A stretch of 64,000 bases of DNA from a virus: positions 47,342 through 111,341 of IMG/VR virus record IMGVR_UViG_3300025928_000005; one strand, given 5' to 3'. A program made the translations under genes and the position numbers. Positions 1 through 64,000 of this stretch are shown piece by piece. The notes beneath the pieces are model-generated. The model did no database searches. It was not told where the DNA came from and was given only the letters and a program-made list of their open reading frames with translations. Positions within the stretch are counted from its first letter, which is position 1; every line of letters begins with the position of its first letter.

Positions 1-98
1 CGGCCGTCGGCGTAGTCGACGCCGAACTCGAACGAGGCGCCCTCGCTCCCCCAGATCTTCTTGCTGGTGCACTTGACCTTCGCGGTCACCTGAGCCAT
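1..98 (-). CDS. hypothetical protein, runs off window edge
   Basis: ATG at 98 just after the upstream gene; MAQVTAKVKCTSKKIWGSEG. Confidence 0.55.
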   Translation of the reverse strand, partial: MAQVTAKVKCTSKKIWGSEGASFEFGVDYADG

Positions 99-117
99 CG
101 CCGCCCTCAATTCTCCG

Positions 118-729
118 CTAGAAGTTGATGTGCTTTGGGTGGCAGTCGCCCCGCACGACCCGGACCGGCACCGCGAGGCGCTTGGCCAGGCGGTGCACGT
201 TGAGGTCCACGTACGGGTAGTGCCACTCCTTGAGGCCGTCCGTGACGGCCGCGTCGATGAGCCGCCGCGGCAGGTACGTGAAGCAGAACGTGAACCACTC
301 GGGGTCATCCACGTCGGTCTGCCACAGCTTCATCGCCTGCTCGATGGTGGCGTTCGGCTCGGGCTCGCGGCGGTGGCTCCACACCCAACTCGGCAGGTGG
401 GTGGACCGTGGCCAGATCCGCGTCGGGGCGGTCCACACGACGGTGGGGTCGGACCCGACGTGCTGGATCATCGTTCCGAGGTCGGTAGGCTCGATCGCGA
501 CGTCGCCATCGAGCAGGAGCATCCCCACGTCCTGCGGGGTCGCCATCTGGCGCCACGCGGACGCGAGGACGAGGCCCTTGCGGCCCTTGGGGTGCGCCGG
601 CTCGGGGTTGACCTCGATGACGTGGAACGGCTGCTCGACGCTGGGGATGACGTGGCCACGCCACGCCACCCTCACGCAGACGAGGTTGATCACCTGGCCG
701 GCGACGCCCGGCCCCTCAGGTGCTGGCAC
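118..729 (-). CDS. putative glycosyltransferase-like protein (GT-A type DxD motif)
   Basis: GMLLLDGDV hydrophobic strand plus DxD, late HINF; downstream of capsid genes. Confidence 0.45.
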   Translation of the reverse strand: MPAPEGPGVAGQVINLVCVRVAWRGHVIPSVEQPFHVIEVNPEPAHPKGRKGLVLASAWRQMATPQDVGMLLLDGDVAIEPTDLGTMIQHVGSDPTVVWTAPTRIWPRSTHLPSWVWSHRREPEPNATIEQAMKLWQTDVDDPEWFTFCFTYLPRRLIDAAVTDGLKEWHYPYVDLNVHRLAKRLAVPVRVVRGDCHPKHINF

Positions 730-841
730 TCGACGCCTCCCGCTCGGGACGGAGAGACGGCTCTCCCCCTGGCGTCACTATATCTACTACCAGCACGTTG
801 AAGGCCGAGCGTCGCCGCGCTGTTATCGAGGTGTCGTGATG

Positions 842-1345
842 CTAGGACGTGCCGGCGACGGTCTTCACCGTCGCCGTCGCCGTCCCGGTCACCGTGGCTA
901 CCTGCGCCCCCGCCCGGTGGTCGTAGACGACCGCGGCGCTCAGGGTGATGTGGGTGCTGTCCGGGAACGACGCGATGGTGCCGACCTCGGCGGTGTTGCC
1001 GGTGCCGACCTGGACGAGGTTGCCCACCGCGAAGTTCGCGGTGGTGCCGACGGACAGGTTGCTGGTGCTGCCGCCGGTGGTCGCTGCGGTCAGGTTGGTC
1101 ACCGCCGTGCCGCTGACGGTGACGCCGCCGGCGGCCGCGTAGATGGCGTTGACGCCGTTGGCGAAGTTGACCTCGTTCAGCGGGGGCACCGCCAGGCCGC
1201 TGGTCGCCGTCACGCCGACGCCGCCGACGTACACGGTGGCGGGGCCGGTGTTGTGGATGACGACGTGCGGCCGGCCGACGCTGGCGGGAGTGTAGACCTG
1301 GACGGCTGCCGCTCCCACGGGCGTGTAGATGGAACGGCTCGCCAC
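842..1345 (-). CDS. small virion/head protein (decoration-like)
   Basis: T/G/A/V-rich beta protein, NTGPATVYVG motif shared with neighbour; follows major capsid. Confidence 0.6.
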   Translation of the reverse strand: MASRSIYTPVGAAAVQVYTPASVGRPHVVIHNTGPATVYVGGVGVTATSGLAVPPLNEVNFANGVNAIYAAAGGVTVSGTAVTNLTAATTGGSTSNLSVGTTANFAVGNLVQVGTGNTAEVGTIASFPDSTHITLSAAVVYDHRAGAQVATVTGTATATVKTVAGTS

Positions 1346-1346
1346 G

Positions 1347-1703
1347 TCACACCACCGACGGGTTGGACGCCAGCGCGGCCAGGATCGTCGCGCTGCCGCC
1401 GTTGGCGACGGCCGCGTACAGGTTCTGCACCCGGCCCTGGACGGTGAGCTGCTCGCCGGCGTTGAGCAGGACGCCGGCGGTCGGGGCGGTCATGCCCGAG
1501 TTGGTGCCGACGTAGGCGACGCTCGGCCCCTGGTTGAGGACGGTGTACGCCTGGTTGGCGACCGTGGAGCTGATGAAGTTCCAGGTGTAGGTGCCGCCGG
1601 CGTGGCTGACGGCCGAGCCGGAGGTCGCGAACACCTGGGTGCCGCCGGACGTGGTGATGGTGGTGTTCTGAAGCTGGGGGTAGTCCCCCTCGAAGATGGC
1701 CAC
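1347..1703 (-). CDS. small virion/head protein (decoration-like)
   Basis: NQGPSVAYVG..G.LL..GEQ..LYA motif paralogous to 842..1345; directly after major capsid. Confidence 0.6.
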   Translation of the reverse strand: MAIFEGDYPQLQNTTITTSGGTQVFATSGSAVSHAGGTYTWNFISSTVANQAYTVLNQGPSVAYVGTNSGMTAPTAGVLLNAGEQLTVQGRVQNLYAAVANGGSATILAALASNPSVV

Positions 1704-1767
1704 TTCGGTCCTTTCGCGGACGAGGGTCGACGGGGCGCGGCGGCTCGGTGAGCCGCCGCGCGGCCGA

Positions 1768-3573
1768 TCACGTGTAGGGGGTGGTGTTGGTCTTCTGCAG
1801 GCCGGCGAGGTGTGCCGAGTACTGCGGCGCGTGCGCCACCATGGCCCCGTACAGGAAGATGCTGTAGCGGAAGGTGGCGTCGATCACCGGCCACGCGATG
1901 GACACGTAGTCCTGGACCGTGGTCATCTCCCACGCGTTGGCGACGTTCGTCCACGTCTGGGGGAGCTGGTAGGTCATCAGGTCGGCGTTGCCCTGCTTGT
2001 ACCAGGGGTGCACGACCATCTTCATGATCGACCGGGTGAACGGGTTGCGGAACTCGTCGACGGCGGCGCCGGTCTGGATGCCGCCGGTCTCCGACTGTTG
2101 GATGAACAGCCGGTAGTTGGTGGCGGAGCCCTGGGCGATGACGTCGTCGGACAGGTTCGCGATGTCGGTCGCGGAGCTGAGCAGCTCCGCCGGGTCGGCC
2201 TTGAACGCGCCCGGGTTGTTGGACGAGCTGTCCCACAGCGCCTTCAGCGTGGTGTTGATGACGTTGTAATTCAGCGTGGTGCCGACCGCGTTGTTGACGT
2301 AGCCGCCCTGCCAGCCGGACGGGTAGATGCCGGCGGTGGCCGACACGCCCGCCAGGGTCGGGATGACTCCCTCCATGCGGGTGCCCTTGCCGGTGCCGGT
2401 GTCGGCGGCCGGCACGGCGCCGGTCGTCGCGGCGGTGCCCTGCAAGGTGAAGCGGGTGCCGCCGACCTGCGCCTGCTGCAGGAAGTAGCCGGCGCTGGCG
2501 TTGTTGGTGTAGATGTTGGTGAACAGGGCGCCCGCGACGGTCGGGATGGTGACGTCTACGACCTGGCCGGCGCCGACGGTGACGCTGTTGCTGGCGACGG
2601 ACGGGGCGGTCTCACCCCAGTAGTTGCCGGCGGTGACCTCGACGGTCAGGGTGCCCGTGGTGAACGCGGTCTCGTTGGAGCCGGCGGTGCGCAGGGTCAG
2701 GGTCGGCGCGGCCGGGACGGCCAGGTTGACCGACGTGCCGGCGATCATCTGGTACTCCTCGCCGAGCATCATCTCCTGCAGGAGGATGAGGTTGGCGAGC
2801 GCGGAGACGTCCTCGAAGCCCTGGCCGCTGAACTGGGCGAGCCAGGACAGCTGCTCGGTGATGCCGAAGAACCGGTAGGGCACGTTGAGCGTGACCTCGG
2901 TCTGGCTACCCGAGGGCGGCAGGTTCAGCGGCCAGGAGCTGAACGAGCCACCGGAGGTGACGAGCTCGTCAATGGAGATGTCGAGCACGCCCTGCCCGCC
3001 GGTCTGCGAGCCGCTGATGCCGGTGAACACGCGCTCGATCCGGCTGAGGCCCTGGCCCGCCGGGCGCGGGAACTTGTTGCGGTACAGGGTGTAGACCGGG
3101 TAGATCAGCCGCGACGGGGCGAGCAGGTCGAACGGCACGAGGCCGTAGATCGAGCCGATGCCCAGGTTGCCGGCGGTGAACGACTTGTCGGCGCCGGGGA
3201 TGCCCTGCAGGAGCTGGCCGATCTGCTCGCCGATGGACGGCTGGGTCAGGGCGGTCTTCAGGTTGCCGAACTGGTTGAGGAAGCCCTGGTTCATGGACTT
3301 CACGACCGACTGGCGGTTCGTGTAGCCCTGCATGGTGGCGGTGCGCAGGTCCAGGGCGGCCTGGTGGGCGCGGTAGGTGATGTCGGCCTGGTCCTCCAGC
3401 GGCTTGTTGGAGCCGATGGTGGCGAGGCCGGCGCCCTTCACCAGGTTGGGCAGCTGGGCCTTGATGGCGTCGCCGGTGGTGTTGCAGCGGGACACGGACT
3501 CCTGCAGGCCCGCCTTGAGCTCGCTCATGTCGGCGGGGGTCTGGGTGTCGGCGCCCTCGAGGAGTGCAGCCAC
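1768..3573 (-). CDS. major capsid protein with probable inserted beta-rich domain
   Basis: 601 aa after protease/scaffold; FDLLAPSRLIYP..T.YRNKFPR motif; synteny portal-protease-capsid. Confidence 0.75.
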   Translation of the reverse strand: MAALLEGADTQTPADMSELKAGLQESVSRCNTTGDAIKAQLPNLVKGAGLATIGSNKPLEDQADITYRAHQAALDLRTATMQGYTNRQSVVKSMNQGFLNQFGNLKTALTQPSIGEQIGQLLQGIPGADKSFTAGNLGIGSIYGLVPFDLLAPSRLIYPVYTLYRNKFPRPAGQGLSRIERVFTGISGSQTGGQGVLDISIDELVTSGGSFSSWPLNLPPSGSQTEVTLNVPYRFFGITEQLSWLAQFSGQGFEDVSALANLILLQEMMLGEEYQMIAGTSVNLAVPAAPTLTLRTAGSNETAFTTGTLTVEVTAGNYWGETAPSVASNSVTVGAGQVVDVTIPTVAGALFTNIYTNNASAGYFLQQAQVGGTRFTLQGTAATTGAVPAADTGTGKGTRMEGVIPTLAGVSATAGIYPSGWQGGYVNNAVGTTLNYNVINTTLKALWDSSSNNPGAFKADPAELLSSATDIANLSDDVIAQGSATNYRLFIQQSETGGIQTGAAVDEFRNPFTRSIMKMVVHPWYKQGNADLMTYQLPQTWTNVANAWEMTTVQDYVSIAWPVIDATFRYSIFLYGAMVAHAPQYSAHLAGLQKTNTTPYT

Positions 3574-3606
3574 GGTGGTTCCTTCCGAAAGCAGCGGGTT
3601 GGTGCC

Positions 3607-6555
3607 TTACTTGGTGAAGCCGGTCATCTTCTTGAGCTCCCGCCACGCAACTTCCCGCTGCATCGGGTCGGGGTTGTTCCGCCACTGCTCGTGCAGGGCC
3701 TGGAACACGGACTCCTGAGCGCGCTCCACGCGACTCACGGACGGCAGCACCTCCGGTGCGGCCGCGCTCTTGGTCAGCTGGTCGAAGGCGACGCCGCGGT
3801 AGGGACCCGCCGGGTCCGGCTGCGCGGCGAGCTCCTCGACCTGCTTGCGCATCTTCTTGATGGTCTTCTTGAGGTCGGTGACCTCGGTGAGGTGGGCGGC
3901 GGTCGCGTCGGCGACCGCCTTGTTGATGAGGCTCTGCACGACGTCCACGTCGAGCGTCGCCGCCTTCACGACCTCGGCCGAGGTCTCCTTGCCGTAGGTC
4001 GTCTCGAGCGTCTCGGTGACGGTCGGCGGCTCGACGGTCTTGGCCTTCTTGGCCTTCTTCGCGGCCTTGGCCGCGCCGGGGCCGTGCGGGGCTGGCATGC
4101 CGACGCCGGTGGGCACCGGGCGGGAGCCGGGCAGGCCGCCGTTGCCGTACGGGCTGCCGTCGGGCGCGGCCGGGCACAGGTCGGGGAAGGTCTGCGCGAT
4201 GTGGTCGTGCATGGCCAGCATGGCCTGCCGGGCGTTGTCGCGCATGGCGTTGGTGTAGTAGGTCCGGGTGGGGACGCCGGTGACGGACGGGGCGCTGACC
4301 GGCCGCATCGGCTCGCCGGAGCTGGACGGGGCCTCCGCCGCGTGGCCGCCGGTGAGGTAGCCGCGGCCGTACTGGCTCGCGCTGATGGACCCGAACGGGT
4401 CGGGCGCGGTGTTGGGACCCGCGTGGCCCGGGGAGGCCGCCTCGTGGCCGGCGGTGATGACCGGCCGGTTGTAGGAGCGGCCGTTGATCGAGCCGGGGGT
4501 CGGGAACGTGCCCGGGCCGGGGTTCGCGTCCCGGAACTCCTTGTAGAGGTCCGACCGCGCCTCGAGCAGGTAGCGCGGGTCGGTGCCCTTCAGGAGGGTC
4601 ACGTGCTGCCACAGCTCGTTGGCCTTGCGGGCCTGGTCGAGCGGGGCGGACGCGGCGAGCTCGAAGGCCTTGCGCTGCCAGTGGTTCGGGTCGAGGCTGG
4701 ACAGGTCGTAGCGCGGGTAGCTCTTCGCGACGTCGTCCGGGTGGAAGCACGGGCAGGTCAGGTCGTGGAGCGTGCCGTAGTCCACGGGCACGTTCAGCAT
4801 CTTGAGCCGCATCGCGGCGGACCCCTCGGGGTCATCCGGGAAGATGAGGTCGGCGGCCTTCACGGACGAGTCCGGGACGGTGGGAACCTTGGCGTCGCGC
4901 TCGAACGCCTCGATCACGGGGCCGTCGGGCTCGCGGTGCTCCGGCACCGGGTCGGCGTCCTCGGTCTCCTCGACGCCGTCGGTGGGCGTGGGCTTCTTGA
5001 CCACGTCGGCCTTGGCCGCGGCCTTGCGCGCCTTCCTCGCGGCCTTGGCCGCGGCCTCCTGGAGGTCGGCCTCGCTCACGCTGGAGCCCTGAACCTGAAC
5101 CTCGACGGTCTTGACCTTGGAATCCGCCTCCGGCAGGTAGCCGGGGTGGGCCTTGCCGCAGCTGGGGCAGTACTTCTCACCCTTGTCGAGCTGGTAGCCG
5201 CAGCCGAGGCACGTGAAGTCGTGGTTCTTCTTGATTGCGAGCGCGCCCTTGAGCTTGCCGCCGCACTCGGGGCAGAAGTTGTGCTCGGCGTGCAGGTTCG
5301 CCCCGCAGCCGGGGCACATGACCTTGTCCTTCTTCTCGACGGTGACGACCTTCTCGATGGTCGGCTCGGCGGCCTTCATGCCGTCGTCGCACTTGTCGTC
5401 CTCGTCGCCGTCCGCGTCGGCCTTGTCGGTCGCGCCGCTCGAGCCGCCGCCGGCCGTGCCGCCACCAGCGGCCCCACCGCCGGCGCTGCCGCCGCTCTCG
5501 CCGCTGCCGCCGCCGGTGGAGCCGGCCTTGACCTCGTCCGGCTCCTCGGTCTTCGCCTCGGCGTCGCTCTCGGTCTCGACGTCGACCGTCTTCTCCTCGG
5601 CGTCCTCAACCACCTCGACGTCGACGACCTTCTCGCTGTCGCCCATGCCCAGCTCCTTCTTCCAGCTCTCGGGGAGCCGGGCCACGAAGGCGGCACCCTT
5701 GCGCCGTGCGATGCGGATGATGCTGCTCTTCAGCCCCTCCGGGGACTTGTTGTCGGCCCCGGCCCGTCCGATCGACAGCGCGGCGTCGTGAACATCCTGT
5801 GGCGTGACGATGGGGAAGGAGCGATCGTTGCCGGCGAAGTCCTCGGCGGGGATCTTGTCGCGGTCGGTGCCGCCGCCGACGTTGGGGTCCACCTTGCGCT
5901 TGGCGACCCCCTCGTGGCCGGTGAGCGCCTTGGCCACGTCGGCCGGCGTGACCCGGTCGGCGGCGAGGGCGGCGCCGGCTGCCTTCACGATCTCTCCCGC
6001 GAGCGCGTCGTCGAGGATCAGCTGGCCCACGTCCTCGGGCTGACCCGAATCGCCGGCGGCCTTGACGAGCTGGAACTTCGAGTTGAAGTTGCTGCCGCGG
6101 TCGACCAGCGAGATCTCGCTGATCTTGGTGAGGCCGTCACGGCGACCGCGGATGATGCCGTTCATGGCCTTGCCGGTCGGGTCCGGCACGATGTCCGGGT
6201 GGGTGATGCCAACCGAGTAGCAGGTGAGGACGCCCTTGCGGACGAGCTCCTTCGCCACGGGCTCCACGACGAGGGACTTGACCCAGTGGCCGTCGGGCGT
6301 GGCCTCCACCTCGAGGCCCTTGCCGGCGGGATCGCGGCGGGCCTGGTGCTGCACCCGCAGGTTGCCGCCGGTGTCGAGCCACTCGTGGATGGCCTTGGCT
6401 GACCAGTCCTGGTCGACGATCTGGAGGTCGGAGTCGACGGTGCCGTCGGTGGCCTTGCCGTAGACGATGAGGTCGCCGTCGCTCGTCTCCTCGGTCTTCT
6501 CGATGGGGAACGAGAAGTAGGTCAGCTCGCCGTCGGGGGTGAGGGTCGCGGCCAC
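3607..6555 (-). CDS. prohead protease/scaffold with double zinc ribbon
   Basis: N-terminal HK97-like protease (VYGKATDGTVDSD, QH, YSVG, EISLVDR); four CxxCG knuckles; C-terminal coiled coil. Confidence 0.8.
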   Translation of the reverse strand: MAATLTPDGELTYFSFPIEKTEETSDGDLIVYGKATDGTVDSDLQIVDQDWSAKAIHEWLDTGGNLRVQHQARRDPAGKGLEVEATPDGHWVKSLVVEPVAKELVRKGVLTCYSVGITHPDIVPDPTGKAMNGIIRGRRDGLTKISEISLVDRGSNFNSKFQLVKAAGDSGQPEDVGQLILDDALAGEIVKAAGAALAADRVTPADVAKALTGHEGVAKRKVDPNVGGGTDRDKIPAEDFAGNDRSFPIVTPQDVHDAALSIGRAGADNKSPEGLKSSIIRIARRKGAAFVARLPESWKKELGMGDSEKVVDVEVVEDAEEKTVDVETESDAEAKTEEPDEVKAGSTGGGSGESGGSAGGGAAGGGTAGGGSSGATDKADADGDEDDKCDDGMKAAEPTIEKVVTVEKKDKVMCPGCGANLHAEHNFCPECGGKLKGALAIKKNHDFTCLGCGYQLDKGEKYCPSCGKAHPGYLPEADSKVKTVEVQVQGSSVSEADLQEAAAKAARKARKAAAKADVVKKPTPTDGVEETEDADPVPEHREPDGPVIEAFERDAKVPTVPDSSVKAADLIFPDDPEGSAAMRLKMLNVPVDYGTLHDLTCPCFHPDDVAKSYPRYDLSSLDPNHWQRKAFELAASAPLDQARKANELWQHVTLLKGTDPRYLLEARSDLYKEFRDANPGPGTFPTPGSINGRSYNRPVITAGHEAASPGHAGPNTAPDPFGSISASQYGRGYLTGGHAAEAPSSSGEPMRPVSAPSVTGVPTRTYYTNAMRDNARQAMLAMHDHIAQTFPDLCPAAPDGSPYGNGGLPGSRPVPTGVGMPAPHGPGAAKAAKKAKKAKTVEPPTVTETLETTYGKETSAEVVKAATLDVDVVQSLINKAVADATAAHLTEVTDLKKTIKKMRKQVEELAAQPDPAGPYRGVAFDQLTKSAAAPEVLPSVSRVERAQESVFQALHEQWRNNPDPMQREVAWRELKKMTGFTK

Positions 6556-6574
6556 ACGGGCTTCCTTTCGTCGG

Positions 6575-9500
6575 TCAGTCGGTCGTCTTGTTGAGGTGAT
6601 CGTCGCCGTGATTCAGCTGGAACGAGTGAGCCTCGTCCCACGGCCCGACCACGGTCGGGACCCGACCGACGTACGCGGTCAGCGGCTTGCCCAGGCGCTG
6701 GGCGGCCAGGGCGCGGTGGTGGCCGTCGACGACCTTGAGCTTGGGGTCACCGGGGGTGTCGACGAGGATGGCGGGGTGGGTCGGCTCGCCGGCGCGCAGC
6801 TTGGCCTCGAAGCGGTCCACGGCGGCGTCCTCGTGGTGCGCGGCCCACCGCGGCTCGTTGCTGAAGTCGATGAGGCTGGTGGGGACGTTGAGGGGCCCCA
6901 CCCAGGTCGCGTCGTCGACCCACGCGTAGCCCTCGTCGCTGAAGTTTTGGCTCATCAGGGCCGCGACCTCGTCGGCGGTCGCGGCGCGCGTTCCCTCGCT
7001 CGCCGGCCGGCTCAGGGCGTTGAGCACGAGCTGCAGGTCAGCCCGGAGCTCGGCGCGAACCGACGGGTTGTCGACGAGGTGCGTCGGGTCCCACCACGCG
7101 AGCGCCTCCACCTGGTCCCCGTCGGGGTCATCCGGGTTGGTGACGCGGTCGCGGCCGTCGAAGATCGGCACGTCGGTCTCGTGGTCGACCTCGTAGACGA
7201 AGCCTAGCCACCGGCCGCTCTCCGTGCCCCAGCCGGGCACGAAGCGGCCGACCGGAAGGACGCACCCGGTCTCCTCCTGCCACTCGCGGATGGCGGCGCT
7301 GCGGGGCTGCTCACCGGGCTCGAGGCAGCCACCGGGGAACTCCCAGGAGCCGGCCGCGGGATCGTCGTCGGTCAGGCCGCGCTGCAGCATGAGCACGCGG
7401 CCGGTGTCAGCGGCGCGGACCGCGAGGCCGGCGGCGACGCAGGCTCCCTTGGTCGCGGTGCGGCCCTCCCACCGGTCGCACACGTCGATCAAGTCGATCG
7501 AGCCCGACACGAGGTCGCACGAGTGCGTGTCGAGGTGGAACATCACGCAGGTGCCGCAGGATCGAGCGCGGCTCGCCGCTGGCCGGTAGTGAACCGACTC
7601 CTTGGACACCTTGACGCGCTTGCCGAGGTCGCCGACGTTGGGCGCGCGGCCGCGGTCGTTCGCGTCGCCCGGCGGCTCGCCTACCGACGACCGACCCGTG
7701 CCAACGCCACCTTGTGGCCAGCCACCGGTGCCTGAACTTGGATAGCGTGGAGGCTGAACGTCGACGTCCGTTTGGTGACCATGGGTGAGGGGTACCCGGT
7801 CATCGTGACCACCGGAGGGGTGATGCGCTTGAGAGTGATCTGACCCGTCGTAGAAGCCACCCATGTAGCCGTTGGGCGGCTGCGACGGAACCCACCGCGG
7901 GGGCTCACCCCCAGCCGTGCTCGACGGCACCCCGCCGGGAACCTCCGTCCCATCACCGAGGTGCCTGACGGGTGACCGGCCGCCACCGCCGGCCGCGGCC
8001 TGAGGAACGCGTGAGTCGATCCACGACTCCTGGCCGTTGAGACTGATCACTCGTCGCGTGGCCTTGACGACCCGGATCGCGTCATCGACCTCGAGACCCT
8101 CCGCCATGTGCTGGCTGATGCGAGCCAGCGCGTCGGGGTTGACGTTGCGTGGAACCCAGGAACTGACCTGTCGACCCTTCTTCACGTGCCGACTCAGGGC
8201 CTCGAGCTCGCTGCTCGCGGCCTTCTCCAGGGCCGCCGCGTCTGCCACCTTGGCGGGCGCGGCGGTCGGCTTCTTGCCGGTCGCGGAGCGGGATGGCGCG
8301 TTGCCCGCGCCGGTGGCCGCCGCGTGCCCGGGTGTCTCGACGTGCGGGCTCGGCGTCGGCTGCGTGGGAACGCTGCCCTGGCCGGTGTTCTGGATCTCAC
8401 CGGTGCCGGCCGCGGTGACCGGCAGCTTGGGCTGGACGCCGGGGAGCGCGAGCTGGCCGGGAGGCGTGGGAGCCGGGCTGCCGGGCGTGGCTCCCGGAAC
8501 GGTCCCGGGAACGGCGGCGGTCGCCATGCCGAACGGCACGGGGCCGTTCTTGCTGAGGAAGACCGGGCCGCTGGTCTCCGGCAGGCCCCAAGGCTGCAGG
8601 TTGAGCTCGTCCCGGGCCTCGTCGACGCTGCGCAGGCCGTTCTCAACCTGCTTGATGAGCAGGTCGGTGAGGAGGGACTGGTCCTCCTCCGCCTCGAGGC
8701 CCTCGAAGACGAACTGCATGTCGTCCTGGCCGCAGACGTATTCGAGGATGTTGTTGATGATGTCCGCGATGAACATCAGGGTCGGCTTGGTGGCCTTGCG
8801 CTCGCCCACGTTCTCGGCCATCTTGGCCATCTGATGCGACGCGCCTGGCGACATGGAGGTGCTGACCTTGGGTGCGATGCCCAGCTCCATGGGCATGATG
8901 TCGAACGCCATGCAGACCTGCGTCATGACGATCTCGTCGAACGCGTCGGCGAGCTGCACGCCGCGCTGCGGCTCGACCTTCGTGCCCGGCGGCAGCACGA
9001 TGATCTTGTGGTGCCAGGCGGGGTCGCCGGCGAACGCGTTGAGGGCGTCCTGCAGCTCGCGGATCTGGTTGGGGGTCATGTTCTCGTCGCCGGGCGACAT
9101 GTAGACGGCCGGGACGGTGCCCTCGCGGAAGTAGTCGAGCTGGTAGCCCTGCTTCTGCAGGCCGGACAGCACGGGGATCATGGCGCGCTCGATGGGCGGG
9201 AAGCCGTACGGCGTCCACCGCCGGGGCACCATGGGCACGTACAGCAGCTGGTCGCCACGGAACTGCGCGACCTGGCTGCCTCGGAGGCCGCCGTCCTGGA
9301 TGTCCATGTCCGTCAGCATCTTGATGAAGTCGCTGCGGGGGACGCCGTAGAGGTACTGCTGGTAGGCCGGGGCCGGCGGGGCCGGGAAGCCACCCTGCAT
9401 GTCGTAGAGCGGTCGGATGGTGGGGCCGCTGATCAGGTTCAGGCTGTCGAGGTCGCTGCCGAGCAGGCCCTTTCCCATGCCGCGGCCGCGCTTCGGTCGC

Positions 9501-10132
9501 AGGAAGAGCGAGAGCGCGTCGAAGACGAACACCTCCTCGAGGAAGGCGTCGATGAACGTGCTCCAGCTGTAGTAGTCCGGGTCGGGGCGCTTGAAGAACT
9601 TCTTGGCCTTGGCGCGGCGCTCACCGAAGTCCTTGAACCAGGCCTTGTCGCCGCGGTTGGCCTTGGCTGCCTCCTGCGTGGGCATGATGTCCCACTCGAG
9701 GCCCCGGATCTCCGACTTGCGGAGCTGGATGCAGGCGCGGGCCACGGAGTACAGGTCGGCGAGGGTGCGCAGCGTGCTGAAGCTGGCGAGCTTGAGGCCC
9801 TCCGAGCCGGGCGTGCCGACCGGGAGGTTCCAGCCGACGCGGTACTCCTCGCGGCGTGGGTCGGCCCGACCGCTCGCGGGGTCGGGCTCATCGACGGGAA
9901 CCGGCAGGATCGGGCTGAACGGCCCGAACGCGCCCTGCGTGAAGGTCGCCGGTGGCCGCGGCAGGAAGCCGGCGTAGGCGTTGGCGTAGCCGTGCTGCTC
10001 CGCGTAGCTGACCACCGCCGGCGACAGGGAGCCGGTGGAGATCCCCGATCCCTGAGGCGCGGGCGTGGGCCGCGCGCCGCCGGGTGAGTAGCGCGCCGCG
10101 CGCAGGATGGATCTAGTCGACGCCACCGGCAA
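6575..10132 (-). CDS. portal protein fused to HiPIP-like, NUDIX and ParB-like domains
   Basis: portal motifs (YGFPPIE, YFREGTVP, VDEARDELNLQP); Nudix box GGCLEPGEQPRSAAIREWQEETG; VVDGHHR. Confidence 0.85.
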   Translation of the reverse strand: MPVASTRSILRAARYSPGGARPTPAPQGSGISTGSLSPAVVSYAEQHGYANAYAGFLPRPPATFTQGAFGPFSPILPVPVDEPDPASGRADPRREEYRVGWNLPVGTPGSEGLKLASFSTLRTLADLYSVARACIQLRKSEIRGLEWDIMPTQEAAKANRGDKAWFKDFGERRAKAKKFFKRPDPDYYSWSTFIDAFLEEVFVFDALSLFLRPKRGRGMGKGLLGSDLDSLNLISGPTIRPLYDMQGGFPAPPAPAYQQYLYGVPRSDFIKMLTDMDIQDGGLRGSQVAQFRGDQLLYVPMVPRRWTPYGFPPIERAMIPVLSGLQKQGYQLDYFREGTVPAVYMSPGDENMTPNQIRELQDALNAFAGDPAWHHKIIVLPPGTKVEPQRGVQLADAFDEIVMTQVCMAFDIMPMELGIAPKVSTSMSPGASHQMAKMAENVGERKATKPTLMFIADIINNILEYVCGQDDMQFVFEGLEAEEDQSLLTDLLIKQVENGLRSVDEARDELNLQPWGLPETSGPVFLSKNGPVPFGMATAAVPGTVPGATPGSPAPTPPGQLALPGVQPKLPVTAAGTGEIQNTGQGSVPTQPTPSPHVETPGHAAATGAGNAPSRSATGKKPTAAPAKVADAAALEKAASSELEALSRHVKKGRQVSSWVPRNVNPDALARISQHMAEGLEVDDAIRVVKATRRVISLNGQESWIDSRVPQAAAGGGGRSPVRHLGDGTEVPGGVPSSTAGGEPPRWVPSQPPNGYMGGFYDGSDHSQAHHPSGGHDDRVPLTHGHQTDVDVQPPRYPSSGTGGWPQGGVGTGRSSVGEPPGDANDRGRAPNVGDLGKRVKVSKESVHYRPAASRARSCGTCVMFHLDTHSCDLVSGSIDLIDVCDRWEGRTATKGACVAAGLAVRAADTGRVLMLQRGLTDDDPAAGSWEFPGGCLEPGEQPRSAAIREWQEETGCVLPVGRFVPGWGTESGRWLGFVYEVDHETDVPIFDGRDRVTNPDDPDGDQVEALAWWDPTHLVDNPSVRAELRADLQLVLNALSRPASEGTRAATADEVAALMSQNFSDEGYAWVDDATWVGPLNVPTSLIDFSNEPRWAAHHEDAAVDRFEAKLRAGEPTHPAILVDTPGDPKLKVVDGHHRALAAQRLGKPLTAYVGRVPTVVGPWDEAHSFQLNHGDDHLNKTTD

Positions 10133-10316
10133 CCCCCGCCTCGTTCTCCGCCCAGAGCTCTCGCTGCAGCCGCCGCGCGGCCACCTTCACCTCGTTCTTG
10201 AGCGCCTTGGCGCTCGCGTACCCCAGGGCCGCCGCGATCTCCGCCCACGTGGCGCCGCGCTCCTGCGCGTCGTTGATCAGACGCAGCTTGAGCATCAGCT
10301 CCTCACGTGGGGTCAA
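10113..10316 (-). CDS. small HTH-like protein
   Basis: GATWAEIAAALG. Confidence 0.5.
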   Translation of the reverse strand: MTPREELMLKLRLINDAQERGATWAEIAAALGYASAKALKNEVKVAARRLQRELWAENEAGVAGGVD

Positions 10317-10647
10317 CCTCGTCCTCCTCGTCCACGTCCTCCGGGTAGACCACGCGGCTCGCGTCCCAGGACTGCCAGTAGCTGAACTCGACGACGTCCC
10401 CATCGCCGTTGAGCTTGCCGGCCGCGAGGCGGGGGCAGGCCGGGGTGCTGGCGCCGGCGTGGATGCCGGCGCAGAAGCGGCAGAGGCCGCCGTCGGCGGC
10501 GACCTGCTCGAGCTCCTCGCGGTCCTCGCGGCTCACCGGCAGGCGGGGCTGCCCGGTGAGCAGGCGCTGGGCGCTGCTGACCGCGGCGAGCGCGGCGAGG
10601 TCGAGCTGTGACTGCGGCGCGCCGCCGCCGCCCTGCGGCAGGGTCAT
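10303..10647 (-). CDS. hypothetical protein (CxxC..H..C)
   Basis: start overlaps upstream stop; CRFCAGIH..ACPR. Confidence 0.55.
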   Translation of the reverse strand: MTLPQGGGGAPQSQLDLAALAAVSSAQRLLTGQPRLPVSREDREELEQVAADGGLCRFCAGIHAGASTPACPRLAAGKLNGDGDVVEFSYWQSWDASRVVYPEDVDEEDEVDPT

Positions 10648-11891
10648 CAGTAGGCTCCCACGAGCGGCACGAAGCCGGTGTTGGTTCCCACCGTCGTGGG
10701 GTTGAAGGACGCAGGCAGCGCGGTCTGGCCGTTGAGGTAGAACGCGCGTCGGTTGCCGGCGTTGGTGACGCCGAGGCCCATGTACGGGGCGTTGGAGTCG
10801 TTCGCGCCCAGGGCGTAGGGCACGTTGACGCCGGTGAAGCCACCGAGGATGTAGAGGATGTAGACGAACCGCCCGGTCGCCTGCGCCGGCACGGCGGTGA
10901 TGCCGCCGCTGGTCCACCCCGCGACGTTCCACAGGTTGTTGTCGTTAGGGGACGCGTGAAGCTGGACGCCCGTGTCGTCGTAGATGCCGAGCTGGTTGGG
11001 CACCGTGGACGTCGAGTAGGTGCCGCCGGTGCGGATCGCCGCGACGAGGGTGGAGAGGGCGGTGTTGGCCGGCACCCAGCAGCGCGCGCCGAACACGGTG
11101 CCGCTGGCGAGGGCGGAGGAGTTCTGGAAGAGCAGGGGATCGTCGCTGGCGGTCAGCAGCCCGTAGCCGCTCAGGGGGAACGTCGCGCCGCCGGCCGCGG
11201 GTGCGGCCCACTTGATGCCGGTGGTCTGCGCCGAGTCGGCGGTGAGAACGTAGGTGTCGGTGCCGACGGCCTCGCGGGTGATGGTGCTCGCCGCGGTGGC
11301 GACCAGCAGGTCGCCCTTCGCCGTGGCCGTGGTGTCCTGGATGGCGTTGACGAGACGCGCGTCGTTGCCGGCGGCCACGGTGCCGGCCGTGGTGCCGACG
11401 TTGAGGGTCGCCGCCCCGCCGAGGCCGAGGTTGGTGCGTGAGGTGCCCGCGTTGGCGACGTCGCTCAGGTTGTTCGCGGCCTGGAGGGCGCCGGTGATCC
11501 GGGTGTCGTTGCCGGCGGCGGCGGTGCCGGCCGTCGTGCCGAGCTGATAGACCTGGTACCAGACCGCGGCGGCGGTCGCGACGCTCTCGGCGACGAAGTA
11601 GGCGGCGGTGAGGGTGTTGAGCCAGATGGAGCCGACGGTGTAGCCCTGAGTGCCGTCGTTGCCGGTTCCCGGGTTCGTGACCGCGGTGAGGTTGTTCTTC
11701 TGGCTGGTGAACTGCGTGGGTGCGGGCCACGCGCCGTTCGCCTTGGGGCCATAGAACACGGACGGGTTCGTCGTGTCGAGGTAGAAGTCGCCGTTGAAGC
11801 CGAGGGAGCTGGCGGGTGCGCCGGTGCCGGACAGCCAGCCGTTGCCCCGCGGGCCGGCGGTGCCGGCCGTGGTGATGGTGACGTTGACCAC
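10647..11891 (-). CDS. virion fibre-like structural protein
   Basis: [24 protein letters not shown] and ANNLSDV / [12 protein letters not shown] repeats typical of phage fibres. Confidence 0.7.
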
Positions 11892-11903
11892 GCGCGCTCC
11901 CTT

Positions 11904-12278
11904 CTAGGGTTGGGCGACCGTGCGGCCGTAGAAGACGCCGGCGACGAGCGCCGTGGCGTCACTGAGGTTCTGGTCCATCCACAGGGTGTAGTTGGCCCCG
12001 TACTCGGTGAGCAGGTTGGTCGCGGTGGGGGTCAGCACGACCTGCAGGGTGGCGGTGCTGCTCGTGACCGTGATGGTGCCGTAGGTGGTGGAGGTGGTGT
12101 TGTTGACGGAGAACACCGTGGCGTTGGAGATGGTGTTGCGCACGACGAGCTCGAACACCTTGTTGGTGATGTTGGTGAGGGAGCCGTCGTCGTTGGTGAC
12201 CTGGTAGCTCTGCGCCCACTGCGAGCCGATGGGTGAGACGGCCTGGAAGAAGTTGGGGAGCGGCGCGGGCTGGGTCAC
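11904..12278 (-). CDS. small virion protein (BppU-like beta domain)
   Basis: GTG overlaps terL stop; T-rich beta sequence. Confidence 0.55.
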   Translation of the reverse strand: MTQPAPLPNFFQAVSPIGSQWAQSYQVTNDDGSLTNITNKVFELVVRNTISNATVFSVNNTTSTTYGTITVTSSTATLQVVLTPTATNLLTEYGANYTLWMDQNLSDATALVAGVFYGRTVAQP

Positions 12279-13768
12279 GCGGCCTCCTCGACCGGGGCGC
12301 TGCAGTACGGGCACTTGTCGCGGGGCTTGCCGCCGAGCGTCTTGGTGAAGGGACGGTCGCACCGCTCGCACTTGATGACGCCGTAGGCGTCGAGCCAGGA
12401 GCCGCCGATGAGGTCCTTGAGGTCGTACATGCCCCAGACGAGGGCGTCCATGCGGTCTGGGGACTCCTTGTCGCCGGGGGCCCACGTGCACATCTCGTCC
12501 TCGAGCTGCGGGAACATGCCGACGTGGTGGACGCGGTGCTGCTCGTAGAGGGCGGAGACCGGCTCGGCGCGGGTGTTCTTGCCGCGGCTGGCGCGGACGG
12601 ACCGGAAGGCGACGTTGTTGTCGATGGTGCGGACGACGGTGCCGATGTAGTCGCCGCCGTTGTTGACCTCGGCGACGATGCGGTCGGCCTCGAACTCGTG
12701 GTAGGCGTCGACGGCGCGGGTCATGCACTGCTTGGGGGTGCCGCGCATGGTGTAGTCGGCGAGGACGTAGCCGTGGCCCTCACGGTCGGCGGCGCAGACG
12801 ACGATGCCGGTGAGGTCGCTGGTCTCGCCCTCGGTGACGGCGGGGTCGACGCCGACGACGACGCGAACGAGGTCGAGGTCCCTGCGGGCCTCGAGGGGGA
12901 GGCGGTCGGCCTCGAGCCACTCGCGCTTCCACAGGGCGTTGTCGCGGTTCTCGAGGATCTCGGCGTCGAGCTCCTGCAGGCCGAGCTGCGTGCCGAGCAT
13001 CGGGGCGATGACGTTGGCCTTGTAGCTGTCGCTGAGGTTCTCGAGGTTGTCGACGGTGCGGCCACGGGTGACGATGACGTTGTCGCGCTGCATTAGGCCG
13101 GGCGTCGCGAGGTTGGTGTCGGAGACGCGAAGCAGGGCGACGGGCCGCGGGGTGGTGGCGACGACGATGCGGCTGACGTAGTCGAGCGGCCAGTCGGCGC
13201 GGCGCGGGAGGCGGGTGGCGATGGTGAGGTTGGACCACGTGGTGTCGGCCGCGGTGCCCTTGTGGGCGTCGGCCCAGAAGCAGGACTCGTCACCCCAGGC
13301 GAAGTGGAACTGGGGGCCGCGGAGCTGCCAGGGCTTCTCCGCCGAGTAGGTGAAGAACTTGCTGCCGTTCTCGAGGTAGAGCTCTCCGAGGGAGCGGTTC
13401 CACGCGCCGGTGATCTTGCCGCCGCGGAGCTCGGTCTGCTTGAAGCAGTTGAGCAGCCCCGAGTCACCCTCGATCATGGTGTCGCGGGTGTCGCCGATGG
13501 TGCGGGCGACGAGGGCGATGCGGCAACCGGGGTAGCGCCGGGCCTTCTCGGCCATGAGCTCGGCGGCGGTGCGGGACTTGCCCCAGCCGCGGCCGGCGAG
13601 GATCAGCCAGACGAACCAGTCGCCCTCGGGCTCGAGCTGGTCGGGGCGGGCGGCCTCGCGCCAGGTTTTCTTGTGGCCGTCCCCGTTGTCGAGGTCGACC
13701 TTCTTCTGCTGCAGCTCGCGGAGGCGGCGGAGCTTGTCGAGCTTGACCTCGAGGAGGGTGTCGGCCAC
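12275..13768 (-). CDS. terL: terminase large subunit
   Basis: Walker A AGRGWGKS, LRGPQFHFAWGDE, nuclease VGVDPA, SPDRMDALVW. Confidence 0.95.
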   Translation of the reverse strand: MADTLLEVKLDKLRRLRELQQKKVDLDNGDGHKKTWREAARPDQLEPEGDWFVWLILAGRGWGKSRTAAELMAEKARRYPGCRIALVARTIGDTRDTMIEGDSGLLNCFKQTELRGGKITGAWNRSLGELYLENGSKFFTYSAEKPWQLRGPQFHFAWGDESCFWADAHKGTAADTTWSNLTIATRLPRRADWPLDYVSRIVVATTPRPVALLRVSDTNLATPGLMQRDNVIVTRGRTVDNLENLSDSYKANVIAPMLGTQLGLQELDAEILENRDNALWKREWLEADRLPLEARRDLDLVRVVVGVDPAVTEGETSDLTGIVVCAADREGHGYVLADYTMRGTPKQCMTRAVDAYHEFEADRIVAEVNNGGDYIGTVVRTIDNNVAFRSVRASRGKNTRAEPVSALYEQHRVHHVGMFPQLEDEMCTWAPGDKESPDRMDALVWGMYDLKDLIGGSWLDAYGVIKCERCDRPFTKTLGGKPRDKCPYCSAPVEEAA

Positions 13769-13785
13769 GGCACCCTCCTCAATTG

Positions 13786-13814
13786 TTTACAATTGTGTTT
13801 CACCGTGATACGAT
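13786..13814 (+). promoter_or_regulatory. phage promoter TTTACA-N17-TACGAT, antisense to terminase operon
   Basis: matches repeated promoter; followed by CAGGAATCGAGGAAGGAG leader. Confidence 0.65.
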
Positions 13815-13844
13815 CGCGTCAGGAATCGAGGAAGGAGACGACTC

Positions 13845-13988
13845 GTGGACTTCGAGGCCAGTGAGGACGACTTTCAGAGCTGGACGCCGTGCGAGATGTA
13901 TGGTCACGACTACTCGCTGTGCGACCTGGACGACGGCACGACGGTCTACAGCTGCAGTGAGTGCGGCGAACCCGGCGATTCAGACTAG
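13845..13988 (+). CDS. 47-aa acidic Zn-finger-like protein (not in ORF track)
   Basis: VDFEASEDDFQSWTPCEMYGHDYSLCDLDDGTTVYSCSECGEPGDSD; own promoter and AAGGAG RBS. Confidence 0.6.
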   Translation: MDFEASEDDFQSWTPCEMYGHDYSLCDLDDGTTVYSCSECGEPGDSD

Positions 13989-14530
13989 ATCAAGTTGATC
14001 TTACGGGCCTCGGCGAGCTCGCGCTCGAGCTTCGCGATCTCCGCGTCGACGCTGTCGACGCTGATGATCTCGGCCTTGGTGGGCGCGTCGAGGCCCAGGA
14101 GGCGCGCCCGCCGCTCCTTGATCTTGAGAATGCGGTCGACGATCTCCATGAGGAGGCGCTTGTCCGGAACGGGCAGGCCCTCCTCGTCGACGATGATCCG
14201 GCCCTGCTGGACGAGGCGCGGATTGGCCTGCAGCTCCCGCCAGCAGATGGCCTCGAGCTCGTCGTAGCTCTGCAGCTCGAGGGCCCGCGTCTCGTCCGTC
14301 GCGAAGCGGACGGCGCGGGCCATCGCGCGCTTGATGCCGGCGGCGGCCCGGTCCTCGCTGGGGCCGTTCTCCCGCTTGCCGCCGTGCCACAGCTCGAGGT
14401 GGATCGCGATCTGCTCGAGCGTCCACCCGAGAGCCTTGAGGCGCGCCGCCTCGGCGTCCCGGGTGCGGCCGTAGCTATCCACCGGGCCGATGGGAAGGGG
14501 CATCAGGAGGCGCTCGTTCTCGGTGCTCAT
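13985..14530 (-). CDS. terS: terminase small subunit (HTH)
   Basis: HTH LGWTLEQIA, ERRARLLGLDAP motif; upstream of terL. Confidence 0.75.
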   Translation of the reverse strand: MSTENERLLMPLPIGPVDSYGRTRDAEAARLKALGWTLEQIAIHLELWHGGKRENGPSEDRAAAGIKRAMARAVRFATDETRALELQSYDELEAICWRELQANPRLVQQGRIIVDEEGLPVPDKRLLMEIVDRILKIKERRARLLGLDAPTKAEIISVDSVDAEIAKLERELAEARKINLI

Positions 14531-14619
14531 CCGATCCTCCCTCTGGGTCCAGGTATGCGACGACCCCACCCCCGGGGGACAGGGGTGGGGTCGTCATCTC
14601 CTCCGGGCGGTGGAGGTCT

Positions 14620-15333
<714 letters not shown>

Positions 15334-15478
15334 TCACCCACGGTCGGTCGCCGCTCTCGCGGTACCGAGCTGGGGCGCTGACCGCAGCCATCGGCAGGCT
15401 GTTGAGACAGGTCACCTCTTGGCGATAGTATACCTCGTCACAATCAGCGTTGCCATCAACCGGTGGCTGCGCGGCCTG

Positions 15479-15507
15479 AACCTATCAACCATTGAAGATC
15501 AAGTAAA
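15479..15507 (-). promoter_or_regulatory. promoter TTTACT-N17-TAGGTT upstream of rpf
   Basis: variant of the repeated promoter, in an intergenic gap. Confidence 0.45.
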
Positions 15508-15532
15508 CACCTGAGGTACGAGGAATAACACT

Positions 15533-15814
15533 TCAGTCGGCGGCGTCGATCTGGCCGGCGACCGCCTCGTGAGCCTTGATCAGCTTCTCGGCGAGGTAGA
15601 CCCGTACGTGACGCTTGCGGGAGCCGTTGACGCGCTTGCCGACCGGCCGCAGCTTGATCAGGTCGATGAGGCTGCGGACCTGGCCCTCGCTGAGGTTGGG
15701 CGGCCCGAGCAGCTCGGCCGCGTCGTACACGGACCAGTACTCCGTGGCGAGGGTGGGAACGACCGGCAGGTCACGCGAGGACCAGCCGCGGCGGGGTGAG
15801 GTGGGGTCAGTCAC
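15533..15814 (-). CDS. putative HTH DNA-binding protein
   Basis: WSVYDAAELLG..QVRSL..VRVY, MerR-like pattern. Confidence 0.55.
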   Translation of the reverse strand: MTDPTSPRRGWSSRDLPVVPTLATEYWSVYDAAELLGPPNLSEGQVRSLIDLIKLRPVGKRVNGSRKRHVRVYLAEKLIKAHEAVAGQIDAAD

Positions 15815-16470
15815 GAGGCGATCCCTACGTCTTGAGTGGCTGAGGCAGGCAGGCCGACGGTGCCGTCTCGCCAGGCGAGGACCCAGTCCTGGGTCACGAC
15901 CGAGTAATCCATGCGGGCGACGGGGCGGCGCTCGTCACCGTCGGCGCAGGCTGGGTTGACGCACCGGACCTCGCCGCGGCTGGACCAGAACCGCAGGGTG
16001 AGGCAGCTACAATAAGGGCAGCGAGCCTCCGACTGGCCGACGTTCCGGGGCAGCCGACGGGGGACGTCCCGCTCCCCGAGGACGACCAGGGAGCGTGAGC
16101 ACCAGCCACCGAGCTGGTGGGCGGGCTCGAGGAGCCACGAGTCCTGGACGGCCTCGGCGAGGTTGCCGATCGCCCGCAAGGCGAAGATCGTGTTGGCGTC
16201 GTCACCGCCGCGGGCGTGCCAGCGCATGCCGGCGAGGTCGCGAAGGTCGTTCTCGAGGTAGCGAGCGAGCGCGTGCAGCTCGAGGACGAGGTGAGCCACC
16301 GGGGCGTTCCACGGGGGCTGCGAGTGGTCGATCCGACCGGACCGACCCCGACCACCGAGCCGGCTGACCGCGGTCGCGATGATCGCGGCCAGCCGGGCGT
16401 TGAGGTCGACGGCGCTGCTGACCGCGTCGAGCAACCGATCGCGGCCCGTTGATCTTACGGGCTCCGTCAT
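15811..16470 (-). CDS. hypothetical protein with CxxC..C..C (possible late regulator)
   Basis: SQPPWN, CPYC..TL..VRCVNPAC; coupled to HTH gene. Confidence 0.55.
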   Translation of the reverse strand: MTEPVRSTGRDRLLDAVSSAVDLNARLAAIIATAVSRLGGRGRSGRIDHSQPPWNAPVAHLVLELHALARYLENDLRDLAGMRWHARGGDDANTIFALRAIGNLAEAVQDSWLLEPAHQLGGWCSRSLVVLGERDVPRRLPRNVGQSEARCPYCSCLTLRFWSSRGEVRCVNPACADGDERRPVARMDYSVVTQDWVLAWRDGTVGLPASATQDVGIAS

Positions 16471-16508
16471 GGTGCGATAGTATCACCGCACTGACCATCG
16501 TTCGCTGA

Positions 16509-16964
16509 TCAGAAGTTACCGTTCGATACCTGAAGGCAGGGGATCCCGACCACGTTTCGCCACAGGTCGACGACCTGGTTGCGGTCGTCGAAAGCGGCGA
16601 TGACGTTGAACCTGGGCTGGATCAGAACGTAGAAGAGGTGCCGCTTCAGGTCGACATCCCTAGCGTAGCGCCACTCGTCGGTGTCGGGTCGCAGGTAGAG
16701 GCTGTGCTTCACGACCTCACGGCTCAGCCGACCGTGCAGGTGGGCCGTGATGAAGTCGGTGGTCGCGTCGTGGCAGACGACGTTGCGGCCGGACGCGAAC
16801 ACGAGCTCGTCGCCGACGTCGAGCAGGGCCCGCGCGACGGCGAGCACGGGCTCGTTGGGGAGGTCCTCGTGGACCCGGTCCCAGTCGTAGGGCCCGCGGC
16901 CGCCCGGGGCCCGCAGGGCCAGGGTGCCGTCGACGTCGAACAGCCAGGCTCGCCTTCTCGCCAC
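16509..16964 (-). CDS. HAD phosphatase like the 3'-phosphatase domain of phage polynucleotide kinase (PseT)
   Basis: FDVDGTLA, ASGR, D..LK, FDDRNQVVDLWR..GIPCLQV..GNF; no kinase P-loop. Confidence 0.85.
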   Translation of the reverse strand: MARRRAWLFDVDGTLALRAPGGRGPYDWDRVHEDLPNEPVLAVARALLDVGDELVFASGRNVVCHDATTDFITAHLHGRLSREVVKHSLYLRPDTDEWRYARDVDLKRHLFYVLIQPRFNVIAAFDDRNQVVDLWRNVVGIPCLQVSNGNF

Positions 16965-17210
16965 GTGTCTGCTCCGTTTCCTAGATACGACGATGGGGCC
17001 GGGTTGACCCGGCCCCACCATCTCTCCGCGCTCACATCCAAGGTGATGAGATTACTGTACCACTGATGTATCGCCTCTACCAGCGACTCGCCCGGCGAAG
17101 CAGCCAGAGCCAGAAGCCGAGGCGGTGCCGTCGCCGGCGTCGTCGGCGCACCTCAGCCACGACCTGGCAGCGCGGGAAGCTGCAGCCACCGGCGCACCAA
17201 ACGGCGCACC

Positions 17211-18917
17211 TCAGCTCTCCCACGGCCAGCGCCCCGCCTGGCCGGCCTCGAGGGTCAACGGCAGCCCGAACATGGCGTCGGTCAGGCCGCCAAGCTCGTG
17301 ACGGTTGCTGCCCGGCGTGACCGGCATCATCGTGTTCTTGTAGCCGGCGAGGTTGAACGCGTAGATCGGCACGTTCCGCGGGGCAGCCGAGTCGACGTCA
17401 CCCACCCCGTAGTTTCCCATCGTCTGACAGTCGGTCAGGATGATGACGCGGCTGTGCTCAGGCCGCAGCGTCTCGCGGACCGCCCTCGCGATCTCGGTGC
17501 CGCCGCCGGCGCTCCCCTGGTATCGCTTGAACGTTTCCACCGCCTTGAGCAGGCTCGTGCCTGGCTCGACACCGGTGACGTGGAACTGCGTGTTCGCGAA
17601 GCCCCACGCGTCGACGCCGGCCGGGTTCCGGATCTTCAGGGCGAGCCCGAAGAGCGCGGCCGCGGTCGAGTAGTCCATCTTGGAGTTTTCGGACAGCTTG
17701 CCCCAGGTCATCGACGCGGAGGTGTCGATGAGCACGAGGGTCCGGCCCGGCAGTACGGGCACGTTCGCCAGGGAGTGGTTCACGGCCTGCTCCAGGGCGT
17801 GGCCCCACCGCAGGGACGGGGCCTCGAGGTAGGCGTTGAGGAACCGGAACGGCAGCTGACGGCTCTTCCGGATCTGCTCCGGGTCGGCGAGCCGCGTCAG
17901 GAGCGGTCCGATCACCGAGTCCGGGACGCCGGCCTGGTCGAGGCCGCGCAGGTTGCGCAGCAGGGCCATGTAGCCGAGCTTGGGCAGCGCGAGCTGCCAG
18001 ATCTCGGCGTCGGTGACGGCGCGGCCCTCGCTCGGCTTCTCGCCGAGCCACGACTTGAGCCACTCCCACTGGCCGACCATCGCCCCGTGGATCAGGTCGA
18101 GGGCGACCTGGTCGTCCGCGAGGGCGCGGCGCGCGAGGTCGTGCCGCTCGCTGGGGGTCAGGCGCGCCATCGCCCACCGGACCCGGACGTGGGTCAGGGA
18201 CTCGGGCGGCTCCGCCCCGTCGCGGCCGTGCCGGGCGGTGATCGCCCACCGGAACAGGTCGTCCTGCCAGGTGCGCTCCGCGCCGGGGGTGCGGACGTCG
18301 GCGTGGGTCAGCTCGAGGACGTCGCCGAACCGCAGGGCCTTGCCCTCACCGTCGTAGCGCAGGAACGCGGCCTCGTCGTAGAGGCGCGTGACGGCGTCGG
18401 CGACGCCGCGCTTGACCGGCTTCGGCAGCTTGACGACGATCGTGCCGTCGGGGCGGGTGACGCCGAACCGGTGCCGCCAGTAGGCGAGGAGCTCGCCCGG
18501 CTCATCGGGGCGCTGCAGCACCGACGTGACCAGCTCGCGGTTGCCGTCACCGTGCAGGCCGGCGGTGAGCCGGGCGTGCACGGCCTCCGCGGCGAGCAGG
18601 ATCGACGCGGTGCGGATGTTGCCCGGGCCGCGCAGCCACGAGAGGAAGACCCGCACCCACGGCCACGTCTCCTCGTTGACGGCGAGCTGGGCCACGAGCT
18701 CCCGCAGGCGCTGCACGTTCTCGTCCGCGGTGTCGTAGAAGCCCCTCTCACCAGCGAACCGCGAGACCGCCCGCCTGAAGAGCTCGGACTGCGCGTCGCT
18801 CTGGAAGCCGGGCGCGCCCTCGTGGGTGAGCCCGTCCGGGGTCGCGCTGAGCGTCCGCAGCGGGCCGCTCGCGGCCGCGCGCCGCGGTTGGGTCGATGCC
18901 TTGTTGAATCCTGCCAC
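17211..18917 (-). CDS. rsr: Ro60/Rsr TROVE-domain RNA-binding protein with vWA domain
   Basis: THEGAPG, LQRPDEPGELLAY, LPKPVKRGVADA, YMALLRNLR, SRQLPFRF, MIDAS DTSASM, GGGT, ILTD; GTG with GAGAGG RBS. Confidence 0.93.
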   Translation of the reverse strand: MAGFNKASTQPRRAAASGPLRTLSATPDGLTHEGAPGFQSDAQSELFRRAVSRFAGERGFYDTADENVQRLRELVAQLAVNEETWPWVRVFLSWLRGPGNIRTASILLAAEAVHARLTAGLHGDGNRELVTSVLQRPDEPGELLAYWRHRFGVTRPDGTIVVKLPKPVKRGVADAVTRLYDEAAFLRYDGEGKALRFGDVLELTHADVRTPGAERTWQDDLFRWAITARHGRDGAEPPESLTHVRVRWAMARLTPSERHDLARRALADDQVALDLIHGAMVGQWEWLKSWLGEKPSEGRAVTDAEIWQLALPKLGYMALLRNLRGLDQAGVPDSVIGPLLTRLADPEQIRKSRQLPFRFLNAYLEAPSLRWGHALEQAVNHSLANVPVLPGRTLVLIDTSASMTWGKLSENSKMDYSTAAALFGLALKIRNPAGVDAWGFANTQFHVTGVEPGTSLLKAVETFKRYQGSAGGGTEIARAVRETLRPEHSRVIILTDCQTMGNYGVGDVDSAAPRNVPIYAFNLAGYKNTMMPVTPGSNRHELGGLTDAMFGLPLTLEAGQAGRWPWES

Positions 18918-18946
18918 GTTCCGGGTTCCTCTCAGCTTGAACGAGA

Positions 18947-18986
18947 ACGAGGCCCCCACCAGCCGTTAAGCTGGTGGGGGCCTCGT
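18947..18986 (-). terminator. 17-bp perfect hairpin between RNA array and rsr
   Basis: ACGAGGCCCCCACCAGC / GCTGGTGGGGGCCTCGT. Confidence 0.6.
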
Positions 18987-19028
18987 GGTGGACGGTCTCA
19001 ACCGCCTGCCTTGTCGGTTGAGACCGAG

Positions 19029-19102
19029 TTGCGGGGACGGGATTTGAACCCGTGACCACTGGGTTATGAGCCCAGCGCGCTACCGAACTGCGCCACCCCG
19101 CT
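19029..19102 (-). tRNA. tRNA-Met(CAU), initiator-like
   Basis: cloverleaf; anticodon arm GGG-CUCAUAA-CCC (3 G-C pairs); 1:72 mismatch; no CCA. Confidence 0.93.
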
Positions 19103-19105
19103 GCA

Positions 19106-19206
19106 CGTGAGCTGGACCGGGACGAGACCTGAGGTGACGGGCGGCGTCTGTTTGCAACCAATTTGCGAAGTAGCCGCTCGTCCGCGCACCGTCCCGGCCG
19201 CTCACG
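19106..19206 (-). ncRNA. Y-RNA-like RNA A (minimal insert)
   Basis: terminal stem, GGUGCG, inner stem, CUACUUC, short hairpin, GGUCUC; scaffold shared with four others; next to Ro60. Confidence 0.7.
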
Positions 19207-19209
19207 AGA

Positions 19210-19290
19210 TCACCACGAGACCTGGGACGACCTGGGGCGACTCTTCAAATTAGCAGTTTGATATAGCCCCTGGTCTTTGCACCGTGGCGA
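19210..19290 (-). ncRNA. Y-RNA-like RNA B (anticodon-stem-loop-like insert)
   Basis: GGUGCA..CUAUAUC..GGUCUC scaffold; insert UCAAA-CUGCUAA-UUUGA. Confidence 0.7.
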
Positions 19291-19310
19291 AGCCTGTGTG
19301 TAGTTGTGGG

Positions 19311-19455
19311 TCGACGCGAGACCAGGTGGCTGGCGGCGTGATCCTCGAAATGCTGCCGATTACACCACGTCCCCGAGGGGACGGCGGGATTCGAACCCGC
19401 ACCTCAACCTAATCAGGGTTGTGTGAAGTAGTCGCTGGCCGTCGCACCGCGTCGA
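19311..19455 (-). ncRNA. yrlA: YrlA-type Y RNA C with permuted tRNA-like domain
   Basis: scaffold plus T arm GCGGG-UUCGAAU-CCCGC, loop-closed acceptor CGUCCCC-UC-GGGGACG, D-like arm. Confidence 0.82.
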
Positions 19456-19462
19456 TGAAGTT

Positions 19463-19548
19463 GTGGGAACCGACTGACCTGGGTTGCCCCGGCCCATAGG
19501 CTATGACCGCCGCGTCTGGTCTCACGCTCGGTTCTAGACGTGAGCCAC
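19463..19548 (-). ncRNA. putative structured RNA with pseudoknot
   Basis: CUCACG/CGUGAG hairpin whose loop GAACCGA complements downstream UCGGUUC; closing GUGG/CCAC. Confidence 0.4.
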
Positions 19549-19555
19549 GTTGCAT

Positions 19556-19686
19556 CACCTCGAGACCTGAGCGTCGGTCGGGGTAGCCGCTTGGCCGCTG
19601 CGGCGAACGACCGGGGTTGAGACCGGTCGATGGGATTCGAACCCATGATTCTTGTGGAAGTACCCGCTCGACTTCGCACCGAGGTG
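19556..19686 (-). ncRNA. yrlA: YrlA-type Y RNA D with permuted tRNA-like domain
   Basis: scaffold plus T arm AUGGG-UUCGAAU-CCCAU, loop-closed acceptor CGACCGG/CCGGUCG, D-like arm. Confidence 0.82.
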
Positions 19687-19693
19687 CCTTGCG

Positions 19694-19768
19694 TGGCTGC
19701 CGATGGACTTGAACCACCGACCCCCGCCTTATCAGGGCGGTGCTCTAACCTGTCTGAGCTAGACAGCC
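19694..19768 (-). tRNA. tRNA-Ile(GAU)
   Basis: GGCUGUC/GGCAGCC acceptor; CCGCC-CUGAUAA-GGCGG; T loop UUCAAGU. Confidence 0.93.
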
Positions 19769-19772
19769 GTAC

Positions 19773-19870
19773 GGTGAGATCCTACCACCGGGAGGGAGTC
19801 GAACCCGCTAGGTTGGTCGCGACACCAACCCGTCGTCCGGACGCGGAGTTGAACCGAGCCGGATCTCACC
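19773..19870 (-). ncRNA. unknown RNA with two T-loop hairpins
   Basis: 10-bp closing stem GGUGAGAUCC/GGAUCUCACC; CGG-UUCAACU-CCG and GGG-UUCGACU-CCC; central GGUUGGU/ACCAACC hairpin. Confidence 0.6.
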
Positions 19871-19894
19871 TGAGCGACCTCGCGTAGTCGCCTG

Positions 19895-19966
19895 CGCCGG
19901 AGACGGGGATCGAACCCGCGACCTCTCCCTCGACAGGGGAGCGCTCTTCCATTGAGCTACTCTGGC
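19895..19966 (-). tRNA. tRNA-Asp(GUC)
   Basis: CUCCC-CUGUCGA-GGGAG; G73; A4:C69 mismatch. Confidence 0.88.
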
Positions 19967-19968
19967 TT

Positions 19969-20043
19969 ACGTGGTCCTCTGGCCGCTGAGGTACACCCCC
20001 TCGAAGTGGAGGTGAGGGGACTCGAACCCCCGACTTCCCACCG
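19969..20043 (-). ncRNA. free-standing circularly permuted tRNA-like element without anticodon loop
   Basis: order T arm, acceptor 3' strand CACCUCC, 7-nt linker, GGGGGUG, UA, D arm CCUC/GAGG. Confidence 0.7.
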
Positions 20044-20117
20044 TGACTGCCGCTGGACTCGAACCAGCTACCTTCCGAGTTTCAACCGGACGCTCTCCCA
20101 GCTTGAGCTAGGCAGCC
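20044..20117 (-). tRNA. tRNA-Phe(GAA)
   Basis: GGCUGCC/GGCAGUC acceptor; UCCGG-UUGAAAC-UCGGA. Confidence 0.88.
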
Positions 20118-20238
20118 AAGCACACGGTGAACCATCGCCGATCCATCAGCATCGAACGCGATGTTCGATGCTTTTACCACGGACCAGGGACTCGAGTACT
20201 GCCCGTGGTGGGCTGACACCCGTGCGTGCCTTCCCTTG

Positions 20239-20310
20239 TACCCCACGCCGGGATCGAACCGGCGCCTTCCGCTTGAGGGGCGGAGGTGACTACCACTACA
20301 CCAGTGGGGC
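20239..20310 (-). tRNA. tRNA-Glu(CUC), atypical C33
   Basis: GCCCCAC/GUGGGGU acceptor; UCCGC-CCCUCAA-GCGGA; T loop UUCGAUC. Confidence 0.8.
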
Positions 20311-20312
20311 GT

Positions 20313-20473
20313 GAAACCTCACCGAGACCATTGAGCCTGCCCTCGGTTTTCTTTCTGACTCTTGCTCTGCCAAGTTGAGCTACCCCACGACCGAGGTCGA
20401 GGGGACGGGACTTGAACCCGCAACCCAGAGTTCCGCTTGAAGTATCCGAGTGCGTTCGCACCGGTGAGGCTTC
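20313..20473 (-). ncRNA. yrlA: YrlA-type Y RNA E with permuted tRNA-like domain
   Basis: scaffold plus ACUCU/AGAGU stem, T arm GCGGG-UUCAAGU-CCCGU, loop-closed acceptor, D arm UAGCUCAACUUGGCAGAGC. Confidence 0.85.
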
Positions 20474-20539
20474 GTTGATCGCCGGTTGACGCCTGGTGGC
20501 CGGTCGTTCTGACTGCCGGGCTGAACCGGTGATGGTGAA

Positions 20540-20569
20540 ACCGTATCAGACAGCAACGAGCGTTGTCCA
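20540..20569 (-). promoter_or_regulatory. putative promoter of RNA array/rsr operon (TGGACA-N18-TACGGT)
   Basis: sigma-A-like hexamers upstream of first Y RNA. Confidence 0.45.
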
Positions 20570-20593
20570 GGGTAAATCTCAACAACTTTGCTG

Positions 20594-20622
20594 TTTACAT
20601 TCACCGCCCGTGCTGGTAGGGT
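20594..20622 (+). promoter_or_regulatory. phage promoter TTTACA-N17-TAGGGT
   Basis: repeated motif followed by CAGGAACGAG leader. Confidence 0.65.
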
Positions 20623-20653
20623 CGTACCAGGCAGGAACGAGCGAGGGAGTCAG

Positions 20654-20944
20654 ATGGGCAGGGACAAGCCGGCCTTCAAGAAGGCCGACGCGGTCACGAG
20701 CGCCAAGGACCGCACGCGGAACGGCGTCATCGTGGAGGTCCTCGGGGCCAACGAGAGGGGCGTGTTCCGCTACAAGGTGGTCTGGCCCGCCGACAGGATG
20801 CGCGAGACCGAGGAGCTGGAGACCGACCTGGTGCCGCTCAAGGGAGGCAGCGGCGGTCGTCGCCACGTCACCAACGTCTTCAAGGGCACCGTCCACGGCA
20901 AGCTGACCCAGTCGGGTGACGGTACCTTCCTCTTCGACGAGTAG
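20654..20944 (+). CDS. hypothetical protein (SH3-like pattern)
   Basis: ATG after GGGAG RBS and promoter. Confidence 0.65.
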   Translation: MGRDKPAFKKADAVTSAKDRTRNGVIVEVLGANERGVFRYKVVWPADRMRETEELETDLVPLKGGSGGRRHVTNVFKGTVHGKLTQSGDGTFLFDE

Positions 20945-20971
20945 CCCCCGAGCCAGGAACGAGGAACTGAG

Positions 20972-21430
20972 ATGAGCGAGCAGATCAGACGCGGCACCCG
21001 CGTCAAGGTCAACGAGAGCAACCGCCTCGAGTCGATGCACGGCAAGCGAGGCACCGTCGTCGCGACCCTGCCCGACGCGACCTACATGGTCTACCTCGAC
21101 GAGCTCGAGGAGGTCGTCGGCTTCTTCCGGAGCGAGATCGACGTTCGCATCGAGCCGGTCGTCAAGCGGATCCGGACGCGCGACGAGCTGCTGACCCTGA
21201 AGGCCGAGCTGGGTGTTGGGAGCGACTGGCACGAGCCGGACAACGAGGGCGTCACGGCGAGCGTCCACGGCGTCAGCTTCGACAACGCCGGCTTCTGGTA
21301 CCGCGACAACAGCGCCGGCAAGACCTACGAGGAGCTGCACGTCGTGCTCCGCAAGGACGGGGACGAGGTCGCCGTCGTCAACCTCGCGACCCTGTTCGCG
21401 TTCGCGACCGGCTACGAGGGGGAGGGGTGA
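20972..21430 (+). CDS. hypothetical protein
   Basis: preceded by CAGGAACGAGGAAC leader. Confidence 0.7.
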   Translation: MSEQIRRGTRVKVNESNRLESMHGKRGTVVATLPDATYMVYLDELEEVVGFFRSEIDVRIEPVVKRIRTRDELLTLKAELGVGSDWHEPDNEGVTASVHGVSFDNAGFWYRDNSAGKTYEELHVVLRKDGDEVAVVNLATLFAFATGYEGEG

Positions 21431-21669
21431 GGCGCGGGGTCGCGGTCCTGGACTGCGGGCGGAAGGCCGTGACGGTCACGTCCGCCGGCGGGATCTACGA
21501 GGGCACGTGGTCCGGGGCCTTCTCCCGGGCCAAGGCGCTGGACCTGCTCGTGAGCGCCGGTTGGCGCGAGGCGCCGGGCGAGGACTGGACCGTCTCGCCG
21601 GCGGACAACGGCTTCAAGCTCGTGGTCATCCACGACCCGGTGTCCACCGCCGTTCGACGCCGGCGCTGA
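21427..21669 (+). CDS. hypothetical protein
   Basis: GTGA overlap; hairpin follows. Confidence 0.55.
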   Translation: MRRGVAVLDCGRKAVTVTSAGGIYEGTWSGAFSRAKALDLLVSAGWREAPGEDWTVSPADNGFKLVVIHDPVSTAVRRRR

Positions 21670-21835
21670 CGCGGAGGGGGCGGTTGAGGTGTTGGCCTCA
21701 GCCGCCCCCTCCAGCGCGTCGAGAAGCAGGACGATGATCATCACCGTGAAGGCGAGCAGCATCACCAGCGTCCACACCAGGTAACCCACGCCGCTCCGCT
21801 CGTTCCAGTTTCCGCGTTAAGGCTAGGGTACCAGG

Positions 21836-22489
21836 TCAGCGATGGCAGAGCGGCAGCAGGTTGACGCTGAGCTCGGTGAAGAGGCGGCGACCGAGCTCGC
21901 CGTCATCGAGCTCCTCGAGCTGGTCCCACGTCTCGTGGCCGAGCCCTCGGGCGATCGCGTAGGTCGCCGCGGCGTGGGCGCGCTCGGCGGCGTGCCGCCA
22001 CTCGAGGTGTGAGCGGCTCTCGTCGAAGGCGGCGTCCCACCGGTTCTCGTCGCCGTCGAACGTGAACTCGACCTCGTGGCGCTCGTCGATCACCCGAACC
22101 GAGCTGTAGCCGTAGCCGCTCAGGGCCCTCTCGTGGTCGGTGGGAACCTCGGTGAACCGGTAGGGCAGCTGTCGCGGATCTGACGTGGTGGCGCAGACGA
22201 CGACGAAGGCGACCTCGTTGGATCCGTCCTCCTCAGCCTGGATCGCGACGCAGAGGTAGGGCCAGCCGTGAAGGCGATCGAGCTGCTTGGTCGGCACGAC
22301 GGCCTCCACGAGCACGTCGTCGGCCTCGTTGAGGGTGAGCCTCGCGGCGCCGACGAGCTGGTCGCGCACGTTTCGGAGCGTGACCCGGCCGTCGGCGGGG
22401 AGAGCGACGCCGTTGGCGAGGCGGTCGGTTCGGCGCACGTGCTCGCCGCGGATGGCGACGCCGCGCAGGGTCAGATAGGTATCGGTCAC
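21836..22489 (-). CDS. hypothetical protein
   Basis: in coupled minus-strand run. Confidence 0.6.
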   Translation of the reverse strand: MTDTYLTLRGVAIRGEHVRRTDRLANGVALPADGRVTLRNVRDQLVGAARLTLNEADDVLVEAVVPTKQLDRLHGWPYLCVAIQAEEDGSNEVAFVVVCATTSDPRQLPYRFTEVPTDHERALSGYGYSSVRVIDERHEVEFTFDGDENRWDAAFDESRSHLEWRHAAERAHAAATYAIARGLGHETWDQLEELDDGELGRRLFTELSVNLLPLCHR

Positions 22490-22490
22490 G

Positions 22491-22907
22491 TCACACCAGC
22501 TTCAAGACGATGTCGGCATCGGGGTCGCAGTGGTACGAGGCACAGATCCGGTGGTAGCCGGTGACGATGATCGGCAGCCGGCGGACGTTGCCGCGGAGGC
22601 AGAGCACGGGCGAGAGCTTGTGGCCGCCCGAAATGCGGACGAGCTCGGCGGTGACGTGGGGATCCTCGCGGGGAAGCAGTGGAAGGTCAGCTGCCCTGAG
22701 CAGGTCGAGGGGGTGACGCCGGTGCGTGTCAACCTGGGTGCGGAGGTTCTCGACGATGACCGCGGCGACGTCGTCATCCATCAGCAGGCTGAGGTACATG
22801 AACGCCGCGGTGAGCTCCGTCTCGGGAACCTCGGCTCGCCACCGGGCACGGCGCGCGGTGAGGGGGTCGGGTCGTCGCCTGGCTCCCTTGCTCCCTCGGT
22901 CAGCCAC
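22491..22907 (-). CDS. ParB/Srx-like small protein
   Basis: LSPVL..PIIVTGYHR motif. Confidence 0.5.
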   Translation of the reverse strand: MADRGSKGARRRPDPLTARRARWRAEVPETELTAAFMYLSLLMDDDVAAVIVENLRTQVDTHRRHPLDLLRAADLPLLPREDPHVTAELVRISGGHKLSPVLCLRGNVRRLPIIVTGYHRICASYHCDPDADIVLKLV

Positions 22908-23073
22908 GCTTGCGGACTCCCAGCTCGACGAGGTAGATGATGGCCTGTCGCTCGGTCCAGCCGCCCTTCACGAGGGACGTGAGGATCTCGTGCATGGCGA
23001 TCGCGTCCTGCACGAGCTTGGACGCGACCTCACCGTCGAACTCGCCCAGGTCGGGGGTCGGGTCGTCACTCAC
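22900..23073 (-). CDS. hypothetical protein
   Basis: overlaps both neighbours; GGWTERQA. Confidence 0.55.
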   Translation of the reverse strand: MSDDPTPDLGEFDGEVASKLVQDAIAMHEILTSLVKGGWTERQAIIYLVELGVRKRG

Positions 23074-23725
23074 CGGGCACCTCGCCCGTGTGTCGGCGGC
23101 GTCCCTTGCCACGGTTGGGGTAGGCCGCGAGCACGTCGGGGTTGAACAGGTCGGCCGCGGTGACGTTGAGCAGCTCGCAGGCCCGCACGACGAGGGACTC
23201 CGCCGGCAGACAGCCACCGTAGGCCCAGGCGATGTAGTTGCCCTGGTTGAAGTTGTCGACCGGGAGGTCGAGGGCGTTCGCCTCCTCCGTGAACCGGCGA
23301 GCGGTGTAGCCGCGCTCGCGAACGAGATCGCGGATGGGCTGCCAGCCCCACTTGGTGCGGTTGGGGTTGGGGGTGCGGTGGCCGCCGCGTCGGGGCGTGA
23401 GCTCGGTCTCCACCCAGGCAGCGAACCGGGCGCGCTCAGGGTCACCGTCCAGGTCGGCGAGGCGGCGGACGCCGGCGGCGGTCACGGCGTCGACCTGGGT
23501 GAGCTGGAACCGCTCGTAGGTGTCGACCAGGTCTCGCTCCTCGGGGCTGAGGGTGGTGAGCTCGTCGGGGTGGATCCCGAGGGCGAGGCAGGCGTCCTCG
23601 GCGTAGACGAGGACCCGTTCGCTGGGGGTGCCGGGCTCGAGCACGAGGTGCCGCACCGCCATGAAGCTGAGAGGGTAGTTGAGCACCCGTCGAGTGGGCG
23701 CGGGTAAGGCCTTGACGTCATCCAT
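23066..23725 (-). CDS. Bro-N-like + XRE HTH regulator (repressor/antirepressor candidate)
   Basis: VYAEDACLALG; C-terminal HTH ending RACELLNVTAADLF; divergent from promoter at 23785. Confidence 0.65.
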   Translation of the reverse strand: MDDVKALPAPTRRVLNYPLSFMAVRHLVLEPGTPSERVLVYAEDACLALGIHPDELTTLSPEERDLVDTYERFQLTQVDAVTAAGVRRLADLDGDPERARFAAWVETELTPRRGGHRTPNPNRTKWGWQPIRDLVRERGYTARRFTEEANALDLPVDNFNQGNYIAWAYGGCLPAESLVVRACELLNVTAADLFNPDVLAAYPNRGKGRRRHTGEVPGE

Positions 23726-23784
23726 GTTGAAGACTCTACCAGCGGTACGATGTTGATGACAACCGAGAACGTTCAGCATTGCTG

Positions 23785-23840
23785 TTTACATCTTAGCCGC
23801 GTGGTGATACGGTATCTCCAGGAACGAGGAACCGAGGAGA
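23785..23840 (+). promoter_or_regulatory. phage promoter TTTACA-N17-TACGGT plus CAGGAACGAGGAACCGAGG leader
   Basis: repeated motif. Confidence 0.7.
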
Positions 23841-23850
23841 GGAGCTCCCG

Positions 23851-24225
23851 ATGTCGAAGAGGTCGGAGCGCAAGCGGCTGCTGAGGGTTCGCCGCGAGCT
23901 CGCGGCGGCGACCCGCCACCTGAACCGGATCCACCGCCTGACCGACAGCGGCGAGCCGCAGCCGGCGCGGGTCTGGCTCGAGCGGGTCGGCCTGGACGAG
24001 GACCTCGCGAGGCGCTTCGCGCCCGTGTTCTCCCGCGGCGTCAAGACGAGCGTGACCGGCGAGACCGAGATCAAGATCCACGCTCACTCGCGGCTCGGCT
24101 ACAAGAAGGTGCCGGTGAAGAGGTACCGGCGCGACGAGTTCTTCGCGCAGCTCCCCGTCGCCGTCTCCCGGATCAAGGACCCGACCGCGAAGCGTGAGTT
24201 CGCCCGCGTCGCGGCGATCTACTAG
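23851..24225 (+). CDS. hypothetical protein
   Basis: strong RBS after promoter. Confidence 0.7.
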   Translation: MSKRSERKRLLRVRRELAAATRHLNRIHRLTDSGEPQPARVWLERVGLDEDLARRFAPVFSRGVKTSVTGETEIKIHAHSRLGYKKVPVKRYRRDEFFAQLPVAVSRIKDPTAKREFARVAAIY

Positions 24226-24244
24226 ATATAAGGAGCGACGAGCC

Positions 24245-24487
24245 GTGAGGATCTTCCACGTCGACCGCAGGCTCAGCCGGAGCGACTACGGTTGGACCCG
24301 GGGCGCGATCGTCATCGCCCTGAACGAGACCGCGGCCAGGCACCTGGTCGACGGCCTCTCGATGTCCAAGCAGTTCAACGACCCGACGGACCTGTGGCTG
24401 TCCCCGGAGCACTCCACCGCGCGTGAGCTGGGGGTCGCCCACGGCACCGAGGAGGAGATCGTGCTGACCGACGAGGAAGAGGGGTAG
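24245..24487 (+). CDS. hypothetical protein
   Basis: AAGGAG RBS. Confidence 0.6.
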   Translation: MRIFHVDRRLSRSDYGWTRGAIVIALNETAARHLVDGLSMSKQFNDPTDLWLSPEHSTARELGVAHGTEEEIVLTDEEEG

Positions 24488-24633
24488 AGCCGTGCCGTGG
24501 TGCGGACGGTGCCAGCGGGTCATCCAAAACGGGTGCTGCTGTGGGTGTGGCTGCCGGCTCGCGAGCCCGGACTGGTTCGCGAGCCTCGACGCAGGTACTG
24601 TAACAGTTGATGAACTGAGCGAGGGGAGCGAGG

Positions 24634-25110
24634 GTGGGAAGCGACGCGCACGGTGACCTCGTGTACGGGGTGCCGCTCGGCGGCAGCGACGAGGGTTGGC
24701 TCCTGACGGGGCCCAAGGATAAGTGGGGTGACGTCAGCCTCGAGCCGGAGCACCTCCCGTGGCTGACGCCGGAGCAGGCCGAAGGCTGGGACCACTTCAG
24801 CTACAGCGAGGTGCTCGAGCTCGGGCTCAGGCACCTCGACACGGTGATGTTCAGCCTCACCGATCAGCCGCTCAGCGCCGGCCTCGAGGTGCACCAGCAC
24901 GGCTACGAGCTCAGGTCGTTCGCGCTCGCGCTCAAGAAGCCGCAGTTCGGGGCCTCGTGGGGTGACGCGACCGACGTCGACTGGCTCGCGCTGAGCGAGG
25001 TGGCCGGTGACACGCGGATCACGGTTCAGTTCCGCCGAGTTCTTCAGGAGCTCAACCTCGAGCCCGTGAACCCTCAGCCACGGTGGTTCCTGACCGCCCA
25101 CTACTTCTAG
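24634..25110 (+). CDS. hypothetical protein
   Basis: ORF with RBS. Confidence 0.65.
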   Translation: MGSDAHGDLVYGVPLGGSDEGWLLTGPKDKWGDVSLEPEHLPWLTPEQAEGWDHFSYSEVLELGLRHLDTVMFSLTDQPLSAGLEVHQHGYELRSFALALKKPQFGASWGDATDVDWLALSEVAGDTRITVQFRRVLQELNLEPVNPQPRWFLTAHYF

Positions 25111-25118
25111 GGGTCAAC

Positions 25119-25553
25119 GTGCAGACCTTCCTGCCCGACCCCGACTTCGCGACGTCCGCCGGCGTCCTCGACCGGCAGCGCCTCGGCAAGCAGCGCGTCG
25201 AGACGCTGCAGATCATGACGGCCCTGCTGACCGGCACGGGCTGGGTCAACCACCCCGCCACCAAGATGTGGCGCGGCCACGAGGTGAAGCTGCTCCACTA
25301 CCAGGCGGCGATCTGCGACGAGTGGGAGAACCGCGGCTACCAGGACACGTGCTGGGTCAAGACGCTCAGCCTGGCTTTCAAGCACGGCATCAAGCCCCTG
25401 CAGGTGACCGTCGACCCGTCGTGGCTCGGCGACGAGGCGTTCCACCTCAGCCACCGCTCCAACCTGTTTCGCAAGAACCCAGCACATTACGGCGCGTTCT
25501 GGCCGGACGTCCCGGCCGACCTGCCGTACGTGTGGCCCGTGAGAGAGGACTGA
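25119..25553 (+). CDS. MSMEG_6728-family / pyrimidine-dimer glycosylase (endonuclease V)-like protein
   Basis: QTFLP..F..SA..LD..RLGKQRVE..GW.NHPA..MWRG..SHRSNL. Confidence 0.85.
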   Translation: MQTFLPDPDFATSAGVLDRQRLGKQRVETLQIMTALLTGTGWVNHPATKMWRGHEVKLLHYQAAICDEWENRGYQDTCWVKTLSLAFKHGIKPLQVTVDPSWLGDEAFHLSHRSNLFRKNPAHYGAFWPDVPADLPYVWPVRED

Positions 25554-25554
25554 G

Positions 25555-25821
25555 GTGCCTGGTCACCGACACCACGCCGTCCGCTACGGCGAGCTTCCCG
25601 AGTGGAACCGCCTCGCCAGCCGGGTGAAGACCGGCTACGAGATCCAGGTGGAGCCGCCCGACGGCGAGTGGCGTCGGGTCAGACGCAAGCAGCGTGACAG
25701 CGAGAACGGGGTCGTCCTCTTCACGTTCGAGGACGGCACCCAGCTCCGCGTCGCGGTCACGACCAAGATCAAGGCGCGGCGCACGCCGCTCCCCACCGAG
25801 GAAGGAACCGAGGAACAGTGA
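25555..25821 (+). CDS. hypothetical protein
   Basis: coupled ORF. Confidence 0.55.
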   Translation: MPGHRHHAVRYGELPEWNRLASRVKTGYEIQVEPPDGEWRRVRRKQRDSENGVVLFTFEDGTQLRVAVTTKIKARRTPLPTEEGTEEQ

Positions 25822-26420
25822 AGCTGACTCACCGGCAGAAGCTGCTGGGCACCCTGGCGGCCGTGGGCCTGCTGCCCATCGCCCTGATGGGTGACGCCTG
25901 CTCCAACAACTCCCAGAGCCAGGCCCAGCAGATCACCGAGCAGTACTCGCAGCACTCGCAGAGCGCGGTGCCTTACCCGCTGACGCAGATGGACGCCGGC
26001 GGCTGGACGGAGCGCACCCTCCTGAAGGAGCACCTGCTCCGCCAGAACGACCCCAACGCGATCCACTACGTCTACTGGATCGTCCCGATGACCGGCGCCC
26101 TGGTCGCGCAGTGGACCGTCAAGGGCATGGTCTTCTCGCCGAACAGCCAGCTGACCAACACGCAGTCCATCACGTGGTCGAGCAACGGCGGCAGCGGCGT
26201 CGTCGACGCGCCCGGCGACAACGGCACGTGGGGCCCCGAGCCGTTCTGCTACGACTTCTTCACCACGTCGGGCAACGAGATCCGGCTGCCCTGCAACGGC
26301 CTGTCGGCCGTCGAGTCCGACACGCCGATGACCTTCTCTACCCAGCCCGTGATCACCTACGACGCGAGCCAGAAGTCGCCGCTCGACAAGGGCGGCCTGT
26401 CCAAGATCGGAGGCAAGTGA
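25818..26420 (+). CDS. putative lipoprotein
   Basis: signal peptide ending in Cys (LMGDAC); DNGTWG motif. Confidence 0.7.
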   Translation: MKLTHRQKLLGTLAAVGLLPIALMGDACSNNSQSQAQQITEQYSQHSQSAVPYPLTQMDAGGWTERTLLKEHLLRQNDPNAIHYVYWIVPMTGALVAQWTVKGMVFSPNSQLTNTQSITWSSNGGSGVVDAPGDNGTWGPEPFCYDFFTTSGNEIRLPCNGLSAVESDTPMTFSTQPVITYDASQKSPLDKGGLSKIGGK

Positions 26421-26896
26421 TGGACGACTTCGCGGACCGGCACCCCGTCGCCTACATCCTGACGGTGATCTTCTCCGTCATCCTCGTCCTGTTCGTGATC
26501 GCCGCGTTCATCATGGGGCTGAGGACCAACTTCAGCTATTGGTGGGGCCAGCAGCAGGCGACCCAGGACAAGAACTCCGCGGGGAACTTCGAGGCCGCCC
26601 AGCGGCAGTTCCTGCAGGACAAGAACGACGTCGACGGCTACGTGCAGAAGATCACCGCCGCGAGGCAGCAGCTCGCCGACTTCGACAAGGCCCACCCGAG
26701 CCTCGCGAGCGAGGACGGCCTCGCGGGCTTGACCGACGCGCAGCAGCGGCAGAGCCTGGCGACCAACCTGACCGGCCTGCAGCAGCAGTGCGTGAACGTG
26801 GTCAACGACTACAACACGAGCGCGAGGGCGTACCTGACCGCGGACTGGCGGGACGCGAACCTCCCGGAGCGGCTCGATCCCAACTCCTGCTCCTGA
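26420..26896 (+). CDS. membrane-anchored coiled-coil protein
   Basis: TGATG overlap; N-terminal TM; YN..AR..LP motif. Confidence 0.7.
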   Translation: MDDFADRHPVAYILTVIFSVILVLFVIAAFIMGLRTNFSYWWGQQQATQDKNSAGNFEAAQRQFLQDKNDVDGYVQKITAARQQLADFDKAHPSLASEDGLAGLTDAQQRQSLATNLTGLQQQCVNVVNDYNTSARAYLTADWRDANLPERLDPNSCS

Positions 26897-26905
26897 GGCG
26901 GCGAC

Positions 26906-27103
26906 ATGAGCATCATCCGCTGGTGCACCAGAACGATCGCTCGACAGGCGGCGAGGATCCGCGAGGAGCGAGCCCACAACCGACACCTCGTTCAGACGAA
27001 CGAGAGGTTGGTCAAGCAGAACGACACGCTGCGGCTGAGGTTGATCGACCTCGACGTCGATCCGGTCAAGGTTCTCGACGAGGAAACCGACGGCGAGGGC
27101 TGA
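26906..27103 (+). CDS. hypothetical protein
   Basis: short ORF before hairpin. Confidence 0.5.
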   Translation: MSIIRWCTRTIARQAARIREERAHNRHLVQTNERLVKQNDTLRLRLIDLDVDPVKVLDEETDGEG

Positions 27104-27108
27104 GCTAG

Positions 27109-27144
27109 AGCGAGGGGCGGAACCGAGAGGTTCCGCCCCTCGCT
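27109..27144 (+). terminator. 16-bp hairpin
   Basis: AGCGAGGGGCGGAACC-GAGA-GGTTCCGCCCCTCGCT. Confidence 0.65.
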
Positions 27145-27211
27145 GTCTGTCTGCAACTTGATGTGGTATTGTAAACCCCAGTTGCCGTGGAACCAGGAAG
27201 GAAGTCGAACC

Positions 27212-28276
27212 GTGAGCGAGACCACGAGGCCGGCGGGGACGACGCCGTTCTACCTCGCCGCATTGGCCGGCATGGCCGTGTCCCTGAACACCAGCTGGAA
27301 CTTCTTCGGGGACGTGCTGGGCGTCACCGACGTCGACCGCTACACCATGTTCTTCGTGCTGGAGCTCGCCCAGGTCGCCTGCGCCTGGGGCATGCGCGCG
27401 TCGATCCGCCGGCACGTCGACGGCGACCACCGGCCGTCACCGGGCCCGGCGCGCTGGGTCGCCTGGGCCCTCTGCGCCGTCTCCGCCTACATGGCGTGGA
27501 GCCTCAGCGGCTTCTGGGTCGGCGTCGCCCGGGTGCTGATCGGCCCCCTGCTCAGCCTGATCATGCTTCACCTCGCGCTGGGCATCGAGATCCGCGGCCT
27601 TCAGGTGGGCAACGACACCACCCTCGCCCGGGTCGGCCGGGAGCTGCGGGAGCGGCTCCTCTCCCTGCTCGGGCTCGGTGACGAGGAGCGGGACGCCAAG
27701 ACGATGTCACGGCTCCGCGCGGAGCGCCGCGCCTTCAAGATCCGCATGACCGCGAGCGGCAAGCGTCGGCACCGGCGCCGCTTCGTGCAGCAGATCGCGC
27801 GGGCCGGCGTGGCGAACGACCCGGAGGCCCTCGAGCGCTTCAACACCGGGATGATGCTGGCCGCGAACGTGAACAAGCTGTGGGACCAGGAGCGGCCGCT
27901 GCCACCCGAGCTGACGGGTGCCACGGACGACGTGCCAGGTGTCATCGACGCCGAGGTCGTGCCAGATGCCACCACCGAGGTGGCACCAGACAGTGACAGT
28001 GACAGTGACAGTGACAGTGACAGTGACAGTGACAGTGACAGTGACACCGAGGTGGCACCTGACACCAAGAGCGTGACACCCAAGGCGGTGCCGCTGACAT
28101 CCCTCAGCGCCCGGACCCAGGCGGAGGTTGACACCATCCTCGACCTGATGAGCGAGAAGGGTCTGGACGCGGTCACGATCGAGTACATCATGGAGCACGT
28201 TGGCCTGAAGTTCTCCACGGCGGCGCGGCGGCGGCGGGTCGCGGTGGCGCTCTTCGAGGCTCGACAGGTGTCGTGA
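27212..28276 (+). CDS. Spd-like multi-TM protein with C-terminal HTH-like segment
   Basis: 4 N-terminal TM helices, RELRERLLSLLGL, low-complexity linker; upstream of FtsK-like gene. Confidence 0.6.
   Translation: MSETTRPAGTTPFYLAALAGMAVSLNTSWNFFGDVLGVTDVDRYTMFFVLELAQVACAWGMRASIRRHVDGDHRPSPGPARWVAWALCAVSAYMAWSLSGFWVGVARVLIGPLLSLIMLHLALGIEIRGLQVGNDTTLARVGRELRERLLSLLGLGDEERDAKTMSRLRAERRAFKIRMTASGKRRHRRRFVQQIARAGVANDPEALERFNTGMMLAANVNKLWDQERPLPPELTGATDDVPGVIDAEVVPDATTEVAPDSDSDSDSDSDSDSDSDSDTEVAPDTKSVTPKAVPLTSLSARTQAEVDTILDLMSEKGLDAVTIEYIMEHVGLKFSTAARRRRVAVALFEARQVS
27989..28045 (+). repeat. (GACAGT)x9 in-frame microsatellite encoding (DS)9
   Basis: direct observation. Confidence 0.95.
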
Positions 28277-28292
28277 CACCCGACACCTGACC

Positions 28293-28331
28293 TGCCACTG
28301 CCACCGGTGCCACGTGCCGGTGGCAGTGGCA
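28293..28331. repeat. 15-bp perfect inverted repeat built of TGCCAC units
   Basis: TGCCACTGCCACCGG-N9-CCGGTGGCAGTGGCA. Confidence 0.85.
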
Positions 28332-28400
28332 CGTCTGGCACGCGACCCACGTCACGTCCTCATTCATCAGTTGATGTGATACAGTGATACCACCGAGGAG

Positions 28401-29915
28401 GTGATGACGGTGAGCGAGAGGCTCGAGAGCGACGAGGAGCAGGTGTTCGCGTCGGCGGCACCGGTGCCTGAGGAAGGCCTGGTGAGCGGGTCGGAGACGC
28501 CGGAGAAGGAGACCGACCAGGCCTCCAAGGAGGAGGCCCCCAAGGTCCCGACCGGGGGCAAGGCCCGCCAGGCCGCGGGGCGACCGACGTGGCACCTGTC
28601 CCTGACCCTGGGCCTGGTGATCGCCCTAGCCGGCGGGGTGCTCCTGTGGATGCAGTCGCCGGCGCTGGCGCTGCTCGTTGGCGGCGCCCTGGTCGTGCTG
28701 GTGGGGCTCGCCCTCGCCCTGTGGCACCTCTTCGGGTCCGATGCCACCGGCCGTCGAGCTGCCAACCGCCGTGCCAACGACGTGGCAGCCCGTGCCACCG
28801 GGAACCGTGGCAGTGACACCTCACGGCGGCAGGCAGCTGGCAGTGACACCCGCCGAGGTGCCACCTCGCGTGACACCGGTGGCACCTCACGTGCCACCCG
28901 TGCCAACCGCCGTGGCACGCGAGACGGTGACACCGATCCGCGAGGTGCCACTCGCCGCCGGCGACGTGGCACCGATGACACCCGTGACCCGGCACCGCGT
29001 GGCAGGCGACGGGATCGTGCCACCGAGCCCCGTGGCACGGGTGGCACGCCGCGTGACCGAGGCGGTCAGCCACGGCAGCCGCGTGCCACGCCGCCCGGCG
29101 GCGGGCGACCGCAGCAGCCGCGCGGCGTCAAGGACCCGACCGGTGGCCGGCAGCCGGCACCGAACGCGGAGCGAAACCCGTACCGCAACCGAAACCGCAA
29201 CCCGTACTGGAACCGCGACCGTGACCGACCCGGCTTCTGGCGTGAGCGCACCTGCGTCAATGGCGGCCGCCCACCGATCACCAAGGTGCCGAAGGCTGAG
29301 GACGCCGCGGCCGACGAGGGAAAGAGGCCGGTGAGGTTGAAGCCACTTCGCTGGCGAAGCCGTCGAGGGAAGCTGCCGGTCCCGCAGGAGCCGAGGCCGG
29401 CTCGAGCCAAGGTGACCAAGCCGCCGCGGGAGCCGAGGCGTCCCAACGAGACCAGCGTGGAGTGGCCGAACGTGGATCAGGACCACTACGAGCCGGTGAT
29501 CGCGAGCAAGCTGCCGCGCATCACCCACGCGAGGCGAGCGGTCAAGCTGCCGCCCATCTACCACCGCAAGGGTGAGCCCCAGTGGCCCACCGACGACGAG
29601 GACCAGCGGGGACCCACCGTCCCCCCGCAGCGAGACAGGAGAGGCACCGTGGTAACCCCTGATCAGATGACCCGGGCCGACTGGGAGGCCCACTGCAGCC
29701 GGGCGGCCAACCTGGCTACCAAGGCGGCTCAGGCGAAGGACGAGCTGGCCACGAGGGCCCTCCAGGAGGCTCAGCTCCTGGACGGCATGGATGACCCGGA
29801 GATGCGGGAGGCGCAGGCCAACCACCTCCACGCGGCCTCCCGGGCGGCCCTCGACGGCGAGGTTCGCCGTCACAAGGCCGCGATCTGGAGCTCCCTGGGC
29901 CAGAATCCCGTGTAG
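28401..29915 (+). CDS. membrane protein with long low-complexity region (Spd-like)
   Basis: 2 TM helices then R/T/G/P-rich repeats; GAGGAGG RBS. Confidence 0.55.
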   Translation: MMTVSERLESDEEQVFASAAPVPEEGLVSGSETPEKETDQASKEEAPKVPTGGKARQAAGRPTWHLSLTLGLVIALAGGVLLWMQSPALALLVGGALVVLVGLALALWHLFGSDATGRRAANRRANDVAARATGNRGSDTSRRQAAGSDTRRGATSRDTGGTSRATRANRRGTRDGDTDPRGATRRRRRGTDDTRDPAPRGRRRDRATEPRGTGGTPRDRGGQPRQPRATPPGGGRPQQPRGVKDPTGGRQPAPNAERNPYRNRNRNPYWNRDRDRPGFWRERTCVNGGRPPITKVPKAEDAAADEGKRPVRLKPLRWRSRRGKLPVPQEPRPARAKVTKPPREPRRPNETSVEWPNVDQDHYEPVIASKLPRITHARRAVKLPPIYHRKGEPQWPTDDEDQRGPTVPPQRDRRGTVVTPDQMTRADWEAHCSRAANLATKAAQAKDELATRALQEAQLLDGMDDPEMREAQANHLHAASRAALDGEVRRHKAAIWSSLGQNPV

Positions 29916-29992
29916 GATTGAGGCGAGCGGCATCTCGACCCCCGACCGGAATGGTCGGGGGTCGAGGTCGCTCTACGGAAAGAGGAAAAAAG

Positions 29993-32170
29993 ATGACCAC
30001 GATTCCCCACAAGGTGTTCCTTCCCGCGGTGGGTGCCCTGCTGACCCTCTCACTGGGCATCACCCTGATCCTGTCCGAACTACCGTCGTGGCTCACGGTT
30101 CTGATCACGATCGCCGCGACGGGCGTCACGGTTCTGATTTCGGAGCAGCTCGTGCTCAGCGCGTGGTGCCTCGCGGACCTGACCGTGGACGGCAAGGGGA
30201 TCGCGGTTCGTCTGGTGGCGCTCGCGGTGGTGAGCGACGGCTCGCTCGCGGTGTTTCTCGAGGTAGCGGGCCTGAGCGCGCTGCCTCTCGCCCTGCTCGG
30301 TCAGCTCGCGCTGGCCGTCTCTCAGGTCCTCGTGGCCGTGGTCGCTGACGCGTACCTGTTCCGGATGCGGCCCCGGCTGAGGCGCGTGGCCTGGGAGAGG
30401 CAGCAGCACGCCGCGAGGCAGCGACAGCAGCAAGTTGAGGTGAGGAAGGGTCGGGAGAGGGCCGACGCGCTCGTGAGGGCCGACCCCGCGACGGTGACCA
30501 CCACCGAGAGCCACGACGTTCGGATCATGCGAGAGGCCCTCAAGCGCGTCAAGCTCGACTGGGTTGAGATCCGGGGTGAGCCCACGCGCCTGAGCGATGA
30601 CCGCGGGCTCTTCGGCATTCGCTTTGAGGTTCAAATCACCTCAACGGCGATGCTGAACAAGAACCAGCGCACGCTTTCCGTGGACAGCGCGGAGCCGATC
30701 GCGGTGGCTCTCTCGGAGCTCCTGAACCAGCGGCTGCACCGGAAGTGGGTGGCCATTCAGCGCCTCGAGCACGCCGGCGGCTACACGATCACGGTGACCA
30801 CGCAGGACGTCATGAAGCGGGTCTACCAGTTTCAGGACACGCTCGAGTGGGGGGACATCGAGGTTCCAGCTCGGGTGGGCTTTGGGTTGGATGCGCGGCC
30901 CATTTACCTAAAGCTTCGGCAGCACGGCCAGTTCCTGGGAAAGACCCGAGCCGGCAAGTCCTCGCTGATCAACTGCACGATCGCCTACGGCACCCGCTGC
31001 CGCAACGTCGTGTATTGGATCTGCGGCGTGAAGAAGCTGTACGACATCCTCGCCGGCTGGCTCGAGATCTACCTCGACACCGAGTTCGACATGCCCTTCG
31101 ACTGGGTCATGGCGGGCCCGGCGGACACCGCGGAGATGCTGGCCGCCCTGGAGCGCGTGTCGCGGTACCGCCAGTCCCTACGCAACCACGAGCGGCAGAA
31201 CCTGCCGGACATCATCCTCGTCCTGGATGAGGCCAGCTACGCCCTGCGCGACACCTCGGTGACGGGCGAGGTGGACGGCCTCGACCTGACCATGTCGGCC
31301 CTGTGCGGCATGATCACCCAGGGCGCGGGGTCGGCGAACTGCTGGCTGCACTACGCCACGCAGCGCGACACCAACGACCAGCTCGGCAGCGTCGGCGGCG
31401 ACATCCAGGCGCAGGTCGGGTTCACGGCCATGTTCGGCACGCAGGACAACCTCTCGCTCGGTCGGCAGCTCGGTGACTTCAAGCTGCCGCCGCCCACCCA
31501 CAAGGGCGAGTACTACCTGAAGAACGACGACGCGGAGGAGACCTACCCGGTCCTGGTGAAGTCGGAGTACATCCAGGAGGATGACCCCAGCAAGCCCGTC
31601 CTGCACGACGGGCTCAAGCTCAGCGAGGTGTCTTGGTCGCGGCGGAACTTCAAGACCCGCCTCGACGAGGGGTCGCAGCGCGCCGCCGGCGAGGTGTACC
31701 TGCGGCGGCCGACCCGGGTCACGGAGCGGTTCATCGACTACCTGCGAAACCCGCGGGGCGTCTCGATGCCCCTCAGCGGCCTCAGCTACGGGGCCGGGAC
31801 GGCCACCGAGGTCGACCCGGACGAGGCCGCGAGGGACCTCGCGAGGCACCAGGGGCTCGACTTCGATGACCTGCCGCCGGCGCAGAGGGAGGCCTACCGG
31901 GAGGTCGCGCGGGAGCTCCACGAGGACGTTCCGGCGCCGTCGGACGAGCCCAGCGCGCCGGTCAGTGGCAACCTCACGGAGCAGGTCACGTGGGTCCTGC
32001 GCCGCGCCGGCCGCCCCCTGGCGATGCGGGACCTCCTCGACGCGATGCGGACCGCTGGGCTGGAGGTCCGCAGCGAGGGGTCGGTGCGCAACCTGCTCGG
32101 GAAGCTCGTGGAGGACGGGGTCCTCACCCGAGGCGCGGACCGCCTCTACGAGCTTCCCGACGGTAACTGA
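29993..32170 (+). CDS. FtsK/SpoIIIE-family DNA translocase, TraB-like
   Basis: N-terminal TM helices; Walker A GKTRAGKS; Walker B ILVLDEA; ATQR; C-terminal winged helix. Confidence 0.75.
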   Translation: MTTIPHKVFLPAVGALLTLSLGITLILSELPSWLTVLITIAATGVTVLISEQLVLSAWCLADLTVDGKGIAVRLVALAVVSDGSLAVFLEVAGLSALPLALLGQLALAVSQVLVAVVADAYLFRMRPRLRRVAWERQQHAARQRQQQVEVRKGRERADALVRADPATVTTTESHDVRIMREALKRVKLDWVEIRGEPTRLSDDRGLFGIRFEVQITSTAMLNKNQRTLSVDSAEPIAVALSELLNQRLHRKWVAIQRLEHAGGYTITVTTQDVMKRVYQFQDTLEWGDIEVPARVGFGLDARPIYLKLRQHGQFLGKTRAGKSSLINCTIAYGTRCRNVVYWICGVKKLYDILAGWLEIYLDTEFDMPFDWVMAGPADTAEMLAALERVSRYRQSLRNHERQNLPDIILVLDEASYALRDTSVTGEVDGLDLTMSALCGMITQGAGSANCWLHYATQRDTNDQLGSVGGDIQAQVGFTAMFGTQDNLSLGRQLGDFKLPPPTHKGEYYLKNDDAEETYPVLVKSEYIQEDDPSKPVLHDGLKLSEVSWSRRNFKTRLDEGSQRAAGEVYLRRPTRVTERFIDYLRNPRGVSMPLSGLSYGAGTATEVDPDEAARDLARHQGLDFDDLPPAQREAYREVARELHEDVPAPSDEPSAPVSGNLTEQVTWVLRRAGRPLAMRDLLDAMRTAGLEVRSEGSVRNLLGKLVEDGVLTRGADRLYELPDGN

Positions 32171-32180
32171 GAGCACACGG

Positions 32181-32272
32181 TGCATGTGTCATATGCACCC
32201 GACAGGTACCCCCTGACCGGGGCATGCAGGGGGCTCAGGGGGTGCGTGTCATATGTCATATGACACATGACA
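32181..32272. repeat. cluster of TGTCAT/ATGACA repeats right after TraB-like gene (clt-like)
   Basis: TGTGTCATATGCAC and GTGTCATATGTCATATGACACATGACA flanking a CCCCCTGA/TCAGGGGG inverted repeat. Confidence 0.55.
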
Positions 32273-32313
32273 GCTACCGAGAGTAACATCACACCGAGCT
32301 AGGGAGACCAACC

Positions 32314-33072
32314 GTGTGCCTCGGGCGCACCCACGTTCTCGGCGGCGTCGCGGGCGGCTTCGCCGTCGCCGACGCCTACTCCGCCCTCGTGCGGCAGCTG
32401 CCGCTGACGGTGAGCCTCGCCTGCGCCGCCGTGGCTGGCGGGGCGGCCCTGCTCAACGACCTCGACACGCCCTCATCCACCGCGTCCCACTCCCTGGGGC
32501 GGCTCAGCCAGGGGGCGGCGCGGGGTGTCCAGTGGCTGGCTCAGGTCGCGTTTGAGGCGACCGCGACGCCGGCCGACGCGCGGTACGGGTCACCGGTCCA
32601 CCGAAGCCTCACCCACACCGGGGTCGCGGCCGTCGCGGTGGGAGCCGGCACGTGGCAGCTCGCGCGGCTGGGCTGGGGCGTGACGCTGGCCGTGACCCTG
32701 CTGACGACGTTCCTCGCCCTTCGGGCGCTGACGAGTCAGCGGGGCGTGGGGTCGGTGGCCGCGACGCTTCTCGGCGGCGGCGCGATCACCCTCGCGGCGC
32801 CGACCCCGGTCATCGTGGGGCTCGCGGTCACCGCGGGGCTGCTGAGCCACGACGTTCTCGACGGCTGCACGACGATGGGGGTGCCGTTCTGGTGGCCCCT
32901 GCGGATCCGCGGGATGCGGTGGCGGCGGGTCGGCCTGCCGCGCTTCCTGCGCTTTCACACCGGCGCGAGAGCGGAGGCGTGGTTCACGATACTGGTGAGC
33001 GCGGCTGGCGTCGCTCTGCTGCCGCCGGTTCTCGCGGTTACGGTGAGCTTGGCGCACGTCTACCTACGGTAA
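32314..33072 (+). CDS. membrane-bound metal-dependent hydrolase (YbcI/YdjM-like)
   Basis: TH, LLNDLD, HRSLTH, SHDVLDGCT..GVP motifs; several TM helices. Confidence 0.85.
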   Translation: MCLGRTHVLGGVAGGFAVADAYSALVRQLPLTVSLACAAVAGGAALLNDLDTPSSTASHSLGRLSQGAARGVQWLAQVAFEATATPADARYGSPVHRSLTHTGVAAVAVGAGTWQLARLGWGVTLAVTLLTTFLALRALTSQRGVGSVAATLLGGGAITLAAPTPVIVGLAVTAGLLSHDVLDGCTTMGVPFWWPLRIRGMRWRRVGLPRFLRFHTGARAEAWFTILVSAAGVALLPPVLAVTVSLAHVYLR

Positions 33073-33131
33073 ACGAGCTGAGGTATGCTGCGAGCTGAGA
33101 GCTGAGCCCGCCGAGCGAGGAGCTGAGAGCC

Positions 33132-33326
33132 GTGCCTCACAAGCGAGCCAAGGAGATCAAGGTGGATGACATCGTGTGGGGATCCGCCGGCTGGTGGCGC
33201 GTGACCAAGATCTACCAGAACTTCGGTGGCCGACCCGGCGAGTACGCCTTCGACACCGAACACCTCGAGACGAAGGCCGTGGGGTCGATGGTGGGACCAG
33301 CCATGATGCGACTGCTAGTCAAGTGA
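33132..33326 (+). CDS. hypothetical protein
   Basis: RBS. Confidence 0.55.
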   Translation: MPHKRAKEIKVDDIVWGSAGWWRVTKIYQNFGGRPGEYAFDTEHLETKAVGSMVGPAMMRLLVK

Positions 33327-33412
33327 CCGAGCCAGCTGTTTACATCTGAGGTCGAGGGTGATAGGGTAGTCTCAGCGGCCAAGGGAACCGGCCTCAGGAG
33401 GAAGAGCGGAAC

Positions 33413-33700
33413 GTGACCGAGGAACGGCTCGAGTTCAAGCGAATGACCGGCGGCTACGTCGCCGAGAACCACCACCGGCACTACTCGATCTACAGCGGGT
33501 GGGGCTACCGCCCGGACCTCAAGGCTGAGGGGTTCATCTGGACCCTCGAGGTTCGAGAGAAGACCGAGACGCTGGGCCGGCGAAACGTCGTCGGGCAGCC
33601 GGTGATCTATCGGGTTGAGCGGCACACCCGAGGCGAGCTTCTAGAGCTGGCGCAGCTCTTCGAGGTGTCCATCCTCGAGGCGCTGCGAAGCCGGACCTGA
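33413..33700 (+). CDS. hypothetical protein
   Basis: follows TTTACA promoter near 33338. Confidence 0.65.
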   Translation: MTEERLEFKRMTGGYVAENHHRHYSIYSGWGYRPDLKAEGFIWTLEVREKTETLGRRNVVGQPVIYRVERHTRGELLELAQLFEVSILEALRSRT

Positions 33701-33736
33701 CGGTTCACGAGGAACGACGAGAGAAAGAGGCAACGA

Positions 33737-34075
33737 ATGAGCTGGCTCGGAGACAAGGCGAGCGAGAAGCTGGACCGCGCGCAGCCGAAGTCGCTTCTGG
33801 GCAAGGCCGCGGTCGCCACGGCGAAGGGGGTCCGCGCCGTGGACCGGCGCACCGGCGGTGACCCGCACAACAAGACGGGTGGCGACCCGACGAAGTGCCA
33901 CATGCGGGCGCGCCGCAAGGGCAAGGAGTGCAACGCCGATCTGAAGACCCGCCGGCAGATGGAGCAGGGCCACTGCGGCCACCACATCTGCGCCAAGGAG
34001 CACATCGCCTACACGTCTCACCCCGACTACGACGACCGCTTCGACACCACGCACCGCCACGTGAAGCGCTGGTGA
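33737..34075 (+). CDS. hypothetical Cys/His-rich protein
   Basis: GAGGAAC leader. Confidence 0.6.
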   Translation: MSWLGDKASEKLDRAQPKSLLGKAAVATAKGVRAVDRRTGGDPHNKTGGDPTKCHMRARRKGKECNADLKTRRQMEQGHCGHHICAKEHIAYTSHPDYDDRFDTTHRHVKRW

Positions 34076-34180
34076 CGCGAGCTGAGGCGCGGCTGGTGAG
34101 GGTGCCGGCCGCGCCTCAGCTGTTTACAAATCAGCTCGGGTGAGGTACGGTAGGCTCAGGAACGAGGAACGGAGGACCTG

Positions 34181-34405
34181 ATGGATCAGATCGAGACGAT
34201 CGAGGTCATCACACCGCGCTGCAGCGAGTGCCATCGAGTGAGCCGCCTGCGGGTGCCGCGGCCGGGCTACGAGCTCTGGCGAGCAGGCGCCCACATCCAG
34301 GACGCGCTGTCAACCTTGACGGCGCAAGAGCGCGAAATGTTGATGACCGGCATCCACCCGGACTGCTGGGATCAGCTGATGGCTGCGATCGAGGGTGAGG
34401 CGTGA
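34181..34405 (+). CDS. hypothetical Zn-binding protein
   Basis: CSEC..REMLMTGIHPDCWD; promoter near 34123. Confidence 0.7.
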   Translation: MDQIETIEVITPRCSECHRVSRLRVPRPGYELWRAGAHIQDALSTLTAQEREMLMTGIHPDCWDQLMAAIEGEA

Positions 34406-34767
34406 TGGGAACCAACTACTACGCGTGCACGGATGACACGCCGGGCATCGAGGACGGTCTGCACATCGGCAAGTCCTCAGGTGGCTGGGACTTTCTGTGG
34501 CGCGGCCACGAGCGCCTCAACCTGATCACCCGTGAGCTGTGGGAGGGCTACCTCAGGCAGCCGAGGGTCACCATCGTGGCGGAGCACGGCGTCACGTACA
34601 CGCTCGACGAGTTCCTCAAGGTGATCGTGGACGAGAAGCCGTCGGTCGTCATCCGACACGCCAACTACTGGCTGCGTCACAGCCGCGACTCGCTCGAGAA
34701 CTCACTGAACGTCACGTGTTGGGTCGACGAGGCCGGCAACCCCTTCTGCGGCGTGGAGTTCTGCTGA
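34402..34767 (+). CDS. hypothetical phage protein
   Basis: MGTNYY..HIGKSSGGW.F motif. Confidence 0.7.
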   Translation: MMGTNYYACTDDTPGIEDGLHIGKSSGGWDFLWRGHERLNLITRELWEGYLRQPRVTIVAEHGVTYTLDEFLKVIVDEKPSVVIRHANYWLRHSRDSLENSLNVTCWVDEAGNPFCGVEFC

Positions 34768-35528
34768 TGTGGGGCGTGGCGTGGGTCGTGGTCCGCCGAG
34801 CGAACGGTCGGTTCGTTCGGCGGGTCCGGGCGAGGTCGAGCTACCACGCGAAGCAACTGAAGAAGACGCTCGAGGAGACCTACGACCACACCTACGGCGT
34901 GTCGATCGAGCGAGGTGAGCCGCGGTGACGCTGACCGACCGGGAGTTCTTCGAGCGGTTCGAGCCGTTCATCGACTCCCTGACCGCGGTGACCCGGACGG
35001 AGGTCACCGAGCTGATGAGGCGACTCGGGGATGACCCCAGGGACGCCGTGACGCGTCAGCTGCGGATCGAGCAGCTGCTCAACGCCGTCAGGGGAAACCT
35101 ACGGAGGTGCCCGTGACCGACCTAGCCCTCAGCGTGCTGCAGATCGTGGGGGTGATCGCGGTCGCGTGGATTGCCCTGATCGCGTTCGTGGGAGTCGTGA
35201 TCGTTCTCGTCTTGATGGCGTTGAACTGGCGCGACCGCCGCTTCTGGCGGCGAGAGCGGCGTCGCCGCATGGAGCTCCGCGCCGAGGCTCAGCGCCGCCG
35301 CGAGGCCAACCGGTGACCCACGAGAACCCCGAGCTCCGCCGCGGCCTGAACCGGGCCGCGGCGGAGTTTCTGCGCGAGATGGCCAACCTCGTGGAGGCCA
35401 ACGACGCGTACAACTTGAGCTGGGAGCGCCGGACCGAGTTCCCGTGGCTGGTAACCGGGCAGCGAGCGAGCGATGAGCCGCTCAGCGAGACCTGGGTCAT
35501 TCAGATCGACGTGCGACGAGAGACGTGA
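34767..35528 (+). other. four coupled small ORFs (34767-34928, 34925-35116, 35107-35316 TM, 35313-35528)
   Basis: overlapping start/stop codons. Confidence 0.55.
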
Positions 35529-35538
35529 GGACCAACCT

Positions 35539-36678
35539 GTGCGGATTCTGATCCTGGGCGGTGACGGCTACCTCGGGTGGCCCACCGCCCTTCACCTGTC
35601 CGACGCCGGCCACGAGGTGGGGATCGTGGACGACCTCAGCCGCCGGCGCATCGACCGGGAGCTCGGCACCGAGAGTCTCGTGCCGATCCAGGGCATCAAC
35701 GCTCGCCACGACGCGTGGTACGACGTGAGCGGCCACGAGCTGCGTTGGTTCAACGCCGCAGTTGACACCGGTGGGGAGCTCGTATACGAGCTGCAGGAGT
35801 TCCAGCCCGACGCGGTGATTCACCTCGCCGAGCAGCGCTCCGCGCCCTACTCCATGCTGGACAGCTGGCACGCGGCGTACACGCAGCGCCGGAACGTGAT
35901 CGGCACCCTCAACTTGATCCACGCCGTGGCGGAGGTCAACCCGGACATCCACATCGTGAAGCTCGGCTCCCTCGGCGAGTACGGCACCCCGAACCTCGAC
36001 ATCGAGGAGGGGTGGCTCAACGTGGAGCACAACGGTCGCCGCGACCGCGTGCTGTACCCGAAGCGGCCCGGCTCGTGGTACCACCTGTCGAAGGTGCACG
36101 ACTCCAACAACCTGGAGTTCGCGTGCCGAACGTGGGGGTTGCGGGTCACGGATCTGAACCAGGGGATCGTCTACGGCACTCACACCGAGCAGACCCTGCG
36201 GGATCCCGCGCTCGAGACGCGGTACGACTACGACGAGTTCTTCGGCACGGCTCTGAACCGGTTCGCGGTGCAGGCCGCGCTCGGTGAGCCTCTCACCGTG
36301 TATGGGGACGGCACGCAGGTCCGCGGGTTCATCGACCTCCGCGACTCGGTGCGCTGCCTCGAGCTGGCGTGCCTGCACCCCGCCGGGCGGGGCGAGTTCC
36401 GGGTCTTCAACCAGCTCACCGAGACGTTCTCGATCCTGGAGATCGCGCAGCACGTCGCCGCGGTGACCGGGGCGACGGTGCGACACCTCCCGAACCCCCG
36501 CGTGGAGGAGCAGAGCCACCGCTACCGCGTGACGCGGACGGGGCTCAAGGAGCTCGGCCTCGAGCCTCACCTCCTGAACGCGCTGGTGATCAACGTGCTC
36601 GTGGAGCGAGCCAAGCGCCACCTCAGCCGGGTCAACCCGGACGTGATCCAACCGACCGTGAGCTGGCACCGGCAATAG
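35539..36678 (+). CDS. sqdB: UDP-sulfoquinovose synthase-like NAD-dependent epimerase/dehydratase
   Basis: GGDGYLGWPTALHLS, EQRSAPYSM, KLGSLGEYGTPN, YHLSKVHDS, DLNQGIVYG, FGTALNRF. Confidence 0.88.
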   Translation: MRILILGGDGYLGWPTALHLSDAGHEVGIVDDLSRRRIDRELGTESLVPIQGINARHDAWYDVSGHELRWFNAAVDTGGELVYELQEFQPDAVIHLAEQRSAPYSMLDSWHAAYTQRRNVIGTLNLIHAVAEVNPDIHIVKLGSLGEYGTPNLDIEEGWLNVEHNGRRDRVLYPKRPGSWYHLSKVHDSNNLEFACRTWGLRVTDLNQGIVYGTHTEQTLRDPALETRYDYDEFFGTALNRFAVQAALGEPLTVYGDGTQVRGFIDLRDSVRCLELACLHPAGRGEFRVFNQLTETFSILEIAQHVAAVTGATVRHLPNPRVEEQSHRYRVTRTGLKELGLEPHLLNALVINVLVERAKRHLSRVNPDVIQPTVSWHRQ

Positions 36679-36737
36679 GGTTTACATCCGACGGCTGACG
36701 TGATATTGTTCTATCAGGAACAGCGGAAGGAGGAACC

Positions 36738-38093
36738 GTGAGCTACAGGGTAAACGACGTGGTGCCGCTCCCGCGGCGGCTCTCCCCGGACAAGCCGACC
36801 TGCGGCATCGTGCGCTACGTCAGCGTCGGCAGACGCGCACGCTTCGCCTACGTGGAGGTCGCCGGCCGGCAGGAGCTTCTCAGCTTCGAGGAGCTCGACG
36901 CCGCCGAGGACGCCCACCGGCGCGAGTTGGGCGTGTGATGATCGAGCTGACGCCACCGAACGGGTGCCGGCACTGCGGCATCGAGCGGGACAGGCACATG
37001 AGCCTGTGGACCAAGGAGGCGGGGTGGCACACGTGGATGGAGCCGAGCGACCGGATGCGCAAGGAGCGGATGATCGCCCGTTGGGCGGTGCGGACGGGAA
37101 CGCCGTGGCGACGCTGGGGTCGGACGAGCTGACGCTTCTCGAGCGAACGAACCGCGACGTGGCGATCGACGTCATCGAGCGGTTCATCCGGAACGAGACC
37201 GGCGTCTACGCGGACGCGCCGGGTGTCCTGCTGGCGGCGGTTCGCGAGCAGGCGACCGAGCTCACGCGACGGCTCGCGGCGGCGAACCTGCTGCGGCTGT
37301 CGTCAACCAGCGCGTCGCGATTGAGTGAGCTGTCTCTCAAGGATGCCCTGCGCCGTGCCGCCCTGGAGCAGTGCGCCAAGGGATGGGGCTTCGAGAGCTG
37401 GCGAGCCTACGCCGGCGAGGACCTCGAAAGCGGCGCCGCGAGCTCCCGGGTTGTGTTCGACATCGTCACGACCGCGGTTCGCGGCCTGCTGCCCCTCGTG
37501 AAGGAGCAGCTCGGGATCCTCGAGACCGAGAACGATGACCTGCGCGGCGAGCTCGACGACGCTCGGCGCGCGCTGAACCAGGTGTGACAGGCAGAAAACG
37601 AGAGGAGATCGACGATGCCGATCTTTGGGCGTGGGTCGCGGCAGACTGGGCCGCAGCCGACGAGCATGAACCGCAGCGACAAGGGCGTGGACCCGGTCTA
37701 CCGCAAGCCGACGGACCGTGAGGTCAGGGACTACGCGAAGCGGCTGCAGGCGAACGACCGGTCGCTGAGCTGGCCGAAGGCGCTGGATCTCGCGCGAGAG
37801 CACGTGATGGAGCACCTCGAGGCTCACCTCAAGAACGTTGACGGCAAGAAGTGGTGAACCAAGGGGAGGAGACGCGGCAGCCACCGCTGCTGTGGTGGTC
37901 ACCGAGCCTGGGGCTCGTGACCCTCGAGGATGGCGTCTGGTGGCGCTGCGAGAGCGGCCGCGTGTCCCTGCGCCACGACGGCCTGCCCAACGAGCTGCCC
38001 ACCGACGCGGTGTTCCTCGCGCCGGTGAGCCGCGACCGGGGACGGCTCGTCGTCCTCGTCGACCACGTGGAGGTGAGCGGTGATCAAGCGTGA
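36738..38093 (+). other. five small ORFs (36738-36938, 36935-37132, 37105-37587, 37615-37857, 37851-38093)
   Basis: follow promoter near 36681; mostly overlapping. Confidence 0.55.
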
Positions 38094-38295
38094 GCGCGAG
38101 CTCAACGAGATCGCGAGACGGCACGGGTTCGGTCCGCTTCAGCGAACCTCGGGTGGCCACTACGTCACCCAGCACCTGGTCACCAGACGCAAGGTGTTCG
38201 TCAGCTTCAGCAACTCGGGCTCGGGCTCGAAGCTGCTGCAGCTGTTCGAGAGCGACCTGCGAAAGGCCAACGAGGGCCGGGCGAACCGACGGTGA
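38080..38295 (+). CDS. HicA-like protein
   Basis: ARRHGF..TSGGHY..H..KVFVS. Confidence 0.55.
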   Translation: MIKRERELNEIARRHGFGPLQRTSGGHYVTQHLVTRRKVFVSFSNSGSGSKLLQLFESDLRKANEGRANRR

Positions 38296-38507
38296 GAAAG
38301 CACTGCCACGACATGAACGAGCTCGCCGCGAGGTACGGGTTCGACGAGGCCCGCCCGACGCGTGGCGGCCACCTCGTGTTCCAGCACCGCGTGAACGGCC
38401 GCAAGGTGTTTCACGCCAGCTCGCCGTCTGAGTCTCGATCCAACCGGAACTTCGAGAGCCAGCTTCGCCGCACCGCGCGGCTGCCGCCGGTCGGCGTCGA
38501 CGCGTGA
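38292..38507 (+). CDS. HicA-like protein, paralog
   Basis: ARYGF..TRGGHLVFQH..SSPS..RS.RN..QLRR. Confidence 0.6.
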   Translation: MRKHCHDMNELAARYGFDEARPTRGGHLVFQHRVNGRKVFHASSPSESRSNRNFESQLRRTARLPPVGVDA

Positions 38508-38586
38508 GGCGTGACCCATGGGGTTTACATTTTGCCGCGAGCAGGGTAGGCTGACACCGGATCAGGAACGAGGAACGGAGAGCGAG

Positions 38587-41551
38587 ATGATCCAGGCTGA
38601 GATCAAGAGCGAGGCTGAGGCCCACGGCCACTTCGACGTTCGCGTCTACGACCAGGTGTGGCTCGAGGTTTGCCCCGAGGTGAGGGCGGCTCGCCTTGTT
38701 GACCGTGAAATGGGTCACGAGACGTTCGTGGACACCGATAAGCTCGACGCGGTCATCACCGCGTTCACCTCCGTCCGCGAGCTGCTCAAGGAGAAGATGT
38801 GACCGACCGTCAGATCGCCAAGCCCACCGCGGAGGAGCTCAAGAGAGCGACCCAGGTCGCCCAGAAGCTGCCCTTCGCGGGCAGGATCCACGTCACCGAC
38901 TACGGGGTGTGGGTGGACGGCGCGGAACGCTGGGTGTGCCCGAAGTGCCTGACCGTCTGGGCGAACCGAGAGCTCCGCGCCAACCACTATTGCCCGAACA
39001 AGCGGTGCGACCACCCGATCGCGCCGTGACGACCCGAGAACCACGAGTCGAGAGGAACGATGAACGATGAGCATGACCCTGCGTGAGGCCGTCGACAAGG
39101 TCGTCGAGCACACCCGCACCAAGGAGCGCAAGCCCAATTTGTCCACCGACCGCGCCCTGGCGCTGGTCCGGCAGCTGACCGAGGTCGACGTCAGTCGCCT
39201 GACCCGGGACGTGGACCTGCGCAACGCCTACGTCCAGGTTCTGGTGTCCTCGGACGCGCAGATCGCTGAGGCGCTGCGTGGGTAACCACTCGCGCTTCAC
39301 GCCGCCACCGACCCGAGACGAGCTGACCCAGGCCGAGTACGTCGCGTGGATGCTGCAAGGCACGACCAACGTTCGGGTCACCGAGCACGCGGTCTACGCG
39401 TTCGGTGCGGAGGCCTGGGTCTGTCCCAGGTGCCTCAGGCCGAATCACCCGATGCGGGAGGGCAAGATGCCCATCGTGCCCACGGCCTGCAAGCGCTGCC
39501 ACACGAGGCTGCTGTGACCGGTCGGCCGGAGCCGATCTGCCCGCAGATTCACAGCTCGCTCGGATACGTGTGCTGGCCGGCAAAATACCAGCGAGACCTG
39601 CCGCACGCCTCCACCTACTGCTGCGGTGCGGCCGACTGCGTCGAGGACGCGGCGGACTGGGTGGAGAGCGTCACGGGCCACCGGGGTGAGTGGCACCCGT
39701 TCGTGAAGCAGACGAGGAACCGATAGGAGATCAGATGAGCTCGGGATCCAGGCAGGATCAGGACTGGCAGCCCAAGAACTCCAAGACCGTCAAGGCGGAG
39801 ACCATCCGGAAGGGTGACCTCGTGCTGAACAGCACGTGCAGCGCGTGGTACCTGATCACGACCGTCGACACCTACCCGGCGGAGGGCCGGGTCATGATGT
39901 ACGGGAACGAGGTGCTGGGTGAGACCGCACCCGGCAGGTACCTGCTCGGCAAGAGCCTTGGTCGGCTGAACGCCGTGTTCGGCGAGAACCGCATCCTCGG
40001 CTGGTAGCGTTCGTGGGTCCCGGGCGAGCCCGCTCGTCCGGGAGCCCTCGAGCGAGGAGCGGCTGAGAGGAGAACGACGCGGTGAACCGAATCACGCGCC
40101 AGGAGGTGTCCTTCGGGTTCACCATCCCGGAGTCAGGCAGCGCCATCAGCTCGCTGCTGGCGACCGTCGAGACCGCGAACGGCACCCACCACCGGCTGGG
40201 CGTCCTGCAGAGCGTGGCCAACCTGCCGGCCGGGCCGGCACGGATCAACCTCGAGCTGCTGCTCACGGTGCCGGAGCCGCCACCGCCGCGACCGAGGACG
40301 CTGCGCGACAAGCTCTGGGAGATCCTGTCGGACAGCGACGGGGACGGACCCGACAACCAGGTGAACGCGGTGCTCGAGCTGCTGAGCGAGGAGGAGAACC
40401 TGCCCGACCAGATCGACGCGCTGTTGGATGAGAACTGAGAGGAGAACCAGGTGAGGGTGATCAAGGGCGTGCACGTCGGCAAGACGGTGACGCCGCACCA
40501 GTTCTGCAATGACTGGGTGACGGTCAAGGAGCTGCCGGGCGAGGTGCTCTCGCCGCTCATGCTGCGGGTCGAGACCAAGGCGGAGCGGGACTTCTTCCAG
40601 AACGACCCGAACCCGGGCGTCTTCTGGAACCTGTTTGAGATCGCCCGGGACGGCTGCTTCGTGCGAAAGCTGTCGCGGTGATGGGCCGGGTCAAGGTGGA
40701 GCGCTACTGCACGTGCGGCGCCGAGCTCATCATCGAGGCGAGCGACCTCAAGGCGGTCCAGATCGGCGACCAGCGCTTCGGCGAGATCCACTCGGGTGAG
40801 GGCCACCGCCCGGTCACGCGGCGCGAGGCCGCCCGGGCGCGCCGCCGGCAGCTCCTCCGGGACGCGGAGGAGCTGGGTCGCCGTGAGCGGTGAGCTGACC
40901 CTCGCGGACCTGCGGGCCCGCATCGCGGCACGCGGCCTCAGCTCGCGGATCAAGGTCGTCGGCGACCCCCGGCGGGTTCACCGCCTCGACATCACGCTCG
41001 AGGAGTTCGACCGCTGGCTCGACGAGACCGAGGCCGACGGCACCGGCGTCCTGATCAGGGTGGGGGTGCGACGTCGCCAGCACCTCTGGCAGCTGGTGAT
41101 CGACCGGGTTCGGAACGTCAACAGGTTGAGGATCAACGGGCGAGGCCGCGATGCCTGACGCCGACTACGAGGAGTTCGCCGCGGCCGAGGAGCCGGACCC
41201 CACCCACCCCAGCATGCCCGTCGGCTACCGTGACCTCGGCTACTCCGACGAGGTTAACTGGGACCGGTCCTGGCACCTCCACGTGAACCGTCAGCGTGCC
41301 TGCTGCACCACGCGGTGGGGGCGCCTGTGGTTCCGAGTGATGGGACGACATTGGTTCAGCGGCTGAGGGACGCGCTGCGGTCCTGGGCGCTGCGCCGGCT
41401 CGGGGTACCCTGCGGCGCCTACGGCGGGCGCTGGGCGGAGGGCGACCGCTGGTGCCTGCAGCCCTTCGGGCACGAGTGGTCGTGCTCCTACGAGGTGTGC
41501 TTCCAGCCCCTGTGGCGGCTGCGGGCCCGGCGGCGGGGCTGGGACGCCTGA
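38587..41551 (+). other. run of small ORFs (38587-38802, 38799-39029, 39067-39285, 39278-39517, 39514-39726, 39735-40007, 40082-40438, 40451-40681, 40678-40893, 40883-41158, 41151-41366, to 41551)
   Basis: promoter near 38524; coupled starts and stops; several CxxC proteins. Confidence 0.55.
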
Positions 41552-41637
41552 CCCTGGCCTAGACTGTTTACATCTGGTACGATTGCAGCAGCAACAAGAG
41601 CTGATCGGAACCAGGAACCGAGCGAGAGGAGACCCAG

Positions 41638-41898
41638 ATGGCGAGCGTGGAGCAGGTGAGGGGACAGATCAACCTCGCGAAGGAGCAGGCCGAGCGCGGG
41701 ACCCAAGCCCTGCAGCAGGCCGAGCAGGAGATCGGCCACGCGCAGCAGGCCTTCCAGGAGGCCGCGCAGGGCAGCAACCAGTCCGAGGCCAGCGACGTGA
41801 ACAACATGTTCACCCACGCGCTGCAGAAGATCGGTGAGGCTCGGGACGCGGTCATGGCCGCGGTGAGCCAGGCCGAGAGCTACGCGGGGCGACTGTGA
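41638..41898 (+). CDS. 86-aa helical-hairpin protein, WXG100-like size and pattern
   Basis: two amphipathic A/Q/E-rich helices around AQGS turn; own leader and RBS. Confidence 0.55.
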   Translation: MASVEQVRGQINLAKEQAERGTQALQQAEQEIGHAQQAFQEAAQGSNQSEASDVNNMFTHALQKIGEARDAVMAAVSQAESYAGRL

Positions 41899-42555
41899 GC
41901 CACCTCGACGACTACGCGCGTGACCTCAAGCGCCAGGTGAGCTGGCTCAGGCAGCACCACCGCACCCTGGAGCTGGGCCTCAAGCGCCTCGAGGACAAGA
42001 GGGAGCGCGAGCGCCTCGGCGTCATCCTGATCCAGCTCGAGGCAAGCAAGATCGTCGGGGACGACGACCTGGCCTGGGCCCTGGCCACGTGCCGGAGGGC
42101 GCTGAGCTGATGCCCAGGAAGGGAACGATGAAGGCGCGGGTGCGCTGCCCGTGGTGCAACAAGCCCGACACCCTGCTGCTGATCACCGACCGCGCCGGCG
42201 GCAGCGGCGTCGACAACCAGCTGTACACGCACGGCGGCCTGTACGAGGACCCCGACACGGGCAAGCCGTTGGACTGCAAGGGCAGCGGGCGGTCGATCCC
42301 GAACCGGGACGTGCCGCCGATGAGCGAGTGGAGGAAGTGGTAGTGGCCGACGAGCCCACGTTCAACGAGCTGACCGACCGCCAGGAGCGGTGGTACCGCG
42401 AGAACGGCGTCGCCCTCGAGACCGCGGTGACGACGGAGCGCGACCCGGCCACGGCCGCGGAGCTGAGGCTGCTTCTGAACTACCTGCGCCTCGGCACGAC
42501 GATCACGCCGGCGAGGCTTCGCTGGCTGGACGAGTACCTGGGAGGTACCAAGTGA
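41895..42555 (+). other. three small ORFs (41895-42110, 42110-42343, 42343-42555)
   Basis: overlapping start/stop codons. Confidence 0.55.
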
Positions 42556-42746
42556 GTGACGCGGTGGAGCGTGAGGACGGCTTTCACGTGAGCAGCTTCT
42601 GCCAGGACGGTGGCTGCGTGGGGGTTGCGGTGAGCGAGGCGACGGTGTCGGTCCGGGACGAGAAGAGCCCGAGCCACGGTCGCATCACGGTGCCGCGGCC
42701 CGCGTGGCGCGCGTTCACGGCGAGCGTTGGAGACCTGGCCCCGTGA
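42552..42746 (+). CDS. DUF397 domain protein
   Basis: SSFC..GGCV.VA..VRD.K..AWRAF. Confidence 0.8.
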   Translation: MSDAVEREDGFHVSSFCQDGGCVGVAVSEATVSVRDEKSPSHGRITVPRPAWRAFTASVGDLAP

Positions 42747-43084
42747 CCGAGGACGACGTCCTGCTCGCGTGGCTGCGGGCCGCCCTGGTGGCGGTCCGCA
42801 GCACCGCGGAGGCCCTGGAGCGGTCCGGGGAGTACCTGGCGACGGTGAGCGGGATCCCGGCCGCGTCCCTCAGCGCCCGAACCCTGCTCGACGGGGTCGC
42901 CGCCGACGCGGCGATCCTCGAGGAGCACACGACCGGCGGCGTCGCCCAGTGCTCGCGGTGCCTGCGGCTGATCGATGACGCGGGCACGCCGCGGGCCTTC
43001 GTGGGAATCTGCCCCACGCTGCGGTTCGTGGCCACGCGGTACCGCCACGCCGTGCCCGGCTGGCGCGGGGAGTGGGCGTCGTGA
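42743..43084 (+). CDS. DUF6221-like protein
   Basis: LLAWLRA..AILEEH..CPTLR..Y..PGW..EW. Confidence 0.6.
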   Translation: MTEDDVLLAWLRAALVAVRSTAEALERSGEYLATVSGIPAASLSARTLLDGVAADAAILEEHTTGGVAQCSRCLRLIDDAGTPRAFVGICPTLRFVATRYRHAVPGWRGEWAS

Positions 43085-43377
43085 GCGCCGCGACGGCTGC
43101 CTGGCTCGTGGCGGTGTACGCGCTCGGCTCCGCGGACGTCCTGCTTTTCGAGGGGTTCGGGTGGGTGCAGGACGCGCTCTACGCACACCACGTCCGGCGC
43201 TGCGACGAGGACCACGGTGACTGGTCACCGCGGTGGGCCGCCGGCTGGAAGGTGGGGGTGGCTGGGTCCCTGCTGCGCGCCACCCTGTGGCCGGTGACGC
43301 TGACGTCCGACCTGCTGGATTGGGTCAGGGAGCTGCGGGTCAGGCGTGCCGCGCGACGCGAGGAGGAAGGCGAGTGA
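43081..43377 (+). CDS. hypothetical membrane protein
   Basis: hydrophobic segments, LWP motif. Confidence 0.5.
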   Translation: MSAATAAWLVAVYALGSADVLLFEGFGWVQDALYAHHVRRCDEDHGDWSPRWAAGWKVGVAGSLLRATLWPVTLTSDLLDWVRELRVRRAARREEEGE

Positions 43378-43700
43378 GCCGAACCTGGCTGGGCCCGCGG
43401 GGCCGCGTCGCGGACGACGCGTGGCGACCCCCAGCGGGGTTGTCCCAGGGGGACCGCGCCGCGGAGCAGGACGCCGCTGCCGGAAGCCGCGCGGCGCGGA
43501 CCCGTCCCGACGGCAAGCTCGCGTCGGTGCTGCTGCGGGCCGCCCCGTCCGGCAACCACGTGTACGCCTACCTGCACTGGCGCGAGGCGGGCAAGGCCAG
43601 CGACAGCATCGTGTACCTCGGGGAGGTCTTCTACCCCACGCGCGCCGCGAACCTCGTGGAGGCGTGGTCCCGAGCCCTGACGAGAGGAGCCCTTCGGTGA
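43374..43700 (+). CDS. protein resembling the N-terminal extension of actinobacterial Vsr endonucleases
   Basis: AAEQDAAAG..AYLHW..YLGEV..TRAANL..AW (recalled family pattern). Confidence 0.5.
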   Translation: MSRTWLGPRGRVADDAWRPPAGLSQGDRAAEQDAAAGSRAARTRPDGKLASVLLRAAPSGNHVYAYLHWREAGKASDSIVYLGEVFYPTRAANLVEAWSRALTRGALR

Positions 43701-46533
43701 GCCTGACCACCTGCACGGCGTGCGGCGGTGAGAACGTCACCTACCAGGCGTTCAGTGGCGGTCGCGAGTTCTACTGCCGGGACTGCGAGAGCGCCCACCC
43801 CTACCCCGAGGAGCTGCTGCCGCCGCGGCTCAAGCTGCTCCGGGAGGGTCGAATCGACGAGCTTCGGGCACAGCTCAGGGCGGAAATGCTCCCACCTGGT
43901 GACCTGGTTGAGGTCGACGGCGTGCCCGCGATCACCGCGTTCTACCGGTGGGCGCAGGGCGATGACGGCGCGGTAGCTCCCTGATGCCGCCCCGAGGCCT
44001 GCGCAGCGTGCGCTGCCACGGCGGCCCGTGGCACGGGGAGCGGCACCTGCTCGGTGCGGTGGAGAGCTCCCTGCCGGTGCCGGGCGTGGCGACGTTCCGG
44101 TACGAGCTGCGGCGAACGACCCGCGGCGAGGAGATCCTGGAGTGGTCCTTCGTGTGGAGAGGTGGTGAGGCTAGTGAGTGAGACGTGGCTGACCAGCGCC
44201 GACCCCGAGCCCGGGGAGGGCGCGGCCGTGGAGACGGAGGGCCTCGTCCGGTTCGACCGCGGGTCGGATGACCTGCTGCCCGCGGCGTGGACCTCGGAGC
44301 ACGGGGAGCCCGCCACGTGGCGGAAGCTCGCCGGCAACTGGGGGCCGGTGCGGCTCGTGAGGGAGGCCGGGTGAGCGGCCCGATCCTGACCGAGCTGACG
44401 CGGGGCCTGGCGCGTCGGCTGAGGGCGCAGCGCCGGCTCGCGGCGCGCGCCACGGACGTCCGCGACCAGGTCCGCCGCGAGGCGCGCCTGACGCTCAGCG
44501 CGGTCGCGGACGCCCTCGGGGAGCGCCGGCCGGTGAACCTGCTGGACCTGGCCGCCCTCCGCGAGCGGGCCCTGCGGCTCCGGGCGGACAACGTCGCCCT
44601 GAGCGCGGAGCTGCGGCGCTGCCGGGACACGCTCGCGGACGCCCTGGGTGAGCTCGGGGATGACCACGCGCGGGCGTACGGCTGGCTCACCACGCCCATC
44701 GACGGCTCCGACGACGGCGAGCACCTCGACGCCGAGGCGCTCGCGAGCGAGGTCACCGACCTGCGGGACCGCCTCGCGGAGACCCGCGAGCTGAACCGGG
44801 GCTGGGCCCGCTACGGGCAGCGCGTCCGGGAGCGCCGCCGCACCCACCGGGAGTGGGTCACCAGGGCGACGGCTGACCTGAGCCACCTCGCGGACCTGCC
44901 GGGGGTGCCGCCGCGCGTCGCGACCGGGATCAAGCTGGCCGTGGCGACCCTGCGAGCGGGGGAGGACGCGTGAGCGCCCGACACAACCGTCCCGAGCCGT
45001 GCGAGAACTGCGTGCGAATCTGGGCCTGGTCCGGCTTCAAGTGTCGTCGGTTCCACGGCGCGTGGGAGCATCGCCTGGATCGAGACTACTGGGCGGGCCA
45101 CGCCGGCACGTTCAGCGTCCCGGTGTGGTGCCTGCCGGCGTCGAAGCTGCGCCGTCGACGGCGAGGGGCGGTGCGCTGGTGAGCGCCCTCGACCCGATGC
45201 AGCTCGCGCCCTACCTGTTCGGGCCCGGCAACGCCGTGTCCGCGCTCGCCGTGGGCCGCGGGAAGCGCTGGGGCTGGCTCGTGCTCGTGGCCGTGCAGCT
45301 CGCGATGGTCACGTTCGGGCTCACCACGGGCTACGTGGGCTTCAGCATGAGCCTCGTCATGGCAGCCATCGGCGCCGACAACTACCGCCGTTGGCGCCGC
45401 CGCGAGGCCGCGGCCGCGGCTCTCGAGAGCGTCGAGGAGGACGAGTGATGGATGGCGTGACGAGGCAGGCCGCGCACGAGGTGGCCCGGGAGCTGCTGGA
45501 CACGGTCCACGACCGCCTGCGGTGCGGCGGGGTCCGGACCCCGCTCGACGCGCAGCTGAACGAGCTGCGCGTGGCGGCCGCGGAGGCGTACCTGCACCTG
45601 GCGCGGGAGGAGCGGGTGCGCGCGAGCCGGCCCACCGACGCGGTCGTGGACGCCGCGGTGCGGTCCGGGGTCATCAGCCGCGAGGAGGCGGCGCTGCGGT
45701 TCCAGGCGGAGCGTCGGGCGAGCGGCGAGTGGTGAGCCACCTGAAGCTGCGGTGCCTCGGCGGTCCGTGGCACGGCCAGCTCGTGGAGGTGAGCGGCCAC
45801 GCCCGGGAGGTGGAGGTGCCGGGCCGCCGCGACGGGCACTACGTTCGCTGGCCGGACGGCCCCGGCGAGCGCGCCGTCGCCCTGACCTGGGTGGTGCCGG
45901 ACGGCAACGGCGGCTGGGAGCGGCTGAGCGTGAGAGAGGAGGAAACGCGGTGAACGGCCTGACCTGGGAGGTTGACGGCCCCGAGTGGGACGAGGCCGCG
46001 GTCGAGGTCTACGCGCGGTGGCTGGCTGAGAGCCTGAGGGCGCCGGCGGGTGGACCGCCGTGGGTACACGTCGGCGGTCGGGGCGGCTTCGGGCGGCGCT
46101 GGCTGCGGGGCCTCACCGAGACGGGCCGGGGGCCGCGGGTCGACCTGACCTGGGTGGACGAGACGGTGAGCTGGGGCGTGGACCCCAACGAGGCGCGGGC
46201 GGCGCTGACGCGCCGGCGGGACCTCGTGGACGAGTGCGTCGCCGTGACGCTGCGAGAGCCGACGTGGCTCACGGAGGGGAGAGAGCGGTGAGTGGGATCG
46301 AGCGCGCCAACCGGCGAGAGGCTCCCGTGGCTCAGCCACGAGAGGTCTACCTGACCGTCGGTCGGCTCCGGGAGCGTCTCGTGGAGATCGAGGCAGCCTT
46401 CCCGGGCGAGAACGTGAACGAGTGGGCGGTGGGTGCGGGAACGCCCACGTCCTTTCAGCTCGGCAGCGGTGACGTCGTGCACGTCAACCTGCCACACCTG
46501 CGTTGCGTGGAGGTGAGACTCCTTGAGCTCTAG
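43697..46533 (+). other. ten coupled small ORFs (43697-43984, 43984-44181, 44174-44374, 44371-44973, 44970-45182, 45179-45448 TM, 45448-45735, 45732-45953, 45950-46291, 46288-46533)
   Basis: GTGA/TGATG overlaps throughout. Confidence 0.6.
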
Positions 46534-46948
46534 CGCCGAGACGACGTGCGCCCGGTGCGGCGACTGCTGCGACCCCGTCGTGGTGCCGTTCCACGTGGAG
46601 ACGTGGGCCGTCAGACAGCTGGCGGAGGCGGACGTGGCCGCCGACACGCGCGAGAACTGCGAGTTCCTGCTCGCGCACTGGACGACCACGGCGACCCTGG
46701 TGCGAGCCGAGGACGCGGACGTGACGGTCGGGTACGAGGTGCGGTGCGACGCGTTCAACCGCGAGACGCGGGAGTGCGAGGCGCACGACGCGCGGCCCCC
46801 GGTGTGCCGAGGCTTCCCGTGGTACGGCCGGGCCGCGACGGACGTCGAGGGCCGAGCGCCCGTGGCCGACAGCCTGTCGCCGCGGTGCTCCTTCAACCAG
46901 GACGTGCCGGGCCGCGCGCTCCTTCCCCTGACGGTGGTGACCCGGTGA
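46523..46948 (+). CDS. YkgJ-family CxxCxxCC cysteine-cluster protein
   Basis: CARCGDCC..C..C..H..RPPVCRGFP. Confidence 0.85.
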   Translation: MSSSAETTCARCGDCCDPVVVPFHVETWAVRQLAEADVAADTRENCEFLLAHWTTTATLVRAEDADVTVGYEVRCDAFNRETRECEAHDARPPVCRGFPWYGRAATDVEGRAPVADSLSPRCSFNQDVPGRALLPLTVVTR

Positions 46949-48859
46949 GCGTCGTCAGGCGCGTCGTCAGGCGTGAGGTGGGGGAGCTGACCGCCACGGA
47001 GACCCTGGAGTGCGACCACGTGAACGTCCTGTACCGGGAGATCCGGAACGGCCGCGTGGCGTGGCGCAGCCAGCGCGGCGCGGCGACGAACCTGAGCGTC
47101 AAGAGCCGGGAGTGCGCCGAGTGCGCCGCGGCCGTGGGGCGCGCCGCGAGGCGGGGGTGGCCGGTGTGAGCGTGCCGACCGGGTACGTCGTGGTGCGGTT
47201 CCCGAGCCGCTGGCTCAGGCTCGGGCTCGTGCCGCCGGGCCTGGAGGGCCGCTGGTTTGAGGTGCCGGACCCGCGAACGGTGAACCCCGCCTGGGGCGGG
47301 CCAGGCGCGGTGGGCTGGGTGGGGGACGACGAGCACGGACCGGGAACCGCCGTGGCGCGGCCCACCGGGACGTTCGAGACGAGGGAGGACGGGGCCGTGG
47401 CCGAGGTGTGGCGCGTGGAGGAGCTGGTGGAGCCGTGACCGCGTTCCTGGGTGACGACGAGGACGACGACGGCCTGGTGAGGGAGCTCGAGGAGCTGTTC
47501 GCCCGCGGGACCTGGGTGGACGGGCCGGACGGGAGTCGGAGCCTGCAGCTGCCGCCGAGCGAGGACGAGGAGGGCGAGGAGGCGAGCGGTGGCTGACGCG
47601 CCGCGCGGGGACCCCAGGGACGGGTGCGCGTGCGGGCACATCCGCCAGGCGCACCGCCACCCCGTGAGCGGGAACGCCGTGGCGTGCCGGGCGACGGTCA
47701 GGCGGGTGACGGACCCGCGGCGGCACCTGGGCGTCGTCGCGACGTGCGAGTGCGAGCGGTTCACGCCGTGGAACGAGACGAGGAGGGGAGAGGGCTGATG
47801 GGAAACTGGATCTGGCAGCCGCTGACCCCCGGGCTGGCGAAGCTGGTGGAGGTGCGCGCCGAGGTGGTGAACGGGGACGACGAGGTGCTGCTGGACGTGC
47901 TGGGCGGGCCGACGGAGCGCGTCCAGCTGACCGGCACGCAGGCGATGGTCCTCGGCCAGGCGCTGTACCTGGCCGGGTCGGAGGCGACGTGGGCGCGGTT
48001 CAAGCGGGAGCGCGGGGACCGGGAGGGCGGGGCGTGATCATCGAGCTGGAGGCGTCCCGGCCGTGCCAGGTCAGGCCGGGGCTGTACCGGTCGCGGGTGA
48101 CCGTGTTCCGGGTCTGGTGGCTGTGGTTCGCGGTCGCGGTGATCCGCGGGGACGCGCGCGAGCGGACCCGATACGTCTGGGAGGACCGGTGACCGCCCGG
48201 CTGCGGGTCGAGCCGTACCGAACGAGCGGGCTGCGGTACGCGCTGGGTGACCCGCGCCAGGCGGGCGGGTGGCGGTGGCTCTGCCGCGAGTGCTCGCGGG
48301 TCGGCTACCACCAGTTCGACCGCTGGGTGGGCCACGGCAGCTGGGTGGTGGACCCGTCGCACCCGTGGCGGCGGGCCCTGGCTGGGGCGGCGCGCCACGT
48401 GGCGGTGGTGCACCCCGAGGAGAGGGGAGCTGGAATGGCGCGGAGCGAGGCGGCGTGGGTCGTGCTGGACGGCGGGACGCGGGAGCCGGTGGCCGCGTTC
48501 ACGGTCAGGCACGAGCTCGTGACGTGGCTGGGCCGGCGGCCGAGCCTCGAGGGGCTCGAGGTGTGGCGCTGCGGGGACGGCCTGGCTCAGGGCGCGCCGC
48601 GCGCGGTGCCGCTCGACGAGCTGCGGGCGAGGGCCCGGCCGTGGTGAGGCGCGTGGGGTCGGGCCCGACCCGGGAGCGGGACGGGGCCCTGGTGAAGGTG
48701 ACCCTCAAGGGGGACCGGGACCTGTGCTGGCGGCACGGCTGCGCGCTGGAGCCCGCGGTGGTGATCACGTACCACGGGCAGCGGGTGTGGGTGTGCCAGC
48801 GGGACCGCAAGCTGGACGGGGAGGGGCCGGGGCCGCTGGGCGGCCCCTGGCGGTGGTGA
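46945..48859 (+). other. eight coupled small ORFs (46945-47169, 47166-47438, 47435-47596, 47589-47798, 47798-48037, 48034-48192, 48189-48647, 48644-48859)
   Basis: overlapping start/stop codons. Confidence 0.55.
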
Positions 48860-48896
48860 CGACGACGACGATGACGACGACGAGAGGCGGACGAGG

Positions 48897-49088
48897 GTGA
48901 GCGACGTGCGGGACGACGAGCTGGCGTGGCGGACGGCCACGGGGAGCGTGGGGCAGGGCGCGTGCGTGGAGGTGGCGCCGGTGCCGGGTGAGGGCTGGCG
49001 GGTGCGGGACAGCAAGCGCCGCGGGGGCGGGACGCTCGCGGTGAGCGAGGCGGCCCTGCGGGGGCTGGTGCGGCTGGCCCGGGCGTGA
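48897..49088 (+). CDS. DUF397 domain protein
   Basis: WR...S..GACVEVA..VRDSK. Confidence 0.85.
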   Translation: MSDVRDDELAWRTATGSVGQGACVEVAPVPGEGWRVRDSKRRGGGTLAVSEAALRGLVRLARA

Positions 49089-49090
49089 GG

Positions 49091-49123
49091 GAGCGCCCCA
49101 GCTCGAGGGAGCTGGGGCGCCTC
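49091..49123 (+). terminator. hairpin ending the plus-strand gene run
   Basis: GCGCCCCAGCTC/GAGCTGGGGCGC. Confidence 0.65.
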
Positions 49124-49260
49124 AGCAAGTTGATGAGATTTTGAGGTTGGGGGAAACTACTCGCGGATGTGAGGGGGTAGTTTGCGAGCGAGCGCGCCCC
49201 TATATAGTGCGTGAGCGCGGGACAAAACGGACATTCACGCTCGACGTGCGAAGTGACATT

Positions 49261-49287
49261 AGCGGCGCCCCACTGAGGGGCGCCGCT
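49261..49287 (-). terminator. hairpin ending the minus-strand cassette array
   Basis: AGCGGCGCCCC/GGGGCGCCGCT. Confidence 0.6.
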
Positions 49288-49295
49288 CTCTCACG

Positions 49296-49625
49296 TCACG
49301 CTCGGCACGCGCTCACTCGCGCTCCCTCGATGAGCCCCAGGTAGGCGTTGACGAGCGTGAGCTGCGAGGTGGGGCCCTCCAGGTGCGGGAAGTAGGACTC
49401 ACCGAGGCGGGCGACGTGGTGGACGGTGTGGCCCGTCCTGGCCAGCCGGAGGGCGACCTCCACCAGCTGGTCCACCTCCCCCTCGAAGGGCACCAGCACG
49501 TGCCCCTGGCCCGGCGTGAGGTTCCCCACCACGACCCGCAGGCCGTCGGCGACGTCGGCCACCCGCTCCGTCAGCGCCTCGCCGTGCTCCGTCAGCTGGG
49601 CCACGAGCCTGGTCGTCATCTGCAT
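49296..49625 (-). CDS. cassette gene, hypothetical
   Basis: own promoter/leader. Confidence 0.7.
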   Translation of the reverse strand: MQMTTRLVAQLTEHGEALTERVADVADGLRVVVGNLTPGQGHVLVPFEGEVDQLVEVALRLARTGHTVHHVARLGESYFPHLEGPTSQLTLVNAYLGLIEGARVSACRA

Positions 49626-49755
49626 CGTTCCTCGTTCCGTCATGGTATGACCCTACCACATCGCCCTGCGTTTGTAAACCCTGCACAGCCAGGTTCCCTG
49701 CCGGATCCTGGCGGCCAGCTGGCTGGGCCAGCCTGTGGCCCAGCCAGTTCCAGCC

Positions 49756-50112
49756 TCAGAGGCCGAGGATCCGCGAGGTGCGCGGGTCCAGGCCCAGCTC
49801 GTCGAGCACGTGGCTCGCCTTGGCACAGGTGATCTCGCCCTCGCGCTCCCAGCCCGCGATGAGCAGCGAGTAGCCCCTGCCCTTGGCGACCAGCGTGCCC
49901 TTGAACGCGTCCCCCAGCCACAGCTCCCAGCCCTTGCCGACCCGCTTGGCGACCAGGTCCACCGCGTCGTAGGCGCGCTCGAAGCTGGCCGTGAGGACGC
50001 GCGTGCGGTGGCCCGCCGCGTCCAGCAGCTCGGTCCAGGCACCCTCGGCGCCGACGCGGAAGAACAGCTCACCGGTGTAGTGGTCGGCGTAGCGGGGGTG
50101 GCTGGCGGTCAT
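49756..50112 (-). CDS. cassette gene, hypothetical
   Basis: own promoter/leader. Confidence 0.7.
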   Translation of the reverse strand: MTASHPRYADHYTGELFFRVGAEGAWTELLDAAGHRTRVLTASFERAYDAVDLVAKRVGKGWELWLGDAFKGTLVAKGRGYSLLIAGWEREGEITCAKASHVLDELGLDPRTSRILGL

Positions 50113-50200
50113 GGCTTCCTCCTGCGGTTCCGGGTTCCTGCGTTCTGGGTCAATCATACACCAGCGGCGGGAGTTTGTAAACCCCCGCCGCGAACCGGTG

Positions 50201-50452
50201 TCAGCGAACGTGCTCCCGCAGCCACGCCTCGCCGCTCTCCCGGGCCCACGCCACGAAGTCCGAGGCGCTCATGTGGCAGAACGTGACGTGGTCCGCCAGC
50301 TCGCTCATCACGCGGTCGCCCCAGCGCCGCACGCCCTCCTCGTTCACCTTCTGCGCGCGCACGTCGTCGGCGGGGTCGAGCCCCAGGGCCTCCTGCTTCT
50401 CGCCGCAGAGGGCGATGAGGATGAGCAGCTGGCGGTCGGTGAGGCGTCGCAT
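50201..50452 (-). CDS. cassette gene, hypothetical
   Basis: own promoter/leader. Confidence 0.7.
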   Translation of the reverse strand: MRRLTDRQLLILIALCGEKQEALGLDPADDVRAQKVNEEGVRRWGDRVMSELADHVTFCHMSASDFVAWARESGEAWLREHVR

Positions 50453-50541
50453 CGGTCGGTCTCCGTTTCCTCGGTTCCTGCGTTGGTAGGACCAGCTTAC
50501 CAGAGCCCAGGGGTTTTGTAAACCCCTGGGCTCCGGTCAGC

Positions 50542-50895
50542 TCAGCCGCGCGACTTCTCCACCCACGCCAGGGTCTCGTCGAGCCGCCTCGTGAAGTCCA
50601 CGAGCTCCTTGATGGCCGCCTTGCGGGTGCGCTCGAAGCCTCGACCCAGGCGACGGAAGCGGTCGCGGTCGGCGATCGAGTCGAGCCGCCGCACGCTGTC
50701 GTGCAGGTTGGCCGCCTCGAACCGCCAGCCCTGCTCCACGCGCTGACCCACGCTGTAGTTGCCGTCCTTGGCCATGACGTGGTGGGTCCGCTCGTCCTTG
50801 TAGACGTGCCCCAGCAGCCGCTGGCCGTCGAGGACGGCCTGCTTGAAGATGCCGTCGCGGTAGGCGCGCTTGTCGGTCTTCTGGATCGTGATCAC
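50542..50895 (-). CDS. cassette gene, hypothetical
   Basis: own promoter/leader. Confidence 0.7.
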   Translation of the reverse strand: MITIQKTDKRAYRDGIFKQAVLDGQRLLGHVYKDERTHHVMAKDGNYSVGQRVEQGWRFEAANLHDSVRRLDSIADRDRFRRLGRGFERTRKAAIKELVDFTRRLDETLAWVEKSRG

Positions 50896-51005
50896 GGCTT
50901 CCTCGTTTTCTCTCGTTCCTGCCTGCTGGTACCTACCTTACCACGGCGCGGCGAGGTTGTAAACCCCTGGGGCTCACGACCTCGCCCACCGTGGCGAGGT
51001 GGGGC

Positions 51006-51296
51006 TCAGCCCTGGCGGCGGATCGTGTAGCGCACGCCGCCGGCCTCGGCCAGCACGAACTCGCCGTGCGCCGCCGGCTCCTCGACCTCCGAGAGCTGCC
51101 GAGCCAGCTCGAGGCTCCGCTCGCGCACCTCGTCGCTCCCCGAGCCCAGGGCGTCCCTCACGACGTGGTTGACCAGCCGCACGCGCTGCTGCTCGAACGT
51201 GTCCCGCGGCGGGAAGTCGACCCAGCCCATCGCGGCGTGGAAGTCGTCGTCCGGGTTGGCGATCGAGCGGGTGGCGTAGAAGCGGGTCTCGGTCAT
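51006..51296 (-). CDS. cassette gene, hypothetical
   Basis: own promoter/leader. Confidence 0.7.
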   Translation of the reverse strand: MTETRFYATRSIANPDDDFHAAMGWVDFPPRDTFEQQRVRLVNHVVRDALGSGSDEVRERSLELARQLSEVEEPAAHGEFVLAEAGGVRYTIRRQG

Positions 51297-51370
51297 GGCT
51301 TCCTCGTTTCCTCGTTCCTGCGTTCTGGGTCAATCATACACCACGCGGGTGCGTTTGTAAACCCCTGATC

Positions 51371-51577
51371 TCAGCGCGGCGCGCGCTTGGCGACCACCGT
51401 GAGCCCCCGCGGGTCGAGCGTCACCACGCCCGCGTCGGTGTCCAGCTCGAGCACCGCGCGCCCCCAGCGCCGCAGCCGCCCGCTCGCCACCACGTCCAGC
51501 TCGCGGTCCACCACGGCCACGGGCAGCCCCAGCGCGGCCGCCCGCCGGTGCACGATGACCAGGTCCCTCGCGCTCAT
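51371..51577 (-). CDS. cassette gene, hypothetical
   Basis: own promoter/leader. Confidence 0.65.
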   Translation of the reverse strand: MSARDLVIVHRRAAALGLPVAVVDRELDVVASGRLRRWGRAVLELDTDAGVVTLDPRGLTVVAKRAPR

Positions 51578-51645
51578 CGGGTCCTCCGTTCCTCGTTCCT
51601 GCGTCCTGGTCCAATCATACACCGGCGGCGGCCGTTTGTAAACCC

Positions 51646-51936
51646 CTATCGGGGACCCGTTCCCAGGTGGCTTCGCAGCTCGTGCGTGCCGTGGTACCAC
51701 GCGCTCACCAGCAGCTCCGCGGCAGCGGAGCTGAGCGTGACCACCAGGTAGCCGTACCACGCCCCGCTCTCGTCGTCCCCCGCCTCGACGAAGAAGACGC
51801 GCCGCTCGTCCACCCGCACGTTCGTGAGGTCCACCCTGCCGCGCAGCTGCCGCAGCTCGCCGTCGAGCACGCCGCGCGGCGTGGCCGGCCCCTCGTCCAT
51901 CTGCGCGTCCAGCCAGATCGTGACCCGCTCGCCCAC
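51646..51936 (-). CDS. cassette gene, hypothetical
   Basis: own promoter/leader. Confidence 0.65.
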   Translation of the reverse strand: MGERVTIWLDAQMDEGPATPRGVLDGELRQLRGRVDLTNVRVDERRVFFVEAGDDESGAWYGYLVVTLSSAAAELLVSAWYHGTHELRSHLGTGPR

Positions 51937-52022
51937 TTGCCTCTCCGTTCCTCGTTCCTGAGACCATCTTACCACGTCCGGCGCGAGATGTAAACACCTC
52001 GCGCCCGACGAGGCGAGCCCTC

Positions 52023-52328
52023 TCAGGCTGTGGCGTGGTGCTCGGCCAGGCGCCCCAGCCGGGTGCGCGGGCCGTCCTCGATCCCACACGCCTCCTCGAA
52101 CGAGTCGATCACGACCGTGACCTGCCGCGCCTCAGCCAGGGTGTACAGCAGCCGCAGGCTGTCCTCGTCGCCCCGGAACTGGAACGAGTTCTCCTCGTCC
52201 AGCCAGTACTCCACGTCGCCGTGCGCGGGCAGCAGGCGCTGCGTGGCGCAGATCAGGCTGTACGCCTTGCCGTCGGCCTCGTCGGCGTCCCGGCCGCTGA
52301 CGTCGAGCACCATCGTGAGCGTCTTCAT
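52023..52328 (-). CDS. cassette gene, hypothetical
   Basis: own promoter/leader. Confidence 0.7.
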   Translation of the reverse strand: MKTLTMVLDVSGRDADEADGKAYSLICATQRLLPAHGDVEYWLDEENSFQFRGDEDSLRLLYTLAEARQVTVVIDSFEEACGIEDGPRTRLGRLAEHHATA

Positions 52329-52416
52329 GGGGGCCTTCTTCCTGGTTCCTGACTGGCTGATAGGTAAATCATACACCAGGTGAGGGGGTTTGTAAACCCC
52401 CTCGCCCAAGATCTTT

Positions 52417-52680
52417 TCAGGCGCCGATCCGGACGCGCGCCTCACGGCGCGAGGACGCGAAGCTCTCGTAGGGGCTGTCGCCGCGCACGACGGCGTACGA
52501 GACGTCGCGGTGCCCCGGCTTGCCGTACTTGCGCTCGAACACGACGCGGATCACGGCGCCCCGCTCGGTGACCCGATCGACCGTCCAGGAGTTGATCAGC
52601 ATCGTGCCCTCGGTCGAGCTCACGCCGTCGTCGCCCTGACGCGTGACCCGGCCGTTGCGGTGGATCTTGATCTCGCTCAC
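52417..52680 (-). CDS. cassette gene, hypothetical
   Basis: own promoter/leader. Confidence 0.7.
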   Translation of the reverse strand: MSEIKIHRNGRVTRQGDDGVSSTEGTMLINSWTVDRVTERGAVIRVVFERKYGKPGHRDVSYAVVRGDSPYESFASSRREARVRIGA

Positions 52681-52766
52681 GCCGTCCTCCGGTTCCTCGT
52701 TCCTGCGTTCTGAGACAATCATACACCAGGTGAGGGAATTTGTAAACCCCCTCACCCAGGTTTTTC

Positions 52767-53021
52767 TCAGCCGCGCGCCGCCTCGTACGAGGCGCGAGCG
52801 TCCGCCTCGCGGAGGTACGCCACCGGCGCGGCGACGTGCGTCAGCAGCAGCCACGCGCCGCTCAGGCGCAGCAGCGTGGCCCGCGGGCTGGCGTCGGCCA
52901 GCTCCGCCTGCACCCACGTCCCCGGCGCGTCCACCCACTCGACGGCGAACGTGGTGGCCCCCAGCTGGCGCACGGCGCACGGCCGCACGCACAGCCAGGT
53001 GAAGCCGTCCGGGCGCCTCAC
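52767..53021 (-). CDS. cassette gene, hypothetical (second in unit)
   Basis: GTGA overlap with 53018..53245. Confidence 0.55.
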   Translation of the reverse strand: MRRPDGFTWLCVRPCAVRQLGATTFAVEWVDAPGTWVQAELADASPRATLLRLSGAWLLLTHVAAPVAYLREADARASYEAARG

Positions 53022-53245
53022 AGCGCCGTCTCTCGCCCGTCCACGACGACGCGGATCTGCGCGACCTTGTTGAGGGCGCGCGCCGCGCGCCGCAGGTTGT
53101 CGGCGACCCTCAGAACCCCCTCGGCGTGCGCCTGGCCGCCCGCCGGGCACTCGGCCTTGTGCAGGGTCACCCAGCCCGCGAACGCGCCCATCGACTCCGC
53201 GCGCACCCGCAGCTGGACCTCGTACGTCTCCATCTTCACGTCCAC
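53018..53245 (-). CDS. cassette gene, hypothetical
   Basis: own promoter/leader. Confidence 0.65.
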   Translation of the reverse strand: MDVKMETYEVQLRVRAESMGAFAGWVTLHKAECPAGGQAHAEGVLRVADNLRRAARALNKVAQIRVVVDGRETAL

Positions 53246-53309
53246 TCCCGGTTCCTCGTTCCTGCTGTCCTGCGTTCAGCTTACCACGTCCTCGGACGTT
53301 TGTAAACCC

Positions 53310-53501
53310 CTACGCGCAGATCGTCTCGATCTCGTCGAACGCGTCGTCGGTCGACGTGTACGACGTGACCCCGCGCGCCCTGAGCGCCGCGCGCAGCTCC
53401 TCGTACGTCTCGCACGCCTCGAGCGCGACGTAGGCGTCGCACGCGACCCACGGCCGCGCGCTGCCGCGGATGAAGTCGACCTTGACCTGGCTCCGGCCCA
53501 C
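53310..53501 (-). CDS. cassette gene, hypothetical
   Basis: own promoter/leader. Confidence 0.65.
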   Translation of the reverse strand: MGRSQVKVDFIRGSARPWVACDAYVALEACETYEELRAALRARGVTSYTSTDDAFDEIETICA

Positions 53502-53574
53502 CGGTTCCTCCTCGCTCGTTCCTGCTGTCCTGCGTCCAGCTTACCAGCTGCGGCTCAGTTTGTAAACCCCTGGC

Positions 53575-53829
53575 TCACCCGAGCCCGCGCAGCACCTCGA
53601 CGCCCACGCGCAGCGGCAGCCCGAGCAGATGCCACGCGCCGTGGCGGCGGTGCCGCCGCCCGTGCCCCCGACGGTGGCGCGTGCCACGCGCTCGCGGCGC
53701 GGGTGCCACCGGCTGCCACGCGGCGGCCGGCAGCCACACCCAGCCCAGCTGCGGGTGCCACGCCCAGCTGCCAGGTGGCACCTGGGGTGCCGCGCCCGAG
53801 GGGCGCGGCACCCCGCGCCGCTCAGCCAC
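53575..53829 (-). CDS. hypothetical protein, TGCCAC-rich DNA
   Basis: overlaps upstream stop; frame uncertain. Confidence 0.35.
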   Translation of the reverse strand: MAERRGVPRPSGAAPQVPPGSWAWHPQLGWVWLPAAAWQPVAPAPRARGTRHRRGHGRRHRRHGAWHLLGLPLRVGVEVLRGLG

Positions 53830-54103
53830 GCCGGACGTCGCCCTGCGTGGCGGGCCGCCCGTGCCGCGCCTGGAACTCCACCGCGTCGATGCCGGCCGCG
53901 TCGCACTCGTCCTGCGAGAGGACGGCCTCGACGCTCACTCCCGAGCCGAACTCGCGGTAGCCCTCGTCGCCGCGCGCGCCCAGCCACAGCTGCAGCACGC
54001 TCGCGCCCCAGCCCTTGAGCACGCCCTCGAACTGCCCGCCCGTGGCGCGGTCCGTGACGACGACGTGCTGGCCGCGGTAGGCGTTCCTGCGCGCGAGGCT
54101 CAT
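53822..54103 (-). CDS. cassette gene, hypothetical
   Basis: own promoter/leader. Confidence 0.65.
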   Translation of the reverse strand: MSLARRNAYRGQHVVVTDRATGGQFEGVLKGWGASVLQLWLGARGDEGYREFGSGVSVEAVLSQDECDAAGIDAVEFQARHGRPATQGDVRRG

Positions 54104-54268
54104 GTCCTGCTCCTAGCTTCCTGGTTCCTGACTGCCTGACCTGATAACTGTATGCCGGAATCCCACGTTTGTAAACCCCTGTTTGGGGGTGTCTTTCGAC
54201 GAATCCGCGTGGTATAATCCCGCGCCCACCCGCACCCAGGTGCGCCCAGATATTATGGTCGAAGGGGG

Positions 54269-54297
54269 TTTACAAATCCATGATCATCTGGTACAAT
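54269..54297 (+). promoter_or_regulatory. divergent promoter TTTACA-N17-TACAAT
   Basis: same GGGGTTTACAAA motif in opposite orientation. Confidence 0.65.
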
Positions 54298-54465
54298 CCG
54301 CGCCCCCTTCTCGGGCCCCTCGAGCCGTGTTGACCTTGAGCCACGTGATCAACACCTGCCCCGCCCCCGCCCGCCACGCGGGAAGCCACCACGCAAAAAT
54401 TTTTTTCCTGAGTCACTCACCGCGAGCACCAGGCGGTGAGTGACCCGCGCCACGCGCGCCGGCCC

Positions 54466-55191
54466 TCACCGCCGCACCGGCGAGCTCAGCGCCACCGCCA
54501 GGGTCGCCGCGTCCAGCGCCGGCGCCACGCGCCGCCCGTCCACCCCCACGCGCCGCGCCGCCTGGGCCACCGCGCGCAGCTCGCGCTCCGCCGCCACCCG
54601 CTCCTCGATCGCGGCCAGCAGCGCCGCGGGGTCCCCGCCCCGCGCCACCACGCGGCGCACCGCGGCCAGCTCGCGCCGGCGCAGCAGCCGCCGCACCCGC
54701 TCGCACCCCTTGCAGCTCGCCCGCCGCCCGCCCGGCTTGTTGGCGTCGCGGTGGAAGCCACCGGGCGGCTGCGCCACGCCGCACGTCGCGCAGACCTTCT
54801 CCACCGCCTCAGCCACCGCCTCGACGGGAACGGTGGACACGCCCCCGCACGTAACTGGCACACCTGTGCCACTCTCTTCCACGCGCGCCCGACCCGCGCA
54901 CCGGCACGCGCTCCCAGCCACCTCCCCAGCCAGTTCCGCAGCCAGATCTGAGCCAGGTTCCGGCCCAGGATCCAGCCCCTCAGCCGCCCCTCCCGGGCCC
55001 TGAGCCCCACGCTCGCCGCCCCTCGACCCAGCCAGGGCTTGGACCAGGGCCAGCACCTCGTCCACCCCCTCGGCAGCCAGGCCCAGCCGCCACAGCGCGG
55101 CCTCCACGTCCGCCGGGGTCACCCGCCCGCTCCTCCCCTCCCCAGCCAGCCGCCTCGCCCGCTCCACCGTCGCCCTTCCCACCCGAGCCAC
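54466..55191 (-). CDS. hypothetical protein with CxxC..CxxC Zn finger
   Basis: KVCATCG..FHRD..SCKGC. Confidence 0.5.
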   Translation of the reverse strand: MARVGRATVERARRLAGEGRSGRVTPADVEAALWRLGLAAEGVDEVLALVQALAGSRGGERGAQGPGGAAEGLDPGPEPGSDLAAELAGEVAGSACRCAGRARVEESGTGVPVTCGGVSTVPVEAVAEAVEKVCATCGVAQPPGGFHRDANKPGGRRASCKGCERVRRLLRRRELAAVRRVVARGGDPAALLAAIEERVAAERELRAVAQAARRVGVDGRRVAPALDAATLAVALSSPVRR

Positions 55192-55285
55192 CCGTTCCCG
55201 CCCCCTGTCTCAGCCGCTCGCCGCCTCGCCCACCGTCCCAGGTAAAACCTACCAGCGAGGCCCCTCGCCGTCCGCGGTGAGGGCC

Positions 55286-55708
55286 TCAGGGTTCCAGCCC
55301 GGCCCGACGGCGCGTCGCGGTCACGTCCCTCGACCGGACGCCGATCCCGGCGTTGGGGTGACCCGGCCCATCCGGCTTGACGGGGTAGCCCGCGGCGAGG
55401 CACGCCAGGATGAGCTCACCGTTGGTCACGTACTCGCCCGTCGCCCGCTCGTAGACGTGCTTCAGCCCGTAGCTGCCGTGTCGGCCGGCTCCCCTCGTTG
55501 CCTCGAGGTTGTCCAGCAGCCAGCGGGCGACCCGCACCGCCCGGCTGAGGTTCCGCTCCAGGTCGGCCCGGTCCCTCGCGTGGCTGGCTCCGCTCGCTCG
55601 ACCGGGAGCCTCGAGCGTCCCGTAGCCGTGCGCCGTGAGGCTCGGGTCCGCGGCGAGCGCTCGCCGCGCCGCCTGAGCCAGCTGTCGGTCGTCAACGTTC
55701 CTCGTCAC
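55286..55708 (-). CDS. hypothetical phage protein
   Basis: SYGLKH..E..YVTNGELI.A...GY motif. Confidence 0.7.
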   Translation of the reverse strand: MTRNVDDRQLAQAARRALAADPSLTAHGYGTLEAPGRASGASHARDRADLERNLSRAVRVARWLLDNLEATRGAGRHGSYGLKHVYERATGEYVTNGELILACLAAGYPVKPDGPGHPNAGIGVRSRDVTATRRRAGLEP

Positions 55709-55739
55709 GTGCCCACCCTATCATCAACGTTGCTGTTCT

Positions 55740-56096
55740 TGGACTCCTGAACTTTTGGACTTTTCGCTCTATATGAGCGATTACGGCGGAACGGTTACAT
55801 ACGGTAACCACTTGGATACCCTATCTACCATCTCTTCCTTACCCAACCTACAGTTACTTTGAGCTCTATAAGTCCAAAAGTCCTACCTACCTACCTAGAA
55901 GACCTGGTAGAGGCCCTGTGACCCGGTTGGACTTACCGCTGGACTTCCCCTGGACTTTCCACCACGAGCCCCTCGAGGCGAGAAAGTCCACGCCCCACCC
56001 CGCCACCGCTGTGGTGACGGCTCCCGGGACGTGGACTTTCCACCGCCTCACCCCCTCGCGGAAGTCCAGCCCTCGACGACCTCCTTGAGAAGTCCA
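55740..56096. other. candidate replication origin with TGGACTT repeats in both orientations
   Basis: about 10 copies in an AT-richer gap at the 3' end of the primase/helicase gene. Confidence 0.55.
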
Positions 56097-58720
56097 GAGG
56101 CCCCGGGCAGCAGCCGCAGGCCCGTGAACGCCTCCAGCCGCGCCTTGCCGTTGCCGTCGACGCGGTCCCGCCGCCCCACCCCCGGCAGCTCCTCCACGCG
56201 CTTGTAGAACGCGTTGCGGCCGATCCCGTAGCGGCGGTTCTCGTTGGGGTGCTGGTCCGTGAACCAGTCGTTGAAGCTGTCCCACAGCGTCTTGGGCCTC
56301 ACCTCGTTCTCGACCGTCCCCGTCACCTCCACGAGGTCCGCCACGAACTGCGCCACCAGGTCCAGGTTGTCGTCCTGGTACGTTCGCAGCGCGGCCAGCA
56401 TCTCGTCCGTGAGGATCAGGCCGGTCGGCGCGCCCGGCTCCCGCCGCGCCACCCACCACTCCCGCCACCACCGCACCAGGTGCGCCAGCACCGCGTCCCC
56501 CTCCGCCAGGGCGGCGCGCTTCACGTCGAACTGCTCCGCCTTCGGCACCGGCACCGTCGACAGGGGGAACAGCGCGAGCCGGTTCACCACCTGCGGGGTC
56601 AGGTTCGCCCGCGGCAGCTCGTTCGTGCTGCACGTCAGCTTCCACGTCACCGCCACGTCGATGCGGTCCTGCCGCATCCGCCGCAGCGACACCACCGACC
56701 CCTCCGGGTTGACGAACCGCAGCACCTGCCCCTCGTCCAGGATCTGGCTCGCCGTCATCTCGTTCACCAGGGTCAGCCGGGTCCCGGCCAGCTGGTACTC
56801 CTCCGCGTCGTGCCGGTCCCCCTTCGTCCTCACCAGCAGGGTCGGCCGCCCCGCGAGCCACGCCAGGCCCGGCCCCAGCAGCTCCCCCACCACCTCCAGG
56901 ATCTGGTTCTTGCCGATGTCGCTCGCGCCCTCGAACACGCCCAGCTTCTTCTCCGGGTTGGAGCCGTGTAGCTGGTATCCGAGCCACCGGCCCACCGCCG
57001 CCACGCGCTCCGCGTGCACCGCCTCACTCACCTCTCCCGGGGCCGCGCACAGGCGATGCAGGAGCCCCCAGAAGCGCGGCGCGACCTCCGCGAGGGGGCG
57101 CTCAGCCAGCGAGAGATCCAGGTCCCGCTCCACGCGCTGCGACAGGCGGTCCGCCTGACGGTGCTCCCGCAGCTCACCCGTCGTGACGTCGAAGGTGCCG
57201 TTGCGGAAGCTCAGCAGCGCGGGCCGCGCGTTGAAGTCGCGCTGCGACACCCGCGTCGCCTTCGGCAGCGCCGCGCTCACCACGGCGGTGATTCCCGCGG
57301 TGTTGCGGAACGGGTGGTAGGTCGCGCGGATCCGCTCCACCCGGGCCCGGTCCTGCGCCTCCGCGGTGCCGCTCACCACCGCCAGGTACGCGGGGCTCTC
57401 CCGCAGCTCCCGCACCATCACGTCGTGGCAGCGCCGCGCGACGCGGTCCACCAGCGCCCACACGAGCTCGTGCTTCCCACCGTCCCACCGCCACACGCCC
57501 TCGGCCTCGCTGAACACCGCGAACCGTCCCACCTCGGGGTCCCAACCCACCCGGGAGCCGAACACGTCCAGGACGAGCTCCGCCATGCCCACCTGGTCCG
57601 GGCGATACGGGCCGTCGTCCTCCAGGTGGCTGAACGCGACCTCCTCGAGCGAGTTGGGCCGGCCCACGTCCCGCGACGGGGCCACGGCCACCGGCTCGGG
57701 CTCGGGCTCAGCCGCCGGCTCAGCGCTCACCGCGACCACCGCGCCGTTCACCGCCTCGAGCGCCGCCACCGCCACGGGCTGCGTCGGCGGCACCGGGGGC
57801 GCGCTCACGCTCGTCACGACGGCGTCGGGCGTCACCTCGAGGCCGTGGTTCACCCCATTCATCGCCTCGCAGTACGCCCAGTGCCGCTCGAAGACGTCCC
57901 GGTTGTCCTCCGACCAGCCCCACTCCGGGATGCTGAGCGTCAGCTTGTTCTGCGCGTGATCCAGCCACAGCGCCCACGCGGCTTCCTTCTCGTAGCCGGC
58001 GCGCACCAGTGAGCCCGTGTAGCTGAACAGCTGCGGCTCGTTTCCCTCACCCGCGGTCGCCGTGCCCTGCGCCACCGCGCTCCAGTGGTCGTCGCGGTCG
58101 GCCTCGATCGCGTCAAGCAGCTCGTCGGTCGCGATGATGATCTCGCCGTCCGCGGGCTCGTAGAGCTCACCCGAGTAGTGGACGCAGCCCGGCAGGGGCA
58201 CGAAGCCCATCGACTTCACGTCCCAGCCACCGCGTGGCCCCTGCTTGGGCCAGCGGTGCATCAGCTCCTCGGGCACGTACACGTAGGCGTGCCAGCCGCC
58301 GCCCCGCCGCGCGCACACCGCGTGAGCCTCGGTCACGAGCTCCGCCGTGTTGGATGCCGCGTATTGCTCGCGGTCGTCGACGTCGACCGCGAACAGGCGC
58401 GTCGACGGCGCGCACACCACCGCGACCTGGTGACCGTCGCCCTGCGGGCCGTGCTGGTCGTGGGTCTCGAGCAGCGCGTTCGCGCACCTTCCCGCGTAGT
58501 GTCCCGGGCTGGGGTAGATCGCGCCGTACTGAGCGTTGCTGAACCAGTTCTTGCCACCGTGCGAGAGGTGCTTCGACCACTCCTCTACCTCCACGCGCTG
58601 GCCGCCCACCACCCGCGTGAGCCGCATCAGCGCGTTGTGCCACCGGGCCAGCGTGAAGAAGAACTCGGTGCCGTCGCTCAGCACCGTGAGGCGGTCGTTA
58701 GCCCGAACCTCGGTCGGCAT
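56048..58720 (-). CDS. DNA primase-polymerase fused to D5/P4-type SF3 helicase
   Basis: prim-pol AVDVD..GGWHAY..DVK; D5_N LSFRNGTFD..GELREH; Walker A GASDIGKN; VNE; STNELP. Confidence 0.88.
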   Translation of the reverse strand: MPTEVRANDRLTVLSDGTEFFFTLARWHNALMRLTRVVGGQRVEVEEWSKHLSHGGKNWFSNAQYGAIYPSPGHYAGRCANALLETHDQHGPQGDGHQVAVVCAPSTRLFAVDVDDREQYAASNTAELVTEAHAVCARRGGGWHAYVYVPEELMHRWPKQGPRGGWDVKSMGFVPLPGCVHYSGELYEPADGEIIIATDELLDAIEADRDDHWSAVAQGTATAGEGNEPQLFSYTGSLVRAGYEKEAAWALWLDHAQNKLTLSIPEWGWSEDNRDVFERHWAYCEAMNGVNHGLEVTPDAVVTSVSAPPVPPTQPVAVAALEAVNGAVVAVSAEPAAEPEPEPVAVAPSRDVGRPNSLEEVAFSHLEDDGPYRPDQVGMAELVLDVFGSRVGWDPEVGRFAVFSEAEGVWRWDGGKHELVWALVDRVARRCHDVMVRELRESPAYLAVVSGTAEAQDRARVERIRATYHPFRNTAGITAVVSAALPKATRVSQRDFNARPALLSFRNGTFDVTTGELREHRQADRLSQRVERDLDLSLAERPLAEVAPRFWGLLHRLCAAPGEVSEAVHAERVAAVGRWLGYQLHGSNPEKKLGVFEGASDIGKNQILEVVGELLGPGLAWLAGRPTLLVRTKGDRHDAEEYQLAGTRLTLVNEMTASQILDEGQVLRFVNPEGSVVSLRRMRQDRIDVAVTWKLTCSTNELPRANLTPQVVNRLALFPLSTVPVPKAEQFDVKRAALAEGDAVLAHLVRWWREWWVARREPGAPTGLILTDEMLAALRTYQDDNLDLVAQFVADLVEVTGTVENEVRPKTLWDSFNDWFTDQHPNENRRYGIGRNAFYKRVEELPGVGRRDRVDGNGKARLEAFTGLRLLPGASGLLKEVVEGWTSARG

Positions 58721-58955
58721 GGTATGGTACTCCCAGTTTGTTTCGCAGCGTGGCCCGGCCACGGCGTGGGTGTCGCCGTTCCGGGGTGTTCGGGAGACGG
58801 GAAGCGGCGCCAGGCCCACCAGCCTGGCGCCGCTTCTCGCGTCTAGGGCTCGCCCCGCGAGCCGGCTCCTCTCGTCATCTCGTTCCTCCCCACCGTCCGG
58901 TTCCTCGTCCCCCGATCATAACCCCGCGCGGCCCCGAACGACCCGCCCCCGGGGA

Positions 58956-60720
58956 TCACGTCTCGACGAACAGCTGCCCCACCACCTCGCCGTCGACGCG
59001 GTTCCACTCGTAGCCGTGCACCCGGTACGAGCGGACCCCCTCGCCGGGCAGGTCCAGGGTCACCCAGGCCTGCGCGGCCAGCTTCTGCAGCTCCGCCACG
59101 GACCGCACCGTCGTCTCGCCGAGCACGCGCCCGCGGCTCACGTGGTGCCGGACCTCCACGCGGATCGGGTCGGCGCTCACGGCTTGACCCACAGGAAGCA
59201 CCGCGGCGGGTCGTGGCGGTGGTCGACCCCGTGGTCGACCACGGGCAGCTTCCGTCCCGCCACCGCCGCGACCCGCAGCCGCGACACCTCGGTCACCGAG
59301 GCTACCGTCACCGTTCCCAGCAGCGCCTCCGTCTCGTGGTGGCACACCTCCACCGGGATCTGCCCGCTCACGCCAGCACCACCCGTCCCGGGTCCTCGTC
59401 GTGGGGACCCCAGTAGTTGTCGACCCGCCGGACCGGCAGGTCCACCGGCCCAATGTCCATCTCCACGACCCACGTCGCGCTGCCCGCCTCCGCGTCCCGG
59501 AGCGCCGTCAGCTCGTGAATCAGCTCACCCAGGGTGAGCGCCCGGTCGCCGCTCACAGCGGCTTCACCCACACGGTCGCGACCGGCTCACCCTGAACGAT
59601 GACGGTGTACTGCCCGACGACCTTGTACTTCCTGCCGAGGTAGTCGACCTCGACCAGCTGCCGCAGGTTCGACGGCTGCAGGTCCAGCTCGTCCAGCACC
59701 TCCGCGTTCCGCTTCAGCTTCAGGATCACCCTCACCGGCCACCTCCCTTCTCGTCGAGCTGGCGGCTCAGCTCCAGAACCGCGTCCGTCAGGGCGGTGCG
59801 GCTCACGCGCACCCGGACCGTCGCCGGGTTGCGGGTCCCCACCACCCGGCTCAGCACGTCGTCCGCCGCGACCGTCGCGGACCACGCCGCCTCCACCTTG
59901 GCGCGCGCCGCCAGCAGCGCGCGCCGCTCCTCCCTCGTCGTCACCCGTTCCTCTCCTTCCTCTCGCGGTCCACCTCGAGGCAGCACGCGCAGGTCACCGG
60001 CGTGCCGTCCGACAGGATGGTCCACGTCATGACGAGGCCGCGGCTCGGCTGGCACGCCGTCACGAAGAACGCGTCCCGCCCGCCCCTGGTCAGCTCGTGC
60101 ACGACGTTGGTTCTCGGCTCACGAACCCTCTTCGAGCTCATGCCTCTCCGTTCCTACCTCTTCATCGAGTCGAGCAGGTCGTTCGCGAACTTGCTCACGT
60201 CGGTAACCACCACGGGGTGGCTGACCAGCAGCGCGATCAGCAGCACGACCCCGACCACCGCCAGAAACCGTCCCATCCCGGACCTCACCTCCCCTCTCGT
60301 CCCCAGCCACCGGGCCCTCGCCGGAGCGCCAGGCAGCGCTCGCACGTCACCGCGTCGGCGGTCACCCGCAGCTCCCTCCACTGGTCCAGCAGCGGCGCGC
60401 AGACCACCACGCGCTGCCCGTCCCACGCCGCCTCATCGTGCACGGCCCCGTCCGGGGTCCGCACGTGGCGGCCCGTCGGCCCACCCACCTCGTCACCTCG
60501 CCTCTCGATCGTCAGGGGCGGCGTCGCCGCCGTCCAGCAGCCGTTCCACCGCCACCGAGACGGCGTCCAGTGCCCGGAACGCGCCGTCTACCTGCGCGAC
60601 CAGGGGGTGCCGTCGACCCAGGGCCTGGCTGACCCTCGTCTCCGCGTCGTTCACGGTCCTCATCGCCGCGCCCAGCGCCCGCAGCGCGACCCGCAGCTCG
60701 CGCTCGACCGCGGCGGTCAC
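58956..60720 (-). other. nine small ORFs (58956-59180, 59177-59371, 59368-59556, 59553-59735, 59732-59944, 59941-60141, 60154-60276, 60285-60488, 60493-60720)
   Basis: GTGA overlaps and RBSs. Confidence 0.6.
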
Positions 60721-60832
60721 CGTCGACCTCCCCGCCGCCGGCGGCGACGGCGGCCGCCGTCGCCCCACGGCCACGCGTCCACCAGGCCATCCAGGAGCCC
60801 GGCCAGCAGCTCAACCAGCCAGTCCACTGGGA

Positions 60833-61066
60833 TCACCGCAGCTTCGCGGGCCACGTCGACCCGGAGCCACGCTCCGGCTTGACCACCGTGAGCTTGTCCC
60901 GCGTGAGCCACTGGGCTCGCGCCCCTCGCAGCTCGGGCTGCACCAGCCAGCGCTCTGGCTCACCGCCCTCGGCCACCGCGTGCTCCTGCACCACACCGAA
61001 CGCGCCGGGCACCACCCTCGAGCTCACCCGGGCACCCACCCTCAGGTCCTTCGCGTTCCACGTCAC
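60833..61066 (-). CDS. small beta-barrel-like protein, paralog family 1
   Basis: PERWLV..WLTR. Confidence 0.65.
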   Translation of the reverse strand: MTWNAKDLRVGARVSSRVVPGAFGVVQEHAVAEGGEPERWLVQPELRGARAQWLTRDKLTVVKPERGSGSTWPAKLR

Positions 61067-61083
61067 GTCAGTCCTCCTTTTCA

Positions 61084-61287
61084 TCAGGTCCTCCCCGCTC
61101 GCCTCAGCGCGTCCCGCACCGCGGTCAACGCGACGTCCGCCGAGTAGCGGGCGCTGTTCACCCGCTGGCTCAGCTGCGCGCAGCCCGGCTCGTTCTCCAG
61201 CAGGTGCACGGCCACGCTCAGCTTCGCCGCGGCCTCCGTCAGGAGGTTGCCCGCGTCCGTCAGCGTCTCTCGGTCCACGTGCGTCAC
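61084..61287 (-). CDS. hypothetical helical protein
   Basis: coupled ORF. Confidence 0.55.
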   Translation of the reverse strand: MTHVDRETLTDAGNLLTEAAAKLSVAVHLLENEPGCAQLSQRVNSARYSADVALTAVRDALRRAGRT

Positions 61288-61478
61288 CCCTCTCGCGCCC
61301 GCGTGAACTCACCGCGGGTCAACCACCGCGCGATGTCGTGCCGGTTGCAGGGTGAGACGAGCCACCGCTCCGGGTCGCCGCCCTCTCGCCCCTGGTGATC
61401 CTTGATCGTGCCGAGCCCCTCGGGAAGCCGGCTCGACCACACGAGGTCACCCACCTGGGGCCTCCAGTCGTCCTCCAC
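61284..61478 (-). CDS. small beta-barrel-like protein, paralog family 1
   Basis: PERWLV..WLTR. Confidence 0.65.
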   Translation of the reverse strand: MEDDWRPQVGDLVWSSRLPEGLGTIKDHQGREGGDPERWLVSPCNRHDIARWLTRGEFTRAREG

Positions 61479-61491
61479 CTCTCGCTCCCTT

Positions 61492-61707
61492 CTACCGCTG
61501 CCACCAGCGCGGCTCGCCGGTGAGCGCGAGCTCCTCGCGGGTCAGCCAGACCGCGAGCGCGCCGGCCTGGCGGGGCTTGACGAGCCAGAGCTCCGGCTTG
61601 GCGGGGGTCGCTGCCTGGTGCCCGACCACCCGTCCCACCTCGCCGGGGATCCGGTCGGACGCCGCCGGCTCACCGATCCGCGGCTGCCTGGGCTCAGGTC
61701 TAGGCAC
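61492..61707 (-). CDS. small beta-barrel-like protein, paralog family 1
   Basis: PELWLV..WLTR. Confidence 0.65.
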   Translation of the reverse strand: MPRPEPRQPRIGEPAASDRIPGEVGRVVGHQAATPAKPELWLVKPRQAGALAVWLTREELALTGEPRWWQR

Positions 61708-61708
61708 G

Positions 61709-62158
61709 TCAGTCCTCTCGTCCGTAGAAACCGTGGTCCGCGTCATAGCCGACCCACGTGCCCGGTCGCTCGGTGGGCGTGGCCCACGCCACGAACTGCC
61801 GCACGGGCTCGGGCGTCGCGGTGCTCGCGGGATTCACGCGCACCGTGAGCTCGGCACCGCACTCGCAGTCCTCACGTTCCTCGCAGTGGTCGAGCGTGGG
61901 GTTGCGGCCAACGAGCGTCACCCTGGTCGCGACCCACTGGCCGTGCCGCCACGCGTAGATCGCGCGGATCTCGTGGGGGTCCCGTACCTGCCGCGGCGCC
62001 CGCTTGGACCGCTCGTTGCCGCCGCGTCCCGGTGACACGTGGTTCTCGACCACCGGCACCGGTTCGTCCCAACGCAGGAACGCCTTGACCTCGTGCGTGA
62101 CGCCCAACCGTGGGTAGTCCGCGTAGCTAAGTGAGTAGACGCGCCACTCCGTTGTCAC
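61709..62158 (-). CDS. hypothetical protein
   Basis: coupled ORF. Confidence 0.55.
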   Translation of the reverse strand: MTTEWRVYSLSYADYPRLGVTHEVKAFLRWDEPVPVVENHVSPGRGGNERSKRAPRQVRDPHEIRAIYAWRHGQWVATRVTLVGRNPTLDHCEEREDCECGAELTVRVNPASTATPEPVRQFVAWATPTERPGTWVGYDADHGFYGRED

Positions 62159-62159
62159 G

Positions 62160-62510
62160 TCAGCGCCCTCCCTCGAGAACCCGCTCCCGGGTCCGCCGCA
62201 CCTCGCGTCGGGCCCACGCCACGGCGTGCATCACCGGGGCGGTCGTCGCGTGGTTCGCCTCGTAGCGCCGCAGCAGGTCACCCAGGGTCGCCAGCTCGTC
62301 CGCGCTCAGGGGGCGGTCAGCCAGCTTCTCGCTCTCGTCGGTCAGGATGGAGATCAGCGGCCACGTGGTGTCGCCGGCGTCCCAGTTCACCTCAGCCCGC
62401 CACTCCCCCGCCGGGACCCGCCGAAGGGCGTCGAGCCGTCCCGTGCAGGTGCCGCCGCGCCGACGGATCCCGTTGACCCGCACGCCCGGCTTGATGTCGC
62501 TCACGTCCAT
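62160..62510 (-). CDS. hypothetical protein
   Basis: follows TTTACA promoter near 62570 and GAGGAGG RBS. Confidence 0.7.
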   Translation of the reverse strand: MDVSDIKPGVRVNGIRRRGGTCTGRLDALRRVPAGEWRAEVNWDAGDTTWPLISILTDESEKLADRPLSADELATLGDLLRRYEANHATTAPVMHAVAWARREVRRTRERVLEGGR

Positions 62511-62578
62511 GGTTCCTCCTCTCTTCCTGGTTCCTGGTCTGGGATCAGCCTACCGTAGCCGCGCTGAAATGTAAACCC

Positions 62579-63917
62579 CTACTTCTCCTCGAGCCGCAGC
62601 TGGTACGGGTACGACTTCCGGCACAGCTGGCAGGTCACCTTGGCCGGGTCGTCGGTCAGGTAGGCGGCCGACGCCTGCCGCCCGCGGGCCGCGATCTTCA
62701 GGTCGCTGCCGCACGCGGGGCCCGTGAAGGTGGTGCCGACCCCGGTCCGCAGGTGGACCTTGTGCGGGCGGCGCGGCTTCCCGGGCGTGAGGCCCCACCT
62801 CGGGTCGTTGAACCCTGAGGGGCTCACCGCGCACTCACCTCGCGGTGCAGGAGCCGCAGCGCCTCGTCGTACGTCGTCAGGCCGAAGCTCGCGGGGTCTG
62901 GGATGGGCCGCCCGTCGACGGTAAAGACGTCGAAGTGCGACTCACTGTCGAGGGTGCCGCGGTTCGAGCTCGCGAGCCGGCCCACGGGAACGCCGTCCCG
63001 AGACACCTCCCACCACCACGTGCCCCGCGTCCGCGCCTCGACCCGCTCGCAGCTCCAGCGATGCTCCTCGAACTCGCTCACCGCTCACCCGCCGCCCTCA
63101 GCCCGTCGATCACGCGCAGCATCCCGTCTGCCTGCCTGACCGTCAGGTCCGCCGCCGTGGCCAGGGCGCTCTTGGCGCCCCACTTGTCCGTCGCGGCGAG
63201 CTGCACCGCCAGGGCCTCGGTTCGAACCATGTGCGCCCGCAGGCGCAGCTGGTCCAGGGATTGGTCGCCGTGTCTTCCCACGTCGGTTCCTCGCTCTCGT
63301 TGTCGTCGTTCTCGGTGCCGGCGCTCACGATCGAGCGTCGGTGATCTCCTCGAGCTGGGTCGCGGCCTCGAGCTCTCGCACCGACCAGCGGCTCGGCTCG
63401 AGGTGCCCCGTGACCCGGGAGTGGTACGTGAACCCGTACGGCAGCGCGTACCACCGCCCCGACCAGTTGTGGCCGCGCTCCCTGAAGACGCGGGCCCCGG
63501 CGACCTGCTCGGCGTGGGGCCGGGCCGTCAGCTCGGCCCACAGCTCCTCGAGCCGCGCGAGGTCGCTCGCTCCCTTCAGCGTCAGGCTGTTGATGAAGCT
63601 GATCGCCCGTCGGAGCGAGTCGACGCTCATCCTCCGGACGTCGCCCGTGTACGTGCCCACCATCAGATGACCTCTACCAGGTTGTCGGGGCTGAGCAGGA
63701 CCCCGCGGCCCCGCACGACCTTCCACACCACGTCCACCGCTCGCCGCCGCACCTCGAGGGCGGTGCCCTCGTGCGGGGCCGGCCAGCGGTCGCTCTCGTG
63801 GCCTACGGTGAGCCGGCACCGCACCGTCTCGCCGCGGGTCGCGCGGCCCAGCAGGGAGCGCGTCGTGACGGCGATCTCCGCGGGACAGCGCTCGCGGCCG
63901 AGCCGCAGGCGGTTCAC
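62579..63917 (-). other. five small ORFs (62579-62827, 62824-63081, 63078-63281, 63325-63663, 63663-63917)
   Basis: overlapping start/stop codons. Confidence 0.55.
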
Positions 63918-64000
63918 TCGAGCTCCCGCACGGTCACCGCGGGCGACGGGTTCGTCGCCCACGTCGGGACGCTCGCCGCCACGTTCCGGCTCGTCGTCGC

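What the first reader, a model, noticed from the sequence alone, without database searches (positions are those of the whole stretch)
19969..20043. Free-standing circularly permuted tRNA with no anticodon
Seen (minus strand): GUGG, GAAGUC, GGGGG-UUCGAGU-CCCCU, CACCUCC, ACUUCGA, GGGGGUG, UA, CCUC-AGCGGCCA-GAGG, A, CCAC. The 3' half precedes the 5' half, the acceptor stem is loop-closed and the anticodon stem is open. It fills the gap between tRNA-Phe and tRNA-Asp, so their processing would release it. It lacks the Y-RNA scaffold. Inference: it mimics an anticodon-cleaved tRNA or a tRNA elbow, or is a precursor or remnant of a YrlA domain.
Basis: partly seen in the sequence, partly recalled or inferred. 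Interest (0 to 1): 0.78.

Follow-up and report, generated by a model that had tools for sequence, protein, structure and literature searches.

The report
Handle-less tRNA mimic in phage array
A soil phage carries, wedged between two of its tRNA genes, a conserved 71-base RNA gene shaped like a tRNA whose acceptor end is sealed and whose anticodon arm is missing. It is the tRNA-like half of a bacterial Y RNA without the part that binds the Ro60 protein, so it offers a way to study what that tRNA-like half does on its own.

Summary
Window 20041-19971 (minus strand) reads: 4-bp open stem, variable loop, T arm, 7-bp loop-closed acceptor stem, U8A9, D arm, A26. It lies 2 nt after tRNA-Phe and 4 nt before tRNA-Asp.

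The window is part of a 111-kb phage. The element sits in a minus-strand array of 5 tRNAs and 5 Y-RNA-like genes, about 1 kb upstream of a Ro60/Rsr gene.

A covariance model built only from Y-embedded tRNA-like domains scores it 55 bits (E 3e-16). It lacks the scaffold motifs that about 35 of 40 such domains carry; the few others lie inside long terminal stems.

Three related contigs keep it at 91-97% identity, like the true tRNAs and above rsr DNA (~80%). It always precedes tRNA-Asp.

Its acceptor hairpin has the bacterial alanine identity set and nearly matches that of a permuted phage tmRNA.

Best reading: a Ro-handle-less YrlA-type tRNA mimic, released by tRNA processing. It is probably opened by RNase P and CCA-tailed, as shown for Mycobacterium smegmatis YrlA. 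Processing, charging and function are inferred.

I found no paper describing such an element. Unverified notes from this scan report similar handle-less mimics in other phages.

The parts
19971..20041 (-). Free-standing permuted tRNA-like domain (core, 71 nt)
   Evidence: Read; fold; Rfam YrlA 24-84 at 25.5 bits; leave-out model R2 at 55.3 bits, E 2.6e-16; homologues at L006:2943-3012, L022:3200-3269 and L033:2098-2167.
20038..20041 (-). Open 'anticodon-stem' strand GUGG (positions 40-43). It pairs with CCAC at 19971-19974. The conserved flanking C20043 and G19970 could add a fifth pair across a bulged G.
   Evidence: The U-A pair becomes C-G in L006, a compensatory change.
20015..20037 (-). 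Variable loop GAAGUC plus T arm GGGGG-UUCGAGU-CCCCU
   Evidence: The T loop has U54, U55, C56, A58 and the G53-C61 pair. This stretch is identical in all three variants.
19994..20014 (-). Acceptor hairpin: CACCUCC (66-72), loop A73-C74-U-U-C-G-A, GGGGGUG (1-7). It carries G1-C72, G2-C71, G3.U70 and G4-C69.
   Evidence: The bacterial alanine identity set is given in PMC9976931. The hairpin nearly matches that of the permuted tmRNA of Synechococcus phage S-CAM1 and those of the permuted-tmRNA-type sequences on viral contigs L008-L021.
19975..19993 (-). U8 A9, D arm CCUC-AGCGGCCA-GAGG (A14, G15, G18, G19, A21), A26
   Evidence: The D stem has C10-G25, whereas almost all Y-embedded domains have G10-C25.
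20044..20117 (-). tRNA-Phe(GAA). Its discriminator lies 2 nt (CG) upstream of the element.
19895..19966 (-). tRNA-Asp(GUC), 4 nt (GUAA) downstream. It is the constant 3' neighbour of the element in all four contigs.
20318..20468 (-). Context: Y1, a full YrlA-like RNA with a tRNA-like domain inside the GGUGCGAA / UACUUC / GGUCUC scaffold
   Evidence: Rfam YrlA positions 1-114 at 37.8 bits; fold; motif positions.
19106..19686 (-). Context: four more Y-RNA-like units with the same scaffold (Y2 19556-19686, Y3 19311-19455, Y4 19210-19290, Y5 19106-19206)
   Evidence: Each closes by a terminal stem. The motifs were read.
17211..18917 (-). Context: Ro60/Rsr orthologue (TROVE domain). The likely start is the GTG at 18917, about 1.05 kb downstream of the element on the same strand.

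Best explanation
The element is a real small-RNA gene. It is a YrlA-class, circularly permuted tRNA-like domain that has lost, or never had, the Ro60-binding handle, and it sits as a tRNA-sized cassette in the phage's tRNA/Y-RNA array upstream of rsr. Shown here: the fold, membership of the tRNA-like-domain family, absence of the scaffold, tRNA-grade conservation, and the genomic context. Inferred: (1) It is transcribed with the array and released as a roughly 75-nt RNA. RNase P cutting at the 5' end of tRNA-Asp and 3' maturation of the upstream tRNA would free it. (2) Its 7-bp acceptor hairpin, with the loop A73-C74-N..., is opened by RNase P 5' of G1. The trailer is trimmed and CCA is completed, as demonstrated for M. 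smegmatis YrlA and as permuted tmRNAs with almost the same hairpin must undergo. The product would be a two-piece tRNA 'top half plus elbow' with no anticodon. (3) Because it carries A73, G2-C71, G3.U70 and G4-C69, that product could be recognised by AlaRS. (4) It acts free of Rsr, as a mimic or decoy for one or more proteins that read the acceptor, T-arm and elbow of tRNA. The partner is unknown.
For: Fold and coordinates. Family membership without circularity: R2 gives 55.3 bits; Rfam YrlA matches positions 24-84 only. No handle: about 35 of roughly 40 strong tRNA-like-domain hits in 20 Rsr loci have at least one of GGUGCR (about -30), UAYWUC (-8 to -21) and GGUCUC (about +20). The free element has none and abuts tRNAs at 1-4 nt. 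The few other motif-less hits lie inside long terminal stems. Selection: identity is 91.5-97.2% between genomes whose rsr DNA is about 80% identical. That equals the true tRNAs (85-99%) and exceeds the Y-embedded domains (77-88%). The binomial probability of so few changes is 3e-5 and 6e-3. The only stem changes are U-A to C-G and C-G to U.G. Cassette behaviour: there is an exact indel of tRNA-Trp + CG + element + GUUU between L022 and L003. Processing: it has a 7-bp acceptor stem. All five tRNAs of the array, like the element, encode N73-C74 followed by a non-C base. The family loop consensus is N73-C-U-C-R-U, and one relative encodes ACCA. M. smegmatis YrlA is cut by RNase P in vitro, is found in vivo as the two halves expected from that cut, and gains CA (PMC4201824). 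A bona fide permuted tmRNA has the hairpin CACCUCC-ACUCAU-GGGGGUG. Alanine set: PMC9976931. G.U is enriched at pair 3:70 in the family, 9 of 37 against 0-3 at other positions.
Against: There are no expression data, so transcription, release, RNase P nicking, CCA addition and charging are all inferred. Only three distinct sequences exist, so covariation within the element is not statistically informative (174 of 500 shuffles do as well). The folding-energy z-score is unremarkable. In the window and L022 the nucleotide before G1 is A. From memory, bacterial RNase P prefers U there, and U is what most relatives have. L022 has G2.U71, which weakens the alanine set, and position 20 is C rather than G. 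The phage encodes no CCA-adding enzyme, RtcB or Rnl-type ligase, so every step would depend on the host. Closely related phages (L003, L004) do without the element.
Confidence: 0.55

Rival explanations
1. It is an inert remnant: a decayed Y RNA that lost its handle, or the leftover of two tandem copies of one tRNA gene with the outer halves deleted. Under this reading it is transcribed only as spacer.
For: It lacks the Ro handle. Sister phages L003 and L004 lack it. These arrays rearrange often.
Against: Conservation is at tRNA level, far above rsr DNA, and changes are confined to loops or preserve pairing. All nucleotides needed for tRNA tertiary contacts are intact. No tRNA in any locus resembles it, and no relative has two tRNAs at the site.
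Confidence: 0.08
2. It is still a partner of Rsr. It might act inside an unprocessed tRNA-Phe / element / tRNA-Asp precursor, or be bound by Rsr or a Y RNP through its tRNA-like surface or its short 3' tail.
For: It lies about 1 kb upstream of rsr on the same strand, among five Y RNAs. In D. radiodurans some T-arm-bearing RNAs bind Rsr weakly (PMC4201824).
Against: It has no CGAA-type motif and no terminal helix. Complete tRNAs abut it, so processing should cut it free with only 2-4 nt tails.
Confidence: 0.12
3. It is a stripped-down tmRNA tRNA-like domain. Once opened, CCA-tailed and alanylated, it would engage EF-Tu, SmpB or stalled ribosomes, or compete with host tmRNA, without supplying a tag.
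For: The T arm and acceptor hairpin nearly match those of permuted phage tmRNAs. Rfam tmRNA_permuted scores 26.6 bits and cyano_tmRNA E is 7e-5. The alanine identity set is present.
Against: It has a canonical 4-bp D arm with G18 and G19, not the tmRNA D-loop analogue GGNUUCGAC. Models built from Y-embedded domains score it far higher (55 bits). The same loop consensus occurs in Y-embedded domains. It has no mRNA-like part, and ARAGORN finds no tmRNA.
Confidence: 0.12
4. It is a cis-acting leader of tRNA-Asp: a structured 5' leader that guides or protects maturation of the tRNA that always follows it.
For: In all four contigs it directly precedes tRNA-Asp, while the upstream tRNA varies among Phe, Ile and Trp.
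Against: L003 and L004 have the same tRNA-Asp directly after Y1, without the element. A leader would not need intact D/T-loop tertiary nucleotides or an alanine-type acceptor.
Confidence: 0.08

Closest known systems
YrlA (Y RNA-like A; Rfam RF02553; Chen et al. 2014, PMC4201824)
   Same: It has the same permuted tRNA-like module: variable loop, T arm, loop-closed acceptor stem, U8-N9 and D arm. It is encoded within 4 kb upstream of rsr on the same strand, and YrlA RNAs are also known from phages.
   Different: It has no 5'/3' terminal helix and no CGAA-type Ro-binding motif; a 4-bp stem simply ends. It is flanked by tRNAs instead. It scores 25.5 bits against the gathering score of 69, and only over model positions 24-84.
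M. smegmatis YrlA (experimentally characterised; PMC4201824)
   Same: It is actinobacterial-type, has a 7-bp acceptor stem, and encodes C after the discriminator. That RNA is cut by RNase P in vitro, is found in vivo as the two halves expected from the cut, and receives CA to complete CCA.
   Different: The M. smegmatis halves stay on Rsr through the Y stem. Here nothing would tether the RNA to Rsr. I could not retrieve the M. smegmatis sequence for a base-by-base comparison.
Two-piece (circularly permuted) tmRNA, e.g. Synechococcus phage S-CAM1 (L042; ARAGORN tmRNA*)
   Same: The gene order is T arm, acceptor 3' strand, short loop, acceptor 5' strand. The acceptor is CACCUCC/GGGGGUG with G3.U70 and A73, and the loop is ACUCAU-like without a full CCA.
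   Different: It has no pseudoknots and no tag reading frame, has a canonical D arm, and is 71 nt in all.
Permuted tRNA genes of red and green algae and Thermofilum (named from memory: Soma et al. 2007; Chan et al. 2011)
   Same: The 3' half precedes the 5' half, and the two are joined across the acceptor ends.
   Different: Those genes keep the anticodon loop and mature through a bulge-helix-bulge endonuclease and a circular intermediate. Here the anticodon loop is absent. Circularising the predicted ends would give a 6-7-nt loop (GUAACG, GGCAACG or GUUUCG) without U33 on a 4-bp stem.

Membership tests
YrlA / bacterial Y RNA (RF02553) | tRNA-like module: T arm, loop-closed acceptor stem and D arm, in permuted order | tested here: met
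   (R2 55.3 bits).
YrlA / bacterial Y RNA (RF02553) | Helix formed by the 5' and 3' ends that carries the conserved Ro-binding motif (GNCGAAN0-1G / CGAA) | tested here: not met
   There is only a 4-bp GUGG/CCAC stem. None of the GGUGCGAA, UAYWUC or GGUCUC motifs is present, and tRNAs lie 2 and 4 nt away.
YrlA / bacterial Y RNA (RF02553) | Encoded within 4 kb of the Ro60 orthologue, on the same strand | tested here: met
   The TROVE ORF is at 18917-17211 on the minus strand, about 1.05 kb downstream.
YrlA / bacterial Y RNA (RF02553) | Reaches the Rfam gathering score | tested here: not met
   25.5 bits against 69. The full Y1 of this phage also falls short, at 37.8 bits.
YrlA / bacterial Y RNA (RF02553) | Bound by Rsr in vivo | not testable with these tools
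   Needs immunoprecipitation.
tRNA (RF00005) | Standard 5'-to-3' order with an anticodon arm | tested here: not met
   Neither ARAGORN nor Rfam calls a tRNA here. There is no anticodon loop.
tRNA (RF00005) | Cloverleaf arms and the nucleotides needed for tertiary contacts | tested here: met
   The re-permuted halves are called a cloverleaf. U8, A14, G15/C48, G18, G19, A21, U54, U55, C56, A58 and G53-C61 are all present.
Permuted tmRNA (RF04321) | T arm plus alanine-type acceptor strands joined by a short intervening loop | tested here: met
Permuted tmRNA (RF04321) | mRNA-like domain with a tag reading frame and pseudoknots, and a tmRNA-type D-loop analogue | tested here: not met
   The element is 71 nt between two tRNAs, ARAGORN finds no tmRNA in the genome, and the D arm is canonical.
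Alanine-accepting RNAs (AlaRS substrates) | A73, G2-C71, G3.U70, G4-C69 (bacterial set; PMC9976931) | tested here: met
   L022 has G2.U71 instead, and the minor element G20 is absent.
Alanine-accepting RNAs (AlaRS substrates) | A free 3'-CCA end and actual charging | not testable with these tools
   The acceptor is loop-closed in the gene. Opening of the loop and CCA addition are inferred from PMC4201824.

The most novel reading that the evidence does not exclude
The phage makes a two-piece, anticodon-less, alanine-chargeable tRNA. [quoted passage not shown] The Ala-RNA would then act outside normal decoding. It might compete with tmRNA/SmpB or EF-Tu, donate alanine to a non-ribosomal acceptor, or soak up a host toxin that attacks tRNA acceptor ends. 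This would show that the tRNA-like half of Y RNAs has a function independent of Ro60.
Probability: 0.15. Interest if true: 0.85.

Novelty: new variant of a known kind. Interest (0 to 1): 0.6.

Why it matters
What the tRNA-like domain of bacterial Y RNAs is for has been open since 2014 (PMC4201824 discusses nuclease protection against unknown tRNA-binding partners). Here the domain occurs naturally detached from the Ro60 handle, is kept under tRNA-grade selection, and sits next to five handle-bearing paralogues in the same operon. That argues the domain has an activity of its own. It also gives a clean reagent: a 71-nt RNA for pull-downs and for RNase P, CCA-addition and AlaRS assays, and a one-cassette deletion in a phage. 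The recurrence of an alanine-type acceptor (G3.U70, A73) and of a conserved N73-C-U-C-R-U loop across the family revives the idea that some Y-RNA tRNA mimics are aminoacylated. Chen et al. raised this only as a possibility.

Tried and rejected
(1) Fusion or junction of two normal tRNAs. Rejected: both neighbours are complete, the element's acceptor strands pair 7 of 7, no tRNA in 40 loci is close to it, and true tandem-tRNA junctions score 41 bits or less and overlap two tRNAs.
(2) Circularisation to recreate an anticodon loop. The predicted ends would give 6-7-nt loops without U33 on a 4-bp stem, and the phage has no RtcB or Rnl ligase. Not supported.
(3) Degenerate tmRNA. There is no room for a tag, the D arm is canonical, and ARAGORN finds no tmRNA.
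(4) Hidden long-range Y stem spanning the neighbours. The spacers S1 and S2 fold closed on their own, and no scaffold motifs are present.
(5) Search for the element in 185,579 bacterial and archaeal genomes by a 23-base pattern: 0 hits. An 18-mer scan of viral contigs returned only the L006 contig plus one chance match, L041. blastn against cultured phages returned only the tmRNA hairpin of S-CAM1.
(6) Retrieval of the M. smegmatis YrlA sequence through a published primer: 0 hits. The supplements of PMC4201824 are not held.
(7) Sigma-70 promoter scan of the array: nothing found. A conserved AT-richer stretch near 20560-20610 was not analysed further.
(8) Covariation within the element alone: too few sequences.
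(9) The family-wide pair counts are partly circular, because my descriptor scan selected for pairing. I do not rely on them.

Full report
OBSERVATION. On the minus strand, window 20043-19967 reads CG-GUGG-GAAGUC-GGGGG/UUCGAGU/CCCCU-CACCUCC-ACUUCGA-GGGGGUG-UA-CCUC/AGCGGCCA/GAGG-A-CCAC-GUAA. RNAfold returns this four-helix structure as the minimum-energy fold. The energy z-score of 0.24 is uninformative. ARAGORN and Rfam place complete tRNA-Phe (20117-20044) and tRNA-Asp (19966-19895) on either side. The element therefore borrows no arm from a neighbour. Only 2 nt and 4 nt separate it from them.

CONTEXT. The window is the right-hand 64 kb of a 111,341-bp IMG/VR virus record with about 69% G+C. 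It carries a terminase and a lysin-type gene. On the minus strand the order is as follows:
- Y1, a full-length but sub-threshold YrlA hit at 37.8 bits
- tRNA-Glu
- a structured spacer, S1
- tRNA-Phe
- the element
- tRNA-Asp
- a double-T-loop spacer, S2
- tRNA-Ile
- four more Y-RNA-like units, Y2-Y5
- tRNA-Met
- a strong hairpin
- a 570-580-aa TROVE (Ro60/Rsr) gene
- a stand-alone PNKP-type HAD phosphatase
.
The five Y units share one scaffold: a terminal stem, GGUGCGAA, an inner stem, UAYWUC, an insert, and GGUCUC returning to the terminal stem. The Rsr protein is 35-39% identical to the 'Ro-like RNA binding proteins' of Gordonia, Streptomyces and Arthrobacter phages, which also sit in tRNA arrays. 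This is therefore an actinophage-type Ro60/Y-RNA/tRNA locus.

FAMILY MEMBERSHIP. Rfam matches the element to YrlA model positions 24-84 only, that is, to the tRNA-like domain (25.5 bits). It also matches the T-arm and acceptor part of permuted tmRNA (26.6 bits). I collected permuted tRNA-like domains from Rsr loci in viral and metagenome contigs. I then built a covariance model from 18 Y-embedded domains, leaving the free elements out (R2). R2 scores the element 55.3 bits, E 2.6e-16. It is the second-best hit in the window, and every hit in the whole phage genome lies in this array. As a control, junctions between tightly packed tRNAs can reach about 41 bits, as Chen et al. warned. Those junctions overlap two tRNAs, and this element overlaps none. 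Rejoining its two halves around a dummy anticodon loop gives a cloverleaf that ARAGORN accepts.

NO HANDLE. I examined about 40 strong domain hits in 20 Rsr loci. About 35 have at least one of GGUGCR near -30, UAYWUC at -8 to -21 and GGUCUC near +20. The copies in the window, L006 and L022 (identical to L033) have none of these and abut tRNAs at 1-4 nt. The few other motif-less hits, in L028, L031 and L037, lie inside long terminal stems. Within my sample, the free-standing arrangement is confined to this clade.

CONSERVATION. Homologues lie between tRNA-Ile and tRNA-Asp in L006, and between tRNA-Trp and tRNA-Asp in L022 and L033. Identity is 91.5-97.2%. The true tRNAs show 85-99%, the Y-embedded domains 77-88%, and rsr DNA about 80%. 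At the rsr rate, so few changes have binomial probabilities of 3e-5 and 6e-3. The changes observed are:
- U-A to C-G in the open stem, which is compensatory
- C71 to U, giving G.U
- three loop substitutions
- a 1-nt D-loop indel
. With three distinct sequences, this covariation is not statistically meaningful on its own. L022 differs from L003 by a precise indel of tRNA-Trp + CG + element + GUUU, so the element behaves as a tRNA-sized cassette. It is dispensable in some relatives. No tRNA in any locus is close to it.

THE ACCEPTOR HAIRPIN. The stem is G1-C72, G2-C71, G3.U70, G4-C69, G5-C68, U6-A67, G7-C66, followed by A73 and C74. A73, G2-C71, G3.U70 and G4-C69 form the bacterial alanine identity set (PMC9976931). 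A pattern taken from the T arm and acceptor retrieved 14 further viral-contig loci (L008-L021), besides the element's own homologue on the L006 contig. All 14 have a permuted-tmRNA-type hairpin. blastn retrieved the ARAGORN-confirmed permuted tmRNA of Synechococcus phage S-CAM1. Its hairpin, CACCUCC-ACUCAU-GGGGGUG, differs from the L006 copy by one loop nucleotide. Across the family, G.U is concentrated at pair 3:70 (9 of 37 distinct domains, against 0-3 at other positions). The loop consensus is N73-C-U-C-R-U, and one relative encodes ACCA. All five tRNAs of the array likewise encode N73-C74 followed by a non-C base. This points to one shared route of 3' maturation.

MECHANISM. The following steps are inferred.
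1. tRNA processing of the neighbours releases an RNA of about 75 nt.
2. RNase P opens the 7-bp acceptor hairpin at G1.
3. The trailer is trimmed and CCA is completed.
The precedent for steps 2 and 3 is M. smegmatis YrlA. It is cut by RNase P RNA in vitro at the predicted site, it occurs in vivo as the two halves expected from that cut, and it gains CA. Chen et al. attribute the cleavage to its 7-bp acceptor stem (PMC4201824).
The product would be a two-piece tRNA top half plus elbow with alanine identity and no anticodon, untethered from Rsr. I rate the identity of the element (a real, selected, handle-less YrlA-type domain) at about 0.9, the processing at about 0.5, and charging at about 0.2. 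The partner is unknown.

RIVALS. The alternatives are an inert remnant, an unconventional Rsr partner, a tmRNA-domain decoy, and a leader for tRNA-Asp. They are weighed in the Rival explanations section.

KNOWN OR NEW. Every described YrlA has the Ro-binding helix (PMC4201824; PMC12135203). Five literature searches found no free-standing version. Unverified notes from this scan report handle-less permuted tRNA mimics in other phages, so the phenomenon may be broader. I class the element as a new variant of a known kind.

LIMITS. There are no expression data, only three sequence variants, and the host is unknown. The M. smegmatis sequence could not be retrieved.

Noticed in passing
window 19106-19686 and 20318-20468 (-): Five Y-RNA-like units share one scaffold (terminal stem, GGUGCGAA, UAYWUC, insert, GGUCUC) but carry different inserts. 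Y1-Y3 hold tRNA-like domains and Y4-Y5 hold small hairpins. The same scaffold recurs in distant Rsr loci (L025, L027, L031, L034-L036).
   Followed up: partly
window 19311-19455 (-), Y3: The Y3 insert has an anticodon-arm-like hairpin, AACC-CUGAUUA-GGUU (GAU), ahead of the variable loop, T arm, sealed acceptor and D arm. It is thus a complete permuted tRNA inside a Y scaffold. Rfam gives a weak tRNA hit here (23.7 bits). ARAGORN calls the equivalent elements in L026, L027, L036, L037 and L040 as tRNAs, which are probably mis-annotations.
   Followed up: partly
window 19769-19894 (-), S2: A 10-bp stem (GGUGAGAUCC/GGAUCUCACC) encloses two T-arm-like hairpins (UUCAACU and UUCGACU), the second followed by a conserved CCYGGUGGUA. 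It has no D arm and no acceptor. Counterparts exist in L003 (2862-3006) and L006 (3091-3238).
   Followed up: partly
window 20118-20238 (-), S1: A 121-nt spacer between tRNA-Glu and tRNA-Phe folds into a closed four-way junction (z = -3.2; 0 of 200 shuffles fold as well). It matches no Rfam family. Similar sequence is present in L003 and L006.
   Followed up: no
A4 alignment; L027:3466-3536, L039:3816-3886 (Streptomyces phage BRock), L026:3871-3941, L040:3823-3893 (phage GiJojo): A subset of Y-embedded tRNA-like domains in distant phages also has G1-C72, G2-C71, G3.U70 and A73-C74. G.U is enriched at 3:70 across the family. L028:4962-5034 encodes ACCA in its acceptor loop.
   Followed up: partly
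window 19029-20310 (-): All five tRNAs encode N73-C74 and then a non-C base, so none has a full CCA. tRNA-Glu(CUC) has C33 in place of the near-universal U33 (loop CCCUCAA).
   Followed up: partly
window 16509-17021 (-): A 170-aa ORF just downstream of rsr matches only the HAD phosphatase domain of polynucleotide kinase-phosphatase (PF25109, 2e-36). I found no kinase domain, RtcB or Rnl-type ligase in the phage.
   Followed up: partly
L042 335-649 (NC_020837.1, about 108.6-109.0 kb; Synechococcus phage S-CAM1): ARAGORN calls a circularly permuted tmRNA (tag ANTSDSAANNIVAFSRSTVAA*). The RefSeq record has no feature there, and sister records annotate a hypothetical protein.
   Followed up: partly
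L008-L021 (14 loci on IMG/VR contigs): These loci carry permuted-tmRNA-like sequences with very short intervening loops (2-8 nt between CCA and G1). They were found with the acceptor and T-arm pattern.
   Followed up: no
window 18945-18990 (-) and 18917: A strong GC hairpin followed by UUCUCGUU lies between tRNA-Met and rsr and may act as a terminator or attenuator. The rsr start is more likely the GTG at 18917 (MAGFNK...) than the ORF-list start at 18959.
   Followed up: partly
window 62891-62983 (+): ARAGORN calls a 93-nt 'tRNA-Phe(aaa)' that Rfam does not support. It is probably a false positive.
   Followed up: no
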